From positions 92,862 through 156,861 of the forward strand of contig JAJDUH010000044.1 in assembly GCA_022826805.1 (NCBI GenBank): DNA of 64,000 nucleotides. The letters are read 5' to 3'. The notes under the pieces were generated by a model. The model saw nothing but the letters and a program-made list of their open reading frames with translations. It searched no databases and had not been told where the DNA came from. This DNA is from Candidatus Poribacteria bacterium. Its GTDB lineage: Bacteria; Poribacteria; WGA-4E; WGA-3G. Below are positions 1 to 64,000 of the stretch, in pieces (positions within the stretch are counted from its first letter, which is position 1; every line of letters starts with the position of its first letter). Made by a program: the position numbers and the translations under genes.

Positions 1-131
1 GTTCAACAAGCAGAGGGACTCTTTGAAGCGGCACAGCTGGCAGTAACAGCAGCAAATTATGCGTAAAAATCAACGTTTCGACTGTGTAAGGTAAAACTTG
101 CAGAAAACTTAGGCTTGGGGAGAACCAACAC

Positions 132-1322
132 GTGGCAACACTTGAGTTAAAGGACATAGACGTTACAGGAAAACGTGTTCTCGTGCGGGTAGACTTTAAC
201 GTCCCTATGAAGGACGGAAAGATCACAGATGAAACCCGTATCACTGGTGCTTTGCCGACCCTTCTGGCACTCATCAACGCCGATGCTAAAATTATCTTGG
301 TGACACACTTAGGTAGACCCGAAGTGGGTTCAGCAGCCGATCAAGAGACCTTCACAACACAGCCGATTGCTATAGCACTTAGCCAAAAACTTGGTAAGCG
401 CGTCGAACACGTCAACGATTGTATCGGTGAGTCCGTACAGAGCGCTGTTGCTTCCATGCACAATGGTGAGGTGCTACTCCTTGAAAATGTCCGCTTCTAC
501 GCTGAAGAAACCGAAAACGATCCAAAATTTGCACAGGAACTTGCCTCGCTTGCCGATGTCTATGTTAATGATGCTTTCGGCACAGCGCACCGTGCACATG
601 CCTCAACGGAAGGTGTAACACATCATCTGAACCCGTGCGTCGCCGGATTCCTCATGTCACGTGAAATTTACTATCTCAGCACTACTCTTGAAGATCCTAA
701 ACGTCCTTACGTCGCTATTCTTGGTGGTGCGAAAATATCCGATAAAATTACACTGATTGAAAATCTACTGGGGAAAGTTGATAAACTCCTCATCGGTGGT
801 GGCATGGCATATACATTTTTGTCAGTGATAGGGCTTAGTATTGGCAACTCAATTGTCGAAACCGAAAAACTTGACATTGCCAAGTCTCTGGTCGACAGGG
901 AAGCATTCTCAGCGTCCACCCTACTACCTATAGACCACGTTGTTGGACGAGACTTTGATCCCGAAACCAAATCTCAGATTACTGACAAAGATACCATTCC
1001 TGACGGATGGCAGGGATTAGATATCGGTCCTGAAACGGTATCGGCGTTTGGAGAACAGATCGCAGCAGCGAAAACGGTGGTGTGGAACGGTCCTTTAGGT
1101 GTATATGAATTTGAGAAGTTTGCACAAGGCACAATTGCAGTAGCGAAACAGATCGCCGATTCGGAATCGGTGAGCATCATCGGCGGCGGCGACTGCGTCG
1201 CGGCGATACAGAAAGCCGGTGTTGCAGAGCGGATGACACATATTTCAACGGGTGGCGGTGCGTCCTTAGAATTTTTAGAAGGAAAATCTCTACCCGGTAT
1301 TGCCGCTTTGACGGACGTTTGA
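132..1322 (+). CDS. pgk: phosphoglycerate kinase
   Basis: The 396-aa ORF has a GTG start preceded by GGGGAG. The sequence is PGK-like over its full length (VLVRVDFNVPM..., GGGDC..STGGGASLE). Confidence 0.95.
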   Translation: MATLELKDIDVTGKRVLVRVDFNVPMKDGKITDETRITGALPTLLALINADAKIILVTHLGRPEVGSAADQETFTTQPIAIALSQKLGKRVEHVNDCIGESVQSAVASMHNGEVLLLENVRFYAEETENDPKFAQELASLADVYVNDAFGTAHRAHASTEGVTHHLNPCVAGFLMSREIYYLSTTLEDPKRPYVAILGGAKISDKITLIENLLGKVDKLLIGGGMAYTFLSVIGLSIGNSIVETEKLDIAKSLVDREAFSASTLLPIDHVVGRDFDPETKSQITDKDTIPDGWQGLDIGPETVSAFGEQIAAAKTVVWNGPLGVYEFEKFAQGTIAVAKQIADSESVSIIGGGDCVAAIQKAGVAERMTHISTGGGASLEFLEGKSLPGIAALTDV

Positions 1323-1345
1323 TTTAGAGTCGTAAAGGAAAAAAG

Positions 1346-2782
1346 ATGTTTGATAAAATAGTTCCCCGTAGTGAAGACTACGCAAAATGGTACACCCAAG
1401 TCATCCGTCAAGCGGAAATGGCAGATTACGCGCCCGTACGCGGATGCATGGTAGTGCGTCCTTATGGCTACGCGCTCTGGGAAAACGTCAAAGAACAACT
1501 GGATACCCGATTCAAAGAGACAGGACATCAAAACGCCGCTTTCCCACTCTTCATTCCTATGAGTTTCATTGAGAAGGAAGCCGAGCACGTCGAAGGCTTT
1601 AAACCGGAACTCGCTGTTGTTACCCACGGTGGCGGGAAAAAGTTAGAAGAGCCACTTGTGGTCCGCCCAACTTCCGAAACCATCATCGGCTACATGTATA
1701 GTCAATGGATCCAGTCTTACCGCGACCTACCGGTGCTTATTAATCAGTGGGCGAACGTAGTCCGATGGGAGTTACGTCCCCGCCTTTTCTTAAGAACGAT
1801 GGAATTCTTCTGGCAAGAAGGGCATACTGCGCACGCAACCCATGAAGAAGCAGAAGAAGAGACGCTGCGCATCCTTGATATCTACACCGACTTTGCAATC
1901 AACGAAGCCGCAATACCTGTTATCCCCGGTCGTAAGAGCGAAAGTGAAAAGTTCCCGGGGGCATTGACTTCTTACACGATTGAGGCAATGATGGGCGATA
2001 AACGCGCCTTACAAGCGGGGACATCACACGATCTCGGACAAAACTTCGCTAAAGCCTTTGATATCCGATACCTTGACGCGAACCAGAAACAACAACATTG
2101 TTGGACAACAAGTTGGGGCGTAAGCACTCGAATGATCGGTGCTATTATTATGACGCACGGAGATGACCAAGGATTGATTTTACCGCCGAGACTCGCGCCC
2201 ACACAACTCGTCATCGTCCCGATCGTCCCGAAAAACAGAGAAGACGACAAACAACCCGTTATGCAAGCCGTCGATGCGATCTGCGAAACACTGGGCAGTG
2301 TGCGTTACCACGTTGACGACAGACAGGATCAGTCACCGGGTAGGCGATTCAACGAATGGGAACTTAAAGGTGTTCCACTGCGCATAGAGATAGGTCCCCG
2401 GGACTTGCGTAACCAGCAGGTTGTCCTCGCACGACGCGATATACCCGGTAAGGAAGGTAAAACGTTTGTTCCGATCGCTAACGCTGCTGAGGCAGTAACG
2501 AAACTACTCGAAACAATTCAAGCGGATATGCTCAAACGGGCAACAGACTTCCGCGATGCGAATACTTTTGAACCTACTACCTACGAGGCATTCAAAGAGG
2601 TTATTGAAAACGGATTTGCACGCGCTTATTGGTGCGGTGACGCGGCATGCGAAGACAAAGCCAGAGAGGAAACACAGGCAACTATCCGATGCCTCCCAAT
2701 AGAACAATCCGATGGAGGTGGCGAATGCATTGTCTGTGGCAAACCCGCAGAAGACGTCACAATTTTCGCACGTGCGTACTAA
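1346..2782 (+). CDS. proS: prolyl-tRNA synthetase (archaeal/eukaryote-like class II type, C-terminal Tyr)
   Basis: The 478-aa ORF shows ProRS signatures (YAPVRGCMVVRPYGYALWE, FFWQEGHTAH). It ends in ...ARAY, as short-type ProRS does. Confidence 0.95.
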   Translation: MFDKIVPRSEDYAKWYTQVIRQAEMADYAPVRGCMVVRPYGYALWENVKEQLDTRFKETGHQNAAFPLFIPMSFIEKEAEHVEGFKPELAVVTHGGGKKLEEPLVVRPTSETIIGYMYSQWIQSYRDLPVLINQWANVVRWELRPRLFLRTMEFFWQEGHTAHATHEEAEEETLRILDIYTDFAINEAAIPVIPGRKSESEKFPGALTSYTIEAMMGDKRALQAGTSHDLGQNFAKAFDIRYLDANQKQQHCWTTSWGVSTRMIGAIIMTHGDDQGLILPPRLAPTQLVIVPIVPKNREDDKQPVMQAVDAICETLGSVRYHVDDRQDQSPGRRFNEWELKGVPLRIEIGPRDLRNQQVVLARRDIPGKEGKTFVPIANAAEAVTKLLETIQADMLKRATDFRDANTFEPTTYEAFKEVIENGFARAYWCGDAACEDKAREETQATIRCLPIEQSDGGGECIVCGKPAEDVTIFARAY

Positions 2783-2783
2783 G

Positions 2784-2896
2784 GCAATTGGTGATTAGTA
2801 ATTGGGGCGTTCGCCACGCTCACTTTTGGCGATTGGGTGTTGGCAACTTACCAACCGCCATTCGCCAATGACTAATAACTGAAAACTGAAGACTAA
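2784..2896 (+). repeat. L-family intergenic element, copy L1 (core GGGGCGTTCGCCACGCTCACTTTT flanked by imperfect inverted arms CAATTGGTGATTAGTAATTGG / CCAATGACTAATAAC)
   Basis: The core is shared with the copies at 36232, 37829, 46960(-), 51690(-) and 17110(-). The arms are self-complementary. Confidence 0.65.
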
Positions 2897-2902
2897 TAAA
2901 AT

Positions 2903-3775
2903 ATGAGTATACTTGTTAACAAAGATACGAAAGTGATTGTACAAGGCATCACAGGTCGTTCTGGACGTTTTCATACGGAGCAGTGCGCGGCTTACGGCAC
3001 CCAAATTGTCGCTGGTGCAGTCCCCGGTAGAGGTGGAGCTGATGTGAACGGCATTCCTGTATATGATACAGTAGCAGAAGGTGTTGCAGCAACAGGGGCA
3101 AATACATCAATGGTTTTCGTTCCCGCACGCTTCAACGCGGCGGACTCTATTATGGAAGCTGCCGAGGCAGGCGTCGAATTGATTGTCTGTATTTCCGAGC
3201 ATATACCTGTTCTTGACATGGTTAAAGCGAAGGCGTTTCTTCAAGGAAAATCGACTCGGTTAATCGGTCCAAACTGCCCTGGTGTTATCACACCCGGCGA
3301 ATGCAAAATTGGCGTGATGCCTGAGTTCGCCTATACTGCAGGCAACGTTGGCATCGTCTCGCGAAGCGGAACTTTAACTTACGAAGCTGCCTATCAGCTG
3401 AAACAACTCGGTATTGGTCAATCCACTTGTGTCGGCATCGGTGGTGACCCTGTGATTGGAACGAATTTTGTTGATGTTCTTAGACTGTTTGAAGCAGATG
3501 ATGACACACACGCTGTCGTTTTAATAGGGGAAATTGGTGGAACGGCTGAAGAGACAGCGGCGCAATTCGTGAAAAAGGAAATGACAAAACCTGTTGTCGG
3601 TTTTGTTGCCGGTCAGACTGCCCCACCCGGTAAACGAATGGGACACGCCGGTGCGATTATCTCCGGTGGGCAAGGCACTGCTGCGGATAAAATTCGAGCC
3701 CTCAAAGATGCAGAAATCATTGTGGCAGATAACCTCACGACTATTGGGAAAACCGTGGCAGAGGTCTTAGCTTAA
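2903..3775 (+). CDS. sucD: succinyl-CoA ligase (ADP-forming) alpha subunit
   Basis: The 290-aa ORF shows the typical SucD N-terminus ([15 protein letters not shown]) and the MGHAGAII phosphohistidine loop. No sucC is present in this window. Confidence 0.95.
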
Positions 3776-3788
3776 AACGATTTCTCGG

Positions 3789-4649
3789 TTGGGATTACGC
3801 GCGGAGGCAAGCGGAAAAGTGAAGAAAGACATCACTTACCTGCACACCAAAAAACGAGAGCAGCAACCGATCACCGTGTTAACCTGCTACGATTACCCGA
3901 CTGCCTGTTTGCAAAACGAGGCAGGAATCGACATTGTCTTTGTCGGGGATAGTGTCGGTACCAATGTGCTCGGCTACAAAAGCGAGGTAGAGGTAACAAT
4001 GGCAGATATGCGACACCATCTTCAAGCGGTGCGTCGCGGTGTGACAGATGCTTATCTTCTCGTCGATATGCCTTACGCTGCTGACCGAGATGTGAAGCAA
4101 GCCGTTACCAATGCCAATCTTTTTTTGGATGATGGGGCTGACGGTGTCAAATTGGAAGGTGGTATTGAAAAGGTTCCGATCGTTACTGCCCTCACCAAAG
4201 CAGGGGTAGAGATCTGCGCCCATATCGGACATAATCCGCAAATCCATGGCACTAAAGCGGCGACACACGGAAAAACATTTGCGAAAGCGAAGCGACTCAT
4301 CGAATCAGCAGTAGCACTCACAGATGCCGGTGCGAAACTCATTGTCCTCGAAAAAATCACCGAAGAGGTCAGCCAAATCATAACGGATACCCTTAATATC
4401 CCTACCATCGGTATTGGGGCGGGACGGTTCTGCGACGGACAAGTCCTCGTTATCAACGATATATTAGGGATAGGTCCTCCCTTCAAACACGCTAAACGCT
4501 ACCAAAATTACAACCATTTGACTTTTGAGGCAATCTGTAAGTATCGGGAAGAGGTAGCAAACGGCACATTCCCTACAGACGCGAATGTCTCACACATCCC
4601 GCCAGATAAACTCGTGCGAGTGCAGAAGTGGTTGGGATCAGAACGTTAA
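3789..4649 (+). CDS. panB: 3-methyl-2-oxobutanoate hydroxymethyltransferase
   Basis: The sequence is PanB-like (ITVLTCYDYPTA..., FVGDSVGTNVLGY). The track gives a TTG start. An in-frame GTG at 3819 with GGAGG 11 nt upstream is a plausible alternative start. Confidence 0.9.
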   Translation: MGLRAEASGKVKKDITYLHTKKREQQPITVLTCYDYPTACLQNEAGIDIVFVGDSVGTNVLGYKSEVEVTMADMRHHLQAVRRGVTDAYLLVDMPYAADRDVKQAVTNANLFLDDGADGVKLEGGIEKVPIVTALTKAGVEICAHIGHNPQIHGTKAATHGKTFAKAKRLIESAVALTDAGAKLIVLEKITEEVSQIITDTLNIPTIGIGAGRFCDGQVLVINDILGIGPPFKHAKRYQNYNHLTFEAICKYREEVANGTFPTDANVSHIPPDKLVRVQKWLGSER

Positions 4650-4891
4650 GGTGTTCCACATCTCACATCCGCTTTCGTAGTATAAATTGTCAGTCTGTGC
4701 CACCATCGCACAAACCCTTAGTAAACCGGGGTTCCGAATCGTTGACGATTTGTCTTTATTTTCTCCAAGTGCCTGGGGCTGTGAAACGCGTAGAAAAATC
4801 CCTTGATCTTTGAAAATTCAACCGAAAGGTGATACGAATCGTCCAAACTTTAGTTACTTCTTAGACCCAACTCACGTTAGTATAGTTGCCT

Positions 4892-7800
4892 TTATTTCTG
4901 TATGATCATCTTCCGTGTAGCCGTGAAGTCGTCTGCGGTGAGGGTGTAAAAATAGATACCACTCGCAACAGACTCACCAACTTCATTCTTTCCATCCCAA
5001 TAGACGGCACGACTCCGATGTTGATAGATACCCGCGGGTTGATGTCCTACCTCTAACGTCCGCACTAACACACCCCTCGCCGTGTAGACACGCACCGTCA
5101 CATCCGCAGATTTCGAAAGTTGATACGGTATCCACGTCTCCGGGTTGAACGGATTCGGGTAGTTGTGGAACATGATTGTCTTTTTAGGGACAAACAACGC
5201 CAGCAACTGCTCCAGTTTTGCGATACCACTCCGGAAGGTCGGGGACCCATCATCCGCAGCACGCAAGAGGTCTAAGGCATCTTGAACCGCTTTAAACGTG
5301 ACGGCTGAGGGTAACGTAAACGTCGCAGGGGCTGCGGGTTGATTTTTTTCACCGAGATGCTCGGCGACAAGTGCGACGTCCTTCGCATCTACGACACCAT
5401 CTCCATTGACATCAGAGCGTGGGTTCACTGGGGTTTTTCTATCCCTATCCGATAGCACGATGAGGAGGTCTGTGGCATCGGTTTCTCCATCTTCGTTGAC
5501 ATCCCAAGCAGGAACAGTCGGGGCAGCGTTATCAATCGTGACGGTACCGGGTGGAATAACAGTGTATTCCGTGCCGGGGGCGAACCCGAAGAACCCGCTC
5601 CAACCTCCGCTCCTTTCGTAGACAGCGACTAACAGTGTATTATACCCCTGTTTCAGACTGACCAGGAACCTATCCTGAAAATCACCGGCTCCTCGATTCA
5701 CAGGATTGTTATGAACCAATTCTCCGTTAAGCCAGATCTTAACAGCGTCGTCACTGCCGACCATCATGGTCACTTGTTGATTTTTCGGTGATTCTATGGT
5801 GAGGGCACCGTAAGCCACGTGATCGTCTATATTACCAAATCCCAAGCCGGTGTCGTTTGCCATGTCATTGAGGTTGTCGCTGCCGGTCGCCGATAACTCA
5901 CCGGCTTTCCAGACTTTATCGCCGACGGGGTTTCCTTCGGTGGTACCGTTGGTAGCGACTTTCAGTTCCGTTACTTTTCCGTTACTGGCGACTGATAGGA
6001 AATCCACACCGGAACGCGCTGCCGCCGCGCCGCCGCTATCACCTGTTGACACGATCATCCACAACCAGGGACCTGTTATTTTGAGTCCGAGTCTGCTTGG
6101 CACGCCGGGACCAGGATTCCCTTCTGTCCGAATCGTGGTTTGGAACGGTAGTTGGTCTAAAGGCGAAAAGTCGGTTATCGCGTTGTTCCGCAAGTCGAGA
6201 CGTTCCAAGTTTCTGAGGCCTGTGAGGGGTGAGACATCTGAGATAACGTTGTTTTCAAGGTATAATACTTCCAGATTTTTTAATTCTGTGAGGGGCGAGA
6301 CATCTGAGATGACGTTCGCATCCAGATTCAACGTTCTCAAATTTTTCAGAGAACGCAACGCCGAAATATCTGATATTGTGTTATTCACCAATTCCAGCCA
6401 CTCCAGTTGTGTGAATTCCTTCAAGGGAGAGAGGTCCCTGATACTACAGTTATTGAGTTCAAGCCGCCGCAGCCGCTTGATCCCCTTTAGGGACGGAATA
6501 GTCGTTACAGAAGCATCGTTCCCGAATTCTATCCACTCCAACTTCGGTAATTGTGTCAAGGACGAGAAATCCGTGATAGGTGTATTCCAAGCATCTATCC
6601 GTTCCAGACTGGTGAGACTGGCGAGGGATGACACATCGGTGACGAGGTTTTCCGAAATGCCGATCCCCTCCAATTTTACCAATCCCTTCAATGGCGACAA
6701 ATCCGTGATGACGTTCTCTTCAAGCCCCAACCAGTCCACACTGAGCAGGTTTGCGAGGGGTGAGACATCCGAGATGACGTTATCCCGCAACTTGATGTTA
6801 TTCAGTCTGATCAATCCTTGCAGCGGGGTCACGTCAGAGATAGCGTTACGGCGGAGTTCTATCCGCTCCAGGTTCGTCGCATACTCTAATCCGATTAGGT
6901 CTTGGATGCCTCTGCCATCGGCACGGAGTTGTCTCAATTGTTTCATATCTTCATCCGTAATCGGGGCATTCGCGGCTTTACCGAGTGTTTGCGCAATCGC
7001 CGCGCGGAGGTTCGTATCTGGAATATAAACGGTGCCACCCAGTAAGGGTTGGGTTACTGGATTGACGGCAATAACCGGTGCCGGTACATCTGGTGAATGC
7101 AACGCTAAAACTACATCCGAAAATTGTGAGGTCCACACGTCCCGTTTCACGTTCCCACCATTGACGAGACCCGTTAAACCGAGCCCCTGTAAACTCAACT
7201 TCTTACCGATCTCTGAAAGAAACGCCCCTGTTTCTAAACCGATCGATGCAGCGGCGTATGCAGCGTCTACAGGTCCCTGATAAGTTTCATAGAAACGATG
7301 CACAGGTTCAATGCCTCCAAACACGCCACCTGTTTTTTCTAAAGAGGCCTCGTAACGTTTCGTATCTTCATCCAAAAGACGATCCATCGTGGGTTTATCC
7401 ACATAGAGACGTAAGGTGTGTGCTTTATCAAAACTCGGATTGCGCGTCTGTTCAATAACGCCTCGTACTGCATCTTCAAACCGTTTCATCCCTTCCGTGT
7501 GGCAACCGATACACGATAAACCGTTGTGGACAGCCGGATCACTCGCCGCCGGGTTGGACACGATGTTTGTCGGTGCAACATCTATCCGATTTCCAGCACC
7601 GTCTGAGATATAGTACGCCTGTAAACCGTTGGGAAGGTTGAACACCACTTCACCGCCATCCTGTTGGAAAGACAGTGGGTGCGTGAAAATGTTCTGCGTC
7701 CCAACGCTCCCCGCAAAGTCGTAACTCTTCCAGTAGGCACCATACCGAGACGTGTGTCGTTCTACAACGCGGTTATGATTAGAAACTCCCGAATCGTTGA

Positions 7801-8737
7801 AACCCGCGCGCCAGACGCGACGCCCCGGCGCATTCTGGAGATTCCGCAAAACGTCCACCTCAAGGGCCCGTTCTAATTCACGATCCGTCTGTGGTAGGTC
7901 AAGGATGTCATGATAGAGCGGCGGAAGAACAGCTGTCGCTAAGAACCAATCGACATAAACGTAAGGCACTTCGCAGTTCATCTCCTGACGCAGCTTTGTG
8001 AGTCTCGTAAACAAAACAGGGCGCTTTGTGGCATCAAACTTAATCGCGTAGGGATAAAGGGCTTCAATCTGTGTCCACGCGTCACGGATATCCCACTCAT
8101 AATCGCGCAAGTCGATGTAGAAGATCGTTTCGGCAGCATCAATCGGTTGCGGATTGATAATCTCAAATCCCCACGAGAGACTATTGACGAGTTTTGCGAG
8201 TGCGATTTTGTACGCATTGAGGGCTTCAAGCGTTTCGCCCGCGTTATAGAGATGCGTCATCGTGAAATACCGCGCGAAGGGACGGTCAAACACATCAAGC
8301 GTTGCCAAATGCCTCTGAATGGCAGTAAGCATCGCACCGGTTGTAATGAAGGTGATATCGTGTTGGACCTCCCAACTGGGCGCGCCTGCTTGAATCCATT
8401 TCCTAATGGTGCTAATTGCTGCAGCGGAAAGTTGAGGTTGTCCGAGGGGCATCCGTTTGATGAAGTCATTTTCAAGGAGCCGCGTGTAGAGCTCAGAGGT
8501 ACTGGGGCTACCTGGAACAACGGCACCCGTATTCACCAAACCGGTTGCCGACTCAATGACGAGATTTTCGGTAAAAGAGCCGTGGGTGCCGTGGCAGTTG
8601 AGACAGTTTTGTTGCAGGATAAGATACGCTTCTTGTGCAAGATCCTGTTGTGCAAATGCCGTTGTCCACGCTATGAGAATAAGTACTAACAGCGTTAGTG
8701 TATAAAGCATAGGGTTGGTTTCTCTTTGTGTTTTCAC
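4892..8737 (-). CDS. 1281-aa secreted multidomain surface protein (PSCyt-type cytochrome c domain, second CXXCH, about 13 LRRs, beta-sandwich domain, dockerin-like repeats, T9SS/FlgD-like C-terminal domain)
   Basis: A signal peptide is present. The N-terminus has CLNCHG followed by ..MPLG...IRKWIQAGAP, and a second heme motif is CIGCHTEG. Regular 22-aa LxxLxLxxNxIxDxSPL repeats follow, then DVNEDGETDATDLL and DVNGDGVVDAKDV. The C-terminus reads NYPNPFNPETWIPY...GIYFYTL. Confidence 0.85.
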   Translation of the reverse strand: MKTQRETNPMLYTLTLLVLILIAWTTAFAQQDLAQEAYLILQQNCLNCHGTHGSFTENLVIESATGLVNTGAVVPGSPSTSELYTRLLENDFIKRMPLGQPQLSAAAISTIRKWIQAGAPSWEVQHDITFITTGAMLTAIQRHLATLDVFDRPFARYFTMTHLYNAGETLEALNAYKIALAKLVNSLSWGFEIINPQPIDAAETIFYIDLRDYEWDIRDAWTQIEALYPYAIKFDATKRPVLFTRLTKLRQEMNCEVPYVYVDWFLATAVLPPLYHDILDLPQTDRELERALEVDVLRNLQNAPGRRVWRAGFNDSGVSNHNRVVERHTSRYGAYWKSYDFAGSVGTQNIFTHPLSFQQDGGEVVFNLPNGLQAYYISDGAGNRIDVAPTNIVSNPAASDPAVHNGLSCIGCHTEGMKRFEDAVRGVIEQTRNPSFDKAHTLRLYVDKPTMDRLLDEDTKRYEASLEKTGGVFGGIEPVHRFYETYQGPVDAAYAAASIGLETGAFLSEIGKKLSLQGLGLTGLVNGGNVKRDVWTSQFSDVVLALHSPDVPAPVIAVNPVTQPLLGGTVYIPDTNLRAAIAQTLGKAANAPITDEDMKQLRQLRADGRGIQDLIGLEYATNLERIELRRNAISDVTPLQGLIRLNNIKLRDNVISDVSPLANLLSVDWLGLEENVITDLSPLKGLVKLEGIGISENLVTDVSSLASLTSLERIDAWNTPITDFSSLTQLPKLEWIEFGNDASVTTIPSLKGIKRLRRLELNNCSIRDLSPLKEFTQLEWLELVNNTISDISALRSLKNLRTLNLDANVISDVSPLTELKNLEVLYLENNVISDVSPLTGLRNLERLDLRNNAITDFSPLDQLPFQTTIRTEGNPGPGVPSRLGLKITGPWLWMIVSTGDSGGAAAARSGVDFLSVASNGKVTELKVATNGTTEGNPVGDKVWKAGELSATGSDNLNDMANDTGLGFGNIDDHVAYGALTIESPKNQQVTMMVGSDDAVKIWLNGELVHNNPVNRGAGDFQDRFLVSLKQGYNTLLVAVYERSGGWSGFFGFAPGTEYTVIPPGTVTIDNAAPTVPAWDVNEDGETDATDLLIVLSDRDRKTPVNPRSDVNGDGVVDAKDVALVAEHLGEKNQPAAPATFTLPSAVTFKAVQDALDLLRAADDGSPTFRSGIAKLEQLLALFVPKKTIMFHNYPNPFNPETWIPYQLSKSADVTVRVYTARGVLVRTLEVGHQPAGIYQHRSRAVYWDGKNEVGESVASGIYFYTLTADDFTATRKMIIQK

Positions 8738-8777
8738 GAATGTTCTCCTTAAATAGCTCTGCCCAAAATTGTGGACA

Positions 8778-9650
8778 CTACTCCTTGATCTCAGTTACGA
8801 ATGTAATGATACCCGGTCGTGACCAGTTACGTGCCTTATCCGACCATGAAATCTCTATTGTATAGACAGTGCTATCTTTCAAAGGAAGCCCCTCGTCAAG
8901 CGCGAGAAATATTACCTTTTTATCTTGTATGAAGTGGGTCCATTCCATATCAACTTTTCTACTATCGTCAATGAGTTTCAGAATTACAGCGTCTATTTCC
9001 TCATCAAAAGTGAAAACAAAGCGATCAATGTCTGAGTTAACACCTATATCACCATGACTTATAGTAGAAGCAATTAAACGAGGTGATTGATTATCTTGAG
9101 GACCTGCTCCCTCTGCTGAAGTTATAAACGTGATGAGGACCACTCTGGCGTTCTGGTGTTCATCTTCAACTGTGCCAGTTATCGAATACGGGCTTTCCAC
9201 TTCTAAACCCTGCCCATCAAGCTTAGTCAGAAGTACTTCTTTCCCCTTAATAAATAGCGTCCATTTCAAGTTTACATTGTCTTTGTTGACAATCTTCAAG
9301 TCGGATTTACTGATTTTTTCATCAAAATTGAGCGTAATGTCCTCTAAATCAACATCGACATCAACCGCTCCAAAAGGTATACTGCTCTTCAAAAGTTTCG
9401 GAGCTACTAAGTCCCGAGCGCCACCATGAGGTGGCACGGGTTCTGGTTCAGGTCCCTCGACAATCGGCTCTGGTTCTGGAATCGGTTGTAGTTCTGGAAC
9501 GCGAACAGGCTCTGGTGGTTGTGGTTGGGTTTCAGTTTCTATTATCACGGGTGGTGTCGCGAAGATAGATTCTGATCCATCATTACTGCTATCTGTTGAA
9601 CAACCAACGATGCAAAGTATCAGTAAAAATATGAGTGAAAATTTCATCAA
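8778..9650 (-). CDS. lipoprotein with Pro/Glu-rich linker and two Ig-like (SbsA/Big_5-type) domains
   Basis: A lipobox is present (LILCIVGCSTD). Two internally similar domains of about 95 aa end in ITFIT and ITFVT. Confidence 0.75.
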   Translation of the reverse strand: MMKFSLIFLLILCIVGCSTDSSNDGSESIFATPPVIIETETQPQPPEPVRVPELQPIPEPEPIVEGPEPEPVPPHGGARDLVAPKLLKSSIPFGAVDVDVDLEDITLNFDEKISKSDLKIVNKDNVNLKWTLFIKGKEVLLTKLDGQGLEVESPYSITGTVEDEHQNARVVLITFITSAEGAGPQDNQSPRLIASTISHGDIGVNSDIDRFVFTFDEEIDAVILKLIDDSRKVDMEWTHFIQDKKVIFLALDEGLPLKDSTVYTIEISWSDKARNWSRPGIITFVTEIKE

Positions 9651-9668
9651 ATTTTGTCTCCTCTAATA

Positions 9669-10936
9669 TTAGTTATTCACGGCACCTTCATCAATCCAGT
9701 CGATAAAGAGCTGGACCTGTTCCGCATTGAGAGATGGAGGGATAGGGGGCATGCCGCCACCGTCAATACGTTTAACTACAAGACTGTCTTTACCGTTACC
9801 AGGGATGAATGCTGCACCACCATTTCCACCTTTTTTGAAGGTATCGTATTGGTTGAGGTTAAGCCCCCGAGCTCCAAGTGCAGCATGGCACCCCGGAATG
9901 GCACACCGTTCGGCGAGAATAGGCTGAATATCGTTCTTAAAAGAGATTTTGACAATTTTTTCAAATATATGCGCGGGAGCGACTAAGGTTTTGATTTGCG
10001 TTCCAAACCTTCCATCTGTGTAATCAATTGCGCGAATTTTCCAGCCCTTGTTATCCTTCTTCAGTGCGGCAATCAGATCTCCCTTCTGATTGCCCCAATC
10101 ATACGTACCTCGCAAAACGGCCTCTTTGCCTCGACTATCAATAGCGATATAGGTAATGTCAACATTCATCTTCCCGCCGCGGAGCCGAAAAATTCCCACC
10201 CATGCCTTCGATACTGCCTTCGTTCCTTCGTTTTTTTCAAAGGTGCCAGCCCAAAATGCCCAAGCCGTAAAAATGTCTTTGCTCTCGTCTGAGAGCCAAA
10301 CCTTTGTGAGCGTATCCTCGTCTTGGTCGCCATGGGCGGCAGCGTACACTGCACAGAGGTCACGAATGGCTTGTTCCTCAGCCACAAAGTCGATAAACTC
10401 TGTCACAAAGGTAATATTGAAAGGTGCCGTCCAATTGTGGGATCCATCTGCAACGCGGATAGTGATTGTATAAACATGTCCGCCTATTAACTGCAATCCT
10501 GTTCCCAAATTATGGAATAATCTTGCTAATTCTACCTCTTTATTGCGCACAAAAGGTACCATCCCATATTAAGTCCTGTTGTGTTGTCAACGAGTTTTAT
10601 AAAATTCGTGGCAGCAATATCCTCACTAAAAGTGAAAATGAAGCGTTCTATATTTAGGTCAACATCTATATCCCCATGACGCACAGAACTATTGATGATC
10701 TGTGGGGCTATATTATCCATCAATTCTGCTGCTACCACAGGTTCAACAATAGGCTCTGGAACAGGCGGGTTCACCATCTCTATTTGAATTTCTGGAGTAG
10801 TTGTTTCTTTTTTATTTTCAGAAATTATTGGCGGAATTGGGAATATTGAATCAACATCACCATCATCGGTGCTTTGCGAAGTACACGCGATCAGACAACA
10901 CACCAGTAAACACACACACACAGAGTTGTATAGCAT
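9669..10936 (-). pseudogene. lipoprotein gene split by a -1 frameshift near 10556-10562 (lipobox + Ig-like domain + NTF2/SnoaL-like region + C-terminal PSCyt-type heme domain); pseudogene, sequencing error or recoding
   Basis: ORF 10532..10969 stops in the middle of an Ig-like domain (..LNMGW). ORF 9669..10562, in the -1 frame, continues the same domain (VPFVRNKEVELARL...ITFVTEF), matching both domains of the paralogue at 8778..9650. The start at 10936 is supported by AGGAGGTCGTATGCTATACAAC, which is duplicated at 11465. Confidence 0.6.
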
Positions 10937-10976
10937 ACGACCTCCTCTTAAAACTTCACTAGGCAGCACCGCATTA

Positions 10977-11465
10977 TTAGCGAAAAGAGAAGTTTGTCGT
11001 TAAATTTTTTACTAAAACGCCTTCCCAGATACCGGGTTCCCTTAATCGGTCTAATCTTACAAGCAAAATATCTTCATTCGTTATGACACGTCCAAGCTCC
11101 GGGGTTATACCTGGAGCAGCCTCAGCAAGAACGATCTGAATAAGAATTGAGTCGTTAATTTCTAATACCAATGTATAGTAGTATGCAAATGTCTTTTGAT
11201 TAATACTTTTTCGTCTATAATCGGATTTAGCTCTATCCAATTTACCGCTGATATACTCGCCTTGAAAATCAGGTAAACATTCAATAATGGGTTCAAGTAG
11301 GTTCTCTGACGAGTTGTTATTTTCGTTATTATCTCCCTGAGCCAGGTTATTATCTTCCTCAGCCCCTGTTGGCGGAACAGGAAATATCGGGTCATCCCTG
11401 TTCTGCGAAGTACAGGCAATAACGCAACACATCAACAGACACAGGCACAAAGCGTTGTATAGCAT
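10977..11465 (-). CDS. small lipoprotein, unknown function
   Basis: The 162-aa ORF has a lipobox (CCVIACTSQN). Its RBS, start and signal peptide nearly duplicate those of the next gene at the DNA level. Confidence 0.7.
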   Translation of the reverse strand: MLYNALCLCLLMCCVIACTSQNRDDPIFPVPPTGAEEDNNLAQGDNNENNNSSENLLEPIIECLPDFQGEYISGKLDRAKSDYRRKSINQKTFAYYYTLVLEINDSILIQIVLAEAAPGITPELGRVITNEDILLVRLDRLREPGIWEGVLVKNLTTNFSFR

Positions 11466-11473
11466 ACGACCTC

Positions 11474-12556
11474 CTACTGATTAATAAGCGTAAATGTATA
11501 GCGTATCGTAACACGTCTACTAATTGGTTCTCCACTCCATATAGCAGGATAGAAAATCGTTTTCTTCAACGCCTGAATCGCTGCTTCCTCCAGTCCAAAT
11601 CCGAGGTCTGTGAGTGCTACAATGTCTATCGGAATGCCCTTCTCATTGATAGTCGCTGCTAAAACGACTTCACCTATTTTGTCCGCGTTCTTTGCGTCCT
11701 CTGGATATTTCGGATCGACTTTGAATTTGTATTGGGGACCGGCTACCTCAATATGAGGATCGTAGTCAATACCACTCGCTCTGCTGACAAGTTCTGGAAT
11801 CCCTGACTCAATTCTGCTGGTTTGTGATCGCACTTGACGCGGTATATTCAGAGTGGGTGCCTGATAAAAGTTCAATCCAAAGCGATACAGCAATTCCGAA
11901 CTCTCGAACGAGAACTCAATACTCCCGATAGCACTCATCGTCTGGGACATCTCAAGTTCTACTCCCGCTTCGCCGGTAAAGAAATTCTGTGACGTGTTCA
12001 AATGCACTTGCTTAGTTGTAGAGACGTTATTCCACGCCTGCGTATAAAACATCCCAAAAAACGGTTTCAGACTCCACTCATAGTCTGTCTGTAGAATATG
12101 TAAAAAGCCTGCCCCCCCTCGGAGTGCCATGTTCACGGCGTGCAGCGGTAAGTTTCCAGTCCTAACAACATTCATATACTGCGTTCTAAAACCGCCCAAT
12201 ATGAAAAATTTCAAACCTGTCATGTTCATATCGTTGACGTTTAAAAGGCGAATATCAATAGAAGGACTCGGTGCTATCTCGTAGGGATTTTCGGTGTTAG
12301 CCTCAAAAAAAGAGACACCGGGCAGCAGCGATACCTTCAGATCACGGCTAAACGTATAATCGAGATTGCCTAAGATCGTTTGTGCACTAAAGCGGAAGGG
12401 GGCCTCGCTGCGTTTCGGAGGTCTATAACGTTGGTATCCCATACCAATTGCCATCTTTCCAGCTGGTAATCTATGAAAACCTGTCTGTGCAGATACGGAC
12501 ACGGAAAACATTACAAGTACAAAAAACAGGACAAAACCAAGAATTCGCTTATTCAA
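11474..12556 (-). CDS. TonB C-terminal domain protein with N-terminal beta-rich (outer-membrane-like) region
   Basis: The C-terminal 90 aa are TonB-C-like (PKYPEDAKNADKIGEVVLAATINEKG...IRYTFTL). I prefer a TTG start at 12556, with AAGGAG 10 nt upstream, giving the signal peptide NKRILGFVLFFVLVMFSVSVSA. The track ORF extends to 12616. Confidence 0.7.
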   Translation of the reverse strand: MNKRILGFVLFFVLVMFSVSVSAQTGFHRLPAGKMAIGMGYQRYRPPKRSEAPFRFSAQTILGNLDYTFSRDLKVSLLPGVSFFEANTENPYEIAPSPSIDIRLLNVNDMNMTGLKFFILGGFRTQYMNVVRTGNLPLHAVNMALRGGAGFLHILQTDYEWSLKPFFGMFYTQAWNNVSTTKQVHLNTSQNFFTGEAGVELEMSQTMSAIGSIEFSFESSELLYRFGLNFYQAPTLNIPRQVRSQTSRIESGIPELVSRASGIDYDPHIEVAGPQYKFKVDPKYPEDAKNADKIGEVVLAATINEKGIPIDIVALTDLGFGLEEAAIQALKKTIFYPAIWSGEPISRRVTIRYTFTLINQ

Positions 12557-12614
12557 TAGTGTATTTCTCCTTCCTTGATTACAATCAAATTCAGCACGCT
12601 GTTCCCGATGTAAC

Positions 12615-12664
12615 AAAAAATGCCCGCAACAAGCTACTGTCTAAAACAGAGCGCGTGCGGGGCA
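12615..12664 (-). terminator. terminator-like hairpin + T6 about 60 nt upstream of the TonB-like gene
   Basis: In minus sense the sequence is TGCCCCGCA...TGCGGGCA followed by TTTTTT. Its role, as insulator or attenuator, is unknown. Confidence 0.4.
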
Positions 12665-12741
12665 CGAAGCCATCCCATCTTGCATTTAACAGTGAGATAA
12701 AGATATGTATTAATAAAATACTTAACAGAGAATAAGTTGAC

Positions 12742-12749
12742 GGGGGGGG
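12742..12749. repeat. homopolymeric G8 tract in the 500-bp AT-rich region upstream of the surface operon
   Basis: The run was counted directly (cGGGGGGGGt). Confidence 0.9.
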
Positions 12750-12979
12750 TAAATCCTAACTTGATAAACTAAACAACCTGAAACACACAAACATGCCATA
12801 GAAATTCGCACAGCCGGAACAATACCCTGTGTACAAGCTGAGACTTGCGATAGAAAACTAACGGTGTGCATCTTCATATCTGTTACCTTGCAAGAATGTG
12901 ATTGTTCAGTAATCTGTAAGGTCTATAAATATTATACAGAAACTTAAAATAATTGTCAATTTTTTTTGAAACCCGCAAA

Positions 12980-13063
12980 AAAATGTAAGGCAAAGACAAA
13001 TTTTGCGGCGTAAATCAGAATCAAAATCAACGGTATGAATGCCTTATGGCATGAACTGCGGGC
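12980..13063 (+). repeat. H-family mosaic hairpin element, copy H1 (modules AATGTAAGGCAAAGACAAATT + AATCAGAATCAAAATCAACGGTAT + hairpin GAATGCC-ttat-GGCAT)
   Basis: Modules are shared with the copies at 14634, 17706(-), 30865, 33429, 54329(-) and 60157(-). Confidence 0.75.
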
Positions 13064-13116
13064 AAAATTTGGTCCATCAACAATGGTTGAAATCAGAGCA
13101 CTAATGTGTCCAGTTT

Positions 13117-13758
13117 TTACATTGCGGTTTCATATGTGAGGTAGTAGTATCCAGATGCCTCAACGACCTGTGTACTTGCTAACCCTACAGCTTCCTTGAA
13201 AAACGGGGCATCTAATACCCACGTGTGGTATTCACCTTGTTCTCCGCAAAGATCAATTGGTAACTGCTTTAACTCTAAGATGAGTTCCGCATCCAAATAT
13301 CTACCGGCGATAGTAGATTGGAAATATTTTTTGTAGGCGAGAGAGCAGACGACTTTAAATTGGTTGGCGATCAGTGTCTCTAATATCGCCTCCCGATCCA
13401 ATTCCCACAGCGGTTTATCAACATCCACCAAACCGGCAGCGACGCCATCAATCCAATTGGGCATTCCATCCACAATAGAAATGTCCCCGGTAATCAATAC
13501 TTCAATCCCATTGTCTCTTATAGTCTTAATTTGTTGACGATAACTCAATTCATAAGGCTCAGAAATCGGCATGAATTCAATAGGAATCCCGATTTTTCGC
13601 GCTTGTAAGGTCATGAGTTGTGTCGGGTGTGCATAGAATTGCCGGTTATCTGCTGGGACAAAACAGACAAGCCGCCTTATATCGTAAAGATTTAAGGAGA
13701 CTTGAAGTGCAAGGGCAGAATCTTTCCCACCCGTCCACAGGACCGCTGCTTGCTTCAT
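13117..13758 (-). CDS. PP-loop ATP pyrophosphatase, Dph6/MJ0570-like (DUF71) family
   Basis: The PP-loop is WTGGKDSALAL, and the family motif GEQGEYHT is present. Confidence 0.8.
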   Translation of the reverse strand: MKQAAVLWTGGKDSALALQVSLNLYDIRRLVCFVPADNRQFYAHPTQLMTLQARKIGIPIEFMPISEPYELSYRQQIKTIRDNGIEVLITGDISIVDGMPNWIDGVAAGLVDVDKPLWELDREAILETLIANQFKVVCSLAYKKYFQSTIAGRYLDAELILELKQLPIDLCGEQGEYHTWVLDAPFFKEAVGLASTQVVEASGYYYLTYETAM

Positions 13759-13771
13759 AATATTGCTAAAA

Positions 13772-14539
13772 TTATCCGTCTAAAGGTACTACATCAGCAT
13801 AGACGTATGTGGGCGAGGTGTTGTTTCGTGAGTGAATTTTGTCATCCTTGTCTTTAGCAGAGACAATATCCCTCTGAACAACCTGACCCGGTTTCGCGGC
13901 AACAGGCGAACTAAACATAGGTCCATCAACGACACATGTATGGAATTCACCGTTTTCGCCGAGTGGATCCACGCCATCTGGCAAATCTGCAAGGAGGTCA
14001 GCATCAAACCATCGTCCCGCAAAGTTGGCAGGTACCTTGGTAGGATTGAGTGCTGTGACAATCGCGCGCATGCCAGAGGTAATCATTTTTTCAGCAAGCT
14101 GGGTAGTATCCTCACCCCATACCGGAAAGATCGGTGTGAAGCCAGTTCCTTTGAGTTTATCCTCGCGGTATTCACGGATGTCTTCGAGGAACAGATCCCC
14201 GAACGCGAAATGTGATGCTCCCAAATGCTCAGGCAACGCTTCTACCTCGGCAAGAAACTTTCGCATCGCTGCCTCGTAAATTGCATTAGAACACGGATAA
14301 GGAATTGGTATCTCGTACAACGGCACCCCAAGCTTCTCAGATTGCTGTTTCAGCACCCACGCCGGCGTAGAGTGAATAGACACACGGTCAAACGTCTTTG
14401 TGACGGTGGTAAAGATACCGCGCACGTCATAGTGGTCCGGCTGCTGCCGTAGCGTATGTAGTGCCCATGCGGAATCTTTACCAGAAGACCAAGAAACCAA
14501 AACCGGCATGGGTGTTGTTTCGTTCGTCTGCTTTGTCAT
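13772..14539 (-). CDS. PP-loop ATP pyrophosphatase, Dph6/MJ0570-like (DUF71) family, tandem paralogue
   Basis: The PP-loop is WSSGKDSAWAL, and the family motif GENGEFHT is present. Confidence 0.8.
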   Translation of the reverse strand: MTKQTNETTPMPVLVSWSSGKDSAWALHTLRQQPDHYDVRGIFTTVTKTFDRVSIHSTPAWVLKQQSEKLGVPLYEIPIPYPCSNAIYEAAMRKFLAEVEALPEHLGASHFAFGDLFLEDIREYREDKLKGTGFTPIFPVWGEDTTQLAEKMITSGMRAIVTALNPTKVPANFAGRWFDADLLADLPDGVDPLGENGEFHTCVVDGPMFSSPVAAKPGQVVQRDIVSAKDKDDKIHSRNNTSPTYVYADVVPLDG

Positions 14540-14633
14540 TATTAAACCTTTCTATTACAGGACTTACGCAAATTGAGCAAATATCGGACATTTGGACCCA
14601 AAAAAGCGGTATTTTCTATATTTTTAACCCCCT

Positions 14634-14698
14634 CAAAAATCAACGGTATGAATGCCGTGTGGCATTCACCGCCCCTTATCAGGGGGACTTTAAGAAGC
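14634..14698 (+). repeat. H-family element, copy H2 (TCAACGGTAT + GAATGCC-gtgt-GGCATTC + terminal CCCCTTATCAGGGGGACTTTAAGAAG)
   Basis: The modules were compared directly with H3. Confidence 0.75.
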
Positions 14699-14719
14699 AG
14701 TGCGTAAGTACTATATTAT

Positions 14720-15283
14720 CTATAGTGCCAAAAAGTTATCCAGTAAGCTCTTTCCAGCAGCTGTCAAAATTGACTCCGGATGAAACTGCACACCCCAGAT
14801 AGGTAGCGTTTTGTGCCGAAGCCCCATGATTTCGTCCTGATCTGTCCATGCTGTAACCTCAAGGCAATCCGGCAGCGTCTCCTTCCGAACGATGAGCGAA
14901 TGGTAGCGCGTCGCCTCAAACGGGTTATCCAACCCTTCAAAAAGATCTGCCCCGTTATGGATTATCATAGAGGTCTTGCCGTGCATCAACCGATCCGCAC
15001 GAACGACATCTCCCCCGAATACATCACCGATGCATTGGTGCCCAAGACAGACCCCTAAAATTGGGACCTTTCCAGCAAAGTGCTTTATGACATCGTTGGA
15101 TATACCTGCTTCCCGCGGTGTACAAGGACCTGGGGATATTACAATCCGCTCCGGTTCCAGGGCGTCTAAGGCGTTCAATCCTATTTTTCGACTCCGATGA
15201 ACTTCCAATTCAGCACCGAGTTCGCCCAGATACTGCACGAGATTGTAGGTAAAGGAGTCGTAGTTGTCAATCATTAAAACCAT
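14720..15283 (-). CDS. trpG: anthranilate synthase component II / aminodeoxychorismate synthase glutamine amidotransferase
   Basis: The sequence is TrpG/PabA-like ([31 protein letters not shown]). The start was moved to the ATG at 15283. The track ORF extends upstream through non-homologous sequence. Confidence 0.9.
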
Positions 15284-15458
15284 CTTTTTAATTTTCCTTG
15301 CGGTTCGATGAAATGGGTTTGGACCTTGAGGTTCTTCTCCGCAGAGATGAAGAAACACCCAAGCAAACCCTTCCACTTCGTTTCAGGCTTGCGATCTTTA
15401 GAAACCAAAAGGAAGAAAGTTTTTTGTTCCTTTAACGACAAAAATCGACGATTATTCC

Positions 15459-16964
15459 TCACAATAAGAAACCTTGCTCTGCCAATGCAATAGCACTGAG
15501 CATTGCTCGCGCCTTACTGACGGTTTCGTAATACTCAGTTTCAGGAACTGAATCAGCAACGATACCACCACCTGCTTGCACATAAGCGGTGCCATCTTTG
15601 ATGACCGCGGTTCGGATCGTAATCGCTGTGTCTGCACTACCGGAAAAACTGAAATACCCCACCGTTCCGCCATACGTGCCACGCCGCGTCGGTTCAAGTT
15701 CATCAATGATTTCCATTGCGCGTATTTTCGGGGCACCAGAGAGCGTTCCAGCGGGAAGACAGGCGCGCAGCACATCAAAAGCCGTCAGATCCTCCCGTAA
15801 TTGTCCAATGACATGTGAAACGATGTGCATCACATGCGAAAAACGCTCAACGATCATAAGGTCGGTCACTTCAACGGTGTGATATTCACAGACCCTTCCG
15901 AGATCATTCCGTCCCAAATCAACAAGCATTACGTGCTCTGCCCGTTCCTTTGGATCGGAGAGAAGCTGCTGCTCCAATTCCCGATCCTCCTCAGGAGTTG
16001 TACCACGCGGGCGTGTCCCTGCAATTGGAACGGTCTGGACGAGCCGATCTTCCACTCTCACCATCATTTCCGGTGATGCCCCCACAATATCAAAACCATC
16101 AAACTTCAAATAATACATATACGGTGACGGATTGACCATTCGCAATGCCCGATATATTTCAAACGAATCTACAGACACCGGACAACTGAACCGCTGCGAA
16201 GGCACGACCTGGATGATGTCGCCTGCGGCTATGTATTCCTTAGCACGCCTGACCGCGGCTTCGTAATCGGATTTCGTAAAATTCGATTGGGGGTCGGATA
16301 TAATTTTCTCATACCCCTCCTGCCCCTCGCCGCTATTGGTGTGTAAACGCGTTTCAGAAACAGCTGCAAGTTTCTCGACCAACGCCTTAATCTTCGCAAC
16401 AGCATCTGCATAAGCCGCATCTACATCCCCATCAATATGTGCGTTCGCCACAACCTTGATCTGATGGTTCACATGATCAAATATCAACATTGTCTCAGCA
16501 ATCATGAAGAAGCAATCCGGAAGCTGCAGTTCATCTTCGGTATTATCTGGCAATTCCTCGACAAAACGCACCATATCATAACTCATATAACCGACTGCAC
16601 CACCGTGGAATTTTGGTAGTTCCTCATTGTCAACAGGTCGGTAATTCTGCATCAATTCCTCAAGAGCACTCAAAGGATCTTCACACTCTTGAACTACGGT
16701 TTCGTCTTTTTCCAAATATTCAATGGTAACCCGATGCCCTTTACTATAGAAAAGCACCGAGGGTTGACTTCCCAAGAAAGAGTAGCGTGCAACATTTTCA
16801 CCCCCTTCAACGCTTTCGAGTAAGAACGTATAATTATCTGGCATCAACTTGTAAAAAGCAGACACCGGCGTCTCCATATCCGCTAAAATCGATCGATATA
16901 CCGGTATTGTGTTTCCTGATTTTGCTTCCTCGCGAAAGTCTTCCAACGTCGGATAATACATCAT
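15459..16964 (-). CDS. trpE: anthranilate synthase component I
   Basis: The 501-aa ORF is TrpE-like throughout (LESVEGGE..., GAPKIRAMEII..E...RG.YGG). Confidence 0.95.
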   Translation of the reverse strand: MMYYPTLEDFREEAKSGNTIPVYRSILADMETPVSAFYKLMPDNYTFLLESVEGGENVARYSFLGSQPSVLFYSKGHRVTIEYLEKDETVVQECEDPLSALEELMQNYRPVDNEELPKFHGGAVGYMSYDMVRFVEELPDNTEDELQLPDCFFMIAETMLIFDHVNHQIKVVANAHIDGDVDAAYADAVAKIKALVEKLAAVSETRLHTNSGEGQEGYEKIISDPQSNFTKSDYEAAVRRAKEYIAAGDIIQVVPSQRFSCPVSVDSFEIYRALRMVNPSPYMYYLKFDGFDIVGASPEMMVRVEDRLVQTVPIAGTRPRGTTPEEDRELEQQLLSDPKERAEHVMLVDLGRNDLGRVCEYHTVEVTDLMIVERFSHVMHIVSHVIGQLREDLTAFDVLRACLPAGTLSGAPKIRAMEIIDELEPTRRGTYGGTVGYFSFSGSADTAITIRTAVIKDGTAYVQAGGGIVADSVPETEYYETVSKARAMLSAIALAEQGFLL

Positions 16965-16976
16965 AGCTCCTTGGAA

Positions 16977-17145
16977 TGGCTATCGGTGGTCAGGTCGGGT
17001 TGCCGCGCAACCCTTTCAGCCGTCAGGGATCAGTTATCGGACACGAGAACATTGTGGCAGGTAAAACCTTAGCAACTGCCAAAACACTGAACTGAAGATT
17101 GATAACTAATAATCGAAAGCGAACAAAGTGAGCAACCCGATAGCC
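16977..17145 (-). repeat. L-family element, copy L2, bounded by terminal inverted repeats GGCTATCGG / CCGATAGCC
   Basis: In minus sense the core variant is GGGTTGCTCACTTTGTTCGCTTTCG. The arms are CAGTTATCGG-type. The central module AACATTGTGGCAGGTAAAACCTT is shared with L3. Confidence 0.65.
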
Positions 17146-17149
17146 TTTG

Positions 17150-17530
17150 CTAATAGACAGCATCTGCATCGAAAATCTTTTCACCTACTACACGCGTTGA
17201 CTCTCCGTCGGGAGAGACTTCTCGAAAGAAGCAGGAACGATAGCCAACATGACACGCTGCGACCTTTTGCTCAACTTTAATGAGCAGGGCATCGCCGTCA
17301 CAATCAATCGCGACAGACTTAACCGTCTGTGTATGCCCTGAAGTCTCCCCCTTTATCCAGAGTTTCTGACGGGAACGGCTCCAGAAGCAGACGCGCCCGG
17401 TTGTTAGCGTCTCTTTTACTGCTTCCGTATTCATATAGCCTACCATCAAAATTTCGTTGTTCGTGTAATCTTGAATGACTGCAACGACTAAACCGTCACT
17501 GTTATATTTAAGTTCCGATAGAATGTCCAT
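17150..17530 (-). CDS. hisI: phosphoribosyl-AMP cyclohydrolase
   Basis: The sequence is HisI-like (GLVVAVIQD..., MVGYMN.EA...T...G...FWSRSR..LW.KGE.SG). The ATG at 17530 has GGAGAA upstream. The track ORF is N-terminally over-extended. Confidence 0.9.
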
Positions 17531-17575
17531 CTGGGTTCTCCTTTCAAAAGCAAGTTCTGGAAATCTATGCACTTT

Positions 17576-17620
17576 GCAAAAAAAACACCTTATGCTGCCG
17601 GGCTCGGTGTGCATAAGGCT
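17576..17620 (-). terminator. strong intrinsic terminator 45 nt upstream of hisI (candidate attenuator)
   Basis: In minus sense the sequence is CCTTATGC-15 nt-GCATAAGG followed by GTTTTTTTT (A8 on the plus strand at 17578-17585). Confidence 0.7.
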
Positions 17621-17669
17621 TCAATAGGATTTAAAAATAAAAAACGACGATCTTCAATCTCTGTTTTAG

Positions 17670-17810
17670 TTATCCATTTGAGCGCACACTCCCCAGCAAG
17701 CAATTGGAATGCCACCAAATTCTGCCCACACGGGCAGAATTTGTCTTTGCTTCACATTGCCAATGTTCGGATACGCTGTGCAAGTTGGAGTGTGAACGTA
17801 CAAGTGTCAT
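17670..17810 (-). CDS. candidate 46-codon leader ORF containing Trp-Trp-His (speculative)
   Basis: I translated the minus strand by hand as MTLVRSHSNLHSVSEHWQCEAKTNSARVGRIWWHSNCLLGSVRSNG. The WWH codons lie at 17709-17717. The Shine-Dalgarno is weak, and the ORF overlaps an H-family repeat copy. Confidence 0.3.
   Translation of the reverse strand: MTLVRSHSNLHSVSEHWQCEAKTNSARVGRIWWHSNCLLGSVRSNG
17706..17760 (-). repeat. H-family element, copy H7 (AATGTGAAGCAAAGACAAATT + hairpin AATTCTGCCC-gtgt-GGGCAGAATT)
   Basis: The module matches H1 at 19 of 21 positions. A perfect 10-bp stem is present. Confidence 0.65.
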
Positions 17811-17889
17811 GTTTATCACTCTTTGCAAATAGATCAACAACTGTTAAATACGCGCCTTCATCTGTGTCGCATTTCAAAGACTGACATTA

Positions 17890-17918
17890 ATAATAACACA
17901 TCTGCCTTACATTGTCAA
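17890..17918 (-). promoter_or_regulatory. sigma70-like promoter for the hisI-trpEG leader
   Basis: In minus sense the sequence is TTGACA, a 17-nt spacer, then TGtTATTAT. Confidence 0.55.
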
Positions 17919-17971
17919 ATTTTTATGGAAGAAAATTTTTGGTCAATATTTTCCAACGTTTCACAAAAAAT

Positions 17972-18000
17972 TTGCAAAAAACAGAGACACGTGATATAAT
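17972..18000 (+). promoter_or_regulatory. sigma70-like promoter with extended -10, driving the cobalamin riboswitch
   Basis: The sequence is TTGCAA, a 17-nt spacer ending in TGa, then TATAAT. It lies about 20-30 nt upstream of the riboswitch. Confidence 0.65.
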
Positions 18001-18021
18001 ATATGTATTACAATCGAATAA

Positions 18022-18215
18022 GCTGAACGGTTCAGGTGCCGGAAAAGCCGGAGAATAGGGAAGCGCGGTGAGAATCCGCCACGGCCCCGCCACTGTGAAC
18101 GATCATAAATATCCACTGAAAAAACCACTGTCAATTTACTGATGGGAAGGTTCAGCGGACTTTTGTAGGTGCAAACTACGTAAAAGATCGGAAGTCAGGA
18201 GACCTGCCTGAATCG
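18022..18215 (+). promoter_or_regulatory. cobalamin (B12-element) riboswitch aptamer
   Basis: The core is AATAGGGAAGCGCGGTGAGAATCCGCCACGGCCCCGCCACTGTGA, which includes the B12 box. Also present are CCACTG...GGGAAGG and GTCAGGAGACCTGCC. P1 is TTCAGG (18031-36) paired with CCTGAA (18207-12). Confidence 0.9.
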
Positions 18216-18355
18216 CGTTTCACACATCTGCTTTCGCGGGAAAGCAGTGGAACAGCGCGCAGCAATATCCTGTTAGACTACGGATCAAATACCAGCATAA
18301 GGTATGGAATTCTCACACATCATTACAGGATAAGACTTACACAGAATGTCGCCGT

Positions 18356-18414
18356 CCCCTCTGCTTCTCGGAGATGCTTGCTACAAAAAGCCACGAAAGC
18401 AGGGGTTTTTTGTT
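18356..18414 (+). terminator. riboswitch expression-platform terminator
   Basis: CCCCT(ct)GCTT pairs with AAGCAGGGG and is followed by TTTTTTGTTT. It ends 18 nt before the ATG at 18432. Its arms are also complementary to the hairpin at 18228-18247. Confidence 0.6.
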
Positions 18415-18431
18415 TCATTACGGAGGTTTTG

Positions 18432-19775
18432 ATGAACAAAGTTTTTTTCGCCTGGCGGCATTTATTGTGTTCACCATGTCACAAACCACTCTCACTCCTA
18501 CTTACAGGTATATTACTCCTAACGCTTCTCGTTAGTCCTGCCCTTGGACAAACAGAGGTACAAGACCTGGCGGTTGTCATAAATGCCTTGACACATCCCG
18601 ACTTGGGTATCACCGCTTCACTTTCACTCATCAATCAGGTGGAACCGAATGAAAGACGGGCGGTCGACAATGAAATACTCCGCTTCGGGATTGATCCTAT
18701 ACTGCGGCGGCGCGCAATTAGCCTCTCCATTCGTGGACATCTCGCGTATGTCCCGACTTTCAACTTACCCGTCACCGGCGGCACAAGTTCCGGCGACAAC
18801 ATCTTTATCATAAATTTGGAAGACCGAGAGTTTGTCGGCGAAATCCCGATCCAAGCGGGTACAACTCCGCAGCAGATCGCTTTCGTCAACGATCAGAAAC
18901 TATACGTCACGTGTGCAGCAACACATGAAGTGCATGTCGTTGACATTCCTAACCGTAACGTAACGAAGATTCTGACCGGCTCCTTCAACAAACCGACGGG
19001 CATCACGCTACTCAACGGCAAAGCTTACGTTTCAAATCCCGCATGGGAGTGGGATCCCGCTGCTGGGAAAGTAAACTATTACGATAGCACTGTCACAGTG
19101 ATTGATACGGAAACAGATTTCGTGTTGAAATCCATACCAGTGCCAACAAACGCAAGCACAATTGTTAACGATGGCGACTCTACCGTCATTCTCAAAACAA
19201 CTGGGAATTATAATGACATCCTGGGGCATCTCATTCTGATTGATACAGCGACCGATGAGATTGTCGAAACAGTTAAACTCGATTTCACGCCTGGCTCCAT
19301 CGCCCTTAATTCACAAAAGCAGCTGTTTATGCAAGGAAGCTGGCAAAATCCAGGTTTGCTCATTTACGATGTTGCAGCACGAGACTGGATCCGTGACGAA
19401 GACGATCCGATCGCTAATTTCAGCGACGATGCAGATGCGCCTATCAGCGGTTCCTTGGCTTTCGCACCCGATGGAAATCTCTATATCGCCAAGCCCGACT
19501 GGGGCGGCAGCGGGCAGGATTTCGTGCGCGTTATGAACGTGATAGATGCATCTCTTCTGAAAACCTATCACGTTGGACCCGGCGGCTCCATTGTCGGATT
19601 TGCACAGATCATTCCGCGCCCCGAAGATGTAAACAACGATGGATTTGTCAATGAGGCGGATTTAGTAATCGCGAGCCGGTTCTTGGGGGACGAGGGTCCC
19701 GGATTAGTCGCTGATGTCAATGGAGACGAAGTAGTCAATGTTCTTGATTTAGTGCTGATAGGTCAAGGACTCTAA
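18432..19775 (+). CDS. secreted beta-propeller (YVTN/YncE-like repeats) protein with C-terminal dockerin-like repeats
   Basis: GGAGG lies 5 nt upstream of the ATG at 18432. A signal peptide is present (LLLTLLVSPALGQ). Repeated blades are seen (KLYVTCAATHEVHVVD, KAYVSN.., VTVIDTETD). The C-terminus has DVNNDGFVNEADL and DVNGDEVVNVLDL. Confidence 0.8.
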   Translation: MNKVFFAWRHLLCSPCHKPLSLLLTGILLLTLLVSPALGQTEVQDLAVVINALTHPDLGITASLSLINQVEPNERRAVDNEILRFGIDPILRRRAISLSIRGHLAYVPTFNLPVTGGTSSGDNIFIINLEDREFVGEIPIQAGTTPQQIAFVNDQKLYVTCAATHEVHVVDIPNRNVTKILTGSFNKPTGITLLNGKAYVSNPAWEWDPAAGKVNYYDSTVTVIDTETDFVLKSIPVPTNASTIVNDGDSTVILKTTGNYNDILGHLILIDTATDEIVETVKLDFTPGSIALNSQKQLFMQGSWQNPGLLIYDVAARDWIRDEDDPIANFSDDADAPISGSLAFAPDGNLYIAKPDWGGSGQDFVRVMNVIDASLLKTYHVGPGGSIVGFAQIIPRPEDVNNDGFVNEADLVIASRFLGDEGPGLVADVNGDEVVNVLDLVLIGQGL

Positions 19776-19791
19776 CAACTGAACATTCGCG

Positions 19792-19812
19792 GGCGCGGTT
19801 TACAACCGCGCC
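19792..19812 (+). terminator. GC hairpin after the propeller gene (weak terminator / GTAGG-type palindrome relative)
   Basis: GGCGCGGTT-tac-AACCGCGCC is followed by TGTATTACTTTT. The T tract is poor. Confidence 0.4.
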
Positions 19813-19871
19813 TGTATTACTTTTAACGCCAAGAAATAGGCAACGGAATCGGTGATCTCAAAGGACACTGT

Positions 19872-21821
19872 ATGAGGCATTTTCTGAACCAGACCACAAC
19901 AATAGAGAAGGTTTGCTGGTGCCTGCCACTTTTCCTTTTCCTGCTCAGTTGTACCTCAGAACCTAAAAAGGAACCGTTCTCATGGAAAGTGACGTTTTTT
20001 TCATTGGGGGCAAAGGCACAATTGGGAGCAGAAGCACCGATACAGCGTCTGAATGCCTTTAATTCCGACGGCGTGATGGTTGCCCAACTCAATTTCCCCG
20101 CGCCGCCTCGCCAGACGGAATCGCTCTATTTTGAGTGGCGCGAAGGAGAAACCTACAGGTTTGAAGCGATCTTGTCAACAGGTGATGTGGATGTTCAAAT
20201 AGTAACTGCTCCGCGGACATACACACTGGGCACTTTAGAAATTGCCATCCCTTATGGCATTGCGACGCACTCGGATCCAGGAAACGTGTCAAACAACCAA
20301 GTTGCTCTTGTCTTGCACGAAAGCGAAATGACAGCCACAGTCGTTGTTACAAACGGAAAAACACCAGCAAACTTTGAAGTTGAACTTTGTCTACCACCAG
20401 CATTAACTGTTGTTCGTTTGCCTACAGACTGGAAGGCTGAAACAACTGATACTGGCGTCTGCCTCTCTACCACTGGCAGATTTCGTGTTGCATCGGAGGT
20501 GTGGTATCATGAGTTAGTCCTGAGGACCTCCACAGCCAATGACGCCAACAGTCAAAAAATTTTGGGGATGATTCGTTTCACAACAGATACTGGACAAACG
20601 TGGGAACAGCAAGCAACAGTGCAGTTACGTGTAGCAACCGTGCCAGAGATTGCTGAACATCTCTCAATAGCATCAATCGAGATGCCCACAGACGCAACAG
20701 GTACATCAGATCGGAGACAGCGGGAAGATACCATTTATTATTCACGTCCGTTATTCGGTTGGTTTGGAACATCGCAGACGAATCCATTCGAGCCGGTAAT
20801 GTATCAGACAGTCCGCCTCCTCAATCAAAGCGAGGAAACCATTCATGTAGTCGTATCATCAATCAACAGGGATCTGAAGAGTGGTGAAGTCGTAACATTT
20901 CTTGCACCACCGGAGTCAACTAACGGAGGCACGAATCAGAGCGTCGCCTTTGCGAGTCTGCCGGGTGGCGAAGTCACTGAGATTCCTCTACCTATCTATT
21001 TTCATCCGATTTACCTAAAACAGGGTAAGCCAGAACAAGCGACTCCTGGAGAATATACACGCGATATCGCCGTGAAGGTCTGGGGAAGCGATGTAACGAT
21101 TTTACGCGAAGAACGCTCACTGCGCCTGATTGTTCCGAACCAACAGGCACTCCTTGTTAGCTTATTGGCAATCATTAGCAGTAGCATCGGATTAGCAATC
21201 GTCCTAAAGTTGCACAAGCAACTGTTCGCCAGTTTCACAACGAAGCAACTCATCGTCATCGCACTTTTTGGCACAACGGTTTTTGTGGCAGTGATGGTCC
21301 CATCAACGCTGTTCCTTAACTTAATCCGTGCTGTCCTCGGACCGATCTCTGTACTACTGACGGGTTTGATAAATGAGACGCTTTACTATGCTTTGCTGAC
21401 TGCGCTGTTAATTTACATTAGCGGCGACCCCGAAAGCACCGAGCGTTCCGATTCAAGGTCATATAGTAAAGGTAGCGGTGTCATCTTGCTCGTCTCAGCA
21501 GTGCGTTTACTTCTCAGCGGTGTGACATTCGGGCAGTTCACACCAATGGCAATTGTTTATACTGGCACCAGTGTTCTCTTGTTAGAAACTGGCTTTCTGT
21601 TCGTGCGAGGACGGAGTTTGTTTACATGGGCAGTCGTGTTAGGTATGTGCGACGCGGTCGCCGTCTACGTCGATTTTCAAATTTCCATCTTGTTCTATCG
21701 GCTTTTTTACGCCGATTGGTATATTATTCTCCGGATTCTGATAGAGGGATTCGTCTATACATTTATCGGCGTCCTGCTCGGTGCAAAATTAGGACGCGGG
21801 CTCTGGCGTGTGGCAGATTAA
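19872..21821 (+). CDS. lipoprotein-type ectodomain (about 420 aa) fused to a C-terminal 7-TM (1+6) membrane module
   Basis: A lipobox is present (LFLLSCTSE). Seven hydrophobic segments were counted in the last 226 aa (21141-21818). No family was recognised. Confidence 0.75.
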   Translation: MRHFLNQTTTIEKVCWCLPLFLFLLSCTSEPKKEPFSWKVTFFSLGAKAQLGAEAPIQRLNAFNSDGVMVAQLNFPAPPRQTESLYFEWREGETYRFEAILSTGDVDVQIVTAPRTYTLGTLEIAIPYGIATHSDPGNVSNNQVALVLHESEMTATVVVTNGKTPANFEVELCLPPALTVVRLPTDWKAETTDTGVCLSTTGRFRVASEVWYHELVLRTSTANDANSQKILGMIRFTTDTGQTWEQQATVQLRVATVPEIAEHLSIASIEMPTDATGTSDRRQREDTIYYSRPLFGWFGTSQTNPFEPVMYQTVRLLNQSEETIHVVVSSINRDLKSGEVVTFLAPPESTNGGTNQSVAFASLPGGEVTEIPLPIYFHPIYLKQGKPEQATPGEYTRDIAVKVWGSDVTILREERSLRLIVPNQQALLVSLLAIISSSIGLAIVLKLHKQLFASFTTKQLIVIALFGTTVFVAVMVPSTLFLNLIRAVLGPISVLLTGLINETLYYALLTALLIYISGDPESTERSDSRSYSKGSGVILLVSAVRLLLSGVTFGQFTPMAIVYTGTSVLLLETGFLFVRGRSLFTWAVVLGMCDAVAVYVDFQISILFYRLFYADWYIILRILIEGFVYTFIGVLLGAKLGRGLWRVAD

Positions 21822-22069
21822 ACCATTACACCCAAAACTGGCAGATTCAGTTTCCTGACCACATCGAGCCATATATAAAAACCTGTACAATCTGCAACGC
21901 AAACAGCATAGAAAATCTATAAGACAACGGGAGTTTGATAATAGACGAGGTTAGGAAACCTCGCCAGCGGTACTGGGCGTTTTCGAAGCTAAAATTAGTT
22001 GAAATTACCCATTTACACCGGCAATTTACCATAAATCAAACTCACGTTATAAGGTAAGGAAATACATCA

Positions 22070-23767
22070 ATGAAGCGAATTCAATTTTTTACTCTGCTCT
22101 GTCTGTTTATCGTGTCGTCCATCAGTATTGTGACAGCCGATATGGACATCACATGGGTACGGACAGGTGTCGTACTTGAAGTTCAATCCAAAGACGGTGT
22201 TAAAGGCGAAATCAACGTCGCGACGATGTCCAAGGGCACAACGCATCCGTTAACCGAGCCCCCCACAATCCAACGAATTGATGCAAACCGTGTTCTGCTA
22301 CAGTTCGTTTGGCAACCGAACGAGAATTACCAATTTCGCTTGCGTAATAGCGAAATAACGACGACTTCACCGCTGAAGCCGGAACCCTATCTTATCCGTA
22401 CCGTTGCGTTAGATGGACTTCTATCGTTGATGGAAAACCTACGTCAACCCGCAACACCATCAGCAGTCGCCTTAGGAATCGGAAACGTGTCTAACAGAGA
22501 AAAATTGGCAATTGCGACGAACAGTGGTCACCTTGCGATCCTGCAGCCAATTACGGGTGAAACGCTTTGGAAAACTCGCATTTCGGAAGGCTACGTGAGA
22601 CGAATGGCGTTCAGTCCTGATAATACCTTGCTCTACGTTGGGGAACAGGCAGCAGATGGATTCATTTACTGCTACGATCTCACAGGTGATACACTAACAC
22701 TCCGCTGGAAATATCGTACCGCTGACGACATTGAAACCTCCACACCAAACGACCCAGGCAGTGTCTACGCATGGGTAAGCTACCCGGGTCCGTCTTGCAT
22801 GCGAACACTGATGGACGGCGATCTTCTGGTTGCGAGTGTACATTCATGGACAGAAAACGGGACGCCACTTAAGAAATCTCAACTCTATAGACTTGATAAC
22901 GAAACAGGAAACGTTATCTGGAAATGGCCCCATGACAGCGCGATCTCAAGAATAATTCGCTGGTTTGACGTAAGTGCTGACGGAGAAACAATCGCACTTG
23001 TAACAGATGCCGGACACAATTTACAAGGAGCGACAGGTAAAAACGGTGCTGGCAACGGAAAACTTGCTCTCCTTAACGCGAAAGATGGATCAGAAAAATG
23101 GCATACCGATATTGAACCCCTAACCCCCTATTTCGCACAGGTTACGTTTTGGCGTGGGGTGAGCGTATCGCCTGATGGTAAGTTTATCAACGTCACAACG
23201 GACGACGGGCGGGCATTCATTTTCGACGCGAATAAGCCCGAACCGATATGGAGCGAAAACTTGACGACCCCATTAGAGGTGAGCGGTATCCCGATTGTTG
23301 CAACTTCAGGAACAATTGGAGCGACGGATGCCGCGGCACTCTTTGTCACTGGCGATACATATATCCCCTATCATCTCCGAAAAGGCGCGCAACGACCTTC
23401 GGCATCACACCCAAATGGGATGACGCTGTTCGCCTACTCGTGGACCGGTGAAAAAGTCTGGCAGTGGCAACTTGAGAACATGCCACAAGGCTTACGGATC
23501 GATGCGAAGGATCGCTATGCCCTGTTATCTGTTTCTAAGCGTACTCAGGATCCAAATGAGAGTCTCCACGGCGTGTCGATGTTTGACCTGACAGCAGAAG
23601 GAAGCGGTTTATCGAAATACCTATATACCTACCGCACAGAGGGGCAACTCCCTTATGATACACTCGCGATTAGTGCAGATGGTGCGCTTGTCGTTGTGGT
23701 TGAGGTGCCGACCGCGATGCCAGATGAGACGCTGCGCGGGAAGAACCGGGTGCATGTGCTGTACTGA
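22070..23767 (+). CDS. secreted PQQ/WD40-like beta-propeller protein
   Basis: A signal peptide is present. Repeated motifs are G.TLWKTRI, GNVIWKWPHD, GSEKWHTDI and GEKVWQWQL. Confidence 0.8.
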   Translation: MKRIQFFTLLCLFIVSSISIVTADMDITWVRTGVVLEVQSKDGVKGEINVATMSKGTTHPLTEPPTIQRIDANRVLLQFVWQPNENYQFRLRNSEITTTSPLKPEPYLIRTVALDGLLSLMENLRQPATPSAVALGIGNVSNREKLAIATNSGHLAILQPITGETLWKTRISEGYVRRMAFSPDNTLLYVGEQAADGFIYCYDLTGDTLTLRWKYRTADDIETSTPNDPGSVYAWVSYPGPSCMRTLMDGDLLVASVHSWTENGTPLKKSQLYRLDNETGNVIWKWPHDSAISRIIRWFDVSADGETIALVTDAGHNLQGATGKNGAGNGKLALLNAKDGSEKWHTDIEPLTPYFAQVTFWRGVSVSPDGKFINVTTDDGRAFIFDANKPEPIWSENLTTPLEVSGIPIVATSGTIGATDAAALFVTGDTYIPYHLRKGAQRPSASHPNGMTLFAYSWTGEKVWQWQLENMPQGLRIDAKDRYALLSVSKRTQDPNESLHGVSMFDLTAEGSGLSKYLYTYRTEGQLPYDTLAISADGALVVVVEVPTAMPDETLRGKNRVHVLY

Positions 23768-23891
23768 TTTTGTAGAACGAAAATTAGTGTTGAAAAATTC
23801 TGCCCTGCTCTATATACTTATTACATCTACGAAAATCAGTTGTCGCTGAAAAAGAAACGATTAAGATGTCTCAAATCAATCGGAAATCAAA

Positions 23892-25115
23892 ATGCAAGAC
23901 TTTACAAACACAGAGTTGTTACAAATCATCGAAAACGATGAAGCTGATCGCGTTGAGTTCAAAGAGTCTTTATCTGGCAGTGCGCCAAAAGATATCCGGG
24001 AAGCAATCTGTGCTTTTGCTAATGATTTACCTAACTATGCCAAACCGGGCTTCGTTTTCGTCGGAGTAAGAAAAGATAAGACTATTGTAGGCTTTTCAGT
24101 TACAGATCAATTGCTGCGGCAATTAGCGGACATGAAAACTGATGGAAATATTGTGCCGCCACCATCACTGACAGTGGAAAAGCGTTTACTGCAAGGCAAA
24201 GAAGTGGCGGTAGTTAAAGTAGAACCATCCAATTCACCTCCGGTTCGATGCAGAGGCGCGATCCATATCCGAACTGGGCCCCGCCGAGATATCGCCACAG
24301 CACAAGATGAGAGTATTCTTAATGAAAGACGGAGATCAGGAGATTTGCCCTTTGACTTGTGTTCTATTCCAATTGCTAGTGTGTCAGATCTCAACTTAGT
24401 CCAATTTAGGTATGAGTACCTACCCCAAGCATTTTCCTCCGAGATATTAGAGGCCAATGACCGAACCTTGAATGAGCAATTAGCTGCCACAAAGATGATC
24501 ACTTCCGCCGATCAACTTACTGCCACTGTGCTCGGAATTCTCACGCTTGGAAAAAATACGCAGGATTTCCTGCCTGGTGCGTACGTACAGTTCCTCAAAA
24601 TTGATGGGAATGAACTCACCGATGACATCCTTGACAGCGAAGCAATACGTGGTTCAATCCCTGATCAGATCCGCCGTTTAGACGACAAACTGATGGCGCA
24701 TAATCGTATTGCAGTTGATATTACGTCGGGCCCTCTCGAAAAGCGAACTGCCCTCTATCCAATAGAAGCAGTGCAACAAATTACCCGAAATGCTGTTATG
24801 CACAGGACTTATGAAGCGACGAATGCACCAGTCCGTGTCCATTGGTACAACGATCGGATCGAGGTTTTAAGTCCTGGTGGTACATACGGAAGGGTAACTG
24901 TTGAAACTTTTGGGCTGTACGGAGTGACCGATTATCGCAATCCGAATTTGGCGGAGGCAATGAAAACCCTTAATTTAGTACAGCGTTTTGGGGTTGGAGT
25001 ACAGATAGCGAGAAGGTTGCTGGAAGAAACGGGACACCCAGAGCCGGAATTTAGAGAAATTGGGGGCAACGTCCTCGCTACGATAAGAATGGTGCAACAG
25101 CCTAAGGAGATATAA
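23892..25115 (+). CDS. AlbA_2 (Schlafen-like) + HATPase_c_4 putative DNA-binding ATP-binding protein (RecG-like regulator family)
   Basis: The N-terminus (E.DRVEFKESL....IREAICAFAN..G) is typical of AlbA_2. The C-terminal region (NAVMHRTY...) is typical of this family. Confidence 0.8.
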   Translation: MQDFTNTELLQIIENDEADRVEFKESLSGSAPKDIREAICAFANDLPNYAKPGFVFVGVRKDKTIVGFSVTDQLLRQLADMKTDGNIVPPPSLTVEKRLLQGKEVAVVKVEPSNSPPVRCRGAIHIRTGPRRDIATAQDESILNERRRSGDLPFDLCSIPIASVSDLNLVQFRYEYLPQAFSSEILEANDRTLNEQLAATKMITSADQLTATVLGILTLGKNTQDFLPGAYVQFLKIDGNELTDDILDSEAIRGSIPDQIRRLDDKLMAHNRIAVDITSGPLEKRTALYPIEAVQQITRNAVMHRTYEATNAPVRVHWYNDRIEVLSPGGTYGRVTVETFGLYGVTDYRNPNLAEAMKTLNLVQRFGVGVQIARRLLEETGHPEPEFREIGGNVLATIRMVQQPKEI

Positions 25116-25117
25116 CA

Positions 25118-26185
25118 ATGCCTGTTCCAGTCCTAACTTTTTTCAACAATAAAGGAGGTGTTGGCAAAACATCCCTTGTCTATCATCTGGCATGGATGCT
25201 ACACAACCTCGGTCATCGAGTGCTGGCCTGTGACCTTGATCCACAGGCAAATCTTACGGCTGCGTTTTTAGATGAGGAAGGTTTGGAAAGCCTCTGGGAC
25301 GAAAGTAATACCGCCTCGGTCCCTAGAAACACAATTTTCCAGTGTGTAAAACCGCTAATAGAAGTTGGTGATCTGCACTTGCCTCATCTTCAATCAATTT
25401 TATGGCAATTGGACTTCGGACTGAGTGATCTAAAATTGATTCCAGGCGACTTAGCGCTAGCAGAATTTGAGGACACCCTATCTGCTGAATGGCCAAATGC
25501 TATGGGATCCACCAGTCTTCATAGATCCTTTAGAATACTAACGGCGTTTTCGACTATTATGCAGCAGAGTGCTACGGAAATGAACGCCTCAATTATTTTA
25601 GCTGATGTTGGACCCAATTTGGGTGCGATCAACCGCTCCGCATTGATCGCAAGTGATTATGTTGTGGTTCCACTTGGAGCAGATCTATTTTCGCTCCGCG
25701 GGCTACGAAACCTCGGTCCAACCCTCGAACGATGGCGAGAGGATTGGCAACGCAGACGAAATAACTGGTTTGATTGGCAACACAGGCAAAATAACAAGAA
25801 TATGCCGAATTTCCCCCTTCCAGAAGGAGGCATGAAACCTATCGGGTACATAATGCAGCAACACGGCGTGCGTTTGGAACGTCCTGTTAAAGCTTACGAT
25901 AAATGGGTTAACCGAATGCCCGAAGAATACGCACGAAACCTGCGAGGAAATGAGACAGGTCCCTACGCTGCGACTCCAGAAAAGGATCCAGTAAATTCCT
26001 TAGCTATTCTTAAACACTATCGTAGTCTCATTCCTATGGCACAAGAAAAACGTAAACCCATTTTTCATCTCACCACAGCAGATGGAGCTTTTGGGAGCCA
26101 TGCAGCCGCTGCTAATATGGCGCGCCAAGATTTCAAAATTTTGGCAGAGAAAATAGAGGAAAGAACAGGTATTAAAAGGGTATAA
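25118..26185 (+). CDS. ParA/Soj-family P-loop ATPase with long Trp/Arg-rich insertion
   Basis: A deviant Walker A is present (FNNKGGVGKTS), followed by DLDPQANLT. The start lies 2 nt after the upstream stop, and its AAGGAG sits inside the upstream gene, indicating translational coupling. Confidence 0.85.
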   Translation: MPVPVLTFFNNKGGVGKTSLVYHLAWMLHNLGHRVLACDLDPQANLTAAFLDEEGLESLWDESNTASVPRNTIFQCVKPLIEVGDLHLPHLQSILWQLDFGLSDLKLIPGDLALAEFEDTLSAEWPNAMGSTSLHRSFRILTAFSTIMQQSATEMNASIILADVGPNLGAINRSALIASDYVVVPLGADLFSLRGLRNLGPTLERWREDWQRRRNNWFDWQHRQNNKNMPNFPLPEGGMKPIGYIMQQHGVRLERPVKAYDKWVNRMPEEYARNLRGNETGPYAATPEKDPVNSLAILKHYRSLIPMAQEKRKPIFHLTTADGAFGSHAAAANMARQDFKILAEKIEERTGIKRV

Positions 26186-26293
26186 GCATCCCGACGAGAC
26201 TTCTTAAACTATTGTGCGACCAACTGTATCTGACAATATTCTTAAGCTTTTATACCCCTTTCTGCTAGATAAGGTACAAACACAAAAAATATA

Positions 26294-26319
26294 GGGGAAC
26301 AACTGTCGTGTTGTTCCCC
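26294..26319. terminator. bidirectional intrinsic terminator between convergent genes
   Basis: The stem is GGGGAACAAC-tgtcgt-GTTGTTCCCC. A-rich sequence lies upstream (AAAAAATATA) and T-rich sequence downstream. Confidence 0.65.
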
Positions 26320-26428
26320 TTATTGCATTGAAACAGAAGAAAAATCAATTCAGAAGAAGAAGGTATGAAAGGTTTAACAGAAATAAATTGCACTTCGATT
26401 GCACAATTCAGAGATCGCTCCTACCGCT

Positions 26429-26626
26429 TCACTTCGACATTGTATACTGAGAAACCGCGTTTTGAGTAGAGACAAGCACACTTTGCAACGCCTGAAAGTA
26501 GTTCATTTCAGCCATCTTGATCGTGTGGTTATCCTCGGTTGCTCGTGCGCGTCTGAGTGCCTCCCAACTCAACGCCAGCATCCGATTCGTTTGCTCTAAA
26601 ATTCTCCAATCCGCGTTCGAAATCAT
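26429..26626 (-). CDS. 65-aa helical protein, unknown (second gene of RHH cassette)
   Basis: A strong SD (GGGAGGG) lies 5 nt before the ATG, and the gene starts 23 nt after the RHH gene stop. No family was recognised. Confidence 0.5.
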   Translation of the reverse strand: MISNADWRILEQTNRMLALSWEALRRARATEDNHTIKMAEMNYFQALQSVLVSTQNAVSQYTMSK

Positions 26627-26649
26627 GATACCCTCCCGGAATTCATGTC

Positions 26650-26889
26650 TTATGCTATTGGCGGCTTGTTGTTCCGCTCAAACAGCGCGTTCAAAGCCTC
26701 GCTTAGCAGGCTTTGAATACTCGTGTCTTTCTCAAGCGCGAGCATCTTTAACTGTCGATGCACATCTTTGGTGAAATGCCCAGAAATCATCTTTTTGCCC
26801 TGACGGGATGGCGGCGCCGTTGCGGTTGGTTTCGATGTTGTTCCAACGGCAGTTCCGTCCTTGTCCGACAGAATTGCTACTGTTCTCAT
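26650..26889 (-). CDS. ribbon-helix-helix (CopG/ParG-like) DNA-binding protein
   Basis: The C-terminus KKMISGHFTKDVHRQLKMLALEKDTSIQSLLSEALNALF has the RHH pattern. The ATG at 26889 has GGAGG 10 nt upstream. The track ORF start at 26934 would read through the repeat array. Confidence 0.65.
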   Translation of the reverse strand: MRTVAILSDKDGTAVGTTSKPTATAPPSRQGKKMISGHFTKDVHRQLKMLALEKDTSIQSLLSEALNALFERNNKPPIA

Positions 26890-26904
26890 ATCGTTTATGC
26901 CTCC

Positions 26905-26944
26905 GTACATGTAGACATGTGTACATGCAAACATGTAGATATGT
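26905..26944. promoter_or_regulatory. five tandem 8-bp boxes (GTACATGT AGACATGT GTACATGC AAACATGT AGATATGT), candidate RHH operator
   Basis: The boxes were counted directly. The array lies immediately upstream of the RHH gene RBS. Confidence 0.6.
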
Positions 26945-27090
26945 ATGAGAATATAAAACGTTGGCTTCGCGGATAAGTTTCAGAAAAACTCCCAAAAAAT
27001 TGAAAAAAAATGTTAAATATCTTTATGCAAAATTACGTAAAACTTTTAGTAAAAAAGTATCTGTAACCGCTCCAGTCTGTGGGATTCACG

Positions 27091-30000
27091 TTATTTAAGA
27101 ATTACCATCCTACGCGTGGTTTTAAGGTGCCCCACTTGCAGCGTATAAAAATAGCTACCACTCGCGACAGGTTCGCCTGCAGCATTACGGCCATCCCAGT
27201 ATGCAGCTCGAGATGAGGTCCGGTAGGTTCCAGCCGCCTGGAAGCCGAGTGATAACTGTCGAACAAGTTCTCCTTTTAAACTATAGATATGGATATGGAC
27301 ATCTGTGTCTTCGGCTAAATCGTAAGGTATCCAAGTCTCCGGATTGAAAGGATTTGGATAGTTGGCAAGAAGCTGGGTCGTTTCAGGGTTTGTTGACCCG
27401 GATAATGCGTATTGCGGTGCAGCGGGATCCACCGGTTGCTCAATACCAAGTGTAAAGTCTCCAGGCATATCTAACCCTGTGACGACAGCTTGAATTTTTG
27501 AATTCTTGAGGTTTGCCCACTGGATTTTTCCACCCGAGTTCGTCCAATACAACTTATCGCCTACACTATCAACGGCAATGCCAAAAGGAATACCCTGGAT
27601 TGAGATAAGCTCCTCAACGTTTGTGCCATCAAGGTTGGCACGCTTTACTGCTCCCATCTTCGCGTCTATCTTTTCTGTCCAATAAATCTTACCATTTACA
27701 ATAGTTATACGTCCCAGGGTTGCTAAGTCTGTAACCAATTCCTCTCGGTTTCGTCCGTTGAGGTTAGCACGCCAGAGGCTGTCCGGTTCTGCATAGTAGA
27801 TTTTACCGCCTCCCACATCCAAAGCAATGGCTTCTGGCGAATTCAAGTTTCGAATTAGGTTTTTAATTGACTTCCCGTTGAGATTGGCGCGCCGAATCCT
27901 CCCATGTGAATCCGTCCAATATAGTTTTCGGCCCACAGTATCAATAGCAAGGTCCAGAGGAATTCCCACTCGCGGTGAAGCAAGCATCTCAAGATTTGAA
28001 CCGTCAAGGTTCACACGATGGATTTCCCCTGTTTCATCGCTTGTTTTCCGTATGAAGTAGATTTTACCGTTCGTCGTATCTACAGCAACACTCGTTCCAT
28101 TCCGAACGCTCGGAGCTATCGTCTCCACTTTCGCACCCACGAGACGCTGAAGCTTACCAGACCTCGGGCTTACCCAGTACATTGGGGGACGCTGCGCTGC
28201 GGGGACGCGTATTTTAACACTTTTCTTGGGAGCCTCTGGTACCAAAACGTTTAACGCGAGATGTGTGGGTGTCCCTAAACCCGTAACAACATTTTGAATC
28301 CCTGAACCGTTGAGATTGGCCCTCCGAATTCTCCCACGGGAGTCTCCGTAGTAGAATTTCTCACCTATACCATCAACAGCTATACCCTTGAGAAAGACAT
28401 CTTCGGCTGAGATGAGTTTTTTAGGATATCTGCCATCAAGATTAGCACGTTTTACTACCCCGATATCAGCTTTCACCTGTTCCGTCCAGTAAATATGATT
28501 ACCAGCAACAGCGATGCCCCCGATTTCTCTCACGCCTGTGACTAATTCTTCTGCCTTTTCACCGTTGAGGTCGGCATGCCAGATACTGCCCTGCTGTGTC
28601 CAATAGAGTTTGCCACCTGCCACATCCAAGGTTATCGTCTTTGGTGAATCTAATTTTTTGATGAGGTTTTTAACCACCTTTCCCTTGAGATTTGAACGCT
28701 GGATCACCCCACGCGAGGTGGTCCAGTATAACCTGCCCCCTTTACTATCAACGGAAATACTGAGAGGAATGCTCGGTAAGGACTTCAACTCTTCAACTTC
28801 TGAACCGTCAAAGTTCGCCCGATAGATTTTTCCGGCTATCCGAGTTGTTTTCTCTGTCCAGTAAATTTTTTCACCTACTGTATCCATGGCGAAACTGGTT
28901 ACATTTTGGAAGTTTACCGCCACATTTTCCACCTGAGCACCTGTGAGGTATTGTAGGATTCCGAGCTCTGTGTTTAGCCAATAAATCGTTGGGTGCTTTG
29001 ATTTAGTAATATGTGCCTTCACTTCCCCACGAGCACCTGGCGAACCATAGTTTGTAGACAAAAAGTTCTCTCGTACGTTTGATGCCATCCAACTGGTCGC
29101 AAGGCTGCCATCTGGAACGGTTCCTGTTACGTAATCAATCACGCGGTACATCGAAACCGGAAATTCGGATGGCTGGAGGCCCGAACTACGCTCTGGTAGG
29201 GACCATGATAAGTGCTTTTGAGAGCCAGCGTTCTGAACTCTATCTATAACTTTCCATCCCGCATAGGGCTGAGTCGACGGGATCACTTCCCTGTCCAAAT
29301 ACGTCCCCGTGAACAGTAACGCGAAACGATTGTTCTCAAGCGTGATGCGTTTCTTTGGACTGTAAAGTTCTATCCACTGATTATCGGAAGGGGTTTCATG
29401 ACGTCCCCACATAATTTCACTAATGATAAGATCTCCAAACTCGACTTTCGTCCTGGGGTGCACAATGAGTTCGATAGTACCGCCCTGCCCGTCACTTCTA
29501 AAACTATCAAGCGTCTGGTTAATACGGTAAGACAGTGTTCGCAGTCCAGCATTATCCCCTCTGAATTCTGAACGCTTAAGAACCACGGGGTTAGCCTCAA
29601 TAAATGTCTGCCAATCCGGATAGATTATCTTTACTTTGCTTTTTTGAATAGAATGATTTTGACTTCGGCTCAAGACGATAAACTTGCCAGTTTCAACCAT
29701 TATGGAGTTAGCGGTCAGAGGGAAATTCACAGTTATTGGATTATCGTTAAGAGAGATAGACGCATTTTTCAATGTCGTGAGCGGACTTATATCAATAATG
29801 GCATTATTCTTGAGGTCCAACCACCTTAAGTTTTCTAATCCAGCGAGCGGACTAACATCAACAATAGCATTTCTCGAGAGTTTTAACCGCTTTAAGTTTT
29901 TCAATTTTGCAAGAGAACTCACGTCAGTAACGGCGTTGTCACGGAGATCTAAGACCTCTAACTGTGTCGCATATTCCAGCCCAGTGAGATTTTTTATCTC

Positions 30001-30195
30001 AGTGTTCCGAGCATATAGCAACATGAGGCGTTGCATTGCCTGCCTGCTGATAGGTCCGCCTGATGTTATGTTCAACTGCTTTCGAACCACCGCTGCTAAA
30101 TTCACATCCGGTATATTAACAATTTGGGCATTTACGATGTTAAACGAACAACTAAAGACGAAAAAAGTAACAAGAAATGTGCAAAATTTTTTCAT
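27091..30195 (-). CDS. 1034-aa secreted protein (LRRs, lamin-tail-like domain, two six-bladed YWTD/LDL-receptor class B propellers, T9SS/FlgD-like C-terminal domain)
   Basis: A signal peptide is present, followed by LRRs (L..L..LDLRDNAVTDVSSL). The motif ISEIMWG...NQWIELYS is LTD-like. I counted 12 blades with (I/L)YWT(E/D/Q/N)...ANL(N/D)G motifs. The C-terminus reads NYPNPFNPETWIPYDL...GSYFYTL. Confidence 0.85.
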   Translation of the reverse strand: MKKFCTFLVTFFVFSCSFNIVNAQIVNIPDVNLAAVVRKQLNITSGGPISRQAMQRLMLLYARNTEIKNLTGLEYATQLEVLDLRDNAVTDVSSLAKLKNLKRLKLSRNAIVDVSPLAGLENLRWLDLKNNAIIDISPLTTLKNASISLNDNPITVNFPLTANSIMVETGKFIVLSRSQNHSIQKSKVKIIYPDWQTFIEANPVVLKRSEFRGDNAGLRTLSYRINQTLDSFRSDGQGGTIELIVHPRTKVEFGDLIISEIMWGRHETPSDNQWIELYSPKKRITLENNRFALLFTGTYLDREVIPSTQPYAGWKVIDRVQNAGSQKHLSWSLPERSSGLQPSEFPVSMYRVIDYVTGTVPDGSLATSWMASNVRENFLSTNYGSPGARGEVKAHITKSKHPTIYWLNTELGILQYLTGAQVENVAVNFQNVTSFAMDTVGEKIYWTEKTTRIAGKIYRANFDGSEVEELKSLPSIPLSISVDSKGGRLYWTTSRGVIQRSNLKGKVVKNLIKKLDSPKTITLDVAGGKLYWTQQGSIWHADLNGEKAEELVTGVREIGGIAVAGNHIYWTEQVKADIGVVKRANLDGRYPKKLISAEDVFLKGIAVDGIGEKFYYGDSRGRIRRANLNGSGIQNVVTGLGTPTHLALNVLVPEAPKKSVKIRVPAAQRPPMYWVSPRSGKLQRLVGAKVETIAPSVRNGTSVAVDTTNGKIYFIRKTSDETGEIHRVNLDGSNLEMLASPRVGIPLDLAIDTVGRKLYWTDSHGRIRRANLNGKSIKNLIRNLNSPEAIALDVGGGKIYYAEPDSLWRANLNGRNREELVTDLATLGRITIVNGKIYWTEKIDAKMGAVKRANLDGTNVEELISIQGIPFGIAVDSVGDKLYWTNSGGKIQWANLKNSKIQAVVTGLDMPGDFTLGIEQPVDPAAPQYALSGSTNPETTQLLANYPNPFNPETWIPYDLAEDTDVHIHIYSLKGELVRQLSLGFQAAGTYRTSSRAAYWDGRNAAGEPVASGSYFYTLQVGHLKTTRRMVILK

Positions 30196-30425
30196 GGTTC
30201 TTTCCTTTTATTTCGTGAGGGTATCGCCCAACTAATCGTAGAATATATTATATTCATAGCGAATGGAACAAAGGGGTTCCAAAGCAAACCATTAGTAGGA
30301 TACTGAACAAAAATAGCCCGCGAAATACTCTGTGCCAGACCGAGTATTCGCGGGCGCGATAGCAGAACATCAGTGACTGCTGATGCTACCTGATTTAAGA
30401 GAATAAAACTAAACTTATGTGAAGT

Positions 30426-30438
30426 GGGGGGGGGGGGG
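30426..30438. repeat. homopolymeric G13 tract followed by a nested hairpin, 231 nt upstream of the LRR-YWTD gene
   Basis: The run was counted directly. The adjacent hairpin is GCCTTG..TGCCCT-ctga-AGGGCA..CAAGGC (30441-30473). Confidence 0.9.
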
Positions 30439-30864
30439 ATAGCCTTGTTAATGCCCTCTGAAGGGCACAAGGCATAGATGAACAAGCAATACAACACCGC
30501 ATAACATTACCGCGCACCGTAAATTTGAGGTGCGAGAAAATTGCTTTTGCTCTGTTAAAATTGATATGTCGATTTTGCATTCTTGTTTTCTTTATGAGGT
30601 TCAGATTATTGTGCGTGGTATCTATACGCGCTGCACGTTTCACTTGGTGCCATTAAACAAAAAATGCTAAAATTTGTCAACATTTTTGGGGTCATCGATG
30701 GCTACAAATGTATAATCGTTTGAATGTTGCGGTCAGGAGACCACTCCTACAGGATAGGATACCAATTCCCTCAAAATATACAAGCATAAAAATCCAGAAT
30801 GTGCTAAACTATGGTGAAGTTTAGAATTAATTAGACACTATAAATGCACACTCAACCCCCTAAC

Positions 30865-30992
30865 GAATCAGAATCAAAATCAACGGTATCAATGCCTTAA
30901 TGGCATTGCCCGGGTATAAAGCCTATAAAGGCTTTACCGGGGTATGAATGCCTTATGGCATTCCCCACCCTTATCAGGGGGGAATTTAGAAG
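30865..30992 (+). repeat. H-family element, copy H3 (leader + three hairpin modules + terminal module)
   Basis: The element reads GAATCAGAATCAAAATCAACGGTAT, CAATGCC-ttaat-GGCATTG, CCCGGGTAT, AAAGCC-tataa-AGGCTTT, ACCGGGGTAT, GAATGCC-ttat-GGCATTC, CCCACCCTTATCAGGGGGGAATTTAGAAG. Confidence 0.8.
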
Positions 30993-31073
30993 TTTCACCC
31001 ACCGAGAAGTGTTTATTTATTTTTAGATTTTACCATAATTGTAAACTGGAGTCCGGATAATAGGAGAAGAAAC

Positions 31074-33317
31074 ATGGAAAAATGGACAATATGCTTAGCA
31101 ATAATTCTCTGTTTCGGGGTTGCATCCCAAAATACCAGTGCAAAAAAACTCACATTAGACGATATTTTCCCAACCGATCGGGTCATAGACGTACAGATTA
31201 CGATCTCGCAGCGGGATTGGGATACAATTCGGTTTCAGTCGCGGGATATCAGGACAGCACTCAGCGCTTCGCGGCAATTTGCGCCGATGGAGAGTCCGTA
31301 TAGCTACGTTGAAGCAACTGTCAGCATCAATGGCGTTGTTTTCCCGAAAGTTGGGTTGCGTAAAAAAGGGTTCATCGGTTCGCTCAGTCATACTCGTCCG
31401 TCTCTCAAGATCAAACTAAATCATGTCAATAAAGAGGGTGAAATTGAAGGGTTAACGAACCTAACACTTAATAACAACAAACAAGACACAAATCTAATGA
31501 GCCAATTTATGGGATATGCGCTGTTTAATGCGATTGGATTGCCGGCACCGCGATGCGCTTATGCGAAAGTGACTGTGAATGGCGAAAATCTGGGGATATA
31601 CTCACACGTGGAAACTGTTCGGAAACCCTTGTTGGAACGCGCCTTCGGGAACAGCGATGGTCCCCTCTATGAAGGGACAGTTGTAGACTTTTACAAAAAT
31701 TGGGAGAACAGTTTTGAACATAAACGGGGTGATGACACACGCGGCAGAGCACACATTAAGGACTTGATTGACCTTCTGTCGGACCCGAAAGCAACAGAGG
31801 CTGAGATCGGTGAATTGGTGGATTTGGAATTATTCTATAAATTCTGGGCAGCTGAAAGTTTAGTCGGATTCTGGGATGGTTACTCCGGAAACAAAAACAA
31901 CTTCTTTGCCTACTTGAACCCTGAAGACAACAAATTTTACTTCATTCCGTGGGGGATGGACTCCATCTTTACCAAGCAGAGCAAACTTGAGTTCATGAAT
32001 GACCCACGGGCACCCATATCTGTAAAGACACAGGGTCTGATCGCCTACAAGTTGTATCAATTCGAGGCAGGACGGCAACGCTATAGAGAAGTGCTCACCG
32101 AGATTTTAGACAAACACTGGAATACAGCAGAATTGTTAGCGACGTTAGACAAAATCGCTGTGATGGTCGAGCCGCATTTAGTGCCTGCTCAGCGTGTGAT
32201 TGCGGAAGAATGGAGCAGAGGCAGAAATTGGGGAGCACCCAAGCCAACTTTTGAGAGCGAATTAGCGGCAGCACGCAACTTCATGCACAATCGCAAAAGT
32301 GATATAGAGAAAGAAATTGCGAACGGGATGCCGGTATGGAACAAACGCCCCGACCCGCCGTTCGCTATTCCTGAAAATGGCGATTTCATGGAAGGATTCC
32401 TAAAATCAATAGAAAACACCTTAGTAGGTGCTGCGCGTATGGGGAATATCGAAGCCATCAAACGTTACATAGCGGAAGGTGCCAATGTTAATGATATGCG
32501 TTTTGAAATGCCACCGTTGGCATGGGCAGTGATGATGGGACAGACAGCCGCCGCTGAACTCCTACTTCAACACGGGGCGGATATCAACGGCAGAAACACG
32601 GACGATAACACGGCTTTGCATCTCGCAGTATTCTTAGGACATGCTGAAACTGCCGAGCTGCTTCTAAAGAACGGTGCTGACGTAACTGCAAGAAACGACG
32701 ACGGGGCGACACCTATAGATATGTTAACGGTCCCTTGGGAAATGACAAAGATGTTATCGGAGCCGTTAGGCATAAAGTTGGAACAGAAGCAGGTCGAAAT
32801 GGGAAAAACCAAGATTGCTGAGATGCTCAATGTGAAATCATCAAACTTATCTAAGGGAAAAAGCACTCTCCCGGTAGAAGAGGTATGGGATGCAGCATCC
32901 ACAGGTAATCTCAATGTGGTGAAACAGGCAATGGCAAATGGAATGGATGTCAACATGAAAGACCCAAAATCGGGAGGCACGTTGTTGGCTACTGCCGCAC
33001 TGATGGGACACACGGAAATTGTGGCATTACTTCTCGCACACGGTGCGGATGTCAATGCGAGAAGCAAAGATGGTGGAACAGCTTTGCATGCGGCGGCTTT
33101 TCTTGGGCGGGTCGAGACAGTGAAACTCTTACTGGATAAAGGCGCGGATACCACGCTTCGGCATAAGATGGGCGGTACAGCGATAGATGGTGCGAAACTG
33201 AACTGGCTGTTGACGAAGGGGATACTCAGCACGATGAAAATCAAAGTAGATGCGGCAGAAGTAAAAGTAGGACGAGCCGAAGTTGTGAAACTCATTACTC
33301 AGCACAATAAGAGATAA
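31074..33317 (+). CDS. secreted CotH kinase-like domain protein fused to two ankyrin-repeat blocks
   Basis: A signal peptide is present. CotH-like motifs include PSLKIKLN, LTLNNNKQD...M..F.GYALFNAIGLPAPR and KNNFFAYL...FYFIPWGMD. ANK consensus repeats are present (G.TALH.AA..GH.E...LLL..GAD). Confidence 0.85.
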   Translation: MEKWTICLAIILCFGVASQNTSAKKLTLDDIFPTDRVIDVQITISQRDWDTIRFQSRDIRTALSASRQFAPMESPYSYVEATVSINGVVFPKVGLRKKGFIGSLSHTRPSLKIKLNHVNKEGEIEGLTNLTLNNNKQDTNLMSQFMGYALFNAIGLPAPRCAYAKVTVNGENLGIYSHVETVRKPLLERAFGNSDGPLYEGTVVDFYKNWENSFEHKRGDDTRGRAHIKDLIDLLSDPKATEAEIGELVDLELFYKFWAAESLVGFWDGYSGNKNNFFAYLNPEDNKFYFIPWGMDSIFTKQSKLEFMNDPRAPISVKTQGLIAYKLYQFEAGRQRYREVLTEILDKHWNTAELLATLDKIAVMVEPHLVPAQRVIAEEWSRGRNWGAPKPTFESELAAARNFMHNRKSDIEKEIANGMPVWNKRPDPPFAIPENGDFMEGFLKSIENTLVGAARMGNIEAIKRYIAEGANVNDMRFEMPPLAWAVMMGQTAAAELLLQHGADINGRNTDDNTALHLAVFLGHAETAELLLKNGADVTARNDDGATPIDMLTVPWEMTKMLSEPLGIKLEQKQVEMGKTKIAEMLNVKSSNLSKGKSTLPVEEVWDAASTGNLNVVKQAMANGMDVNMKDPKSGGTLLATAALMGHTEIVALLLAHGADVNARSKDGGTALHAAAFLGRVETVKLLLDKGADTTLRHKMGGTAIDGAKLNWLLTKGILSTMKIKVDAAEVKVGRAEVVKLITQHNKR

Positions 33318-33428
33318 ACGCTAAAAAAGAGGTCAGAAAACCTCACCAATATAAGAGAAAACCAACGCTTAATTCGCAAACAAACCTTAAGACTACTCAA
33401 AATATATAGAGCGGACACGCAAACTAAC

Positions 33429-33530
33429 AAATCAGAATCAACGGTATCAAGTCCGTGTGGACTTGCCCGGGTATGAATGCCTTGAATCAACGGTATGAAG
33501 TGCTTATGCACTTCCCCGGGCATTCCCCGT
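33429..33530 (+). repeat. H-family element, copy H4, containing a unit nested in the loop of another unit
   Basis: GAATGCC (33475-81) and GGCATTC (33519-25) are separated by GAATCAACGGTAT-GAAGTGC-ttat-GCACTTC-CCCG. Confidence 0.75.
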
Positions 33531-33646
33531 GCACTACAAAAGAGGTGTCCAAGCAATTTTAAAATTTACTATAACTGTTTGAATAGAAAGCCTGAGCGAA
33601 CATAGGGACCTACCCGAATACCTAAAAGAAATGGAGACATGGCACA

Positions 33647-35611
33647 ATGGCAAAACCGATTAACTATACTGATATTTTGGAAACTGGCGATAGCAGTATC
33701 TATGACCTCCAAACGCACGCTGCCGGTCCTGAAGGCAGCCTACCGCTCACGGCAGAAATGCTCCTCACCCGACCGAGCGGGGATGTATTTGGCTTGACCC
33801 ACAATGCTGCTATGGGCTGGGCACCAACTGAACTGAGACGTGAAGAATTTCTGATTCTCAGCACGCAAGGCGGTATTCGTGCACCTGATGGCACGCCTAT
33901 TGCCCTCGGGTACCACACTGGGCATTGGGAGGTCGGACTCCTTATGCAGGCAGTTGCGCACGAACTCAAGAAACTCGCAACGATTCCGTTCGCAGGCTAC
34001 TGCTCTGATCCGTGTGACGGACGCACACAAGGCACCGTTGGTATGATGGACAGCCTCGCCTATCGCAACGATGCAGCACAGGTTCTTCGCCGACTCATCC
34101 GTTCCCTACCGACGCGAAAGGGGGTCGTCGGTGTAGCCACCTGTGATAAAGGCTTACCTGCAATGATGATGGCACTCGCCTCAATGCGAGAATTACCGGC
34201 TGTCCTCGTTCCGGGTGGCGTGACACTACCGCCTACGACAGGCGAAGATGCCGGAAAAATCCAGACCATCGGTGCACGCTTTGCACACGGTGAAATTAGC
34301 CTGCAAGATGCTGCTGATATGGGATGTCGCGCCTGTGCAACCCCCGGTGGTGGATGCCAATTTCTTGGAACTGCAGCGACCTCACAGGTCGTCGGTGAAG
34401 CGTTAGGAATGAGCCTGACACACACGGCATTAGCCCCGTCTGGACAGAATATTTGGTCAGATATGGGACTCCGCTCAGCACGCGCTGTGACGAACTTAGC
34501 AGCGAAGGGCCTGACGATGAACGATATTGTCACACCGGCGTCAATTCGGAACGCGATGGTAGTGCACGCGGCGTTTGGTGGATCAACCAACCTCCTACTG
34601 CATGTTCCAGCGATTGCACATGCCGCAGGACTCCAACGTCCAAGCGTAGACGACTGGACCGAAGTCAACCAGAACGTCCCACGTCTCGTTGATGTGCTAC
34701 CGAATGGACCGGTTGGACACCCCACGGTCCGTGTTTTTCTCGCGGGTGGCGTACCGGAAGTTATGCTACACCTCCGCGAACTCGGATGCCTCAACGAAGA
34801 TGTACTAACGGCAACAGGTGAAACCCTCGGCAGCAACCTTGATTGGTGGGAAACTTCTGAACGACGAGGACGCGTCCGTGAAATTCTGGAGACCAAGGAT
34901 AACATCGCTCCTGATGAAGTGATCCTGAGTCCGGATGCAGCACAGGCAGCGGGCTTGACAAGCACTGTCACGTTCCCACGAGGCAACATCGCTCCAGAGG
35001 GCTCTGTCATCAAAAGCACAGCTATTGACCCAAGTGTCGTTGATGCTGACGGTGTGTATCGAATGACAGGACCTGCGCGTGTGTTTGTCCGTGAATCCGA
35101 TGCAATACAAACCCTTAAAGGTCAAAGGGAGAGTAGCATGCAACCCGGAGACATTATGGTTCTGTGTTGTCGGGGTCCACAAGGCACAGGCATGGAAGAA
35201 GTTTATCAACTAACAGCAGCACTGAAACATCTTTCGTTCGGTAAAAACATTGCCCTGATCACCGATGCGCGATTCTCTGGGGTGTCAACGGGGGCATGTA
35301 TTGGGCATGTCGGACCAGAGGCACTCGCAGGCGGTCCCATCGGGAAGGTGCTTGATGGCGACATAATTCAGATCGAGATTGACACCCGACAACTGGTAGG
35401 CAGTATCGATCTGGTAGGACACGGTAGCGAGCATTTCGGCGCAGAAGCGGGTGAACGCCTGTTAGCGGAACGCCAACCGCGACCAGATCTCTCGCCAGAT
35501 GAAGCACTGCCAGATGATACGCGACTCTGGGCGGCGCTGCAATCTGTTGGTGGGGGCACATGGGGTGGCTGTGTTTACGATGTTGATGCAATCCTTAATG
35601 CCTTGAAGTAA
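33647..35611 (+). CDS. IlvD/Edd-family dehydratase, YjhG/YagF (xylonate dehydratase)-like
   Basis: The protein is 654 aa. The N-terminal region and the [20 protein letters not shown] and [20 protein letters not shown] motifs fit the long YjhG/YagF branch as I recall it. Confidence 0.8.
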
Positions 35612-35612
35612 G

Positions 35613-35688
35613 GAGCGGTCAGCAGTCAGTAAGAAACATTTGTAGTAGGCACAATAGAAAACCTTGCCACACGATTAACTGACCGCTG
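35613..35688. repeat. L-family element, copy L3 (arms GAGCGGTCAGCAGTCAG / CTGACCGCT; central module shared with L2)
   Basis: The arms are inverted repeats. The central AACATTTGTAGTAGGCACAATAGAAAACCTTGCC resembles the L2 centre. Confidence 0.55.
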
Positions 35689-35846
35689 AAAGCATTCCGA
35701 ATGAGGATTCACAAATAAATTGGGTAATTCCGGTGCGGTTGCAAACCGCACCTCCTTGATTCCTTGATCGGGATAAATTGGTATTACCCGATTAAATTCT
35801 TAAACTTCATAAGGAATGCGCCCTGATCGCTGACTGCCAATACAAT

Positions 35847-37148
35847 ATGCGAATCTTGAAGTATTGGGCACCGCCCCTTCTGTACATGGTCCTCATTTTC
35901 GTCATCTCGTCCATGGAGCAACCACCGCTCCCGATGCCGGAGTTTGAGTGGCTGACAATTGACAAACTCTACCATTTTATCGAATATGCCATACTCGGTG
36001 GATTACTCACACGCGCCTTTGTAGGGGCGAAACCTTCAATAGTACCATCACAATTGGTATGGTATATCGCAGCACTGCTCTCGATTCTTTATGGCGCGAG
36101 CGATGAATGGCATCAGACCTTCGTCCCGGGCAGATTTGCTACCATTGCGGATTGGGTTGCAGACGTGTTAGGATCAATTGCCGGTGCGTTTGGTGTCTAT
36201 CTCTATTATGGTTATCAGTCATCAGTACGTTCGCTACGCTCACTTTCGTTTATCAGCCCAGAGCCTACTGTGGACATTAATAACTTTAGCAATCGCCATA
36301 AGAACGTCCCGACAACTGACAGCCGACAACCGACAACGATAAAAAAAGGAATTAATATGCATTCACTTGTTGACTTAAAGGTGCCAGAAGGTGCTGTTGC
36401 TGTTCACTGGTTTGAACAGAGCAGTTTCGCGCTGAAAGATTCAGCGGGCACGATTGTCCAAATTGATCCCTATTTCCCGCGGGAACGTCCCGCCGACCGT
36501 TTTATTCATACCCAACCCCCACTCGATGAATCAACACTTCCAACTAATTTTGTTCTCTTGACTCACGCGCATGGAGATCACACCTGCTCAGAAACCATAC
36601 GCCGCATCTGGGAAACTTCCAATGCCACTCGGTTTGTTGGACCTGAAGAGAGCACACGCCAAATCTCGGAAGAAACAGATGTCTCGACAGAGAACATTTC
36701 AGAGATCCGAGCGGGAGAATCAGTAACGCTAAACAGACTCACTGTGCATGCCGTTTATGCAAAACCGCCCGACGGTGACCCGTCCGCGGATATAGCACCC
36801 CCCGATGTCACGCATTTAGGCTACATCATCGCCAGCAACGGCGTAACACTTTACTTCAGTGGCGATCCGATTAACAATTTCGCCGAGCATAACAAACTAA
36901 TTTCGGCAGTGGCAGCACACAAACCAGATGTCGGTTTCCTGACGAATCATCCCACCGAAGGTGAGTTCCCATTCTACGATGGATGCGTGAAAATGGCAAC
37001 GCGAATCGGGCTGACACACGCTGTGCCGGTGCATCGCGCCTGTTTTGTCACTCGCGATTACGATCCGAACGAGTGGGCATCCAACTTTCCTGCCGGCGGT
37101 CCTGAACCACTTATCATTGAGAGAAATTCACACATTATTTATTCATAG
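35847..37148 (+). CDS. VanZ-like membrane domain and MBL-fold metallohydrolase in one 433-aa ORF (possibly two genes bridged by repeat L4)
   Basis: The N-terminus is VanZ-like (YHFIEYAILG...SDEWHQ.FVPGR). The C-terminus is MBL-like (LLTHAHGDHT). An internal in-frame ATG at 36357 has AAGGA 6 nt upstream. Confidence 0.7.
   Translation: MRILKYWAPPLLYMVLIFVISSMEQPPLPMPEFEWLTIDKLYHFIEYAILGGLLTRAFVGAKPSIVPSQLVWYIAALLSILYGASDEWHQTFVPGRFATIADWVADVLGSIAGAFGVYLYYGYQSSVRSLRSLSFISPEPTVDINNFSNRHKNVPTTDSRQPTTIKKGINMHSLVDLKVPEGAVAVHWFEQSSFALKDSAGTIVQIDPYFPRERPADRFIHTQPPLDESTLPTNFVLLTHAHGDHTCSETIRRIWETSNATRFVGPEESTRQISEETDVSTENISEIRAGESVTLNRLTVHAVYAKPPDGDPSADIAPPDVTHLGYIIASNGVTLYFSGDPINNFAEHNKLISAVAAHKPDVGFLTNHPTEGEFPFYDGCVKMATRIGLTHAVPVHRACFVTRDYDPNEWASNFPAGGPEPLIIERNSHIIYS
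36210..36338 (+). repeat. L-family element, copy L4, lying inside ORF 35847..37148
   Basis: The sequence reads GGTTATCAGTCATCAGTA, then CGTTCGCTACGCTCACTTTCG, then ...CCGACAACTGACAGCCGACAACCGACAACG. The core matches L1 at nearly every position. Confidence 0.65.
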
Positions 37149-37156
37149 AAAGGAGT

Positions 37157-37228
37157 AGTTGTCAGCCATCAGTTGTCACGCCCAGTTTTTTAACTGAAAA
37201 CCGATAACTGAAAACCGATAACTGATAA
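37157..37228. repeat. L-family arm-type element, copy L5 (AGTTGTCAGCCATCAGTTGTCA ... AACTGAAAACCGAT x2)
   Basis: The word composition is inverted between arms, and a direct 13-mer repeat is present. Confidence 0.55.
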
Positions 37229-37231
37229 GAT

Positions 37232-37759
37232 ATGTCGCTTCAAGAACAGAAAACTCCCCTTGTTGGTATTGTAATGGGAAGTGATTCCGACTTAGAGAAA
37301 ATGGCAGAAGCCGCAAAGATTTTAGAGGAATTTGAGGTCCCATTTGAGATAACCGTCTCCTCGGCGCACCGTTCACCAGAACGGACAGTCGCGTGGACGG
37401 AAAAAATCAAAGCAGAAGGCGGACAAGTAATTATTGCTGGTGCCGGACGCGCAGCGCACCTTGCCGGTGTTATTGCAGCACACACAACACTACCAGTGAT
37501 TGGTGTCCCAATTGACGGTGGTCCGCTCAACGGTGTGGACGCCCTTTATGCAACAGTGCAGATGCCTCCAGGTATCCCTGTCGGAACGATGGCAATTGGA
37601 TCCGGCGGTGCACGAAACGCTGGACTTTTTGCTGTCCAAATCCTGGCACTCCAATTCCCTGAACTGGATGCAAAATTGTTAGCATACAAAGAAAAGTTGA
37701 GTGATGGTGTCGCGGAGAAAGCGGCGCGCCTCCAAGAAGTCGGTTATCAGAATTATTAA
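37232..37759 (+). CDS. purE: N5-carboxyaminoimidazole ribonucleotide mutase
   Basis: PurE motifs are present (GIVMGSDSD, SAHRSP, IIAGAG.AAHL.GV.AA.T.LPVIGVP). Confidence 0.95.
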   Translation: MSLQEQKTPLVGIVMGSDSDLEKMAEAAKILEEFEVPFEITVSSAHRSPERTVAWTEKIKAEGGQVIIAGAGRAAHLAGVIAAHTTLPVIGVPIDGGPLNGVDALYATVQMPPGIPVGTMAIGSGGARNAGLFAVQILALQFPELDAKLLAYKEKLSDGVAEKAARLQEVGYQNY

Positions 37760-37760
37760 A

Positions 37761-37930
37761 TGGTTTTCAGTCTTCGGTTATCAGTTGTCGGAGGAAAGGT
37801 CATCGGTTTTCAGTGCGTTCACTTTCGGTTTTCAGTCACATATCGAGCAGGGAACGTCCTTTTATAAACGCCGGAACCGACAACCGAAAGCCTGCGTAGC
37901 AGGCGAACCGACAACTATGTAACCGACACC
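37761..37930 (+). repeat. L-family element, copy L6
   Basis: The arms are GGTTATCAGTTGTCGG and CCGACAACTATGTAACCG. The short core is GTGCGTTCACTTTCGG, and an inner hairpin is GCCTGC-gta-GCAGGC. Confidence 0.65.
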
Positions 37931-37954
37931 TATTTAACGAGAGGAGGCTTCTGC

Positions 37955-38635
37955 ATGTCCAACGAACAGAAACAAGGGCGAGACGATACAGAACTGTTTG
38001 ATATGATGGAAAAGCAGCTATACGCTGCTGTCCTTTCGGACGCTTTGGACGCAGCCGGGTACCGCGAGCAGGTACTACGACACACAATCCGTCCGCTGTA
38101 TCCTGATGCGATTGTCGTGGGCCGGGCGATGCCTGTGCTATGCGTAGAGGTTTACGAGATGCCAGATGAACCCTACCAGCAGGAAATCGCGGCGGTGGAC
38201 AGCCTTAAACCGAACGATGTGCTTGTCTGTTCCACTAACGAGAGTCCACGCATCTGCATTTGGGGCGAACTCCTTTCAACGGCAGCACGTGCGCGTGGGG
38301 CGCGTGGGGCTGTCATCGAAGGCTTCATCCGAGATGCTCGCCAGATCATGGCGATGCAGTTCCCTGTGTTTATGACGGGTTTATCGCCTATTGATTCTTA
38401 CGGACGTGGCGATGTGATGGCATACAATGTTCCAATCGAATGTGGTGGTGTCACGGTTAATCCAGGTGACATCGTTTTCGGGGACATAGATGGCCTCGTT
38501 GTTATTCCACAAGCGGTGGAAGTAGAAGTGATTGAGGCAGCGTTGGCAAAGGTGAGCGGTGAAAACCGCACACGAGACGAACTCCGCGCCGGTGCGACAC
38601 TTCGGGAAGTTTATGATAAGTACGGAATTTTGTGA
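37955..38635 (+). CDS. RraA-family protein (RNase E regulator A / HMG-CHA aldolase-like)
   Basis: The sequence is RraA-like (GELLSTAARARGARGAVIEGFIRD, GD....D.DG.VVIP). Confidence 0.85.
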   Translation: MSNEQKQGRDDTELFDMMEKQLYAAVLSDALDAAGYREQVLRHTIRPLYPDAIVVGRAMPVLCVEVYEMPDEPYQQEIAAVDSLKPNDVLVCSTNESPRICIWGELLSTAARARGARGAVIEGFIRDARQIMAMQFPVFMTGLSPIDSYGRGDVMAYNVPIECGGVTVNPGDIVFGDIDGLVVIPQAVEVEVIEAALAKVSGENRTRDELRAGATLREVYDKYGIL

Positions 38636-38702
38636 TGAATAGGACTTACGCAAAATTGTGTTGAAACACGTATCTTTGACAATAAAGATATTTCCCACCA
38701 GA

Positions 38703-38775
38703 GGATCGGTGCGGAATGTAAAGCTAAGACAAATTGCGCTTTAATACCACAATTTGAAACCGCTCCTACCAGTGG
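38703..38775 (+). repeat. B-family (GTAGG-stem) palindromic element, copy B1
   Basis: The copy GGATCGGTGCGGAATGTAAAGCTAAGACAAATTGCGCTTTAATACCACAATTTGAAACCGCTCCTACCAGTGG is about 88 percent identical to 60235-60306 by eye. Confidence 0.8.
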
Positions 38776-38793
38776 AAAAGGAAAATTAGAAAA

Positions 38794-39123
38794 ATGATTT
38801 ATGAACTACGCACGTATCAGGTCGTGCCGGGAAAAATGAAAAACCTGAACGACCGGTTTGCAAACATCACTGTCCCCTTGTTTGAAAAGCACGGGATGAA
38901 GGTTATCGGTTTTTGGGAGACCGCTATCGGTGAGTCAACAACAACAGAGCTTATCTACATGCTCGCTTTTGAGGATTTAGGACACTATCAGCGAGCGTGG
39001 GACGCGTTCATTGCTGATCCCGCATGGCAAGAAGCGAAACGACTGACCGAAGTCGGCGGTCCGTTGGTAAACGTGGCGGGTTCCAAAATCCTGGAACCGA
39101 CGGATTATTCACCATTGCAATAA
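38794..39123 (+). CDS. NIPSNAP-family protein
   Basis: The protein is 109 aa. MIYELRTYQV.PGKM......F and the remainder of the sequence are typical of NIPSNAP. Confidence 0.8.
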   Translation: MIYELRTYQVVPGKMKNLNDRFANITVPLFEKHGMKVIGFWETAIGESTTTELIYMLAFEDLGHYQRAWDAFIADPAWQEAKRLTEVGGPLVNVAGSKILEPTDYSPLQ

Positions 39124-39179
39124 AGTAAGTGAAGTCCGAAAATACGTCTCGTCTCCACGGTAGAGATCTACACACCCCT

Positions 39180-39208
39180 CGTAGGGGTTGGGTTACCTAA
39201 CCCCTACG
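39180..39208. repeat. perfect 10-bp-stem GTAGG-type hairpin between convergent genes (possible bidirectional terminator)
   Basis: The hairpin is CGTAGGGGTT-gggttacct-AACCCCTACG. There is no clear T tract. Confidence 0.5.
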
Positions 39209-39250
39209 GTGCCCGCCGAATGCACAAATAATTATGGGCTTTACTATAAT

Positions 39251-39287
39251 CAGAAACCTCTTTAACCAACAACTAACAACCAATAAT
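39251..39287. repeat. L-family arm-type fragment (AAACCTCTTT + AACCAACAACTAACAACCAATAATC)
   Basis: AAACCTCTTT is shared with L9, and the word structure resembles the L arms. Confidence 0.4.
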
Positions 39288-39290
39288 CAT

Positions 39291-42200
39291 TCAACGTAAA
39301 ATGGCAAGTTTCCCTATCTGCTCAATTTTACTTCCATCTTCCGTGCGGGCAATGACCCGATAAAAATACACACCGTTGGCACACCGCACTCCCGTCTCAT
39401 CCCTACCATCCCAACGGGTTTCGTTAACTCCGCGTTTGGCACTCGCATCAGCAAGTGTGCGCAGCAGTCTACCGCTGACGCTGTAAATTTTGATTGTGAC
39501 AGTGTCCGGTGCTTGTGCAAGGTGATAGGTGAAAAAGGTCTTTCCATCAACCGTTGGGTTTGGAACGTTGAATACCTCACTCAGTGTGACCTCCTCATTT
39601 AAGATAAAGGTCACAGCAAGTTCCGCTGTGTTTTCACTGGTATCCGCAGCAGTGATCTGGAACTGATACTCACCATTAGCGAGATCCGGGGCATAAGTGA
39701 TAGCGGCGTCTGCTGGCGCGGCAGGATCAAAGGTTTCGGTATAATCACTCGTCTCTAACAGTTCAAGGGTTTCGTATAGATTACCGAAATCGAGACGAAA
39801 AGAGGTTTCGTCAAGGGCACTGTCATCGGTGAGTGTAATTTTAAACCTGGGTTGTTCTGTGAGTACTGCGCCATCTATTAAGGGTTCGTCGACCGGCTCA
39901 CGCGCTGAACCTGTGCCGAGTGCAGTTATTTGGACGTCAATAGTAGGAGGTGTGAGGTCGGGGGCTTCAGTGACAAAAAATCTGTAACTAATGATTCCCT
40001 CGTCGTCCCCGACAGTGTTTCCATTGAAATCCCGCACAGTGATATTAAACGTATGTTCGCCCGGAAAGAGAATTGGTTGGTAATCAACCGGCACCGTCTG
40101 CGTATTCTCCTGTACCCGAAGTTCATAGTCGGTGACAGGTTCAAAGGGCCCTCCATCCTTTTTTCTTTCAAAGGTAAAGAATTCTGTATCAATACCGTTG
40201 GCATCTGCCAACACGATAGAGATAGTAGGGCGTGGCGGAATCACACTCCCGGTTTGCGGTTGAATGCCATCTACCCATATATTGAACGTAGGCGGCTCAG
40301 TATCGGTGCTCCGCATGAGCGCAAATTGTGTAAGCTCGCTGACCTCCGCTGTAATGGTTCCAATCTGAGCACTGCTAAACTTAATCTTATCACCGAATTC
40401 AAAGCTTTCGGAACTCCCAGTGACGAGAATCTCCAATCCGAGGTGACTGAGATAAATCGGTTCATTTACCTTGCCTCTGATTTTAACCCCATTCGGGTAA
40501 TGCGTAGGTTCGGCAGAAGCATCGCGAAGTTCATAGCGTTCAGGTTCGACAAAGAAGATAAACCAATCGCCTATTGCGAATTCCCCCTTGGCTCCGGGTC
40601 TACTCTCCACCGTGGCATTGCCATTACCCATGTTAGTGTTCCACGTGCGCCTAAGAACGACATCGCCTTGTGGGTTATAATCGGTTTTAAAAGCAAGAAT
40701 ATCGGCAAATTCAAAGGTGTAATTGACCCCTAACGGCGTGCTCTCTTGTCGTGGGATCCGCAACTCTAAACCGAAACCTTCCTCTCTGAACGGATTATCT
40801 AATTGCCCCGCCTGATCAAGCTTCTGCACAGTTGATTCTCCCTTCCGCTGGAGAAACACTTCGTATTCATCAGTATCCAAAAATAGAACTACCCAAGTCC
40901 CAGCAGGCGTAAGATTCGGATTAATCCTAATAAAGGAAGCCTCCAATTCCTGCTCGCTGGCATTCTCCATTTGCGTCGGCGTGACATAGTTTTCGAGCAG
41001 AAAATCCTTTTCAGAGGTGTAACCAATTTGAGATGACAAACGCCGCCACGCCGAAAAATCCGCTTGCCAGGCATAGACAGCCAACTGATCGGCAGTTTCC
41101 GCCAACGCTGCTTGAAATGCTGGTGTCCCAGATTGGAGCAATGTCTCTTCCCGAACAATATCCTCCAGAGCACTCACATCGAAGCGGAGCTTGATCTCAG
41201 CTGGTTTAGCGAGTTCTGTTATACCTGTACGAAAGGTGGGTTCGTAGTATTGGGCGACCTCTGTTCCCTGTCGGATGAGTCCGCGCCGGAGTGCAGCAAC
41301 CCGCGGAATGGGTGCGAATCGAATATCCGGTTGGGATGGATCAGTAGGCGACTGTGAAGAAACAGAAAGTGGAACACCAGCATTACCTTTTACCTCAGTG
41401 TCGAGTGCATTCGTCGGGAAATGGATGTCAAACACCCTATCCAAACTAAACGCTGTTAGTTCCTCTTGTGGTTTATAATTAAACTCATTGACAATAAAAG
41501 AGACGTGTTGTTTGTTATCAAATTGGCGCGATTCTTGGACATTCCCGAGGATTTGGTCATCAATTCCTGGATCATCAGGATCTGCGATGACATAGATTTT
41601 GTGTACACCCGTTACAAGAGGCTTTTCAAGTTCCAGCGTCGCGGTCACATATTGCAATACAAATGTGCCCTCCACCCAATCAGTGGGTTTGATGGTCAGA
41701 CGCCCTAAGATATTAGCATCTTCGTCAATGATGCTATCCCCTTCTGCATCCGGATTGCCCTCAGCAAACACTACCTCAATATCAGCGCGAACAGGACGAC
41801 CACCGGCATTGACGATTTCCGCGACGAGTTGGTAGCCGTTTTTCTCTTCATCAAACTCATATCGGATAGGTGCCTTGTCTGCTTCATCCGTACCAACAGC
41901 AATATTGGGACCTTCGGGGACTTTAACGATATTACGTTCTAATTTCGATGGAATGGCTATCTCATGCCCTGTCCTATCAGTGATAAGGATTCGATATCGG
42001 ACCTGCCGTCCGCCTTGCGGAAGCGGGATAGGTGTTTGGAGTTGATACCACTGTCCACCCAGCGGCACATCACCAAGGGGTACAGGGGCTTTAACCATAG
42101 GTATTGTTTCGTCTTTGAAGGTAGCGGTATCATCCCATAAGACGTTGATACTTCGTATACCCGCTGGCCCGCGATCATCAACAATAAGGGCACTGATATT

Positions 42201-45200
42201 GAGCGTATCGGTGACTTTGATGTCGAGTGTTTCTCGAATGTCGTGTACAACCGGGGTTTCGACCCAGAATCGGGCACCGCCGACAGCGGCACGGATATCG
42301 TCATAAGCAAAGACGCGAGCGACACCGCCGCCCGGTAACGCGCTATTTGGAACATCAATGCGAATCGTTCCATATTCGCCCTGCCAAACTCTACCACGGG
42401 TCCGTGGGGATAGTTCATTATTAAGGTCATCGTCGAAATTATTTGCGAAGACCGCGACAGCAGAAAGTGATTCTGTACTAAAATCGGAAGCACGGGTGAA
42501 AGTCGGACTTCCTGTAACCCCAATCTCCGAATTTTCAATTATACCTACCTCGCCCGCCTTTATGACAATCTCATGCGTCTTGTTGACTGCGATGCGTTCC
42601 AATTCGACCTTTATATCAAATTCGGGGAGGGCGAGGCGAGATGCTGGATCACCAAAGAGCGTATATTGCTCGGTACCGGGAATCCACTGCGTGTTCCTGA
42701 TACGGGTAAGAAAACTAATCTTCGCATTGGCAATAACATGTCCTACTGTCGCTGAAGTGGACGGTGTCTGAAACCCTGTATCTAAATTCCCGGCGCGACC
42801 GACCTCGAATAAAGCCTCAAAGAGATCCTCGTCAAACTCAGCATTTGCTGCCCCATACGTCAAGCGCGTTGCCGAAAGCGCCGCAATAGCACCATGTTCA
42901 CCCAACAAAAATTGCTCACTAAGACAATGGTTTCCTGCCTGCTGCGGTTTATCAAACTGCCCATTAAGGCAGGTTGTCGTTATAACAAAAGGCAGGTTTC
43001 GGTTTCGTAATTCGAGAACATCCTCAAGCCGGAAAATAGATTCATCCGCCCAAGTTTGAATGCCACCGTGTCCCGTGTACTCAATTAGGAGCGCGCCTTG
43101 ATTGATTGCGGAACGGATTCGGAAGCGTGTAAGTTCTGGACTTCTAATCTTTCGGAGATAGATTTGGCGGGTGTTGTAGCCTACCGGTATAATTTCCTCT
43201 ATTAGTTGGTCGCGCGATACCTCAAAAACGCCATCGGACGGGTTGTCCGTGTGATCATCAGCTACCTGGATTAATGTACCTTGCCACGATCCTGTTTTAA
43301 GATTCTTTTCATAGTTGATGATCTTTTCAACCATAGTTGTGAGATCTTCAGGGTTTTGAACAGAGAGTCTCCCAATTAGCATATCAGGCAGCGCATCATC
43401 ACCACTGACGTTGACGAAGCGCTGATCCATAGCAGTTTCACCACTTTCAGGTGACCAACCGTGGAACGTCGGCACGAAGATTGGATAGAGGTTATAAGTG
43501 CCTCGGAATGATGGATCTCGACGATAAAGTTCAACGGTAGCCCTCTTGTAATCGTAGTGAGCATCCCCAATCAGAACAACGTAAGTAGGAACAGGCTGTT
43601 GCCAATTGTTATAGACATATCGGAGAAACTTTTGAATAGCGAGCGGGTTGAAAAGACCATCACTAAATTCGTTGTAGATGTCGCCAATATCAACCACCAT
43701 AGCAGTTAAACCTTGTGAACGCCGGAACTCAACAAGAGGCTGGATGGCCTTAGTAAAGGTCGGATGTGTTATGACAACGTAGTCAGCTTGATTGGCGGGG
43801 TTCCGAAGCAACGTTGGTGGTGTCGGAACAAGGGCATTGATACTGCGATAAGCGGTACGACCTATGACAAAATAGCGCGTATGTCGATTGACGGTATCCT
43901 CAAAGAGGATTTGATAACTGGCACCTCTCCGAGAAACCTCACCGCCAGTGAGTTTACTCGTAATGCCGTTATCATCAAGCTGATACACATCTATCGTTTC
44001 CTGGAAAATGTTACTCACCCGATATTGGACTTTACCGCGGTTGCGAGGTTCGGTATTGGTATTAAATTCCAAGCGGTTGGTATTTGCCTGAAAGTTCCGC
44101 CAATAATCGAGTTCATACCAATCCAGATAGAAATCAGTGGAACCTGCGGGGGTTTTATTCGCATCAAGTGCATCAATACGCATAAAATTCACTTGGTTAT
44201 GGTGGATGCGCGCCTGTGGAATATTGCGGGTTGCGATCTGCGACGCTTGACGTTTCCACTCCTCAATCCTACCAAGTTGAAGTCCATTGAAGGAGATTCG
44301 TGCCAAGTGGAGTGCCGACCCTCTGCGGGAAGCTCCTTGGAACTTGAGACGTAGGAGTGCATTGCGATTGACCTCAAGACGCGGTACTGCCATAGGCAAT
44401 TCTATAGGGAAATCCTTTCGACTCGTGTTAATATTTCCACCACGGAAGGAAACCCAGAAATAATGATCAGCAAGTTCAGACTTAACATCAACACCGGACA
44501 AAGTATCGTGATGCACGTTTTGTTCAAAACGTTCGCGTGTTAGAAAGGCGGTTGGCGCTACCAAGTTTTCCGTACGTGGTGTCGCGTCTCGCGTCGTCAC
44601 ACCGGAAGGCTCAAGATTTCCGGCAGGTGCTCCGCGCAAAGCAAAAAGGAGCCAATAGACATTCTCATCAGTAAATTTATTGTCCGACAATGCACGCCCG
44701 TAAAAGACGATCTGTTCACCAGTGTCAAGGACATCGTTTTCATTTTCATCAAAGATGTAAACGCCCTGTTTCTGTCCCCCGCTTTCCAACTGAAGTGTAT
44801 CAAGATTAATATCCTCTGGTTCAACACCAGCAGCCTTAATGTTATTATAAGTAATGCGATAGAGATCTGTTTTGACAACCGGGATTTTAAAGCGGTATGT
44901 GTTAGCACCCGTTAATGCTGGTGCCCCAGGAATGTTGTTCCCACGCGCGGCACTATAGGACATCCGCCGCCGACTCCGCCACAATTTCGCTTGCTCGTAG
45001 TTTCGCAATGTATCCCGGAACATGCTCTCAAAGACGGGACTGGCACCTTGAACAGATTTTTGAGCAGGAGAAAATGTGTTGCCGACAGATGTTCCGCCCG
45101 CTACTGGCGCGTAGGGAAAATTAATGCGGAACGTCACAGACGTGAATATTCGCAACTGTTTTGTCCGTGAATTGTATTGCACTGGGTTGATTTGCAGGCT

Positions 45201-45686
45201 GGCGATGCGCTGATCACGTACAAAGCCGCTGGGGATAATCTCTACGAGTTTCGAGGGATAAAATCCTTGCAAAGCACGGCGAGGTGTAGAAACCGAAGTT
45301 GGAAAAATGGGGTCGTCGGGTGTGACACGTACATTCTCAACACTTCTTACCTCTGGACGAGCCTGAATGACTGTAACAATCGGGGTTCCAGCGACAGGAA
45401 TCCCGATGCACTGGGCGTAGATAGGGAGTCGAGGTCTACCTACGTCAAGCGTTCGATCTGCACCCGCAAAATGGATCTCGGTTCCCAAATCTGCAGCATC
45501 TCCTGCAACAGAAGGGGAAGGGGTCTTTATCTGAAGTTCTGGTAACTCAAAACGCGCCGTGAGTATATCCCCTGTGATCGAAAGCACCCTTAGAGGTGAC
45601 GCTGGATATGTCTGTCCTATCGCAATGGACATTGAATCAGCATAGAGTACAAGAACTATCAATACAAAAATGTAAGTCTTTTTCAT
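39291..45686 (-). CDS. 2131-aa secreted peptidase C25 (gingipain-like) family protein with many Ig-like domains and T9SS/FlgD-like C-terminal domain
   Basis: A signal peptide is present. C25 hallmarks are YVVLIGDAHYDYK, YTGHGG (catalytic His) and TTTCLNGQFD (catalytic Cys). The C-terminus reads FNVPNP...IYSVSGRLL...GVYFYRV. Confidence 0.85.
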   Translation of the reverse strand: MKKTYIFVLIVLVLYADSMSIAIGQTYPASPLRVLSITGDILTARFELPELQIKTPSPSVAGDAADLGTEIHFAGADRTLDVGRPRLPIYAQCIGIPVAGTPIVTVIQARPEVRSVENVRVTPDDPIFPTSVSTPRRALQGFYPSKLVEIIPSGFVRDQRIASLQINPVQYNSRTKQLRIFTSVTFRINFPYAPVAGGTSVGNTFSPAQKSVQGASPVFESMFRDTLRNYEQAKLWRSRRRMSYSAARGNNIPGAPALTGANTYRFKIPVVKTDLYRITYNNIKAAGVEPEDINLDTLQLESGGQKQGVYIFDENENDVLDTGEQIVFYGRALSDNKFTDENVYWLLFALRGAPAGNLEPSGVTTRDATPRTENLVAPTAFLTRERFEQNVHHDTLSGVDVKSELADHYFWVSFRGGNINTSRKDFPIELPMAVPRLEVNRNALLRLKFQGASRRGSALHLARISFNGLQLGRIEEWKRQASQIATRNIPQARIHHNQVNFMRIDALDANKTPAGSTDFYLDWYELDYWRNFQANTNRLEFNTNTEPRNRGKVQYRVSNIFQETIDVYQLDDNGITSKLTGGEVSRRGASYQILFEDTVNRHTRYFVIGRTAYRSINALVPTPPTLLRNPANQADYVVITHPTFTKAIQPLVEFRRSQGLTAMVVDIGDIYNEFSDGLFNPLAIQKFLRYVYNNWQQPVPTYVVLIGDAHYDYKRATVELYRRDPSFRGTYNLYPIFVPTFHGWSPESGETAMDQRFVNVSGDDALPDMLIGRLSVQNPEDLTTMVEKIINYEKNLKTGSWQGTLIQVADDHTDNPSDGVFEVSRDQLIEEIIPVGYNTRQIYLRKIRSPELTRFRIRSAINQGALLIEYTGHGGIQTWADESIFRLEDVLELRNRNLPFVITTTCLNGQFDKPQQAGNHCLSEQFLLGEHGAIAALSATRLTYGAANAEFDEDLFEALFEVGRAGNLDTGFQTPSTSATVGHVIANAKISFLTRIRNTQWIPGTEQYTLFGDPASRLALPEFDIKVELERIAVNKTHEIVIKAGEVGIIENSEIGVTGSPTFTRASDFSTESLSAVAVFANNFDDDLNNELSPRTRGRVWQGEYGTIRIDVPNSALPGGGVARVFAYDDIRAAVGGARFWVETPVVHDIRETLDIKVTDTLNISALIVDDRGPAGIRSINVLWDDTATFKDETIPMVKAPVPLGDVPLGGQWYQLQTPIPLPQGGRQVRYRILITDRTGHEIAIPSKLERNIVKVPEGPNIAVGTDEADKAPIRYEFDEEKNGYQLVAEIVNAGGRPVRADIEVVFAEGNPDAEGDSIIDEDANILGRLTIKPTDWVEGTFVLQYVTATLELEKPLVTGVHKIYVIADPDDPGIDDQILGNVQESRQFDNKQHVSFIVNEFNYKPQEELTAFSLDRVFDIHFPTNALDTEVKGNAGVPLSVSSQSPTDPSQPDIRFAPIPRVAALRRGLIRQGTEVAQYYEPTFRTGITELAKPAEIKLRFDVSALEDIVREETLLQSGTPAFQAALAETADQLAVYAWQADFSAWRRLSSQIGYTSEKDFLLENYVTPTQMENASEQELEASFIRINPNLTPAGTWVVLFLDTDEYEVFLQRKGESTVQKLDQAGQLDNPFREEGFGLELRIPRQESTPLGVNYTFEFADILAFKTDYNPQGDVVLRRTWNTNMGNGNATVESRPGAKGEFAIGDWFIFFVEPERYELRDASAEPTHYPNGVKIRGKVNEPIYLSHLGLEILVTGSSESFEFGDKIKFSSAQIGTITAEVSELTQFALMRSTDTEPPTFNIWVDGIQPQTGSVIPPRPTISIVLADANGIDTEFFTFERKKDGGPFEPVTDYELRVQENTQTVPVDYQPILFPGEHTFNITVRDFNGNTVGDDEGIISYRFFVTEAPDLTPPTIDVQITALGTGSAREPVDEPLIDGAVLTEQPRFKITLTDDSALDETSFRLDFGNLYETLELLETSDYTETFDPAAPADAAITYAPDLANGEYQFQITAADTSENTAELAVTFILNEEVTLSEVFNVPNPTVDGKTFFTYHLAQAPDTVTIKIYSVSGRLLRTLADASAKRGVNETRWDGRDETGVRCANGVYFYRVIARTEDGSKIEQIGKLAILR

Positions 45687-45704
45687 AATTTACAGTTTGT
45701 GAGT

Positions 45705-46838
45705 CTACGACTTTGTGAGTTGTGAAGCACACCTGAGCGCTGCTACCAAACTTGTTGCGTTAGCAAGCCCTTTACCAGCTATGTCAAACGCAGTGCCGTG
45801 GTCAACGCTCGTGCGAACTATCGGCAAACCCAAAGTGACATTTACAATCTCACCGAACCCCAAAAGCTTTATCGGGATATTGCCCTGATCATGATACATA
45901 GCAATAACAGCGTGCCACTCTCCTTGTATTGCTTTCACAAAAAGTGCATCGGCGGGGAGCGGTCCGTCTATTCTGCCGACTTGTGCTTGTACCTGCTCGA
46001 TGGCTGGACAGATAAATTGCGTCTCCTCTTTTCCGAACATGCCCTCTTCACCAGCGTGTGGATTCAGTCCCGCAACAACGAGCCGTGGTTCAGAAATACC
46101 ACTACGCATAAGCGCACGATGGGTGATGCGAATAACATCAGCGATTCGTTGGACAGATAAGTGCTTTGGCACATCAGCCAAGGCAATATGGTTCGTCACA
46201 AAAGAGACAGCAAGAGAGACCCTATCGTAGATTGGTTTGGCACGGGTTGTACCCAAAATAGGTTCGGGCAACAGGGCACCAGCCGTACAGAGCATCATCA
46301 CTGCATCGGGTGTGTTGGTTAATGCGGCAAGCATTTCTGTGTGTCCAGGATAGGGCATTCCGGCACGGTGTATAGAAGCTTTACAGATCGGCGCGGTTGT
46401 AATAGCGTCCAGTTCACCGCCCATTGCAAGACGTGTCGCCGTTTCAATCGCTTTGATAGCAGCACCACCAGCACTGGCATCTATAGTGCCGATGGAAATA
46501 TCTTGTGGAGAGAGCGAAGAGACCCTCAAAACATCAATTGTCCCGCGTGTTGCAATCGCCTGCGCCGGCGTTTCGATGATATTGAGTTTTAATTGTGGGA
46601 CATTAGGGGGAGTGAATCGAACAACCGCTTCCCGAAAAATATCTGGACTACCAATGACGATCGGGCGGCACACCGAATATATGCTTTTACATGCGAGTGC
46701 CTTGACGATGATCTCGGGACCGATGCCAGCTGCATCGCCCATCGTCACTCCAATCTTTGGTGTACGTACATCGGATGACGTACTTGTTGGGTGGGTTTCC
46801 GCTGCTTCGTGTCGGATTTGGACATCTTCGCGAGTCAT
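45705..46838 (-). CDS. pdxA: 4-hydroxythreonine-4-phosphate dehydrogenase
   Basis: PdxA motifs are present (GDAAGIGPEI, GHTE, NPHAGE.G.FG.EE, HDQG, VDHGTAFDIAG). The ATG at 46838 has AAGGAAG upstream. The track ORF (GTG at 46874) would overlap repeat L7. Confidence 0.88.
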   Translation of the reverse strand: MTREDVQIRHEAAETHPTSTSSDVRTPKIGVTMGDAAGIGPEIIVKALACKSIYSVCRPIVIGSPDIFREAVVRFTPPNVPQLKLNIIETPAQAIATRGTIDVLRVSSLSPQDISIGTIDASAGGAAIKAIETATRLAMGGELDAITTAPICKASIHRAGMPYPGHTEMLAALTNTPDAVMMLCTAGALLPEPILGTTRAKPIYDRVSLAVSFVTNHIALADVPKHLSVQRIADVIRITHRALMRSGISEPRLVVAGLNPHAGEEGMFGKEETQFICPAIEQVQAQVGRIDGPLPADALFVKAIQGEWHAVIAMYHDQGNIPIKLLGFGEIVNVTLGLPIVRTSVDHGTAFDIAGKGLANATSLVAALRCASQLTKS

Positions 46839-46868
46839 TGCACGGTTCTCTTCCTTGATCAAGTTAGT

Positions 46869-47005
46869 TGGCACTTGGCAATTAGCGATTAACTATTAGC
46901 AAGAGGTCATTCGGAACTCGTAATCTCTCTGTTCTTTCTTGCTCTCTGCGAATTGCCATAAGTGGAGCGTAGCGGAACGCCCTAATTGCTGTCCGCTAAT
47001 TACCA
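46869..47005 (-). repeat. L-family element, copy L7 (CAATTAGC-type arms; core GGGCGTTCCGCTACGCTCCACTT in minus sense)
   Basis: The core and arm pattern were compared with L1 and L9. Confidence 0.65.
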
Positions 47006-47019
47006 TCAAGAGATAGAGG

Positions 47020-47316
47020 CTACGGGCTAATTTTGCGATAGAGTGTTGTGGCACGGGCACGCGAGACGTTCCCCGAAGGCAGCTCAAGAACCTCATATTC
47101 AGGTTCAACAGTTTCCTCTCCATCGGGATGCCCCTTCCCAGTAACAGGTGGGATGGGTTCGGCTTTCGGCAAACGGATCACATCACCGATAGCGAGCATT
47201 TTCCCGGCTTTTGCGATGTGTCCGTTGACCCTAACTGCCCCTCTGCTACAGAGCGTGTTGGCAATCGTCCGTCGTTTTACGAGGCGGCTCACCTGTAGAA
47301 ATTTGTCCAATCGCAT
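47020..47316 (-). CDS. S4-domain RNA-binding protein (Hsp15-like)
   Basis: MRLDKFLQVSRLVKRRTIA......G.V.VNG fits the S4 domain. The start was set at the ATG at 47316. Confidence 0.75.
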   Translation of the reverse strand: MRLDKFLQVSRLVKRRTIANTLCSRGAVRVNGHIAKAGKMLAIGDVIRLPKAEPIPPVTGKGHPDGEETVEPEYEVLELPSGNVSRARATTLYRKISP

Positions 47317-47500
47317 CTTTTTAACGATTCGCAAGCGTTCAATCAAACACTTGGTTTAATAATAATTTCGCTCAAGAGTCGCCTGCGCGGTTGTTGCAGG
47401 CTGCCATCATTTCTAAGTTTTCTCTCTGCAGACCTTGTAAGCCTAATAGCGTTTCTAAAAGGGTTCTATCCTTCACCGCAACAAATAAGAAACCCTGGCG

Positions 47501-49942
47501 CTACACAGACGGTTGAGAGGCAACCGGTACTTCTACAGGAACTTCGGATTCCACAATTGGTTCCCTGAGTGCCTGTTCCAGTACCTGCGTCATATCGTTG
47601 ACTTTGTGGAAACGGATCCCCTCCCGAATCTCGGTCGGAATATCAACTTCATCTTTCTCGTTTTCTCCTGGAATGATGATGTCGAAAATACCGTTACGGT
47701 AGGCGGCAAGCGCCTTCTCTTTTAAGCCACCGATCGGTAGCACTCTGCCGCGGAGCGTAATCTCTCCGGTCATAGCGACATCCTTTCGGACAGATTTTCC
47801 TGTTAAGGCAGAGAGAATGGCAGTAGCAACAGTGATACCTGCCGAGGGACCATCTTTCGGTACAGCACCTTCTGGAATGTGGATGTGAATATCTTGCTTC
47901 TCAAACTGCTTTTCAGAGATTCCAAAAGAATCCGCACGGGATCGAATGTATGCAACAGCCGTTTGGACTGATTCGCGCATCACTTCCTGCAGCTGCCCTG
48001 TCATATTGAGTTTGCCTTCGCCCGGCATTGTTGTCGCCTCAACGGAAACAATGTCGCCACCAATCTGTGTCCATACCAGCCCCGTAGCGACTCCAACTTC
48101 ATCGCTTTCTTCAGCTTTTGTGCGGGTCCATTTCGCCGGGCCCAGATAGTCGCTCAAATTCGCTGGCGTTATCTCAATATTGAAGTCAGGTTTCTCTTCA
48201 GTGACAATTTCTTTCGCTACCTTTCGCATGACAGTTGTGATTGTCCGTTCGAGACTTCGTACACCAGCCTCACGCGTGTATTTGTGAATCATCTCATAGA
48301 TAGCTTCGTCGGTGAAAGCAATGTTATCAGATGAAAGCCCGTGGCGCTCAAGCTGCTTCGGTATAAGACCATTCGGTGTGAAAGTAGCGATGTTATGTTT
48401 CTCGAAATCGGTGTAACCCGGCAATTCGATAATCTCCATACGGTCTTGGAGCGGCGGCGGAATCGTGACACGGGTGTTAGCCGTTGTGATGAACATCACA
48501 TCAGAGAGGTCAAACGCAATATCCATATAGTGGTCTCGGAAAGTCGAATTCTGCTCTGGATCAAGCACTTCAAGGAGTGCTGATGCGGGGTCTCCACGAA
48601 AATCTGAGCTCAGTTTATCAATCTCATCAAGTAGAAACAGCGGATTTTTTGAGTTGACATCTCGGAGCCCTTGGATAATTCGACCTGGAATCGCGCCGAT
48701 ATAGGTGCGTCTGTGCCCACGAATTTCAGCCTCATCGCGTACCCCGCCGAGGGACATTCTAACGAACTTTCTACCGGTGGCACGAGCAACCGATTTACCG
48801 AGTGAAGTCTTTCCAACGCCTGGCGGACCGACGAGACAGATAATAGGGCCTTTCAAATGTTTGACGAGTTGCAAAACAGCGAGATATTCAAGTACATTCT
48901 CTTTCGGCTTCTCCAACCCATAATGGTCCTCGTCGAGTATACGTTCAGCTTCAGGCAGGTGGAGTTGATGTTCAGTACTCTCTTTCCACGGTAGTGCGAG
49001 TATCCAATCAACATAAGTACGGATGACGCCAGATTCAGCGGATTGTGGTGGAATCTGTGAGAGTCGATCAAGCTCCTTGAGTGCCTTCTCTTCCGCTTCT
49101 TCGGACATCCCTGCGTTTTTCACCTGCTCTCGCAGTTCGTCAACTTCAGCGATATCATCGCGACCGAGCTCTTTCTGGATAACCTTCATTTGTTCTTGCA
49201 GGTAAAATTCACGATGCGTTTTCTGAATTGATTCGCGGACCTGATTATGAATGTCATCGCGTAACTCATTCCGCTCCATCCCTTCCTTCAAGTACTGAAT
49301 GATGAGTTGGAGCCGCTTGATAGGGTTAAGCTCATCAATGACATCTTGACGTTCTGGTGCTGTGAGATTTAGAAATCCAGCGATCGTATCAGCGAGATGT
49401 CCAGGCTCCTCCTGTTCCGTAATAGCGCGTTTGACTTCTTCGGAGGTCAATGCATGGGACTGCGAGCCTTGTCCTTGATCTTTCTGTCGCGCTTTTGCGT
49501 AACTATTGAAAAGTTTCCTCGCCTCTTTCATGAGAGACTCAGAGGTATTCGCCAAGCCTATCTCCTCATGCACAATTTGCACGTCCGCCTTTAGAAAGTC
49601 ATCAGCTTTAGTATAACGGAGGACAATCGCGCGTTGCTCGGCTGTAATAGCAATACGGATAGTGCCGTCGCCAGGTTCATAAGATTCAATGATATTCGCG
49701 ACAGCACCAATAGCGTGGAGGTGTTCGGGTGCTGCTTCTTCCTCTTCATCCAACTCCACTTTTTGGTGGAGAAGAAGTACATGCCGCTTTGAACGGAGCG
49801 CAGCATGCGTCGCTGCAACGCCCATTTTGCGAGCGACATTTAAAACAGATTTCGTCCTCGGAAAGATTGTGTCAAAATCCGGAGGCAAATAGATAACGGG
49901 TAAACTTACCGTTTCATATTCTTTCGTTGCTGTCGAGTTCAT
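47501..49942 (-). CDS. lon: ATP-dependent Lon protease
   Basis: The protein is 813 aa. The Walker A is GPPGVGKTS, the catalytic Ser lies in [10 protein letters not shown], and a LON N-domain is present. Confidence 0.95.
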
Positions 49943-49955
49943 GATTCTTATCCTT

Positions 49956-50081
49956 TTCGGTTACTGGTTCGCCTGCTGCGCAGGCTTTCAGTTGTCGGTT
50001 ATCAGTTAGGAGCAATTGACGCGTGTCAAGCCCCTCCTACTGATAACCGAAAGGATTGCACAGCAATCCGAACTGACAACC
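49956..50081. repeat. L-family element, copy L8 (arms CAGTTGTCGGTTATCAGTTA / TACTGATAACCG..GAACTGACAACC; inner hairpins GCCTGC-tgc-GCAGGC, GATTGC-aca-GCAATC)
   Basis: The inverted arms and hairpins were read directly. The element fills the lon-clpX spacer. Confidence 0.6.
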
Positions 50082-50082
50082 A

Positions 50083-51582
50083 TTATGCAGTTTTCAGTTC
50101 TTCGGATTTTCTGTAGATTAGTTGCGGTGGTTCACTCTTGCGCACAGAGTCTTCGGTAATATGACAGGCTTCGACATCTTCAAGCGAAGGAAGACGATAG
50201 AGCGTATCAAGCATAATCTTTTCAAAAACCGCTCTCAACCCGCGCGCCCCTGTTTCTCGTTCGATCACTTCATCTGCGATAGCAGTTAGTGCTGCATCGG
50301 TCACGTGGAACTCCACACCCTCATAAGCCAAAAGATGACTATATTGTTTCACAAGGGCGTTCCTCGGCTCAGTAAGAATCTGAATTAACGCCGCGGCATC
50401 TAACTCGTGGAGGGTTGTGACAATCGGCAGTCGCCCAATTAACTCCGGTATAAAACCGTATTTAATAAGATCCTTCGGTGTTCCCTGGGCAAGGATCTCA
50501 TGAATCCTTGTTTCATTTTTGGATTGTATAGCAGTCCCAAAGCCGATGCTCTGTTTTCCGAGCCTGTCCTTAATTGCCTTTTCCAACCCGATAAAGGTCC
50601 CACCACAGATAAATAACACTTTGGTGGTATCGACCTCAATCATCTCTTGGTGTGGGTGTTTCCTACCCCCACGCGGCGGCACATTCGCTGTCGTCCCTTC
50701 AAGAATTTTAAGCAATGCTTGCTGGACGCCTTCACCAGAGACATCACGGGTAATCGACGGGTTCTCGGACTTACGTGTAATCTTGTCAATTTCATCAATA
50801 TAGATGATACCCGTTTCAGCGCGGGCAACATCGCCATCCGCTGCCTGTATCAATTTTAAGATGATATTTTCAACATCCTCACCAACATAGCCAGCTTCGG
50901 TCAATGTTGTTGCATCGGTAATAGCAAAAGGAACATCTAAAACTTTAGCGAGCGTTTGGGCGAGTAGTGTTTTTCCTGTACCCGTTGGACCTATGAGCAA
51001 GATATTGCTCTTGTCTAATTCAACTTCATCCGCAGTTTCGCCATGATGTAAGCGCTTATAGTGGTTATAAACAGAGACAGATAAGTTCTTTTTTGCTTCT
51101 TCTTGACCTATTACATATTCATCAAGTTTTGCTTTTATTTCTTTAGGCGTAGGCGGTCGTGCGAGTGCCTCTTGTTGCGTTTGTGTCTCCGAATGCGTTG
51201 CGCTGGCAGCATCTCGGGCTTGTACACGCTTTGCCCGTGAACGCTGTCTGCTACCAACCCCGTGGTGTTCCTCTGAATCTTCTTCCATCGACACATCAAA
51301 GCTACCATCTGGCTGGTGAGCGAGAATGTCGTTACAAACAGCGATACACTCAGCAAGACATTTTTCACAGATATTCGCGTCAACGCCATTAAAGAGTCTT
51401 TCAACTTCTGTATTATCGCGCCTACAAAATGCACAAGCAGCATCTTCTGCAGTAGATGCTGACAGCCGGACAATACATTCAACGCAAATATTTGCTTCTC
51501 TGCCTTGTAGGAGGCGCCGAACTTGTGTACTATCCCTTTGGCAGAAAGAACAGAACAACTCACGATGGATGGATTGTGACAT
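50083..51582 (-). CDS. clpX: ATP-dependent Clp protease ATP-binding subunit ClpX with two tandem N-terminal zinc-binding domains
   Basis: ClpX AAA+ motifs are present ([20 protein letters not shown], the GYVG pore loop and the LRAV/IGF-region context). The ATG at 51582 has GAGGAG upstream. C-x2-C-x18-C-x2-C occurs twice. Confidence 0.95.
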
Positions 51583-51600
51583 ACAGATTTCTCCTCTCTT

Positions 51601-51730
51601 GGCAATTAGCAATTAGCAATTGGCAGATAGCAATTGGCAAGAAAAAAAGAGGTTTCCGAGTTATCCAATTACCAATTGCCAAAAATGGCTTCGGCTTTCA
51701 AAGTGAACGCCCTAATAGCCAATAGCCGAA
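51601..51730 (-). repeat. L-family element, copy L9 (AATTAGC heptad arms; core GGGCGTTCACTTTGAAAGCC in minus sense)
   Basis: One arm is GGCAATTAGCAATTAGCAATTGGCAGATAGCAATTGGC and the other is CCAATTACCAATTGCC. The element fills the clpX-clpP spacer. Confidence 0.7.
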
Positions 51731-51737
51731 TCAAACT

Positions 51738-52340
51738 TCAATCCTGCTGGACGGCACGTTGCGTAACAACCTGATCAACCAAGCCATATTCAAGTGCCTG
51801 TTCCGAAGTCATATAAAAATCTCTGTCGGCATCGGCGGCAATTTTCTCAACATCTTGACCGGTATGTTTGGCTAAAATAGCGTACAGTCGATCTCGCTCA
51901 TGTAAAATTTCCGTCGCATGAATACTGATATCTGAAGCTTGCCCACCAATGCCATTCGCTATTGGTTGATGAATAAGTGCTTTCGCATGTGGTAGCGCAT
52001 AGCGTTTGCCTGGTGCACCCGCAGCGAGCAAGATAGCCCCCATACTATAGGCTCTCCCCAAACACCAAGTTTGTACATCTGCTTTGATGTATTGCATTGT
52101 ATCGTAAATCGCCAAACCGGCAGACACAGAACCACCGGGAGTGTTAATATAGAGCACAATGTCGGCATCTGGATCTTTTCCTTCAAGGAAAAGCATCTGT
52201 GCTGTTACGATATTTGCAACGGCATCATCATTAATGGGAGTCCCAATCATGATAATACGATCTTCAAGCAGGCGAGAATAAATATCGTATGACCGTTCGC
52301 CCCGGCTTGTCTGTTCAACGACGACAGGTATCAGATTCAT
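51738..52340 (-). CDS. clpP: ATP-dependent Clp protease proteolytic subunit
   Basis: ClpP motifs are present ([14 protein letters not shown], the active-site context GRAYSMGA, and IHQP). The start was set at the ATG at 52340. Confidence 0.95.
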
Positions 52341-52504
52341 TTCTTTAACTTTCCTTGCGGTTCGGTCAGGCAAGTTTTGCAAAAACAATCCTTGGCGTAT
52401 ATCCAGCCCGGCCCGTTGGTTGGGCTTACGAACTTTTGGCTATAAGACGTGCAGAATTATTAACGCCTCCCCGTCAAATCCGATGCCTTAGCGTGTGAGT
52501 TGGA

Positions 52505-53824
52505 TCACGTAATTATCAACGCCTGTTTAGCAGAGGCACGGTTAATGAGGAACTGATAGATTTTTTCGTGTTGCAGCTGCCCGCGAAAATCCTCTAATCG
52601 ATTGCTTGATTTGAGGAGCGCAGCATATTTTTGCGCATCGCGATTTTGCTGCTCGGCAGCACGCCGAATCTCATACTCCAGTTCATCATCAGATACAGAA
52701 ATGCCTTCCTTCTCGGCTATAGTCTCAAAAATCCATGATTGCTTCGTCTGTTGAATAACATCCTTCCGCAATTCAGCGGGCAGCGTATCCATGTCAATCC
52801 CAGCCTCTTCTGGCGTTCTATGTTCATTTTCTAACTGCCGTGTGACATTCTGAAGGGTGTGTTGCACATACTGATCCACCAACGGCTCAGGAATGGCAAT
52901 ATCAATTTTTTCAATGAGCTGCTCCAACAATTCCGCTTTCTGCTTGTCGACCTGTAGGCTTGTCTCCTCTTCAACAAGATTATTCCATATTAACCCATAA
53001 AGTTGAGAATAACTCTCATATCCAAGATCCTTCGCGAACTCATCATCTAAATCAGGAAGTTGTTTTTGCGTGATGGCATGGAGCGTAACTTCATATTGAG
53101 CAGATTTACCAGCAAGTTCAGCGAGATTGTGTTCTGCTGGAAACTCAATATCCACAGATTTTGTATCCCCAATTTGCATTCCAAGCAGTGCCTGTTCAAG
53201 CTTTTCGTGTATTGCAGCGACGCCGAGCTCTATGTCAACGTCTTGTCGCGATTCAGGGTCTATGCGCTCACCATTGCGAACACATTCCCAGTCGACCCGT
53301 ACACAGTCATTTTCCTCTACTGGACGTTCAACATCAAGAGGTTCATAAGTCGCAGATTGCTCCTGTAACCGTGTAATATAGGCATCAACGTCTTCGCGAG
53401 GCACATCAACTGGACTTTTATCTGCTACGAGTTCATCGTAATTCGGGAGACTGATACTGGGGCGGATATCCACCGTGGCTGAAAATGCGAATGTTTCATT
53501 TTCTTTAACCTGTAATTCATTGAGCGGAGGGGCAAAAGTAGGTTGGGCAAGCGGATTTAGTCTTTCTCTATCAATTGCTTCTTCGTAAGCAGGAGCAACG
53601 AGGTATCGGACAGCTTCGGTGCTGACATACTCGGGAAATCGAGATTTAAGGATTGCTACAGGGACGCGTCCTTTGCGAAAACCAGGTATAGAGACTTGCG
53701 AGCGCAAAGTCTCATAAGTTTCTGCCAACGCTGCGTTAACGTCTTCAGAAGGAACCTCTATGTCCAGACGAACTCGCGTGGCATCCAACCTTTCAATTTG
53801 AACTTTCAAATCTTTTGTCCTCAT
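52505..53824 (-). CDS. tig: trigger factor
   Basis: The protein is 439 aa. The IPGFRKGRVP ribosome-binding signature is present, and the gene sits upstream of clpP-clpX. Confidence 0.9.
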   Translation of the reverse strand: MRTKDLKVQIERLDATRVRLDIEVPSEDVNAALAETYETLRSQVSIPGFRKGRVPVAILKSRFPEYVSTEAVRYLVAPAYEEAIDRERLNPLAQPTFAPPLNELQVKENETFAFSATVDIRPSISLPNYDELVADKSPVDVPREDVDAYITRLQEQSATYEPLDVERPVEENDCVRVDWECVRNGERIDPESRQDVDIELGVAAIHEKLEQALLGMQIGDTKSVDIEFPAEHNLAELAGKSAQYEVTLHAITQKQLPDLDDEFAKDLGYESYSQLYGLIWNNLVEEETSLQVDKQKAELLEQLIEKIDIAIPEPLVDQYVQHTLQNVTRQLENEHRTPEEAGIDMDTLPAELRKDVIQQTKQSWIFETIAEKEGISVSDDELEYEIRRAAEQQNRDAQKYAALLKSSNRLEDFRGQLQHEKIYQFLINRASAKQALIIT

Positions 53825-54212
53825 GCCGAGACTACAAAGCCCCGATACTTTAAATCACAGTTCGCTTTCTATTTCATCCTACCAAAACGCGAACTAACAC
53901 ACTTCACAAAATAGACACCCTGTTAGCCAGTGCTTCGTCAAGTTTGATTTGATGGAGAGCAGTCGGGATTTGGAAATCCCTCCTACCGGTAGCAGTTAGG
54001 TTTCTTGTGAAATCTAACCGTCCTTTTAAGGTGAACAAAGCACCAGATGCCACGTTTACAGCCAACGATAGAAAAATTTGGCAATACTTATAAAAACAAA
54101 AAGTTTCGGCTATTAAGTACTACCAAACTCGAAAAACGGAACTTAAGAGAGAGTTGTTGCCTTAGAAATGCTGACTGCTATAAACTATTGTCCTGACTAA
54201 AACTTACGACTA

Positions 54213-54297
54213 TGGGCGAGGAGGGACTTGAACCCTCACGAGGCGTAACCCCAATAGATCCTAAGTCTATCCTGTCTACCAATTCCAGCACCCGCCC
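54213..54297 (-). tRNA. tRNA-Leu (anticodon TAG)
   Basis: I hand-folded the cloverleaf. The acceptor is GGGCGGG/CTCGCCC, the anticodon arm is ATAGA-CTTAGGA-TCTAT, a long variable arm is present, and the T-arm is GAGGG-TTCAAGT-CCCTC. Confidence 0.9.
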
Positions 54298-54328
54298 AAA
54301 TTTTGTTCCACGGACTCTCACTGCGAGA

Positions 54329-54484
54329 CCGGGGAATGCCATTAAGGCATTCATACCCGGTAAAGCCTTTATAGGCTTTATACCCGGGGAATGCTTTATA
54401 GCATTCATACCGTTGATTTTGATTCTGATTTACGCGCATTCCGCTGTTGGTTGACGCGGCAAAATTTATTTTTCCCTTACATTC
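54329..54484 (-). repeat. H-family element, copy H5 (full mosaic: AATGTAAGGG... module, leader, three hairpin modules)
   Basis: The reverse complement aligns module by module with H1 and H3. Confidence 0.8.
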
Positions 54485-54502
54485 GTCCTAAATTATAAGG
54501 AT

Positions 54503-54575
54503 TGCGCCGTGAAGGAATCGAACCTTCAACCGCCTGATTAAGAGTCAGATGCTCTGCCAATTGAGCTAACGGCGC
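54503..54575 (-). tRNA. tRNA-Lys (anticodon CTT)
   Basis: Hand-folded. The acceptor is GCGCCGT/ACGGCGC, the anticodon loop is CTCTTAA, and the T-arm is GAAGG-TTCGATT-CCTTC. Confidence 0.9.
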
Positions 54576-54664
54576 GTCTGTTGTCTGTCTTTAATACCGA
54601 GACACATTTTATACGCATCCACTCTTAACTCTGGTGCGATAGGTCCTCGGTACTCCATTAGCAA

Positions 54665-54705
54665 TGCGCCGTGAAGGAACCGAACCTTCAACCGCTATTA
54701 ATGTC
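54665..54705 (-). pseudogene. 3' half of a tRNA-Lys copy (no D-arm or 5' acceptor)
   Basis: TGCGCCGTGAAGGAACCGAACCTTCAACCGC matches the 3' 31 nt of the tRNA-Lys gene with one mismatch, and similarity decays into the anticodon loop. Confidence 0.7.
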
Positions 54706-54772
54706 CGTATTCACCTGAACGCCCCTTCCCAGTAACGGGCAGGGTGCCGGGTAGCCCCCGGATACGAATGAA

Positions 54773-54845
54773 GGTGGATGATGGGATTTGAACCCACGAC
54801 CACTTGATCCACAGTCAAGTGCTCTACCCCTGAGCTACATCCACC
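54773..54845 (-). tRNA. tRNA-His (anticodon GTG, encoded G-1)
   Basis: Hand-folded. G-1 plus GTGGATG pairs with CATCCAC, and the anticodon loop is CTGTGGA. Confidence 0.9.
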
Positions 54846-54878
54846 ACATGCTGACGCTGCCTTGAGCCGTATGAAAAG

Positions 54879-54952
<74 letters not shown>

Positions 54953-54981
54953 TTGTGTTAAAAACCTTATTCTGTTTTGAG

Positions 54982-55056
54982 TCGGGGCGAGAGGATTCGA
55001 ACCTCCGACCTTCTGCTCCCAAAGCAGACGCGCTAGCCGGGCTGCGCTACGCCCCG
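54982..55056 (-). tRNA. tRNA-Pro (anticodon TGG)
   Basis: Hand-folded. The acceptor is CGGGGCG/CGCCCCG and the anticodon arm is TCTGC-TTTGGGA-GCAGA. Confidence 0.9.
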
Positions 55057-55166
55057 AAATTTATCTACAGCATACACTTACAAGCAACAGAGCGGTAATT
55101 AAAGACCGCATTTGCAGATTTAATACGTGCCTGCAAGTCACGCTGTCCATCTTTTCCTGTGTCTAA

Positions 55167-55195
55167 ATTATACATCATTTTTTCCGACCTGTCAA
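55167..55195 (-). promoter_or_regulatory. consensus sigma70 promoter for the Pro-Arg-His-Lys-Leu tRNA cluster
   Basis: In minus sense the sequence is TTGACA, a 17-nt spacer, then TATAAT. It lies about 105 nt upstream of tRNA-Pro. Confidence 0.7.
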
Positions 55196-55560
55196 GTTAA
55201 ATATCAAAAATCCTTGTCTTTTTCTTACGACTCATGCTAATATAACCCAAGTTGCTACTTAGAAGATTTTAGGCATATAGGGTTACTTTTTTCACTGGAA
55301 ACGTTGAGGATCCACAGGGTTTTGTAGTATATCCTGTTAGGTTGCGTGCTTAAGATGCACAATGTAAAAGATTGTGCTACAACTCGCAACTTGCGCTAAT
55401 ACAGTGAATCATTAAAATACATAGACTCTTCAATGAACCAAAGACGCGAAAACGCACCTCTCCTCAATGGTGAGGTCCCTTAATCTCGCTCCCTTACACG
55501 ATAACTGTAAGCCATACTACATAATATATACACACATAACTGCAAATCCTGTTCCCAATA

Positions 55561-56460
55561 ATGCTTACACCACAATTCCTGAAACAACTTGACCCCTTCC
55601 ACATCGGCGCGAAACACTCGTTTCGAGGAAAATTCAGAGGTGAACGGCGAAGTCTCAACCGTGGCACAGGTATGGAATTTGCCGATTATCGGGCTTATGA
55701 ACCTGGAGACGACCTACGGTATGTCGATTGGAACATTTATGCACGCTTAGGCAAACTATTTATCAAACTCCATCATACCGATGAGAATCTGCCACTTGCA
55801 CTCCTCCTCGACAGCAGCCGATCTATGGAATTCGGAACACCCACCAAGTTGACATGTGCGAAGCAGATTGTAGCTGCACTCGGTTACATAGCTTTAGCAC
55901 ACGCCGACAGTGTCGCAATTTACACCTGTACCGAACGCCTCTCGGTAGCACTGCCGCCCACGTCAGGCAAATCACAATTCTCAAGGCTCACAAAAGCAAT
56001 CACCGCAATTGCAGCAGATGGACAAACACGATTGACGGAGTGCCTCAAGCAACTCCCGATGTATCAACGGTCCCCTGGAATGGTTGTCATCCTTTCGGAT
56101 TTTTTGGACCCAGACAGTTACGCAGCAGACTTCAAATCACTCTTAGGACGCGGATTCTTAATCACAGCCATACATCTGGTGAGCCAAGAAGAAATAGATC
56201 CACAAGCACACATGGAAAACGTGGCTACAGGCAGTGATTGGTTGGTCGAAGACGCTGAAACCGGTGAAACAAGAGCCATTACACTTAATACCGAAATCCT
56301 AACGCAATACCAAGCGCAACAGCAAACTTTCTGTGCCGACTTGCAACGCTTCTGTATCGATCAAGGTATTGGTTACGCCCAATTAAAAAATAATAGTCCT
56401 ATAGAACCCTTTGTTTTACAGGAGTTGTACAGGACAGGCTTGATTCAGAGAAACCGATAA
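55561..56460 (+). CDS. DUF58 (vWA-like) domain protein
   Basis: The motif G.EFADYRAYEPGDDLRYVDWN is typical of DUF58. No MoxR ATPase gene is adjacent in this window. Confidence 0.8.
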   Translation: MLTPQFLKQLDPFHIGAKHSFRGKFRGERRSLNRGTGMEFADYRAYEPGDDLRYVDWNIYARLGKLFIKLHHTDENLPLALLLDSSRSMEFGTPTKLTCAKQIVAALGYIALAHADSVAIYTCTERLSVALPPTSGKSQFSRLTKAITAIAADGQTRLTECLKQLPMYQRSPGMVVILSDFLDPDSYAADFKSLLGRGFLITAIHLVSQEEIDPQAHMENVATGSDWLVEDAETGETRAITLNTEILTQYQAQQQTFCADLQRFCIDQGIGYAQLKNNSPIEPFVLQELYRTGLIQRNR

Positions 56461-56495
56461 CGAATCCTATCTAAGAAAAACAAGGAGGCAGTTCA

Positions 56496-57062
56496 ATGAC
56501 TACACAGACGTCAGAACCAGATTTATCGCTCACTCAAGGCGACATCACGAAAGCACAGGTTGACGCTATCGTGAATGCAGCAAATAGCGAACTCATCGGT
56601 GGAGGCGGTGTGGATGGAGCAATACGCCGCGCTGGTGGTGACGAAATCGAGCAAGCTTGTGGGGAAATTCGTAGGCGTGAAGGCGGCTGTCCGACAGGTA
56701 AGGCAGTTATCACACCGGGTGGTAATCTCCACGCGAAATATGTTATTCATACAGTCGGCCCGGTGTGGGAAGGCGGCAATTCAGGTGAACCAGAATTGCT
56801 TGCGAGTTGTTATCAAGAGAGCCTTCGACTCGCTGCAGACAACAGTATTCAGAGCATCGCTTTTCCTTCTATTAGCACCGGTATCTACGGATACCCAATA
56901 GAAAAAGCAGCAGTCGTTGCTCTGACAGCGGTAAAAGATTTTATCAAAGAGAACAATGTCGCGCCAAAAAAGATCCAGTTTGTCCTGTTTGATGAAGCAA
57001 CCCACAAGCACTATATGGACGCTTTGTCCGCCGTTTTCCTGAAATCGGAAACAACACATTAG
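56496..57062 (+). CDS. macro domain protein (O-acetyl-ADP-ribose deacetylase, YmdB-like)
   Basis: Macro-domain motifs are present (GDIT...VDAIVNAAN..L.GGGGVDGAI..AGG and SIAFP.ISTGIYGYP). Confidence 0.88.
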   Translation: MTTQTSEPDLSLTQGDITKAQVDAIVNAANSELIGGGGVDGAIRRAGGDEIEQACGEIRRREGGCPTGKAVITPGGNLHAKYVIHTVGPVWEGGNSGEPELLASCYQESLRLAADNSIQSIAFPSISTGIYGYPIEKAAVVALTAVKDFIKENNVAPKKIQFVLFDEATHKHYMDALSAVFLKSETTH

Positions 57063-57092
57063 GAAGCCAGTGGTGCTGAAAGTCATCCAAAA

Positions 57093-58271
57093 TTGAACAA
57101 CCCTAAATTTAGCCGAGTCTCGTTGATTCTTCCGATCTATATTCCAGCATTTTTGTTGGCGATAGGTGGGGGCATCGTTTCACCAACGCTCTCAATTTAC
57201 GTTAAATCGTTTGAGTTATCCTATACCTTGACAACGGTTGTTCTTGCTGTCGGTGTACTTGGAAATATCCCAGCGGGTATCTTGGTGGAACGGCTGGGTC
57301 GCAAACTGTCGATGTTGCTCGGTTTGGTAATGATAGGGATATCAACCGTTGGCATGGGCACAGCGACGCATTTCTTTCAACTGATCGTGTCACAATTATT
57401 CGGCGGTATTGGAATGGCGTTGTGGATGCTCGCTCGGCATGCGTATATGACAGATGTCATTCCCATCGCAAATCGTGGGAGAGCAATTGCCCTCTTCGGC
57501 GGTGTAAATCGGATGGGCACCTTCGTCGGTCAGTTCTGCTCTATCTTCCTCGGTGTGAACCTCCGCCTTCCCTTCTTTATTTATACAGGTATTTTGGTGT
57601 TGAACTTTGTCCTCTGTCTGTTTTTTATTCCAGAAACACGTCGCACCATACATCAAACCACCGATAAGAAGGTGCCGTATCTTAAACAACTGATCCAGAT
57701 ATCGCGTCAACATGCGCGGCTCCTCGCTACTGCTGGAGTAGGGCAGGTGTGTGTACAGACGCTACGCCGCGGTTGTAATATCATTATTCCGCTCTATGCC
57801 GACGAGGTCGTTGGATTAACAACACAGCAAGTGCGATCAGTGGTTATGATTTCCTCGGCGGTAGATATGTCAATGTTCCCGATCGCAGGCTACATGATGG
57901 ATCGATTTGGTCGCAGATATGCGACAGTACCGGGTGTTTGCATTTTTGCCACTGGCATGGTATTGATGTCGTTTACAGGCACATTTACATGGTTGCTGCT
58001 CACAACGACCTTCATGAAAATGGGCAATGGTATCGCTTCAGGTACAATGATGACGCTTGGAGCAGACCTCGCGCCGCGCGAGGGAACAGGGGAATTCTTA
58101 GGCTTGTGGAGACTCACGGGAGATTTCGGTGGTTCCGCGGGACCGGTTATCGTCGGTAATCTTGCCGATTTGTTCGGCTTGAGCTATTCCGGCTTCGCAT
58201 TAGGAGGTATCGGCTACCTCGCAGTGGGTATTTTTCTGTGGTTAGTGCCAGAAACCCTTAAAAAAGAATAA
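57093..58271 (+). CDS. MFS transporter
   Basis: The 392-aa ORF has a TTG start, about 12 hydrophobic segments, and an MFS-like loop (VERLGRK). Confidence 0.8.
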   Translation: MNNPKFSRVSLILPIYIPAFLLAIGGGIVSPTLSIYVKSFELSYTLTTVVLAVGVLGNIPAGILVERLGRKLSMLLGLVMIGISTVGMGTATHFFQLIVSQLFGGIGMALWMLARHAYMTDVIPIANRGRAIALFGGVNRMGTFVGQFCSIFLGVNLRLPFFIYTGILVLNFVLCLFFIPETRRTIHQTTDKKVPYLKQLIQISRQHARLLATAGVGQVCVQTLRRGCNIIIPLYADEVVGLTTQQVRSVVMISSAVDMSMFPIAGYMMDRFGRRYATVPGVCIFATGMVLMSFTGTFTWLLLTTTFMKMGNGIASGTMMTLGADLAPREGTGEFLGLWRLTGDFGGSAGPVIVGNLADLFGLSYSGFALGGIGYLAVGIFLWLVPETLKKE

Positions 58272-58328
58272 AGCATGTAGATATGTTTGAAAAACAAATC
58301 TGCATGCTTCAAGTGTCCTTGCTACAGA

Positions 58329-58413
58329 TGCCGGGAAAGGGGCTCGAACCCTTACGCGCGTAATGCACACTAGACCCTGAACCTAGCCTGTCTACCAATT
58401 CCAGCATCCCGGC
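58329..58413 (-). tRNA. tRNA-Leu (anticodon CAG)
   Basis: Hand-folded. The acceptor is GCCGGGA/TCCCGGC, the anticodon arm is CTAGG-TTCAGGG-TCTAG, a long variable arm is present, and the T-arm is AAGGG-TTCGAGC-CCCTT. Confidence 0.9.
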
Positions 58414-58602
58414 GAGCAATTATAGTATACTCTAATTCTCGGTCCTTGTCAAATTAAATTCCGAGGCGCAGACGAGCAGAAATCAGGTTAAACCTATAAT
58501 GCTCTTGGCAAGTCTAACACAATTACACAGTAATCACATTTCTGCCAGTGGGGCGAATCCGTGGTTACGACTCCCCACCTAATACAAAAGGACGGCAAAC
58601 CC

Positions 58603-59349
58603 ATGGAAACAAAATTATTTTTCTGCATTGTCCTGGTACTAAGCCTTACTATCAGTTACACGCACGCCGAGATTGACCCAGACAGAATCGTTGGTATTTG
58701 GTTACTCGATGAAGGCAAGGGCGATATCGCTGAAGACGCTTCTGAAAACGGACGTGAAGGTGCGATTACACAAGGTAAATGGGAAGAAGGTAAGTTTGAT
58801 GGTGCCCTTGAAATCAAGAAAGGTGGAACTGTCACCATTCCGCTGGGTAAAGGCATTATTGAAGATAAGGTGACTTTCACCCTTTGGCTACAGTTTACCG
58901 ACATCGGCGGTCAGCAGAACTATTTCTCTATATGGGATCAGAGCAACAACCGCTATGTGCCTTATAAAAACGGTGGAAATCTCCTCCGCAGCTGGACGAA
59001 TACTTGGGACATCGCCAGCGGCGTGACCGTCAAGGATGGGACATGGTATCACGTTGCTAACGTCTACAGCGGAGAAAGCTGTAGTATCTATATTGATGGT
59101 GAAGAAAAAGTTTCACAAAAGGTCCCGAAGTTTCAACTCCAAGACCAAGATCAGACCGCATGGCTCGCCACTGATAGAGGCACCGGTTTCCTCTCCGCCG
59201 TTATTATGGATGAGGTCGGACTCTTTAACGATGCGCTCACTGAAGATGAAATTCAGGGTATTATGAAGGACGGCATCTATCATACCGCTTTTGCTGTGGA
59301 ACCGTCGGATAAACTCTCTGTCCTTTGGGGAAAACTGAAGGCGTGGTAA
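58603..59349 (+). CDS. secreted LamG-like (concanavalin A-like lectin) domain protein
   Basis: A signal peptide follows the ATG at 58603. The pattern FTLWLQF...WYHVANVY....IYIDGE......LFNDALTEDEI is typical of Laminin_G_3. Confidence 0.75.
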   Translation: METKLFFCIVLVLSLTISYTHAEIDPDRIVGIWLLDEGKGDIAEDASENGREGAITQGKWEEGKFDGALEIKKGGTVTIPLGKGIIEDKVTFTLWLQFTDIGGQQNYFSIWDQSNNRYVPYKNGGNLLRSWTNTWDIASGVTVKDGTWYHVANVYSGESCSIYIDGEEKVSQKVPKFQLQDQDQTAWLATDRGTGFLSAVIMDEVGLFNDALTEDEIQGIMKDGIYHTAFAVEPSDKLSVLWGKLKAW

Positions 59350-59410
59350 CAATTGTGAGGTCCCCATGTTTGTCTCACGTGGGGACCTCTCTTTGCAAAC
59401 GGAACAATTG

Positions 59411-59896
59411 ATGAAATATTTCGCCTACGGCTCCAATATGAACTTCTCGCACATGCAAGAGCGATGCCCCGGTATCACTCGTATAGGGAAGTTCCTCCTC
59501 GAAGGTTTCCGTCTCGTTTTCAACTATCACGCCGATATTATTCCTGAGGACGGATGTTTCGTTCACGGTGGACTCTGGCAAATCACAAGAGACCACGAAA
59601 AAGCACTTGATAGTTACGAAGGCTACCCAGACTACTACGGGAAATATTACCAAGACGATCTCATGTTTTACAGGATGGCAAAAGCGTACACGAACCCAGA
59701 ACCTCCCGCAAAATGGTATCTGCAAATGGTTGTTCAAGGCTACCACTATTTTGGGCTAACACAAGAAGACTTTGAAGAGAGCCTTGGTGTCGAACAACTT
59801 GGATTAACGCAGACAGCACTGCAAAAGAGCCTCGGTGTGTCAATGGCTGAATTAAAGTATATGTTTTCCAGTGCCACGCCCACTTGTACCGATTAG
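59411..59896 (+). CDS. gamma-glutamylcyclotransferase (AIG2/GGCT-like) family protein
   Basis: MKYFAYGSNM....M..RCP and ...LD.YEGYP..Y are typical of the family. The start was set at the ATG at 59411. Confidence 0.8.
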   Translation: MKYFAYGSNMNFSHMQERCPGITRIGKFLLEGFRLVFNYHADIIPEDGCFVHGGLWQITRDHEKALDSYEGYPDYYGKYYQDDLMFYRMAKAYTNPEPPAKWYLQMVVQGYHYFGLTQEDFEESLGVEQLGLTQTALQKSLGVSMAELKYMFSSATPTCTD

Positions 59897-60156
59897 CACC
59901 TTCCATCATCTCAGATGTCGTAGGTTGGGTTGAACAGTGTTGAAAAGCAAGTGCCGAACCGCCAAAATATATCAAGTCTAACATACCCGTGTATACACCC
60001 AAGAAACCAGTGAAACCCAACACGCTTGGCGTGAAACGCTGGAAATTGGCATTAAGTTTGCGTTGGGTTTCGCTATAGTTTCCTTGATTTCTATGAAGGT
60101 GTAGGGTGCCGAAGTGTACTTGGCGGTATCAATATGGCTTTTCTGGGTTCTGCTCA

Positions 60157-60195
60157 ACCCCGGTGAATGCCCTAAGGCATTCATACCGTTGATTT
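60157..60195 (-). repeat. H-family element, copy H6 (single hairpin unit)
   Basis: The reverse complement reads AAATCAACGGTAT-GAATGCC-ttag-GGCATTC-ACCGGGG. Confidence 0.75.
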
Positions 60196-60234
60196 CCTAC
60201 ACTGCTTTAGACATTAAAGGTGCTGATAACCATT

Positions 60235-60306
60235 GGATCGGTGCGGCATGTAAAGCTAAGACAAATTGTGCTTTAATAGCACAATTTCAAACCGCACCTA
60301 CTGGTG
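60235..60306 (+). repeat. B-family (GTAGG-stem) palindromic element, copy B2
   Basis: The outer stem is GGTGCGG...CCGCACC and the inner perfect hairpin is AAATTGTGC-tttaat-a-GCACAATTT. It lies 18 nt from the sulfatase stop. Confidence 0.8.
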
Positions 60307-60323
60307 AAGCGCGTAAGTCCTAT

Positions 60324-62054
60324 TCAGATGACCCGCTTCACATAGACGTAATACGCCCCGATTGACAATTCGCCAGTTTCGTCGGCGAACTCGGTATGCA
60401 TCCGCGTTTGACCCGCGGTGAGATCAAATGTAAAGGTCACACCTTTCGCATCCGGCGCAATCGCTTGCGTCGCAGATTGGTTACCAACCCGGATCTGTGC
60501 CTTCTTTAAGTCCAACGCCTTGCCACCGTTGTAGAGATCAATGTGTTCACCGGGTATGCCGTCTGTTATCGCTCTATCCTCTGCGTAGGGCCAGCGTCGC
60601 AATTCAAAACTGTACGCCCCATCTTCGGGAATCTCAATCGCCCAATACCCGTTACATTCCATCCCGCGACGGATCATCCCTTGACTCCACGCGTGTGCCT
60701 CCCCGTGCCAATCGTGTGTTGTGATACACGTAACAGGTTCATTCTGGGTCCCGATTACAATCGGACAGTCCTCATCAAACCGCTCTGAAACCAGTTTCCA
60801 CCACGCTTCATAATGCTCGCGGAGTTCGGCTACCACTCCTGGATGCCCGTCGGCTACATCACGCTGTTGACCGGGATCCGCTTGTATATCGTAAAGTTCA
60901 GTGCCGTTGATGAGCCGCCACCGTTGCGACATTGTTGCACTGTCTTTCCACTTGATCGGATTTTCAACGCGCTGTGAATCGGTGACGATAACCCGTTCTT
61001 CCCATGCCTCCGTTTCATTTTTCAGCAACGGGACAATACTGGTTCCGTGGAAATTCGCACTTGAGGAGACTTCGAGATCACAAAGATCAATCAGCGTTGG
61101 AAGTAGATCGATGTTTGCGGTGAGTTCATGCACCTCATGTTTTTCAGTGAAACCTCCATCGGGCCAATGCATAAAGAGTGGCACGCGATGCCCACCTTCA
61201 TAAGGCGACCCTTTTCTACCGCGCATTCCGGCGTTGTAACCCGCTGTGACAAACTGCTGGACATCCAGATCGCATCCCATTGCAGAGCCGTTATCGGTCA
61301 TGAAGATAAGAATTGTGTTCTCTTCAATCCCTAAGACTCGGAGGTGGTGCCGCAGCCGCGCCATATTGTCGTCGATATTGGTTACCATACCCCAGAAATT
61401 CGCACGTTCCCCTTGCACGCCCTTCCTTCGGTATACCTCACTGTAGTCATCGGGAACGCGGAAGGGCCCGTGGGGCGCATTTGTGGCGAGATAGCAGAAA
61501 AACGGGCGGTTCTGATCGCCATCAACCTGTCTCTCAATAAACGCCATTGCCTCCTGAAACCAGACATCCGTGCAGTAACCATCGAACGGTTGTTCGGAAC
61601 CGTTGCGAAAATAGGTATCATCAAAATAGTCGTTGCCCCAATAGTCCGGGGTTTGACTGATACCGCCACCACCGTGATAGAGTGCCTCATCAAAGCCTCT
61701 ATCGTGTGGACGGAACGGGTAGTTGTCGCCGAGGTGCCACTTGCCGAACATACCGGTTTTATAACCGTTGCGCCGGAAGATATCTGCCATCGTGACCTCA
61801 TCGCTGCGGAGAAGCGAACGTCCACCAATGGTATGCCACACACCCGTAGAGTTGCAGTAGTGCCCCGTCATTATACCCGCACGTGTCGGGGAACAAGTGG
61901 GTCCCACGTGTAGATTTTGCAGTTGGACGCTCTCCGCGGCGAGGGCGTCCAGATTCGGTGTATTGATAACGGGATTTCCGGTACTTCCCAAATCGCCGTA
62001 ACCTTGGTCATCGGTGATAACAAAGACGAGGTTTGGTGTCGTCTGTTCTGCCAC
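60324..62054 (-). CDS. arylsulfatase (formylglycine-dependent sulfatase family), no obvious signal peptide
   Basis: The N-terminus is PNLVFVITDDQGYGDLG, and the CSPTR formylglycine motif is followed by AGIMTG. The protein is 576 aa. Confidence 0.88.
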   Translation of the reverse strand: MAEQTTPNLVFVITDDQGYGDLGSTGNPVINTPNLDALAAESVQLQNLHVGPTCSPTRAGIMTGHYCNSTGVWHTIGGRSLLRSDEVTMADIFRRNGYKTGMFGKWHLGDNYPFRPHDRGFDEALYHGGGGISQTPDYWGNDYFDDTYFRNGSEQPFDGYCTDVWFQEAMAFIERQVDGDQNRPFFCYLATNAPHGPFRVPDDYSEVYRRKGVQGERANFWGMVTNIDDNMARLRHHLRVLGIEENTILIFMTDNGSAMGCDLDVQQFVTAGYNAGMRGRKGSPYEGGHRVPLFMHWPDGGFTEKHEVHELTANIDLLPTLIDLCDLEVSSSANFHGTSIVPLLKNETEAWEERVIVTDSQRVENPIKWKDSATMSQRWRLINGTELYDIQADPGQQRDVADGHPGVVAELREHYEAWWKLVSERFDEDCPIVIGTQNEPVTCITTHDWHGEAHAWSQGMIRRGMECNGYWAIEIPEDGAYSFELRRWPYAEDRAITDGIPGEHIDLYNGGKALDLKKAQIRVGNQSATQAIAPDAKGVTFTFDLTAGQTRMHTEFADETGELSIGAYYVYVKRVI

Positions 62055-62126
62055 GATTCTATCTCCTTTATCGTTTGATCGTCTATTTAATGTAAGAGGT
62101 GCAATGAATTGCGGACTACAAGGTGG

Positions 62127-62321
62127 TTAGCGTAAAACGCCCTGTGCTTTCAATCGAGAAATTAATTCGGCTTGTGTGCCTTGCCCTTTTGTGGAGTTGC
62201 AGGCACCGCAGAGGAGTTGTAGGTTGTCCTCGTGATGGGTGTTTGGTTGTCGGTTTTGCGTTATGGGTTGTTGGGTTTCGCTGCGCTCTACCCAACCTAC
62301 AGATTTCCACAGAATGTCCAA
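62127..62321 (-). pseudogene. remnant of an HNH endonuclease C-terminus fused to palindromic-repeat sequence
   Basis: Only the last 36 or so codons look genuine (HHEDNLQLLCGACNSTKGQGTQAELISRLK). The upstream part translates the GTTGGGTTTCGCTGCGCTCTACCCAAC palindrome. Confidence 0.5.
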
Positions 62322-62476
62322 GAGGCAATGAATTGTGCAACTACAAACGAAGATATTCTTAAAATCGGCGTAGTCTGCGTAATCCGCGATTCAGACAATG
62401 GCGGGGCACAGAAACCCCGCCTCTACAATAAGGCAAAAGTTGGGTTTACAAAATCCTCCTACAAGAAAGCATCATA

Positions 62477-63664
62477 CTATTGCAACGCCTTTTTGATGCG
62501 ATCCAATCCGCGATTAATCTCCTCTAACGAAGTCGCGAAGGAGAGACGCAAATGGTTATCTGCTCCGAACCCGTCTCCCGGCACAACGCCAACCCCCGCC
62601 GAATTGAGCAGGTAATCGGTCATATCCATTGAATTTTTGATTTTGTTCCCATCAAGCGTTCTACCGTAGTGCCCAGAAAAATCGGGGAAAATATAAAACG
62701 CACCCTGCGGTCTGGCATAACTAATTCCCTCGATCTCATCAAAACGTTGACAGATGACATCCCGGCGTTCTTCAAATGCTTTACGCATCTCTTCGACAGC
62801 ATCCTGTGGTTCATTGAGTGCGACGACAGCGGCTTTCTGTGCAATCGAGGTCGGATTTGAAGTGCTGTGCGATTGGATACGCGACATCGCCGAAACAGCG
62901 TCTTCGGGACCCGCGGTATACCCAATCCGCCATCCTGTCATCGAGTAGGCTTTAGACATCCCGTTGACAACAAAGGTAATCGATTTCGTCTCTTCGTTGA
63001 AGGAAGCTGGACTCTGATGTGTTGCACCATCGTAGAGCAACGCCTCATAAATTTCATCGGAGATGAGATAGACCTGGTGTTTGACGGCAAGATCTGCAAT
63101 CGCTTTGAGTGTATCCGGATCATACGTAGTGCCGGTGGGATTACTTGGACTGTTAACGAGAATCGCTTTCGTCTTTGAAGTGATAGCGGCTTCAACTTGA
63201 TCGGGTGCCATGCAGAAGTTTTGTACAGGCGTTGTCTCAATGACGCGGGGGACTGCCCCGGCGAGTTTGACCTGCTCTGGATAACTCACCCAATACGGCG
63301 CAGCGAAGATGACCTCGTCGCCTGGGTCACAGATCGCTTGGAAGATGTTATAGATCGTGTGTTTGGCACCGCATGAGACGATAACTTCGGAGGGTTCATA
63401 ACTCAATCCGTTGTCCCGTTTGAATTTCTCTGTGATTGCTTCACGGAGTTCAGGGGTGCCGGGGACAGGGGTGTATTTTGTAAAACCTGCATTGAGTGCC
63501 TCAATTGCAGCATCTTTGATGTAATCGGGTGTATCGAAATCGGGTTCGCCTGCCCCGAATTTGACGATATCTACGCCATCTGCGATCAAGGCGTTAATTT
63601 TGGCGGTGATCGCTAAGGTAGATGATGGTGTTACGCTTTGACTTCGTTGTGATAATGAGATCAT
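62477..63664 (-). CDS. PLP-dependent aminotransferase class I (aspartate aminotransferase-like)
   Basis: The protein is 395 aa. It shows FGAGEPDFDTP, the PLP lysine context NGMSKAYSMTGWRIGY, and LRLSFA. Confidence 0.88.
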   Translation of the reverse strand: MISLSQRSQSVTPSSTLAITAKINALIADGVDIVKFGAGEPDFDTPDYIKDAAIEALNAGFTKYTPVPGTPELREAITEKFKRDNGLSYEPSEVIVSCGAKHTIYNIFQAICDPGDEVIFAAPYWVSYPEQVKLAGAVPRVIETTPVQNFCMAPDQVEAAITSKTKAILVNSPSNPTGTTYDPDTLKAIADLAVKHQVYLISDEIYEALLYDGATHQSPASFNEETKSITFVVNGMSKAYSMTGWRIGYTAGPEDAVSAMSRIQSHSTSNPTSIAQKAAVVALNEPQDAVEEMRKAFEERRDVICQRFDEIEGISYARPQGAFYIFPDFSGHYGRTLDGNKIKNSMDMTDYLLNSAGVGVVPGDGFGADNHLRLSFATSLEEINRGLDRIKKALQ

Positions 63665-63727
63665 TCGTTCTCCTTAAATTCTTTTGAATATGAACAACAA
63701 TAGCTTAAGTTTCTGCCAAGAGCAAAT

Positions 63728-64000
63728 TTAGCCTATCAGACAAGATAAACCGAATCCAAGGTTTGAAAATTCCCTAATATAACAGTTATAAGCTTCCTCA
63801 TCAAACAAGACAAATTGAATGCGTTCTGGAACCATCTCGCTATTTTGTTGTTCCTGTTCTACAAATTCTTTCACGGCATTCAGGGCAATAAAGGTTGCTT
63901 CTTCAATAGGATAGAGATAGTTACCCGTGCTAATGGCAGGAAAAGCAATGGATCTGACTCCGTTTTCCACTGCCAACCGAAGGCTGTTTTTATAGCAATT
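63728..64000 (-). CDS. macro domain protein, 3' part (continues beyond the window end)
   Basis: SIAFPAISTGNYLYP is present. The frame stays open upstream of the track Met (…CYKNSLRLAVENG), and the sequence is paralogous to 56496..57062. Confidence 0.75.
   Translation of the reverse strand, partial: NCYKNSLRLAVENGVRSIAFPAISTGNYLYPIEEATFIALNAVKEFVEQEQQNSEMVPERIQFVLFDEEAYNCYIREFSNLGFGLSCLIG

Follow-up and report, generated by a model that had tools for sequence, protein, structure and literature searches.

A cobalamin riboswitch in a 64-kb stretch of Candidatus Poribacteria DNA (the window, by which we mean the whole stretch that was analysed) is followed by three genes, here called g1, g2 and g3, the second of which codes for a protein that has no name in the family databases. 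What does this protein do in such a place? The reading that we favour, and that we hold to be rather probable as a whole, is that g2 is the S component of an ECF importer and carries an ectodomain, that its relatives come with an ECF gene set, that in Poribacteria it belongs to a riboswitch-controlled operon, and that the system would serve corrinoid uptake.

Architecture of g2 and fold of its membrane module

The g2 reading frame can be divided as follows.

19872..21821, + strand: g2 ORF, ATG start, 649 aa, Candidatus Poribacteria
19872..19952, + strand: predicted signal peptide with lipobox L24-L25-S26-C27, read from the sequence
19953..21140, + strand: ectodomain, modelled as three beta-sandwich domains (residues 38-112, 121-255 and 264-420; AlphaFold2)
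21141..21230, + strand: extra transmembrane helix TM0 (residues 424-453; hydropathy and two AlphaFold2 models)
21240..21815, + strand: six-helix ECF S-component-like module (residues 457-648; AlphaFold2 and Foldseek)

A Shine-Dalgarno-like AAAGGA lies upstream of the gene and is kept in relatives. That g2 is a chance ORF can be excluded, because more than 350 close homologues were found, those listed by the word-indexed search being near-identical poribacterial proteins (with the single sequence as with profile A1), and because the same architecture is common to 340 cluster representatives at 50% identity; the distant-only profile A2 retrieved three proteins in the word-indexed search. The family, which amounts to about 340 such clusters from several phyla, is without a name. 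Neither the whole protein nor its two halves matched Pfam or NCBIfam, Pfam gave nothing for the protein even with E values up to 10, and sequence searches of the PDB (phmmer; family profiles A1 and A3) yielded no transporter match, profile A1 returning just three chance-level matches (E about 1-2). The preliminary description, which had seen no recognisable motif in the ectodomain, was accurate on this point, these searches having come back empty. Likewise, we found no description of the family in the open-access literature, Pfam or NCBIfam, no account of a family of this type in open-access papers on Poribacteria and B12 or ECF, on Negativicutes and BtuB or ECF, or on corrinoids, ECF systems and propellers, and no ECF S-component with an extracytoplasmic domain of this kind in the open-access literature.

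In the N-terminus of g2 (MRHFLNQTTTIEKVCWCLPLFLFLLSC27TSE), an n-region with K/R residues and then a hydrophobic segment precede an L-L-S-C lipobox, the motif that had already been noticed there; a similar motif is found in 65 of the 80 poribacterial orthologues and in many distant relatives. By this pattern g2 is a predicted lipoprotein, and its ectodomain is presumably lipid-anchored. Hydropathy and two AlphaFold2 models agree on an extracytoplasmic region of roughly 395 aa (residues 28-423) and on the layout of one plus six helices that the preliminary description had proposed. The full model, built from a 71-sequence alignment, has a pLDDT of 90.1 and a pTM of 0.80. Within the ectodomain, P127, P272 and G277 are invariant, and domain 1 has a homologue in the g3 protein, at the N-terminal end of the latter (hhalign probability 96.3, E 1.5e-9). 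An identity for the ectodomain was also sought with Foldseek and nothing specific emerged: the full-length model gave only generic tandem Ig/FnIII/MG-like matches (integrins, alpha-2-macroglobulin, RbmA), which swamped the list.

In the models, TM0 would bring the chain back to the cytoplasm. The positive charge of the linker that follows TM0 (KLHKQLFASFTTKQ), and of the C-terminus, places both ends of the six-helix module in the cytoplasm, and the g2 model accordingly displays the hallmark of an S-component, a six-helix membrane core with two cytoplasmic ends (AlphaFold2, charged flanks). The module itself was modelled with a pLDDT of 93.1 and a pTM of 0.89. DSSP assigns helices to residues 457-517 (a single long stretch), 537-553, 558-577, 583-609 and 615-648; if the first stretch is taken as H1 plus H2, the count would be six.

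When the module was compared with the PDB by Foldseek, the top match was 5EDL, that is YkoE (E 8e-3, probability 1.00, TM 0.50/0.57, 196 columns), and all other matches had a probability below 0.45. YkoE, a group I ECF S-component, is the sole credible match in the PDB, with a moderate TM-score and in a single entry; RibU, ThiT, BioY, CbrT and BtuM were not among the top 50 Foldseek matches. The structural check that had been suggested for the transmembrane part thus gave a confident fold whose only credible match is an S-component, and no unrelated family. The likeness to solitary S-components and to BtuM, put forward at the same time, stands as far as the S-component is concerned (one of group I ECF type); it does not extend to BtuM, and most members of the family are not solitary (see below). 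The only recurrent Pfam signal among the relatives of g2 came from PF09819 (the YkoE family, named ABC_cobalt), with weak matches in 4 of 40 (best E 5e-4). In short, g2 is related to the YkoE family at the level of the fold and is not a member of PF09819.

Invariant in the family are four residues of the module (E572, R610, W616 and G637), which all 80 poribacterial orthologues keep, and also the motif LFYRLFYADWYI. Mean identity among the 80 Poribacteria is 85-92% in the S module as against 60-70% in the ectodomain, and the module is under strong purifying selection. Cys593, within TM5, is conserved and specific to the poribacterial clade. This clade has also lost the cytoplasmic-loop motifs PRPG and GxTR, in place of which it has a variable insert; most members linked to A and T genes keep both motifs. 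We considered this loss as a mark of the loss of the ECF motor and rejected the idea, since a Negativicutes-like clade without the motifs retains A and T.

Riboswitch, gene order and partner propellers

The features that surround g2 are the following.

17971..18000, + strand: sigma-70-like promoter (TTTGCA, 18-nt spacer, TATAAT, extended -10 TG; a pattern match from a consensus scan)
18017..18225, + strand: cobalamin riboswitch aptamer (RF00174, 105.6 bits, full model 1-189)
18358..18411, + strand: terminator-like expression platform (stem CCUCUGCUU...AAGCAGGGG, then U6; RNAfold of 18340-18431 and 18226-18431)
18432..19775, + strand: g1, a secreted beta-propeller of YncE/YVTN type that ends in a type I dockerin (Pfam, NCBIfam, phmmer)
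19789..19815, + strand: G+C-rich hairpin between g1 and g2 (12 bp, including 8 G-C pairs; weak T tail ATTACTTTTA)
22070..23767, + strand: g3, secreted WD40/PQQ_2-type beta-propeller (Pfam PQQ_2, 43.8 bits)

The promoter-like site sits just upstream of the riboswitch, whose score, to be compared with a gathering score of 31.5, bears out the B12 riboswitch that had been assigned to g1. The ribosome-binding site of g1 (GGAGG) comes directly after the expression platform, which, as judged from its predicted folding, would act by transcription attenuation; since the platform looks like a terminator, control would therefore extend to the whole transcript.

Whether this transcript includes g2 depends on the gap between g1 and g2. 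As previously stated, g2 is just downstream of the riboswitch-controlled propeller gene; the gap is 96 nt. The hairpin with a weak T tract that had been reported after g1 is present and, being stable (RNAfold), is a point against a single operon in the window. It is kept only in the closest relatives, the other poribacterial loci having different palindromes or almost no gap, and it is probably a REP-like palindrome or a partial attenuator. A dedicated terminator was rejected as its main reading on account of the weak T tract and of the relatives with other palindromes or no gap. The consensus scan recognised no promoter-like site in the g1-g2 gap of the window. Furthermore, the two genes are less than 40 nt apart in 20 of 86 loci, and some of these loci leave no room for a terminator or a promoter because the gap measures -4 or 0 nt. 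The comparison thus supports the co-transcription of g1 and g2, which had been envisaged before.

For the poribacterial set we took the best 80 loci from a search of genome contigs, which matched 238 further relatives. The order g1 (BtuG-like), g2, g3 (WD40) is syntenic in all 80 poribacterial species, and the riboswitch is found at the same place in 78 of the 80 loci, the other two being cut off upstream. The synteny check recommended in the preliminary description was likewise favourable outside the phylum: the order riboswitch-g1-g2-g3 recurs in all four other loci of the same clade with upstream DNA, which include non-poribacterial metagenome loci. By its position, g2 is a predicted member of the cobalamin riboswitch regulon.

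RF00174 riboswitches were also found at L001, L089, L092, L093, L096 and L116, and in a second clade, Negativicutes-like and resembling Acidaminococcaceae (L125, L138, L166, L146 and others). In this clade the riboswitch, present in nine of the 14 loci with at least 2.5 kb upstream, precedes either a gene for a BtuB-like TonB receptor (628 aa, full-length match to TonB-B12 models) followed by S-A-T-propeller, or the S gene directly, as in L138 and L166. The other A/T-linked clades had no riboswitch in any of the 31 loci whose upstream sequence reaches 300 nt or more, none was present at L085, L087 and L088, and no riboswitch class other than cobalamin was detected in the 83 loci of the survey described below. 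Some loci of the riboswitch-less clades carry TonB/ExbD or other TonB-dependent receptor genes, which are not B12-specific. Given these clades, B12 may be the substrate of only part of the family.

The product of g1 matches Pfam Dockerin_1 (38.3 bits, cut-off 22.9) and, weakly, DUF5074, as well as the NCBIfam models of YncE and other YVTN-type beta-propellers, again weakly. Its best phmmer match in the PDB is the archaeal YVTN S-layer propeller 1L0Q (9.9e-6), followed by 8PTF/8PTD (4e-5), 8BLW_B (8e-5) and BtuG2/BtuG3 (0.05-0.07). 8PTF/8PTD, 8BLW_B and the BtuG2/BtuG3 entries are Bacteroides BtuG structures (PMC10404256; bioRxiv 10.1101/2024.02.16.580637), so that BtuG proteins (BtuG1, BtuG2 and BtuG3) make up the majority of the PDB matches of g1, at a weak level of similarity. 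The protein has an ordinary signal peptide without a lipobox, a dockerin instead, and no adjacent BtuB. We classify g1 as a putative, distant BtuG-like protein that may bind corrinoids. As for g3, propellers encoded next to S-A-T genes at L085 (E 2.6e-95) and L088 (E 4.6e-79) share 32-34% identity with it along some 540-570 aa, and the g3 family profile finds only generic WD40 propellers in the PDB. A propeller of the g3 type is a conserved partner of the g2 family.

Family gene neighbourhood and proposed function

The distant relatives of g2 were surveyed at 83 loci, often with short flanks. In 66 of them the g2 homologue has a fused ECF ATPase gene, a CbiQ/EcfT gene or both next to it, 47 loci having both, and the S, A and T genes often overlap by 4 nt. 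The ATPase proteins have two stretches that exceed the cut-offs of the NCBIfam models ECF_ATPase_1 and ECF_ATPase_2, and the sole NCBIfam match of the T protein is ECF_T_CbiQ. Short flanks notwithstanding, the propeller partner is present at 52 of the 83 loci; it is usually of the WD40/PQQ type and orthologous to g3. In most of the family, then, the g2-type protein is part of a full S-A-T transporter. YkoE (5EDL) works with the fused double ATPase YkoD and the T component YkoC (PMC5037267), and the partner set of the g2 family is the same, which counts in favour of its identity as a family of S-components. The family is a previously undescribed variant of ECF transporter. As part of the favoured explanation as a whole, we think it reasonably likely that the ancestral gene set consisted of the S-fusion, a fused EcfA-EcfA' ATPase, EcfT (CbiQ) and a secreted WD40/PQQ-type beta-propeller. 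Carriers occur among sponge symbionts, Planctomycetes, Desulfarculus, Tectomicrobia, Actinomycetota and human-gut Negativicutes; at least one, Desulfarculus baarsii DSM 2075 (protein ADK85884.1), is cultured, which makes experiments feasible. In Poribacteria, no ECF ATPase or T homologue was detected in the 64-kb window by tblastn, and no such gene lies within 6 kb of g2 in any of the 80 loci.

We infer that the substrate of g2 is a corrinoid and that the protein probably belongs to an undescribed route of B12 uptake. When corrinoids are scarce, the riboswitch would permit transcription. Corrinoid at the surface would be captured by the BtuG-like g1 protein, received and positioned by the WD40 propeller g3 together with the g2 ectodomain, and passed across the inner membrane through the S module. 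The energy might be supplied by an ECF A/T module whose genes lie in another part of the genome; alternatively, the S module might act alone, as in BtuM.

Could the system instead be a divergent relative of the riboswitch-controlled CbiMNQO that supplies B12 synthesis with cobalt, or else imports nickel or a metal chelate to this end? Cobalt uptake genes are known targets of cobalamin riboswitches, the T partner matches the model 'cobalt ECF transporter T component CbiQ', cbiO models recognise the ATPases, and the Pfam family that is weakly matched bears the name ABC_cobalt. In CbiM/NikM, however, the free amino terminus is a metal ligand, a role that is impossible in g2, where the module is fused behind TM0. 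No family member matches the CbiM/NikM Pfam family, the partners under the same riboswitch are BtuB-like and BtuG-like, types that handle corrinoids and not ions, and an ectodomain of 400 aa plus a propeller would be hard to justify for an ion. Besides, PF09819, in spite of its name, is the thiamine-binding YkoE family (PMC5037267). We consider metal import unlikely. About as unlikely, in our view, is that the riboswitch governs g1 alone and that g2 and g3, as a unit of their own, serve some unrelated large substrate (heme or another tetrapyrrole, a siderophore-like compound, a glycan fragment), so that adjacency is meaningless. The 12-bp G+C-rich hairpin after g1 would fit such a division, as would the lack of the riboswitch in most clades (0/31 loci) and the TonB/ExbD or non-B12-specific TonB-dependent receptors at some of the loci concerned. 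This explanation has to contend, though, with an order riboswitch-g1-g2-g3 from which none of the examined poribacterial species departs and which other members of the clade share, with gaps that in many loci measure no more than -4 to 17 nt, with a gap that has no promoter-like site and a hairpin that has a poor T tract and is swapped for other, REP-like palindromes, and with a riboswitch placed directly before the S gene in L138 and L166.

The absence of A and T genes nearby (in the 64-kb window; within 6 kb in 80 loci), together with the loss of PRPG and GxTR and the variable insert of the poribacterial clade, suggests a further alternative: poribacterial g2, deprived of its dedicated ATPase and T genes, would no longer transport, its S-like module being a membrane anchor or signalling stalk and its ectodomain organising a B12-capture complex, at the surface or in the periplasm, with the two propellers. 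By contrast, within Poribacteria no part of the protein is better conserved than the S module, which is unexpected for a mere anchor, and its four invariant residues are retained in 80/80; PRPG and GxTR are missing from the Negativicutes-like clade too, which nevertheless has A and T; and solitary S-components can transport, as BtuM does (PMC6072759). We rate this possibility slightly below the two preceding ones. Corrinoid import through g2 remains the reading that we prefer. In its most far-reaching form, which we advance tentatively and would not be surprised to see fail, it describes a widespread and so far undescribed class of ECF importers that breaks the rule of working without a binding protein, with an S-component that bears a three-domain ectodomain and a propeller that shares its N-domain; this class would provide the inner-membrane leg after BtuB/BtuG without BtuCDF, and its poribacterial clade would be motor-less, solitary, cysteine-bearing and BtuM-like.

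According to the textbook view, ECF transporters work without extracytoplasmic binding partners. The g2 family challenges this view, and would tie surface capture of the BtuG-like or BtuB-like kind to an ECF motor. For many bacteria no inner-membrane step of B12 uptake is known, BtuCDF being predicted in only about half of the B12 auxotrophs and BtuM and ECF-CbrT being recent finds (PMC6072759); the g2 family is a testable candidate for this step. Moreover, a B12-sensing scavenging operon kept in every poribacterial species examined bears on vitamin exchange in the sponge holobiont.

Comparison with known systems

The first gene of the operon recalls the BtuB-BtuG system of Bacteroides (PMC10404256): g1 is likewise a YncE-type propeller and the first gene behind a cobalamin riboswitch. 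Its similarity to BtuG is weak, however (E about 1e-4), and it has a dockerin and an ordinary signal peptide instead of a lipid anchor. The poribacterial operon also differs in having no BtuB and in an inner-membrane partner of the ECF type instead of BtuCD.

CbrT is a small stand-alone S-component without an ectodomain and without a partner of the propeller kind, and it relies on the EcfAA'T module that group II systems share. As ECF-CbrT of Lactobacillus delbrueckii, an ECF-type importer of vitamin B12, it is the precedent for corrinoid movement by ECF systems (PMC5997447); it matched g2 neither in the sequence searches of the PDB nor among the top 50 of Foldseek. The same holds for BtuM of Thiobacillus denitrificans, a solitary, S-component-like protein of the inner membrane that is connected with B12 uptake in Gram-negative bacteria, operates without an ECF module and was found through its genomic link to btuB (PMC6072759). 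Poribacterial g2 resembles BtuM in having no adjacent ECF module and a conserved cysteine. The cysteines are differently placed, however, the cobalt-ligating Cys80 of BtuM being in loop L3 near the periplasmic surface and Cys593 of g2 in TM5; and BtuM, at about 22 kDa, has no ectodomain, whereas most of the g2 family has a dedicated ECF module.

CbiMNQO and NikMNQO are group I ECF metal transporters, often under cobalamin riboswitches, whose S-component has an extra N-terminal helix. It is this additional helix, the seventh, that coordinates the metal in the NikM type (PMC5037267). The extra helix of g2 is instead a connector to the ectodomain, not a metal-binding N-terminus; g2 has no CbiM family match, and there is no CbiN.

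The closest parallel is YkoEDC, the group I thiamine/HMP system of Bacillus subtilis, which shares with the g2 family the six-helix S fold with long H1/H2, two ATPase domains fused in one polypeptide, a CbiQ-type T, a common operon and riboswitch control. The two differ in that g2 has no significant sequence similarity to YkoE, that the riboswitch is of the TPP type at YkoEDC and of the cobalamin type at g2, and that the poribacterial operon is without the A and T genes. To the YkoEDC plan, the g2 family adds a lipobox, three beta-sandwich ectodomains, an extra transmembrane helix and a dedicated gene for a secreted propeller.

Architecture and distribution of the g2 protein

The gene under study, g2, lies between g1, which encodes a propeller protein with a dockerin, and g3, a WD40/PQQ_2-type propeller gene. 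Judged by where near-identical proteins come from, the window belongs to Candidatus Poribacteria.

Features of the g1-g2-g3 region (window coordinates)
18017-18225: cobalamin riboswitch (RF00174, 105.6 bits)
18358-18411: terminator-like stem with U6, directly ahead of the g1 ribosome-binding site
19789-19815: G+C-rich hairpin in the g1-g2 gap, 12 bp, poor T tail, with palindrome GCGGGCGCGGTTTACAACCGCGCC at 19789-19812
19872-21821, + strand: g2 ORF, 649 aa (AlphaFold2 model: beta-sandwich domains at residues 38-112, 121-255 and 264-420)
19929-20228 and 22100-22387: homologous domain pair, g2 residues 20-119 and g3 residues 11-106
21648-21650: codon of g2 Cys593, in TM5, motif G-M-C-D-A
21946-21966: intergenic palindrome GAGGTTAGGAAACCTCGCC, of a type also present in the g1-g2 gaps of two poribacterial loci (L052, L056)

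As read from the sequence, the N-terminal signal region of g2 is closed by a lipobox (L-L-S-C27). By hydropathy and in two AlphaFold2 models, residues 28-423 lie outside the cytoplasm and are followed by an extra helix, TM0, at residues 424-453; residues 457-648 form a bundle read as six helices (DSSP shows a single helical stretch at 457-517, taken as H1 and H2, plus four further helices), and positive charge is found on the cytoplasmic-side flanks of the membrane module. All the features listed in the preliminary description, namely the lipobox, the ectodomain, the 1+6 TM module, the hairpin and the riboswitch-controlled neighbour, were thus present on re-analysis. Its remark that the ectodomain bears no recognizable motif also holds: Pfam and NCBIfam gave no match for the protein, and PDB sequence searches returned no transporter, only three chance-level hits, obtained with one profile of the g2 family. 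In the full-length model (AlphaFold2, 71 sequences; pLDDT 90.1, pTM 0.80) the ectodomain had only generic tandem Ig/FnIII/macroglobulin-type Foldseek matches.

When 1.84 billion cluster representatives were searched exhaustively with HMMER, 340 relatives emerged at E up to 1e-3 (239 at 1e-10), typically of 540-710 aa and matching either from the last ectodomain domain to the C-terminus or over the full length of g2. They are all built alike, with a signal peptide or lipobox, then 300-400 aa of ectodomain and about 220 aa of membrane module; ectodomain domain 3 and the membrane module make up the universally conserved core. The membrane module carries the motifs RxLVxIALFG, LGPF and LYRLYYADWYI and the invariant residues E572, R610, W616 and G637. 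Carriers include Poribacteria, a Planctomycetes MAG, Acidaminococcaceae, another Firmicutes MAG, Desulfarculus baarsii DSM 2075, Candidatus Tectomicrobia and the actinomycetotal Candidatus Oleimmundimicrobium. Source annotations read 'hypothetical protein' only, and no description of the family was found in the accessible literature, Pfam or NCBIfam.

The membrane module as a probable ECF S-component

The preliminary description had proposed that the membrane module resembles S-components or BtuM-like transporters, and modelling points to the former. The module was modelled with AlphaFold2 from a 40-sequence alignment (pLDDT 93.1, pTM 0.89), and its sole credible Foldseek match in the PDB was 5EDL, 'S-component of ECF transporter' (probability 1.00, TM 0.50/0.57, 196 columns), all others being G-protein-coupled-receptor noise with a probability <0.45. 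This entry is the structure of YkoE, which in the group I transporter YkoEDC has YkoC as its T component and YkoD, a fused two-domain protein, as its ATPase (PMC5037267). Of 40 relatives, 4 weakly matched the Pfam family of YkoE, PF09819. By sequence, the g2 module belongs to none of the YkoE, BtuM, CbrT and CbiM families.

The decisive evidence for the identity of the module is the gene neighbourhood. In three distant relatives, genes for a double ABC ATPase of 536-576 aa and a protein of the CbiQ family come after the S gene, and from one gene to the next the stop and start codons overlap or lie close together. The ATPases exceed the NCBIfam cut-offs for ECF_ATPase_1 and ECF_ATPase_2, in two stretches, and the T neighbours match ECF_T_CbiQ. 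By HMM scan, A and/or T genes adjoin the S gene in 66 of 83 distant loci and both do in 47, the loci with neither being mostly incomplete contigs. Given these neighbours and the fold match to 5EDL, the module is therefore very probably a group I ECF S-component, one of a new type that bears an ectodomain.

A proposed riboswitch-controlled operon and its propellers

A promoter-like site precedes the riboswitch in the window. Among 80 poribacterial species genomes (the closest loci among the matches of the contig profile search), the order g1, g2, g3 was found in all 80, and the riboswitch was detected upstream in 78, the other two loci being cut off upstream. L089 has the same arrangement, as do all non-poribacterial loci of this g1-linked clade with upstream DNA (L092, L093, L096, L116); the three-gene neighbourhood is conserved across genomes. 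Downstream of g3, at 23892-26185, genes for a Schlafen AlbA_2/HATPase_c_4 protein (407 aa) and a ParA/AAA_31-type ATPase (355 aa) lie 2 nt apart, a pair kept in place in other poribacterial loci (L001, L004). L001 also carries, at 3927-4942, an IS605 OrfB/Cas12f-like TnpB gene that, upstream of the riboswitch operon, separates a trpE-like from a hisI-like gene; this insertion is absent from the window, which has a five-tRNA cluster at 54213-55056 (- strand).

g1 ends at 19775, 96 nt before g2. The hairpin in this gap, described earlier as having a weak T tract, indeed combines its G+C-rich stem with a poor T tail; it is common to the closest relatives only, other loci having unrelated palindromes there, one of which (GGTTAGGAAACC...) recurs in the g2-g3 gap of the window. 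Further palindromes at other loci contain motifs such as CGCTCCTACAG. These sequences look like REP-like mobile intergenic elements, and we read the 19789-19815 hairpin as a putative REP-like insertion or mild attenuator, in which case the three genes would form one riboswitch-controlled operon. As an attenuator, it could lower transporter levels relative to those of the binding protein. Read-through from g1 into g2, previously considered possible, is suggested by the lack of a promoter-like site in the window's g1-g2 gap and by the short gaps seen in 20 of the 86 loci of the clade (<40 nt, reaching 0 and -4 nt).

g1 combines a propeller of the YncE/YVTN group with a type I dockerin. Its best single PDB match is 1L0Q, an S-layer propeller of archaeal origin (9.9e-6); almost all its other propeller matches are BtuG1, BtuG2 and BtuG3 (E 4e-5 to 0.07), corrinoid-capture proteins of Bacteroides (PMC10404256; bioRxiv 10.1101/2024.02.16.580637). 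The fourth conserved gene of the family, found in 52 of 83 loci despite flanks of 3.2 kb, encodes a secreted WD40/PQQ_2-type propeller of which g3 (22070-23767) is the orthologue (32-34% identical, across some 540-570 aa, to those of L085, a Planctomycetes MAG, E 2.6e-95, and L088). The first domain of g2 is homologous to the N-terminal domain of g3 (hhalign profile-profile probability 96.3, E 1.5e-9), and a second, Negativicutes-like clade is missing this domain from both proteins together (exceptions elsewhere: L097, L110). We infer that the two proteins meet via these domains or have a common docking partner.

This second clade, which includes one member source-named Acidaminococcaceae and many human-gut contigs, is not sister to the g1-linked clade in a neighbour-joining ordering of TM modules and also uses the cobalamin riboswitch (9 of 14 loci having at least 2.5 kb upstream). 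In L125, L146 and six similar loci, the riboswitch precedes a gene for a 626-628-aa TonB-dependent receptor, followed by S, A, T and propeller genes, and the L146 receptor aligns end to end with BtuB models; in L138 and L166 the riboswitch directly precedes the S gene. In human-gut locus L151 (58-2692; also L152, L161, L168), whose flank is too short to reach a riboswitch, a single FecE/BtuD-type ATPase, with the models of heme and corrinoid ABC ATPases as its best matches, stands between the receptor and the S-A-T-propeller genes.

Energy source and substrate

No ABC ATPase or CbiQ gene was found in the 64-kb window, or within 6 kb at any of the 80 poribacterial loci. The g1-linked clade is monophyletic in the ordering, and its neighbour is a small 'S-alone' group likewise without adjacent ECF genes. 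At L098 (1399-4979; also L094, L101), the 'S-alone' variant is preceded by genes for a 100-aa protein (MTH1187/YkoF-like by eye), a single ABC ATPase (252 aa) and a membrane protein of 234 aa in which CxxCH occurs three times; no riboswitch was detected at these loci. Within Poribacteria, the membrane module is the best-conserved part of g2 (mean identity 85-92%; ectodomain, 60-70%; cytoplasmic loop 517-536, 38%) and keeps all family invariants. In this loop between S-module helices 2 and 3 (21420-21479, low pLDDT), a charged insert, GDPESTERSDSRSYSKGSG, takes the place of PRPG, a motif that most of the family conserves.

Either the poribacterial motor would be encoded elsewhere or the module may act on its own, in the manner of BtuM and some BioY proteins (PMC6072759). 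Cys593 is nearly exclusive to clades without adjacent ECF genes, a distribution that would fit the solitary option: it occurs in 20 of 22 sampled loci of these clades; counted by group, 79 of 80 poribacterial species, 8 of 8 other g1-linked loci and 3 of 4 'S-alone' loci have it. Among 72 loci of the A/T-linked clades it is found in 1, the others having Ala or Gly.

As to the substrate, g2 would share a B12-sensing operon with two propellers, the BtuG-like one and the one that is the partner of its family. The earlier idea of a corrinoid-uptake partner gains from the S-component identity, the riboswitch, g1 and the synteny, and needed correction as to the BtuM family; we consider the full corrinoid-uptake model the probable one, with considerable reserve. 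In the remaining A/T-linked clades, a riboswitch was seen in 0 of the 31 loci that retain upstream DNA, which counts against a family-wide B12 role. No other riboswitch class was detected in any locus scanned. Metal uptake by the g2 system is unlikely. That the riboswitch controls g1 only and g2 serves an unrelated substrate, a reading favoured by the intergenic hairpin and opposed by the tight gaps in relatives, seems improbable, and we give as little credence to g2 being a non-transporting scaffold, which the lack of adjacent motor genes would favour and the conserved module opposes.

Within corrinoid uptake, Cys593 is reminiscent of, and not homologous to, the essential, cobalt-ligating Cys80 of BtuM. 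The group I kind of ECF transporter is already known; an S-component bearing an ectodomain would be a new type.

Follow-up and report, generated by a model that had tools for sequence, protein, structure and literature searches.

A lineage-restricted family of minimal, probably mobile hairpins forms nested stacks in Candidatus Poribacteria genomes

The hairpin repeats found along a 64-kb stretch of Candidatus Poribacteria DNA (the whole of the 64,000 nucleotides that were analysed, called the window throughout) belong to a real, large and lineage-restricted family of minimal mobile hairpins, and the mosaic arrays that they form look like Russian-doll stacks. The element is called H, and we consider it very probable that H is a non-coding, non-autonomous mobile DNA hairpin of about 35 nt that is moved by a trans-acting protein and stacks in hairpin loops. 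With 35 nt, no gene and one hairpin, H is among the smallest mobile DNA elements known and tests the lower size limit of such DNA. How elements of this size move has been asked ever since the first description of the cyanobacterial SDRs.

The H element and its arrays in the window

The genome that holds the window, G000, is a Candidatus Poribacteria MAG of 5.09 Mb in 80 contigs, with 47% G+C and a completeness of 94%. Units of H were parsed by exact pattern, and whole genomes were counted via the fixed flanks of the element. Exact parsing of the 64-kb window recovered six H arrays with 12 hairpin units, all of one element, and the core motif AATCAACGGTAT occurred 7 times in the window versus 0.36 expected by chance. 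The first-pass annotation had listed seven copies of a family assembled from four modules; six of the seven hold H, and the remaining one (17706-17760, -) contains no H unit and is an empty copy of a host repeat, family a. Nor do the modules belong to one family: AATGTAAGGCAAAGACAAATT and CCCCTTATCAGGGGG-A-TTTA-GAAG are parts of two unrelated host repeats that are often free of H, and AATCAGAATCAAAATCAACGGTAT is a run of RAATCA hexamers plus ACGGTAT. What had been read as a mosaic of modules is instead a single 35-nt element that was inserted repeatedly, one copy within another, into host repeats and into H itself.

Tokenised arrays from the whole of G000 defined the H unit as RAATCA-ACGG-TAT-S7-L4-S7'-MCCG (R = A/G, M = A/C), with a length of about 35 nt. 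The 5' tail of the unit is 7 nt long (RAATCA-A). A closing stem of 3 bp (CGG/CCG) and a small internal loop, in which TAT faces A or C, lead to the main stem of 7-8 bp, which is capped by a tetraloop. Two minimal 35-nt elements are present in the window. That at 14637-14671 (+), with the sequence AAATCAACGGTAT-GAATGCC-GTGT-GGCATTC-ACCG, lies in a host of family b2 and folds as single-stranded DNA at -10.4 kcal/mol (z = -5.3), and that at 60161-60195 (-) lies in a unique, non-repeat context. The single unit, formed by a leader and one GAATGCC hairpin, was also the commonest form genome-wide, accounting for 43 of 157 arrays. At least twelve stem variants were found, each with its own usual loop, and among them GAATGCC was dominant; the others were GAAGTGC, AAAGCC, GAAGTCC, GAAGCCC, GAAGCC, TCATGCC, CAATGCC, CTATGCC, TAATGCCC, CAAGTCC and GAATGC.

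The remaining four arrays of the window are compound. The array at 30865-30967 (+) consists of three RAATCA hexamers and three hairpin units with the stems CAATGCC, AAAGCC and GAATGCC; it folds as DNA at -26.4 kcal/mol (z -6.0) and is located in the central loop region of a ~230-bp TIR-bounded repeat of family b1 that spans about 30810-31037. At 33429-33529 (+), within a host of family d (GCAAACTAAC...TGCACTACAAAAG) of which empty copies exist in G000, a CAAGTCC unit is followed by a GAATGCC unit that carries a complete nested element in its apical loop, at 33470-33527 (GAATCAACGGTAT-GAAGTGC-TTAT-GCACTTC-CCCG), and the nested fold of this array has a z of -5.85. The array at 54330-54431 (-; z -7.4) has three hexamers and three hairpins (GAATGC, AAAGCC and GAATGCC) and sits at the centre of an element e/g (CAACCAACAGCGGAATGCGCGT...GGTCTCGCAGTGAGAGTCCGTGG), and that element in turn occupies the loop of a host-a copy. 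The resulting stack of three levels (54290-54510, -; H within e/g within host a) is found between tRNA-Leu (54212-54298) and tRNA-Lys (54503-54575), and must be co-transcribed with the tRNA cluster. Finally, the array at 13012-13058 (+), in the loop of a host-a copy at 12982-13072, has three hexamers and one hairpin with the hybrid arms GAATGCC/GGCATGA, which probably reflects the deletion of two hairpins from a stack.

Stem covariation

The stems of H vary and yet stay complementary, as the first-pass annotation had noted from a handful of copies. Circularity was avoided by selecting units by their conserved flanks only, with the expected value obtained by dealing the 3' arms at random; perfect 7-bp stems were present in 206 of the 290 units so chosen, versus 36 expected. 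Across an alignment of 80 distinct 27-nt units, pairing was seen in 91.6% of cells versus 64.8% in shuffles, double-sided changes numbered 119 versus 37 expected, and 0 of 500 shuffles reached the observed values. When the partner column was shifted by one, pairing fell to 42%. Mismatches within the stems were equally often G.T (12) and A.C (13), giving no sign of RNA-type wobble tolerance, and selection on the stems at the RNA level was rejected on the grounds of this equality. The structure of H seems to be important in the DNA itself, or solely while a copy is being made.

The sequences had been described as unrelated to any known family, and none of the H arrays matched Rfam 15 at the gathering score, the sole match being at chance level (E = 0.12). 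The window-wide Rfam scan separately identified a cobalamin riboswitch at 18017-18225 (+) (RF00174, 105.6 bits).

Genome-wide placement and orientation

The genome-wide scan revealed 212 leader motifs and about 300 hairpin units in G000, so that the family is large and by no means confined to the window. Of the leader motifs, 93% are intergenic: 198 of the 212 fell outside crude ORFs, and such ORFs make up 87% of the genome. The earlier description of the copies as intergenic, among them the one between tRNA genes, is confirmed. The class of intergenic region that holds H tracks the total length of such regions, and gene 3' ends are not preferred. Relative to co-directional flanking genes, H was in the opposite orientation in 67 cases and in the same orientation in 42.

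Neighbouring H units in G000 are strictly co-oriented, with 149 pairs on the same strand and 0 on opposite strands. Successive arrays also shared orientation more often than not (68 to 44, p = 0.03), and there was a weak association between H orientation and GC skew (48/42/41/23). Long same-strand H blocks of hundreds of kb were observed in G057 (contigs C2, C3 and C4), a genome of a second genus, and in G007 (contig C1), and each G057 contig has one switch of H orientation, from '-' to '+'. A replication-direction bias was considered and rejected: judged by dnaA positions, the same-strand blocks in G057 and G007 fit no single origin plus terminus, and GC skew from 20-kb samples was too noisy to decide the matter. 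An unrelated palindrome of G000, GCATGTAT-TGCGTGA-AAAC/GTTT-TCACGCA-ATACATGC, gave 36 matches, 18 per loop reading, which correspond to about 18 sites, none of them in the window.

A proposed single-element origin of the mosaic arrays

We infer that every mosaic array is a Russian-doll stack of single H elements, and that a resident copy would offer three unpaired places of entry: the apical loop, the site immediately 3' to the stem, and the part of the leader that directly follows the hexamer. Entry after the hexamer with replacement of the next two bases (RAATCA/AC/GGTAT, slashes marking the junctions) would produce RAATCA-(RAATCA-ACGGTAT-S-L-S'-MCCG)-GGTAT-..., and would thereby generate both the tandem RAATCA runs and the MCCG/GGTAT connectors. 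Entry just 3' of the stem would give the junction S'-A/GAATCA... that is observed among the arrays, and entry into the apical loop would give the nested form.

Such a model predicts that the number of hexamers should equal the number of hairpins in every array. The two numbers were equal in 111 of 149 arrays (r = 0.88) and differed by one in 27 more, and many of the exceptions come from crude counting, for example where GGTAT is mutated or an array has been cut by another insertion. Other exceptions, the array at 13012-13058 among them, combine surplus hexamers with hybrid stems, as expected from deletion between neighbouring hairpins. The same composite arrays were found in different host families, and one three-unit composite of the window, 96 nt long, has a counterpart of 97% identity in a different setting (contig C12), which suggests that stacks may also move as units. 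The model further predicts that the 3' units of a stack are the older ones; the trend in imperfect units was as predicted but non-significant (7/57 versus 13/57).

Host repeats, empty sites and the insertion rule

The repeats that host H are diverse. Family a has long inverted arms (CAAATTTTGCCGCG-TGT-GGGCAAAATTTG), and family b (AACCCCCCTAA-CCC-CCCTTATCAGGGGGG) is contained within the ~230-bp TIR-bounded element; right-hand halves of family b number seventy in G000, and about half of these are empty. Empty b1 copies read ...CCCCCCTAAC-CC-CCCTTATCAGGGGGG and empty b2 copies read ...CCCCCTCAA-TC-CCCCTTATCAGGGGG. Further hosts are families c, d, e and g and a long-loop variant of a GTAG REP (family f), and H also occupies the REP found on either side of the class-1 RAYT genes and the terminal hairpins of an IS605-type TnpB element. 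In all, at least eight unrelated hairpin-forming repeats host H, including MITE-like elements, two kinds of RAYT-associated REPs and IS605-type ends, and each of these host families is also represented by many empty copies in G000. Copies of one host subfamily, for example b3, share identical H units.

Filled and empty copies were compared at 53 sites for which an exact-anchor empty paralogue was available, these partners being paralogues and not true pre-insertion alleles. Two target nucleotides were replaced at 39 of the 53 sites, one at 5, three at 3, four at 4 and none at 1, and the single value of eight was an artefact. No target duplication was seen in any of the 53 pairs, and the replaced nucleotide pair was mostly made up of pyrimidines. 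One pair of this kind is contained in the window itself, where the filled copy of host a at 12982-13072 has its empty partner at 17715-17758 (-; AATGTGAAGCAAAGACAAATTCTGCCC-GTGT-GGGCAGAATTTGG).

There is no fixed target word, as the left flanks end in GCGT, GCAT, TAAC, TAAA, TTGC and others. When the flanks of 63 isolated sites were joined, 75% folded with at least five flank-to-flank pairs, versus 40% in controls with shuffled partners (maximum 51%) and 44% at nearby positions. This difference indicates a preference for hairpin loops: H favours the loop region of existing hairpins, although not exclusively. The loops of H are in turn targets of another, TA-type mini-transposon, since a MITE of ~130-210 bp with the inverted ends ATGAAGATTAATTTATTAATTCGGTAATG.../...CATTACCGAATTAAATTCTGAAACTTCAT sits in the TTATA loop of an H hairpin with the stem TCATGCC. 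Both sites of this MITE are outside the window (G000:C7:83724-83930 and G000:C16, about 23078-23320).

Distribution across the phylum

The leader plus the stem frame was used for counting H in 151 genomes of the phylum. H was found in two sister genera of one family, in 50 of 56 genomes of genus g1 and 37 of 38 of genus g9, with 0-387 copies per genome. The other 20 genera had none or at most four matches per genome, most of which were not H units, and a reversed-pattern control gave 0-1. Coding identity between species is only about 78-82%, and yet neither the leader nor the dominant stem differs between genera; such identity despite the divergence of coding sequence points to continued copying under sequence constraint and not to inherited fossils. 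The orthologues of the gene at 31074-33317 all belong to Candidatus Poribacteria MAGs, which places the host among sponge-associated poribacteria and led us to reject a cyanobacterial origin, at first suspected from flanks rich in heptamers. At the locus of this gene, the two flanking arrays were absent from the orthologous position in every other species. A metagenome scan for a same-species contig suited to strain comparison returned none, the best match reaching 84% at the amino acid level, and our literature search turned up no description of repeats of this kind from Poribacteria.

H looks different in G057 (genus g9), where lone GAATGCC units with loops of 5 nt occupy a constant position in one composite repeat (loci L140-L169, contig C2), the arms of which are tandem word arrays of the type GCGGATTAC / GCGGATTGAC.... 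In this genome H may largely hitch-hike, and part of its copy number would be owed to this. Together with its hosts, H occupies much of the intergenic space of Poribacteria MAGs and breaks assemblies, and these elements could serve as strain markers.

The search for a mobilising enzyme

A search for a RAYT gene had been proposed along with the original description of the repeats, and four full-length RAYT-like genes are indeed present in G000; each is flanked by its own, different REPs and none by H. Three belong to class 1 (L015, G000:C33:10612-11205; L016, C27:116106-116552; L017, C57:96584-97051), each bordered by its own REP, CTATACACCTATC-GCCCC-GCT-GGGGC, in two inverted pairs; this repeat has only about ten copies in G000. 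The fourth, of class 2 (L018, G000:C71:108260-108730), is flanked by classical GTAG REPs (GTAGGAGCGAGC-loop-GCTCGC). None of the five Y1_Tnp (PF01797) matches in G000 has H within 1.5 kb.

Among genomes, RAYT-type Y1 genes are present in most, and within the genus Y1 counts do not follow H counts: G008 has 12 such genes and 3 H motifs, versus 5 genes and 212 motifs in G000. Across the 151 genomes of the phylum neither RAYT class follows H, and RAYT1 and RAYT2 both occur in the H-free genera g3, g5 and g6. The searches recovered no RAYT1 from G155 (297 H) or G057 and no RAYT2 from G017, G021, G125, G057 or G059, and neither G057 (97% complete, 4 contigs) nor G059 gave any Y1 match; both of the latter carry 100 or more H copies. 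All of these genomes are MAGs (G000, G017, G057 and G059 being 94-97% complete), in which failure to find a gene does not prove that it is absent. With the same qualification, G000 yielded no IS110-type gene and no IS200-type TnpA, G017 no IS200-type TnpA, and the H-rich G000, G057, G071 and G075 no match to reverse transcriptase (RVT_1). About 17 TnpB (IS605 OrfB / Cas12f-like) genes were observed in G000, and one TnpB element (G000:C8:73030-74760) has H in both of its terminal hairpins.

Several candidates were set aside on the evidence of each search. An autonomous copy of H was rejected, as nowhere in G000 do an H leader and an H tail enclose a gene, and what lies between H arrays is either an ordinary gene or a TnpB with its own end hairpins invaded. 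RAYT or IS200 as the mobiliser was not supported, because no Y1 gene of G000 is flanked by H and because the distribution of such genes across genomes does not match that of H; a reverse transcriptase or IS110 was rejected because neither was found in G000. A Y1 HUH enzyme, RAYT- or IS200-like, is still the most obvious candidate, but the data support neither resident RAYT class, and no known enzyme is tied to H by these data. The rules followed by H are nonetheless clean, with a fixed unit, two bases replaced without duplication, strict co-orientation, a preference for hairpin loops and hexamers equal in number to hairpins, and these rules, together with the sharp phyletic boundary, make the search for the enzyme tractable both comparatively and biochemically.

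Alternative explanations

The explanation that we prefer is that H moves as one specific DNA strand folded into its own hairpin, and that a protein acting in trans would insert this strand into single-stranded target DNA able to form hairpins; copies that had lost the ability to fold would not be propagated, leaving the many co-varying stem variants. A somewhat unlikely departure from it is that something other than a known transposase is responsible: either the replication or repair machinery of the host or an enzyme not yet described would splice in a free 35-nt hairpin strand and swap exactly two nucleotides. The target would then be the unpaired bases beside a stem in single-stranded DNA. 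This possibility is raised by the finding that no Y1 HUH, reverse transcriptase or IS110-type gene follows the distribution of H, and, if true, H would define a previously unrecognised class of minimal mobile DNA, to which the Nostoc SDRs would probably also belong. We regard it as unlikely that H is an ordinary REP/BIME, namely a divergent GTAG-type REP with 'GTAT' by its stem, made and spread by a resident RAYT (TnpA-REP). Its size, hairpin, extragenic placement and high species-specific copy number are those of REPs, GTAT adjoins the stem where REPs have GTAG (PMC3733652), and besides the four full-length RAYT-like genes of G000 there is at least one Y1 gene in each H-rich g1 genome examined. 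However, those RAYTs keep their own REPs and H is a guest in the loops of both REP kinds, either RAYT class can be present in genera that have no H and was not found in some genomes rich in it (G057 and G059 having no Y1 match), alternating or inverted doublets number 0 of 149, and H has no terminal GTAG or CGTC.

Less probable again is the idea that H has no mobility of its own and is a module of larger MITE-like repeats, spread by their copying. Nearly all G057 copies do occupy one fixed point of one composite repeat, and identical H units recur within host subfamily b3 of G000, but a module would hardly be expected in at least eight unrelated host families that each have many empty copies, or in unique contexts and inside its own loops, and the equality of hexamers and hairpins and the constant 2-nt replacement point to one unit that entered repeatedly. 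Very little probability attaches to H as a small retroelement that moves via RNA and reverse transcriptase, with target-primed reverse transcription giving the 2-nt loss. R2 elements lose 2 bp of target, and H likewise shows a small target deletion without duplication and a short repeat at one end; against this, RVT_1 was not detected in the H-rich G000, G057, G071 and G075, the stems have no G.U-type asymmetry, and there is one hexamer per element in place of a variable tail. It is just as improbable that H is a functional structured RNA or cis-regulatory hairpin (a terminator, an mRNA stabiliser or a processing site) under host selection. The strong covariation and the intergenic positions, including one inside a tRNA cluster, would suit such a role, but copy number ranges from 0 to 387 among related species at sites that are not orthologous, H takes both orientations relative to genes (67 opposite, 42 same) in region classes that follow region length, it lies inside other selfish repeats, and it has no T-run, no Rfam match and as many G.T as A.C mismatches.

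Comparison with known systems

In its behaviour H resembles REPs and the Nostoc SDRs, yet tests on the defining features of REPs, BIMEs and REPINs place it outside all three. REPs are tagged by a terminal GTAG or CGTC tetranucleotide or by listed degenerate forms (Di Nocera 2013, PMC3733652), and a cognate rayt gene has one copy of its REP on each side, the two in inverted orientation, its presence correlating with REP abundance (Nunvar 2010, PMC2817692). Like these, H is a short (20-40 nt) extragenic stem-loop of high copy number, with 35 nt and 93% intergenic placement, and it shares with them a short conserved tag by a 6-9-bp stem, compensatory variants, hundreds of species-specific copies and presumed status as non-autonomous mobile DNA. 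It differs in having an invariant GGTAT by the stem and ends of the form RAATCA.../...MCCG, GTAT not being among the listed degenerate tags (PMC3733652). It also differs in that no RAYT is flanked by H or correlated with it, in that H enters the loops of the genome's true REPs, stacks inside itself and makes a defined 2-nt target replacement.

A BIME consists of regularly spaced REPs in alternating orientation (PMC2817692). The first-pass annotation had called the arrays BIME-like, and the likeness holds only loosely: H units are all co-oriented and never alternating or inverted (149 same versus 0 opposite), no Y1 gene is H-flanked, and RAYTs do not track H. In REPINs the replicating unit is an inverted REP doublet that forms a long hairpin (Bertels & Rainey 2011, PMC3116915), whereas H is usually a single unit and has no inverted doublets. 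Some REPs lie in small palindromes (PMC3733652), and the insertion sequences ISPsy8, ISPa11, ISPpu9/10 and ISRm19/22 target REP hairpins (Tobes & Pareja 2006, PMC1525189). H also lands in the palindromes of other repeats, but those insertion sequences are full-size and protein-coding and H is a non-coding 35 nt.

Elements of the IS200/IS605 group move as single strands by the 'peel and paste' activity of the Y1 HUH TnpA, inserting 3' of a fixed tetra- or pentanucleotide with no target bases lost. H resembles them in its strand specificity, in a hairpin plus short single-stranded tail as the recognised end, in the lack of duplication and in single-stranded, hairpin-prone DNA as the substrate; it differs in having no fixed target word and in the 2 nt replaced in 39 of 53 pairs. 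Another parallel is found in Nostoc punctiforme, where Elhai et al. in 2008 reportedly described SDR4-6 as hairpin mobile elements of 21-27 nt located within each other, in mini-transposons and near tandem repeats; we know of no enzyme identified for them. In these traits H is similar, being also very small, nested in itself and in mini-transposons, adjacent to short tandem repeats, and represented by filled and empty sites, while it belongs to another phylum, so that homology is unlikely, and is built as a fixed hexamer-plus-hairpin unit.

Follow-up and report, generated by a model that had tools for sequence, protein, structure and literature searches.

The L elements described here are probably composite non-coding repeat DNA of the STRR/TAACTGA-heptamer kind, carried by Candidatus Poribacteria. 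They place STRR-like repeats in a phylum that is new for them, and they are generic hairpin formers. We infer that slipped-strand mispairing lengthens and shortens their arrays by 7 nt at a time, that small hairpin modules enter and leave existing arrays, and that the elements are carried along as DNA that is largely neutral or selfish. They would be tolerated only in the orientation that places a stop-rich, A/C-rich strand ahead of start codons.

Ten L stretches (L1 to L9 and a fragment), which an earlier note had picked out from the sequence, are found in the window, i.e., the whole 64-kb stretch of DNA that was analysed. Their positions are borne out: they sit between named genes, and their abundance is far above chance. 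L6 (37761-37930, plus strand) shows how they are built. The spacer that it fills has purE (37232-37759) on one side and an RraA-like gene (37955-38635) on the other. L6 itself has two heptamer arms, first T-type and then A-type, around a unique centre, and TRF places arrays in it at 37762-37791 and 37906-37938. The T-type arm has a short core embedded in it (GCGTTCACTTT, 37815-37825, plus strand), and the A-type arm contains a nested hairpin module (GAAAG-CCTGC-GTA-GCAGG-CGAAC, 37886-37908, plus strand). L6 folds with an MFE of -56.7 kcal/mol (z -4.1), and its A-type arm plus module is found again at many loci in genomes of the same genus, with 88-100% identity.

The other plus-strand copies vary this theme. 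L5 (37157-37228) lies on the other side of purE, in the spacer after an MBL-fold gene; its A-type arm is TAACTGAAAACCGA x2.5 and stops 3 nt short of the purE ATG, and it folds with a z of -5.3. L1 (2784-2896) occupies the proS-sucD spacer, contains a long core (2808-2825), and has an A-type arm which stops 7 nt short of the sucD ATG. L3 (35613-35688) comes immediately 3' of an ilvD/edd-family dehydratase gene and has short arms (AGCGGTCAG/CTGACCGCT) and no core. L4 (36210-36338, long core at 36228-36245) is within an ORF (35847-37148), where it links, in frame, a part resembling VanZ to one with an MBL fold; the frame through it is also open in a 96%-identical relative genome.

The remaining copies are on the minus strand. 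L2 (16977-17145) is in the hisI-trpE spacer, has the termini GGCTATCGG/CCGATAGCC and carries the nested module GAAAG-GGTTGC-GCG-GCAACC-CGACC. L7 (46869-47005), between pdxA and an S4-domain gene, has AATTAGC-type arms and a 10+10 variant of the core (CGTTCCGCTACGCTCCACTT, at about 46960-46979). L8 (49956-50081) is in the clpX-lon spacer, and each of its arms holds one nested hairpin module (stems 49971-49985 and 50053-50069). L9 (51601-51730), in the clpP-clpX spacer, has AATTAGC/GGCTATT-type arms and a short core at about 51701-51709. The fragment (39251-39287) consists of a T-type array immediately 3' of the C25-peptidase stop codon, followed by GTTAAAGAGG, and it adjoins the end of an IS630-type MITE (39160-39250). 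The word alphabets of the arms, the termini of L2 and the GC mini-hairpins all read as first described. However, the centres of L1 to L9 are unique to their own loci, and what recurs in the genome is limited to arms and nested modules (58 nt at most). L1 to L9 are not full-length homologues, and the proposal of one homologous family with a constant core does not hold.

Genes in the window include lon, sucD, a C25 peptidase, a sulfatase and an ankyrin-CotH gene. The relatives of its clpX are Poribacteria MAGs (best 98%). Together with the gene set they point to Poribacteria, and the idea that the window came from a cyanobacterium was rejected.

The arms are built of 7-nt units of the TAACTGA/AACTGAC type, repeated imperfectly in tandem: T-rich units such as GTTATCA and GTTGTCG, or A-rich units such as AACTGAT, AACTGAC and AACCGAT. 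Within the window, six tracts have a lag of 7 and four a lag of 14, with 0-3 for other lags. The genome contains 372 intergenic heptamer arrays. By crude longest-ORF gene calls, and with only about 12% of the genome being intergenic, 175 period-7 arrays are intergenic and 35 coding, and the corresponding numbers for period 14 are 80 and 25. The most frequent TRF consensus units are AACTGAC (70 arrays), AACTGAT (57), AACCGAT (26) and AAAACTG (20). TAACTGA itself tops the non-homopolymer 7-mers enriched in intergenic DNA (434 intergenic vs 339 coding occurrences, ratio 9.9), and AACYGAN x3 matches the genome 142 times vs 3 for the reversed control. HIP1 is not abundant (202 copies).

The placement of the arrays follows a rule: T-rich arrays come after the stop of the upstream gene, and A-rich arrays before the next start codon. 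Adjacent arrays form 35 T->A pairs vs 2 A->T pairs, with 6 TT and 6 AA, and in partner searches 109 of the 122 arrays with a partner had the T->A arrangement (109:13). The distance to the stop is 5-12 nt for T-type arrays. Sense A-type arrays lie at a median of 18-25 nt from the predicted start (115/140 are nearer the start than the stop), with ordinary Shine-Dalgarno sequences coming after them. Arrays with no detectable partner keep the rule too (T-type near stops 43:10, A-type near starts 60:21). The neighbouring genes are functionally unrelated (a tRNA synthetase, amino-acid synthesis, proteases, purE). The elements are not special to the essential operons in whose spacers the earlier note placed them: they occupy about 8% of all spacers, with a moderate enrichment where the flanking genes are co-directional (108/125 vs 72% expected, p=1.4e-4).

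The small GC hairpins belong to a module of about 30 nt, CTGAAAG-stem-GNA-stem-CGTACTGA, in which CTGAAAG is followed by a 5-8-bp stem, a GNA loop, the returning stem and CG(T/A)ACTGA. Its polarity is fixed relative to the heptamer strand. The core reported earlier as constant does recur elsewhere in the genome, always within heptamer arrays, but it appears in only 5-6 of the 9 copies and in several forms. Read on the opposite strand, the core CGTTCGCYACGCTCACTTTC is a degenerate module member (GAAAG-TGAGCGTAGCGAA-CG) in the T-type arm, so the "constant core" turns out to be the variable nested module, as a degenerate copy on the other arm.

Searching with the pattern CTGAAAG-N13-19-CGTACTGA gave about 42-46 module copies with perfect stems, and 42/46 were intergenic with heptamers on both sides. 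A perfect stem of at least 5 bp was present in 37% of flank-only matches vs 0.16% of shuffled inserts. There are 18 distinct stems, and they covary: the stem score is 0.437 vs 0.169 when shuffled (0/500), slid controls give 0.156 or less, and double-sided changes are found in 26 cells vs 7.8 in shuffles (0/500 reach 26). In viral contigs, used as unrelated DNA, 1/80 flank matches had a hairpin, and that one was a true module copy; in a plasmid collection that included cyanobacterial plasmids, module matches were at chance level only. An ACTGA target-site duplication around the module was considered and rejected, as the right flank CGTACTGA is constant whatever the left heptamer and is therefore part of the module.

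The module resembles the SDRs of Nostoc punctiforme, which Elhai and colleagues are said to have described in 2008 as sequences of 20-30 nt nested in other repeats. These are reportedly found in tandem heptamer arrays, among other repeats, and to have conserved ends, compensating hairpin stems and a lineage-restricted distribution. Small size, nesting in heptamer arrays, conserved ends and compensatory stem variation are all features of the L module, which has the flanks CTGAAAG...CGTACTGA and a GNA triloop. It is tied to one Poribacteria genus, being present in 54/56 of its genomes vs 3/38 genomes of the sister genus, whereas SDRs are reported only from Nostocaceae (PMC5861425). The module may conceivably be a kind of autonomous, ultra-small mobile element, although we consider this doubtful. 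Such an element would home into heptamer arrays with fixed polarity, would be recognised by its hairpin shape with the GNA triloop and conserved flanks, and would be spread by a putative enzyme, with different stem variants amplified in different species of the genus. The arrays would then serve as its landing pad and as gene-boundary "punctuation" for a putative lineage-specific factor.

Comparison with relatives shows how the elements turn over. Heptamer arrays are present in 56/56 sampled genomes of the host genus and, in small numbers, in 28/38 genomes of the sister genus. At clpX loci, period-7 arrays occur in 48/57 Poribacteria vs 4/23 outgroup loci, and the heptamer alphabets drift freely between lineages. 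Orthologous spacers can be empty or filled among relatives, and modules come and go within orthologous arrays and sit in different arms. For example, the L6 site is empty (a 6-15 nt spacer) in four relatives (L083, L087, L094 and L096), and the purE-upstream site of L5 is filled in most members of the genus and empty in one (L103). One relative (L001) has orthologues of L8 (127/140 identical, with an indel of one 7-nt unit) and L9 (157/170 identical), and elements are about 92% identical where flanking genes are 95-97% identical. Against an approximately 95%-identical genome, no gain or loss of L3 to L9 was seen over 20 kb, where two other repeats have been gained or lost.

One alternative is that the elements are non-autonomous transposons of the MITE kind. 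A transposase would insert complete palindromic units (TAGTTGTCAG...CTGACAACTA), often at a TA beside a stop codon, and the heptamer arrays would be ends that bind it at multiple sites. The sites in relatives are precise (TAA|...|AGGAAAAAGAT), TAGTT...AACTA termini recur, a fixed terminal inverted repeat would produce the fixed T->A arrangement, and the genome encodes IS630-family transposases. Known bacterial MITEs include Nezha of Anabaena/Nostoc and those derived from IS630. Like MITEs, L elements are 70-170 nt long and intergenic, with terminal inverted symmetry and presence or absence at orthologous sites. Unlike MITEs, L1 to L9 have locus-unique centres and share only arms and modules, they are stable over the 20 kb just mentioned, and neither an autonomous partner nor a clear target-site duplication was found for them. 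We regard this origin as unlikely.

In its favour, a different subfamily with a conserved palindromic centre (TGTAACAATTCACC) has at least 34 full-length copies with 73-82% identity. This resembles a transposed unit more than the product of in-situ growth, so some members of the class may be genuinely mobile. TA-like termini are seen among the elements, and no clear target-site duplication was seen at the filled and empty sites compared. No gene was found bounded by matching heptamer ends; 12 candidates for an autonomous element with heptamer arms were merely neighbouring spacers. IS630 was rejected as a partner because its ends read GGGCTTTACTATA, differing from L ends, and it has its own, genuine MITE with those ends. 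RAYT was rejected as well: four Y1_Tnp genes (a fifth match in the genome is partial) are flanked by other REP hairpins of their own, without the L module or heptamers as the flanking REP, and Y1_Tnp does not track the module, being equally common in a genus without it (g1 42/43, g9 36/40).

Under the composite-repeat reading, the ability to fold requires no pairing tuned to each element. T-type arrays are roughly the reverse complement of all A-type arrays, so a long imperfect hairpin can form on either strand. Most copies do fold better than shuffles (z -1.2 to -6.9, with L8 the strongest and most between -3 and -7), and both strands fold alike. The earlier note had proposed that the arms co-vary within each copy. 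In an unbiased genome-wide sample of 35 arm pairs, an arm was no better a match to its own partner than to arms taken from elsewhere (0.529 vs 0.532, p=0.57), the two arms of an element were uncorrelated in length, a permutation test on the 9 window copies gave p 0.11, and the covariation term of RNAalifold for 14 full-length relatives was only -0.17 kcal/mol. One positive result, in which the own arm was the best partner in 13/127 elements, was discounted because the elements tested had been pre-selected for pairing. Arm complementarity is generic and not tuned per element. Of the structured RNA or cruciform first envisaged, the potential for long imperfect hairpins stands (the T->A counts and the negative z values agree on it), and a conserved structured RNA with co-varying arms does not.

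These results bear on a second alternative, in which the elements are selected cis-acting RNAs: pairing of the arms within operon transcripts would create a site of processing, a stabiliser, an attenuator or a device for coupling. The folding z values, the enrichment in co-directional spacers, a 5' arm that begins so soon after the stop and a 3' arm that reaches the RBS, and retention of the purE-upstream element would all suit such a role, and the STRR hairpins between hupS and hupL have been assigned the same roles as proposals (PMC2670836). Signs of selection on the RNA strand were sought in mismatch types, module orientation and strand folding, and none pointed to mRNA function: G-U-type mismatches showed no sense-strand excess (184 sense vs 171 antisense), modules were unbiased relative to transcription (21 sense vs 15 antisense), and the antisense strand folds equally well. 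Core orientation (10:4, including double counting) was not significant either. The element is missing from the corresponding sites of close relatives, and Rfam gave no match, at the gathering score or at E<=0.5, for any L element or for 10 members of the subfamily with the conserved centre. Together with the untuned arms, this makes a selected RNA improbable. A terminator function for whole elements, also proposed at first, can be set aside: they end not in a T tail but in an RBS and start codon, weak terminator-like scores come only from nested hairpins in the T-arm orientation (49971-49985, 37904-37890 and 50069-50053), and the region has no more terminator-like sites than its shuffles do (25 vs 18.3 +/- 4.4).

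A third alternative is that the heptamers are protein-binding punctuation, i.e., repeated DNA or RNA sites for a lineage-specific factor. The A-type arrays in 5' leaders would then act in translation initiation, as has been proposed for the TAACTGA repeats of Beggiatoaceae (PMC4679880), and separate rules at stops and at starts would produce the inverted arrangement as a side effect. This fits the unpaired arrays, which keep to those rules, and the short distances (3-7 nt) from L5 and L1 to an ATG. It also fits the shared heptamer and "forward, just upstream of the start" placement in BOGUAY (PMC4679880), and a change in reporter output when heptamers were deleted in Nostoc (bioRxiv 10.1101/2022.06.06.494920). 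No candidate protein emerged, however: XisH and XisI were not found in searches whose positive controls also stayed silent, and Y1 transposases are off-distribution. A sequence-specific binder would resist the free drift of alphabets between lineages, ordinary Shine-Dalgarno sequences follow the arrays, and the neighbouring genes have unrelated functions. We consider this reading improbable as well, but the position rule of unpaired arrays and the persistent element upstream of purE could reflect function, not tolerance.

The composite-repeat reading gains from its precedents. STRR repeats were described in cyanobacteria in 1990, with the units CCCCAGT, TTGGTCA and CAACAGT for STRR1-3, from which the units here differ. 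To our knowledge, a gene-boundary orientation rule has never been quantified for them. The architecture had seemed unfamiliar at first sight, but it has close relatives in the TAACTGA heptamers of MacGregor 2015 (PMC4679880) and in the STRR hairpins summarised in PMC2670836.

TAACTGA direct repeats are known from marine Beggiatoaceae, some Cyanobacteria and Bacteroidetes (PMC4679880), and Poribacteria are absent from the host phyla reported there. Those repeats and the L arrays have much in common: TAACTGA or near variants in tandem, an overwhelmingly intergenic location, a "forward" placement just upstream of starts, neighbouring genes with no common function, 7-nt indel steps between strains, and relatives with shorter, repeat-free spacers. 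They differ in that inverted T->A pairs are the rule here (35:2) and the exception in BOGUAY, where 169 repeat sets are direct and a single one is inverted (PMC4679880). In addition, the L arrays are imperfect and mix several variants, normal Shine-Dalgarno sequences come after them, and they have a nested hairpin module.

STRR hairpins occupy intercistronic spacers of cyanobacteria, e.g., hupS-hupL, and roles in transcript stability and translational coupling were proposed for them but never shown (PMC2670836). STRRs and L arrays are both made of 7-bp tandem units dispersed between the genes of one lineage, with hairpins possible between co-transcribed genes; the host is a (heterocystous) cyanobacterium for the former and Candidatus Poribacteria for the latter. 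By analogy, the roles proposed for STRRs are those that would fit L elements. Our guess, somewhat against the odds, is that an operon-transcribed hairpin might alter intercistronic mRNA stability or translational coupling. REP/REPIN sequences (short extragenic palindromes in many copies, lineage-specific and seen as selfish mobile DNA; PMC3116915) likewise often have an arrangement that allows a larger hairpin, but REPs are not made of tandem heptamers.

The function of STRR heptamers is an old question from cyanobacteria, and this sponge-symbiont genus offers an independent lineage in which to study it. TAACTGA-type repeats are a dominant intergenic feature of the genus, many of its chromosomes are in one to a few contigs, and the rule that a T-type arm follows the stop and an A-type arm precedes the start is testable. 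Their presence also makes one ask whether Cyanobacteria, Beggiatoaceae, Bacteroidetes and Poribacteria have exchanged such repeats or owe them to a shared origin. With a rate of evolution about twice that of the surrounding genes, and with changes in 7-nt steps, the elements are usable as strain-typing markers for uncultivated symbionts. They can also mislead gene callers: L4 fuses the VanZ-like and MBL-fold genes in frame, and the longest clpX ORF begins inside L9.

The ten stretches that the earlier note listed as one repeat family (L1 to L9 and a fragment at 39251-39287) are all present where it placed them, and Pfam agrees with the gene neighbours it named. The copies lie between proS and sucD, between hisI and trpE, 3' of an ilvD/edd-family dehydratase gene, on both sides of purE, between an S4-domain gene and pdxA, between lon and clpX, and between clpX and clpP. 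The window is C8:92862-156861 of a 5.09-Mb draft genome with 47% GC. Its gene content (lon, sucD, a C25 peptidase with a FlgD_ig tail, a sulfatase and a CotH-ankyrin protein) and its nearest clpX loci, all from Candidatus Poribacteria MAGs (top 98% amino-acid identity), indicate that the host is not a cyanobacterium. A cobalamin riboswitch (105.6 bits) lies at 18017-18225, upstream of the gene at 18378-19775.

The repeat class is real and statistically overwhelming, and the L elements are best explained as composite repeat DNA resembling STRRs, in a phylum new for the kind. Heptamer arrays are placed at gene boundaries under a strict orientation rule and are able to pair generically, and a small co-varying hairpin module colonises them.

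Autocorrelation of the window has its maxima at lags 7 and 14. Across the whole genome, with crude longest-ORF gene calls and an intergenic share of about 12%, TRF called 175 intergenic and 35 coding arrays of period 7 and 80 and 25 of period 14, and every remaining period gave at most 47 intergenic arrays. The consensus units are AACTGAC (70 arrays), AACTGAT (57), AACCGAT (26), AAAACTG (20) and AATTAGC (10), and TAACTGA is the top intergenic-enriched 7-mer, homopolymers aside (434 vs 339, ratio 9.9). Merged, the genome has 372 intergenic arrays.

A "T-type" array in this context is one whose given strand is GTTATCA-like, and an "A-type" array is one whose given strand is AACTGAT-like. Where an array has a reverse-complementary partner within 250 nt, T-then-A order prevails by 109 to 13 at scores of at least 20 and by 64 to 2 at scores of at least 24 (shuffled controls 0), and adjacent TRF arrays at most 200 nt apart run T-A 35 times, T-T 6, A-A 6 and A-T 2. 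Because reverse complementation leaves the T-then-A order unchanged, either strand shows the same arrangement. In co-directional spacers, the T-type array lies a median of 5-12 nt past the upstream stop and the A-type array 18-25 nt ahead of the predicted start; arrays with no detectable partner are placed likewise (43 T-type arrays lie closer to the stop against 10, and 60 A-type arrays closer to the start against 21). Co-directional spacers hold moderately more of the paired elements than expected (108/125 vs 72%, p=1.4e-4), and these elements are not specific for essential operons, with which the earlier note had linked them. Heptamer arms can also mislead start-codon calls: the longest clpX ORF opens at a TTG inside L9 (51601-51612), and the real start probably lies a few codons further 3', since relatives align from residue 5-11 only.

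Nested inside the arrays is a hairpin module of about 30 nt, CTGAAAG - stem (5-8) - loop - stem' - CG(T/A)ACTGA, with loops of GCA (21), GTA (14), GAA (6) and others. It is invariably found within heptamer arrays, in one polarity relative to the heptamer strand, and 42 of 46 perfect copies are intergenic. The small GC hairpins described earlier do exist, as part of this module with its conserved flanks. Selection by flanks only yields a perfect terminal stem of at least 5 bp in 37% of matches, compared with 0.16% of shuffled inserts, and 18 distinct stems. Among 24 copies chosen by flanks and context, 83% of cells are paired (64% shuffled), 26 cells have double-sided changes (7.8 shuffled), and the covariation score is 0.437 (0.169 shuffled, 0/500; slid controls at most 0.156). 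The truly co-varying part of the L elements is this nested module. The hairpin is absent in 79 of 80 module-flank matches in unrelated viral DNA. One IMG/VR contig (L194, IMGVR_UViG_3300009936_000003) carries a genuine module in heptamer context at 390-423, CTGAAAGATTTTTTCGGAGAAAAAATCGTACTGA; this contig may derive from a provirus or phage of Poribacteria, or may be host DNA misfiled as viral.

The supposedly constant core forms one nested repeat family with the GC hairpins, because its reverse complement has the module's flanks and apex. The long core CGTTCGCTACGCTCACTTTC, reverse-complemented, is GAAAG-TGAGCGTAGCGAA-CG, with flanks and GC-GTA-GC apex identical to the module's, a degenerate stem and the position of a T-type arm; the short core is the long core minus a 9-nt insert. 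The variants GAAAG-TGGAGCGCAGCGGAA-CG and GAAAG-CGAACGCAGTGAG-CG are repeated in this genome and relatives. The core does recur elsewhere in the genome, as the earlier note required, and it is not constant; the nested family is present in some copies only (L3 and L5 have none).

That note also held that the two arms co-vary within each copy and named missing covariation support as decisive against this; own-versus-cross tests found just that and refute the idea. In a 9x9 matrix of the window copies (left half against reverse-complemented right half), the diagonal summed to 198, permutations averaged 175 (p=0.11), and the own arm was the best partner in only two of nine rows. The copies do show a coarse alphabet split, with L1, L7 and L9 AATTAGC-like and the others CAGTTATCGGTT-like. 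For 35 arm pairs picked irrespective of pairing (both arms TRF-called within one spacer), complementarity was 0.529 to the own arm vs 0.532 across elements (p=0.57), 6-mer composition was no closer within elements than between (p=0.97), and arm lengths were uncorrelated (rho -0.16). In another comparison the own arm ranked first for 13/127 elements, but this apparent support was discounted because those elements had been chosen for pairing.

Selected RNA structure may apply in part, as may protein-binding punctuation and MITE-like transposition of whole units; strand, covariation and polymorphism tests favour none of the three. RNAalifold does pair the arms when given 14 full-length relatives from a single subfamily, but covariation contributes just -0.17 kcal/mol, and AU/GC pairs are hardly commoner than GU/AC at variable heptamer positions. 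Fold z-scores of the L copies lie between -1.2 and -6.9 for the sense strand, and the antisense strand gives similar values. Hairpin potential is real but generic, since every T-type array is roughly complementary to every A-type array. Transition mismatches show no sense-strand G-U excess (184 sense vs 171 antisense), modules in co-directional spacers show no orientation bias (21 sense vs 15 antisense, p=0.41), and the core's 10 vs 4 includes double-counted copies. No Rfam model matched the L elements or ten conserved-centre subfamily copies, even at E<=0.5. The suggestion that the elements are terminators is not supported, as whole elements run into a Shine-Dalgarno and start codon with no T tract, only nested hairpins in T-arm orientation score as weakly terminator-like, and such sites in the region do not outnumber those in shuffles.

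As to transposition of whole units, BLAST of each of L1-L9 against the genome matched only arms and modules of at most 58 nt; the centres are unique, and the elements are not copies of one another. Elsewhere, at least 34 full-length palindromic elements (about 130-150 nt, 73-82% identical) form a subfamily with a conserved palindromic centre between heptamer arms, GTTAAGAG...TGTAACAATTCACC...CTTGGAATATTCCAAG...GGTGAATTGTTACA...CTCTTAAC (e.g., C15:149172-149311, C34:158551-158673 and C31:4314-4440 of this genome, G000, among loci L124-L137). This subfamily, of which the window holds no copy, is the most MITE-like part of the class. Given the unique centres and the separate full-length subfamily, the L family is a class of shared modules, not a single copy lineage.

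Orthologous spacers show that the elements are passed on vertically over short timescales, drifting at about twice the gene rate and changing by repeat units, and that over longer ones they undergo gain, loss and remodelling. L8 (49956-50081) and L9 (51601-51730) have orthologues in the closest genome (G154, locus L001) at about 91-92% identity (genes 95-97%), and their indels span 6-8 nt, roughly the length of one repeat unit; across 20 kb, the two genomes have the same set of L3-L9, whereas two other repeats were gained or lost. In six relatives, clpX and lon are separated by 11-12 nt, SD and start alone; in further relatives, heptamer-arm elements of many different compositions fill this spacer, some interrupted by another repeat. 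The purE upstream site is occupied in most genus members, with the module in the left arm, in the right arm or missing, and is reduced to 16 nt without an element in one genome; downstream, at the L6 site (37761-37930), four relatives have 6-15 nt.

A repeat of about 150 nt in the RraA-like/NIPSNAP spacer (38637-38792; second copy 60207-60306) appears, in contrast to L3-L9, recently mobile, as it is mostly missing at the site in the ~95%-identical G154 (47 nt only) and has many copies elsewhere there. The tig-clpP spacer (52389-52504) is about 108 nt longer than in G154, where the surplus piece is multicopy elsewhere; it is a further polymorphic repeat. A separate family is made of 27-28-nt units in tandem, every unit forming a hairpin of 6-7 bp with variable stems (e.g., GAATGCC-TTAT-GGCATTC, AAAGCC-TATAA-GGCTTT), beside AAATCAACGGTAT, and looks BIME/REP-like; it occurs at 12980-13063, 14626-14698, 30866-30992, 33430-33530, 54328-54435 and 60154-60195, and within an L element in one relative (L006). 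In many other Poribacteria (loci L002-L004, L012, L014, L015, L018, L019, L021, L027, L034, L037, L041, L045 and L055), the clpX-lon spacer holds an unrelated conserved sequence of ~100-200 nt, GCACAGTTTTGTGGATGAGCCGTTTGCCAATTTGGCAAAAC...AATAGCATTTCATTCC...GAAATCTAAAAAATGCTGG, possibly a lon leader or regulatory RNA. L4 (36210-36338) bridges one open frame (35847-37148) encoding a VanZ-like domain and an MBL-fold hydrolase, with no stop before the MBL ATG (36358), a start that an AAAGGA of its own accompanies. This frame, also open and gap-free in a 96%-identical genome, may represent a genuine fusion or read-through; alternatively, a stop may have been lost, which would be tolerated because the MBL gene has its own start.

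Two candidate transposase partners were rejected. Of five Y1_Tnp (RAYT-like) matches, the fifth is partial; the other four (C33:10609-11205, C27:116073-116459, C57:96569-97120, C71:108257-108730), whose flanks were compared, have their own unrelated REP hairpins alongside (e.g., TACACCTATCGCCCCGCTGGGGCTTT), the classic REP-RAYT arrangement. RAYTs were set aside as module partners, as Y1_Tnp is equally frequent in a module-less genus and the flanking REPs differ. IS630-type transposase fragments, which lie at the ends of contigs C2, C29, C34, C36, C60 and C63, share their termini GGGCTTTACTATA with their own MITE of ~20 copies and were therefore set aside for the heptamer elements; one such MITE end (39160-39250, …AATAATTATGGGCTTTACTATA) adjoins the truncated L arm at 39251-39287. 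XisH and XisI, co-distributed with TAACTGA repeats (MacGregor, PMC4679880), gave no match here, but control genomes likewise gave none. No genes bounded by matching heptamer ends were found.

The published TAACTGA repeats are mostly forward and directly 5' of start codons, with 7-nt strain-to-strain indels and repeat-free spacers in relatives (MacGregor 2015, PMC4679880); their reported hosts do not include Poribacteria, and inverted sets are exceptional (1/170). In filamentous cyanobacteria, 7-bp STRR arrays form potential hairpins between the co-transcribed hupS and hupL, which is "not unusual"; suggested roles are in stabilising the transcript or coupling translation (PMC2670836). Deleting heptamers upstream of recO/recF in Nostoc altered reporter output (bioRxiv 10.1101/2022.06.06.494920). 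Our literature search found no report of such heptamer repeats in Poribacteria. Elhai is said to have described, in 2008, very small dispersed repeats with compensated hairpins inside heptamer arrays of Nostoc punctiforme; the module's likeness to them is a lead, taken in part from citing papers.

The module pattern occurs in 54/56 genomes of the host's own genus (up to 70 matches), in 3/38 of the sister genus and in 3/56 others, one match each in the latter two groups (reversed control 0-2). AACYGAN x3 arrays are found in all 56 of the own genus (up to about 290; 142 in this genome, control 3), in 28/38 of the sister genus (1-32 matches) and in 7/56 others (few). Dominant module stems differ by species, e.g., ATTTTTC-GCA-GAAAAAT vs GGTTGC-GTA-GCAACC. 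Heptamer arrays in other alphabets (AGCCATC/CTGACGG, AGTTATA, AGTAACC, TAACAGT) are present at 48/57 Poribacteria clpX loci, and period-7 arrays number 155 in 727 kb of such loci vs 5 in 261 kb of the outgroup (4/23 loci).
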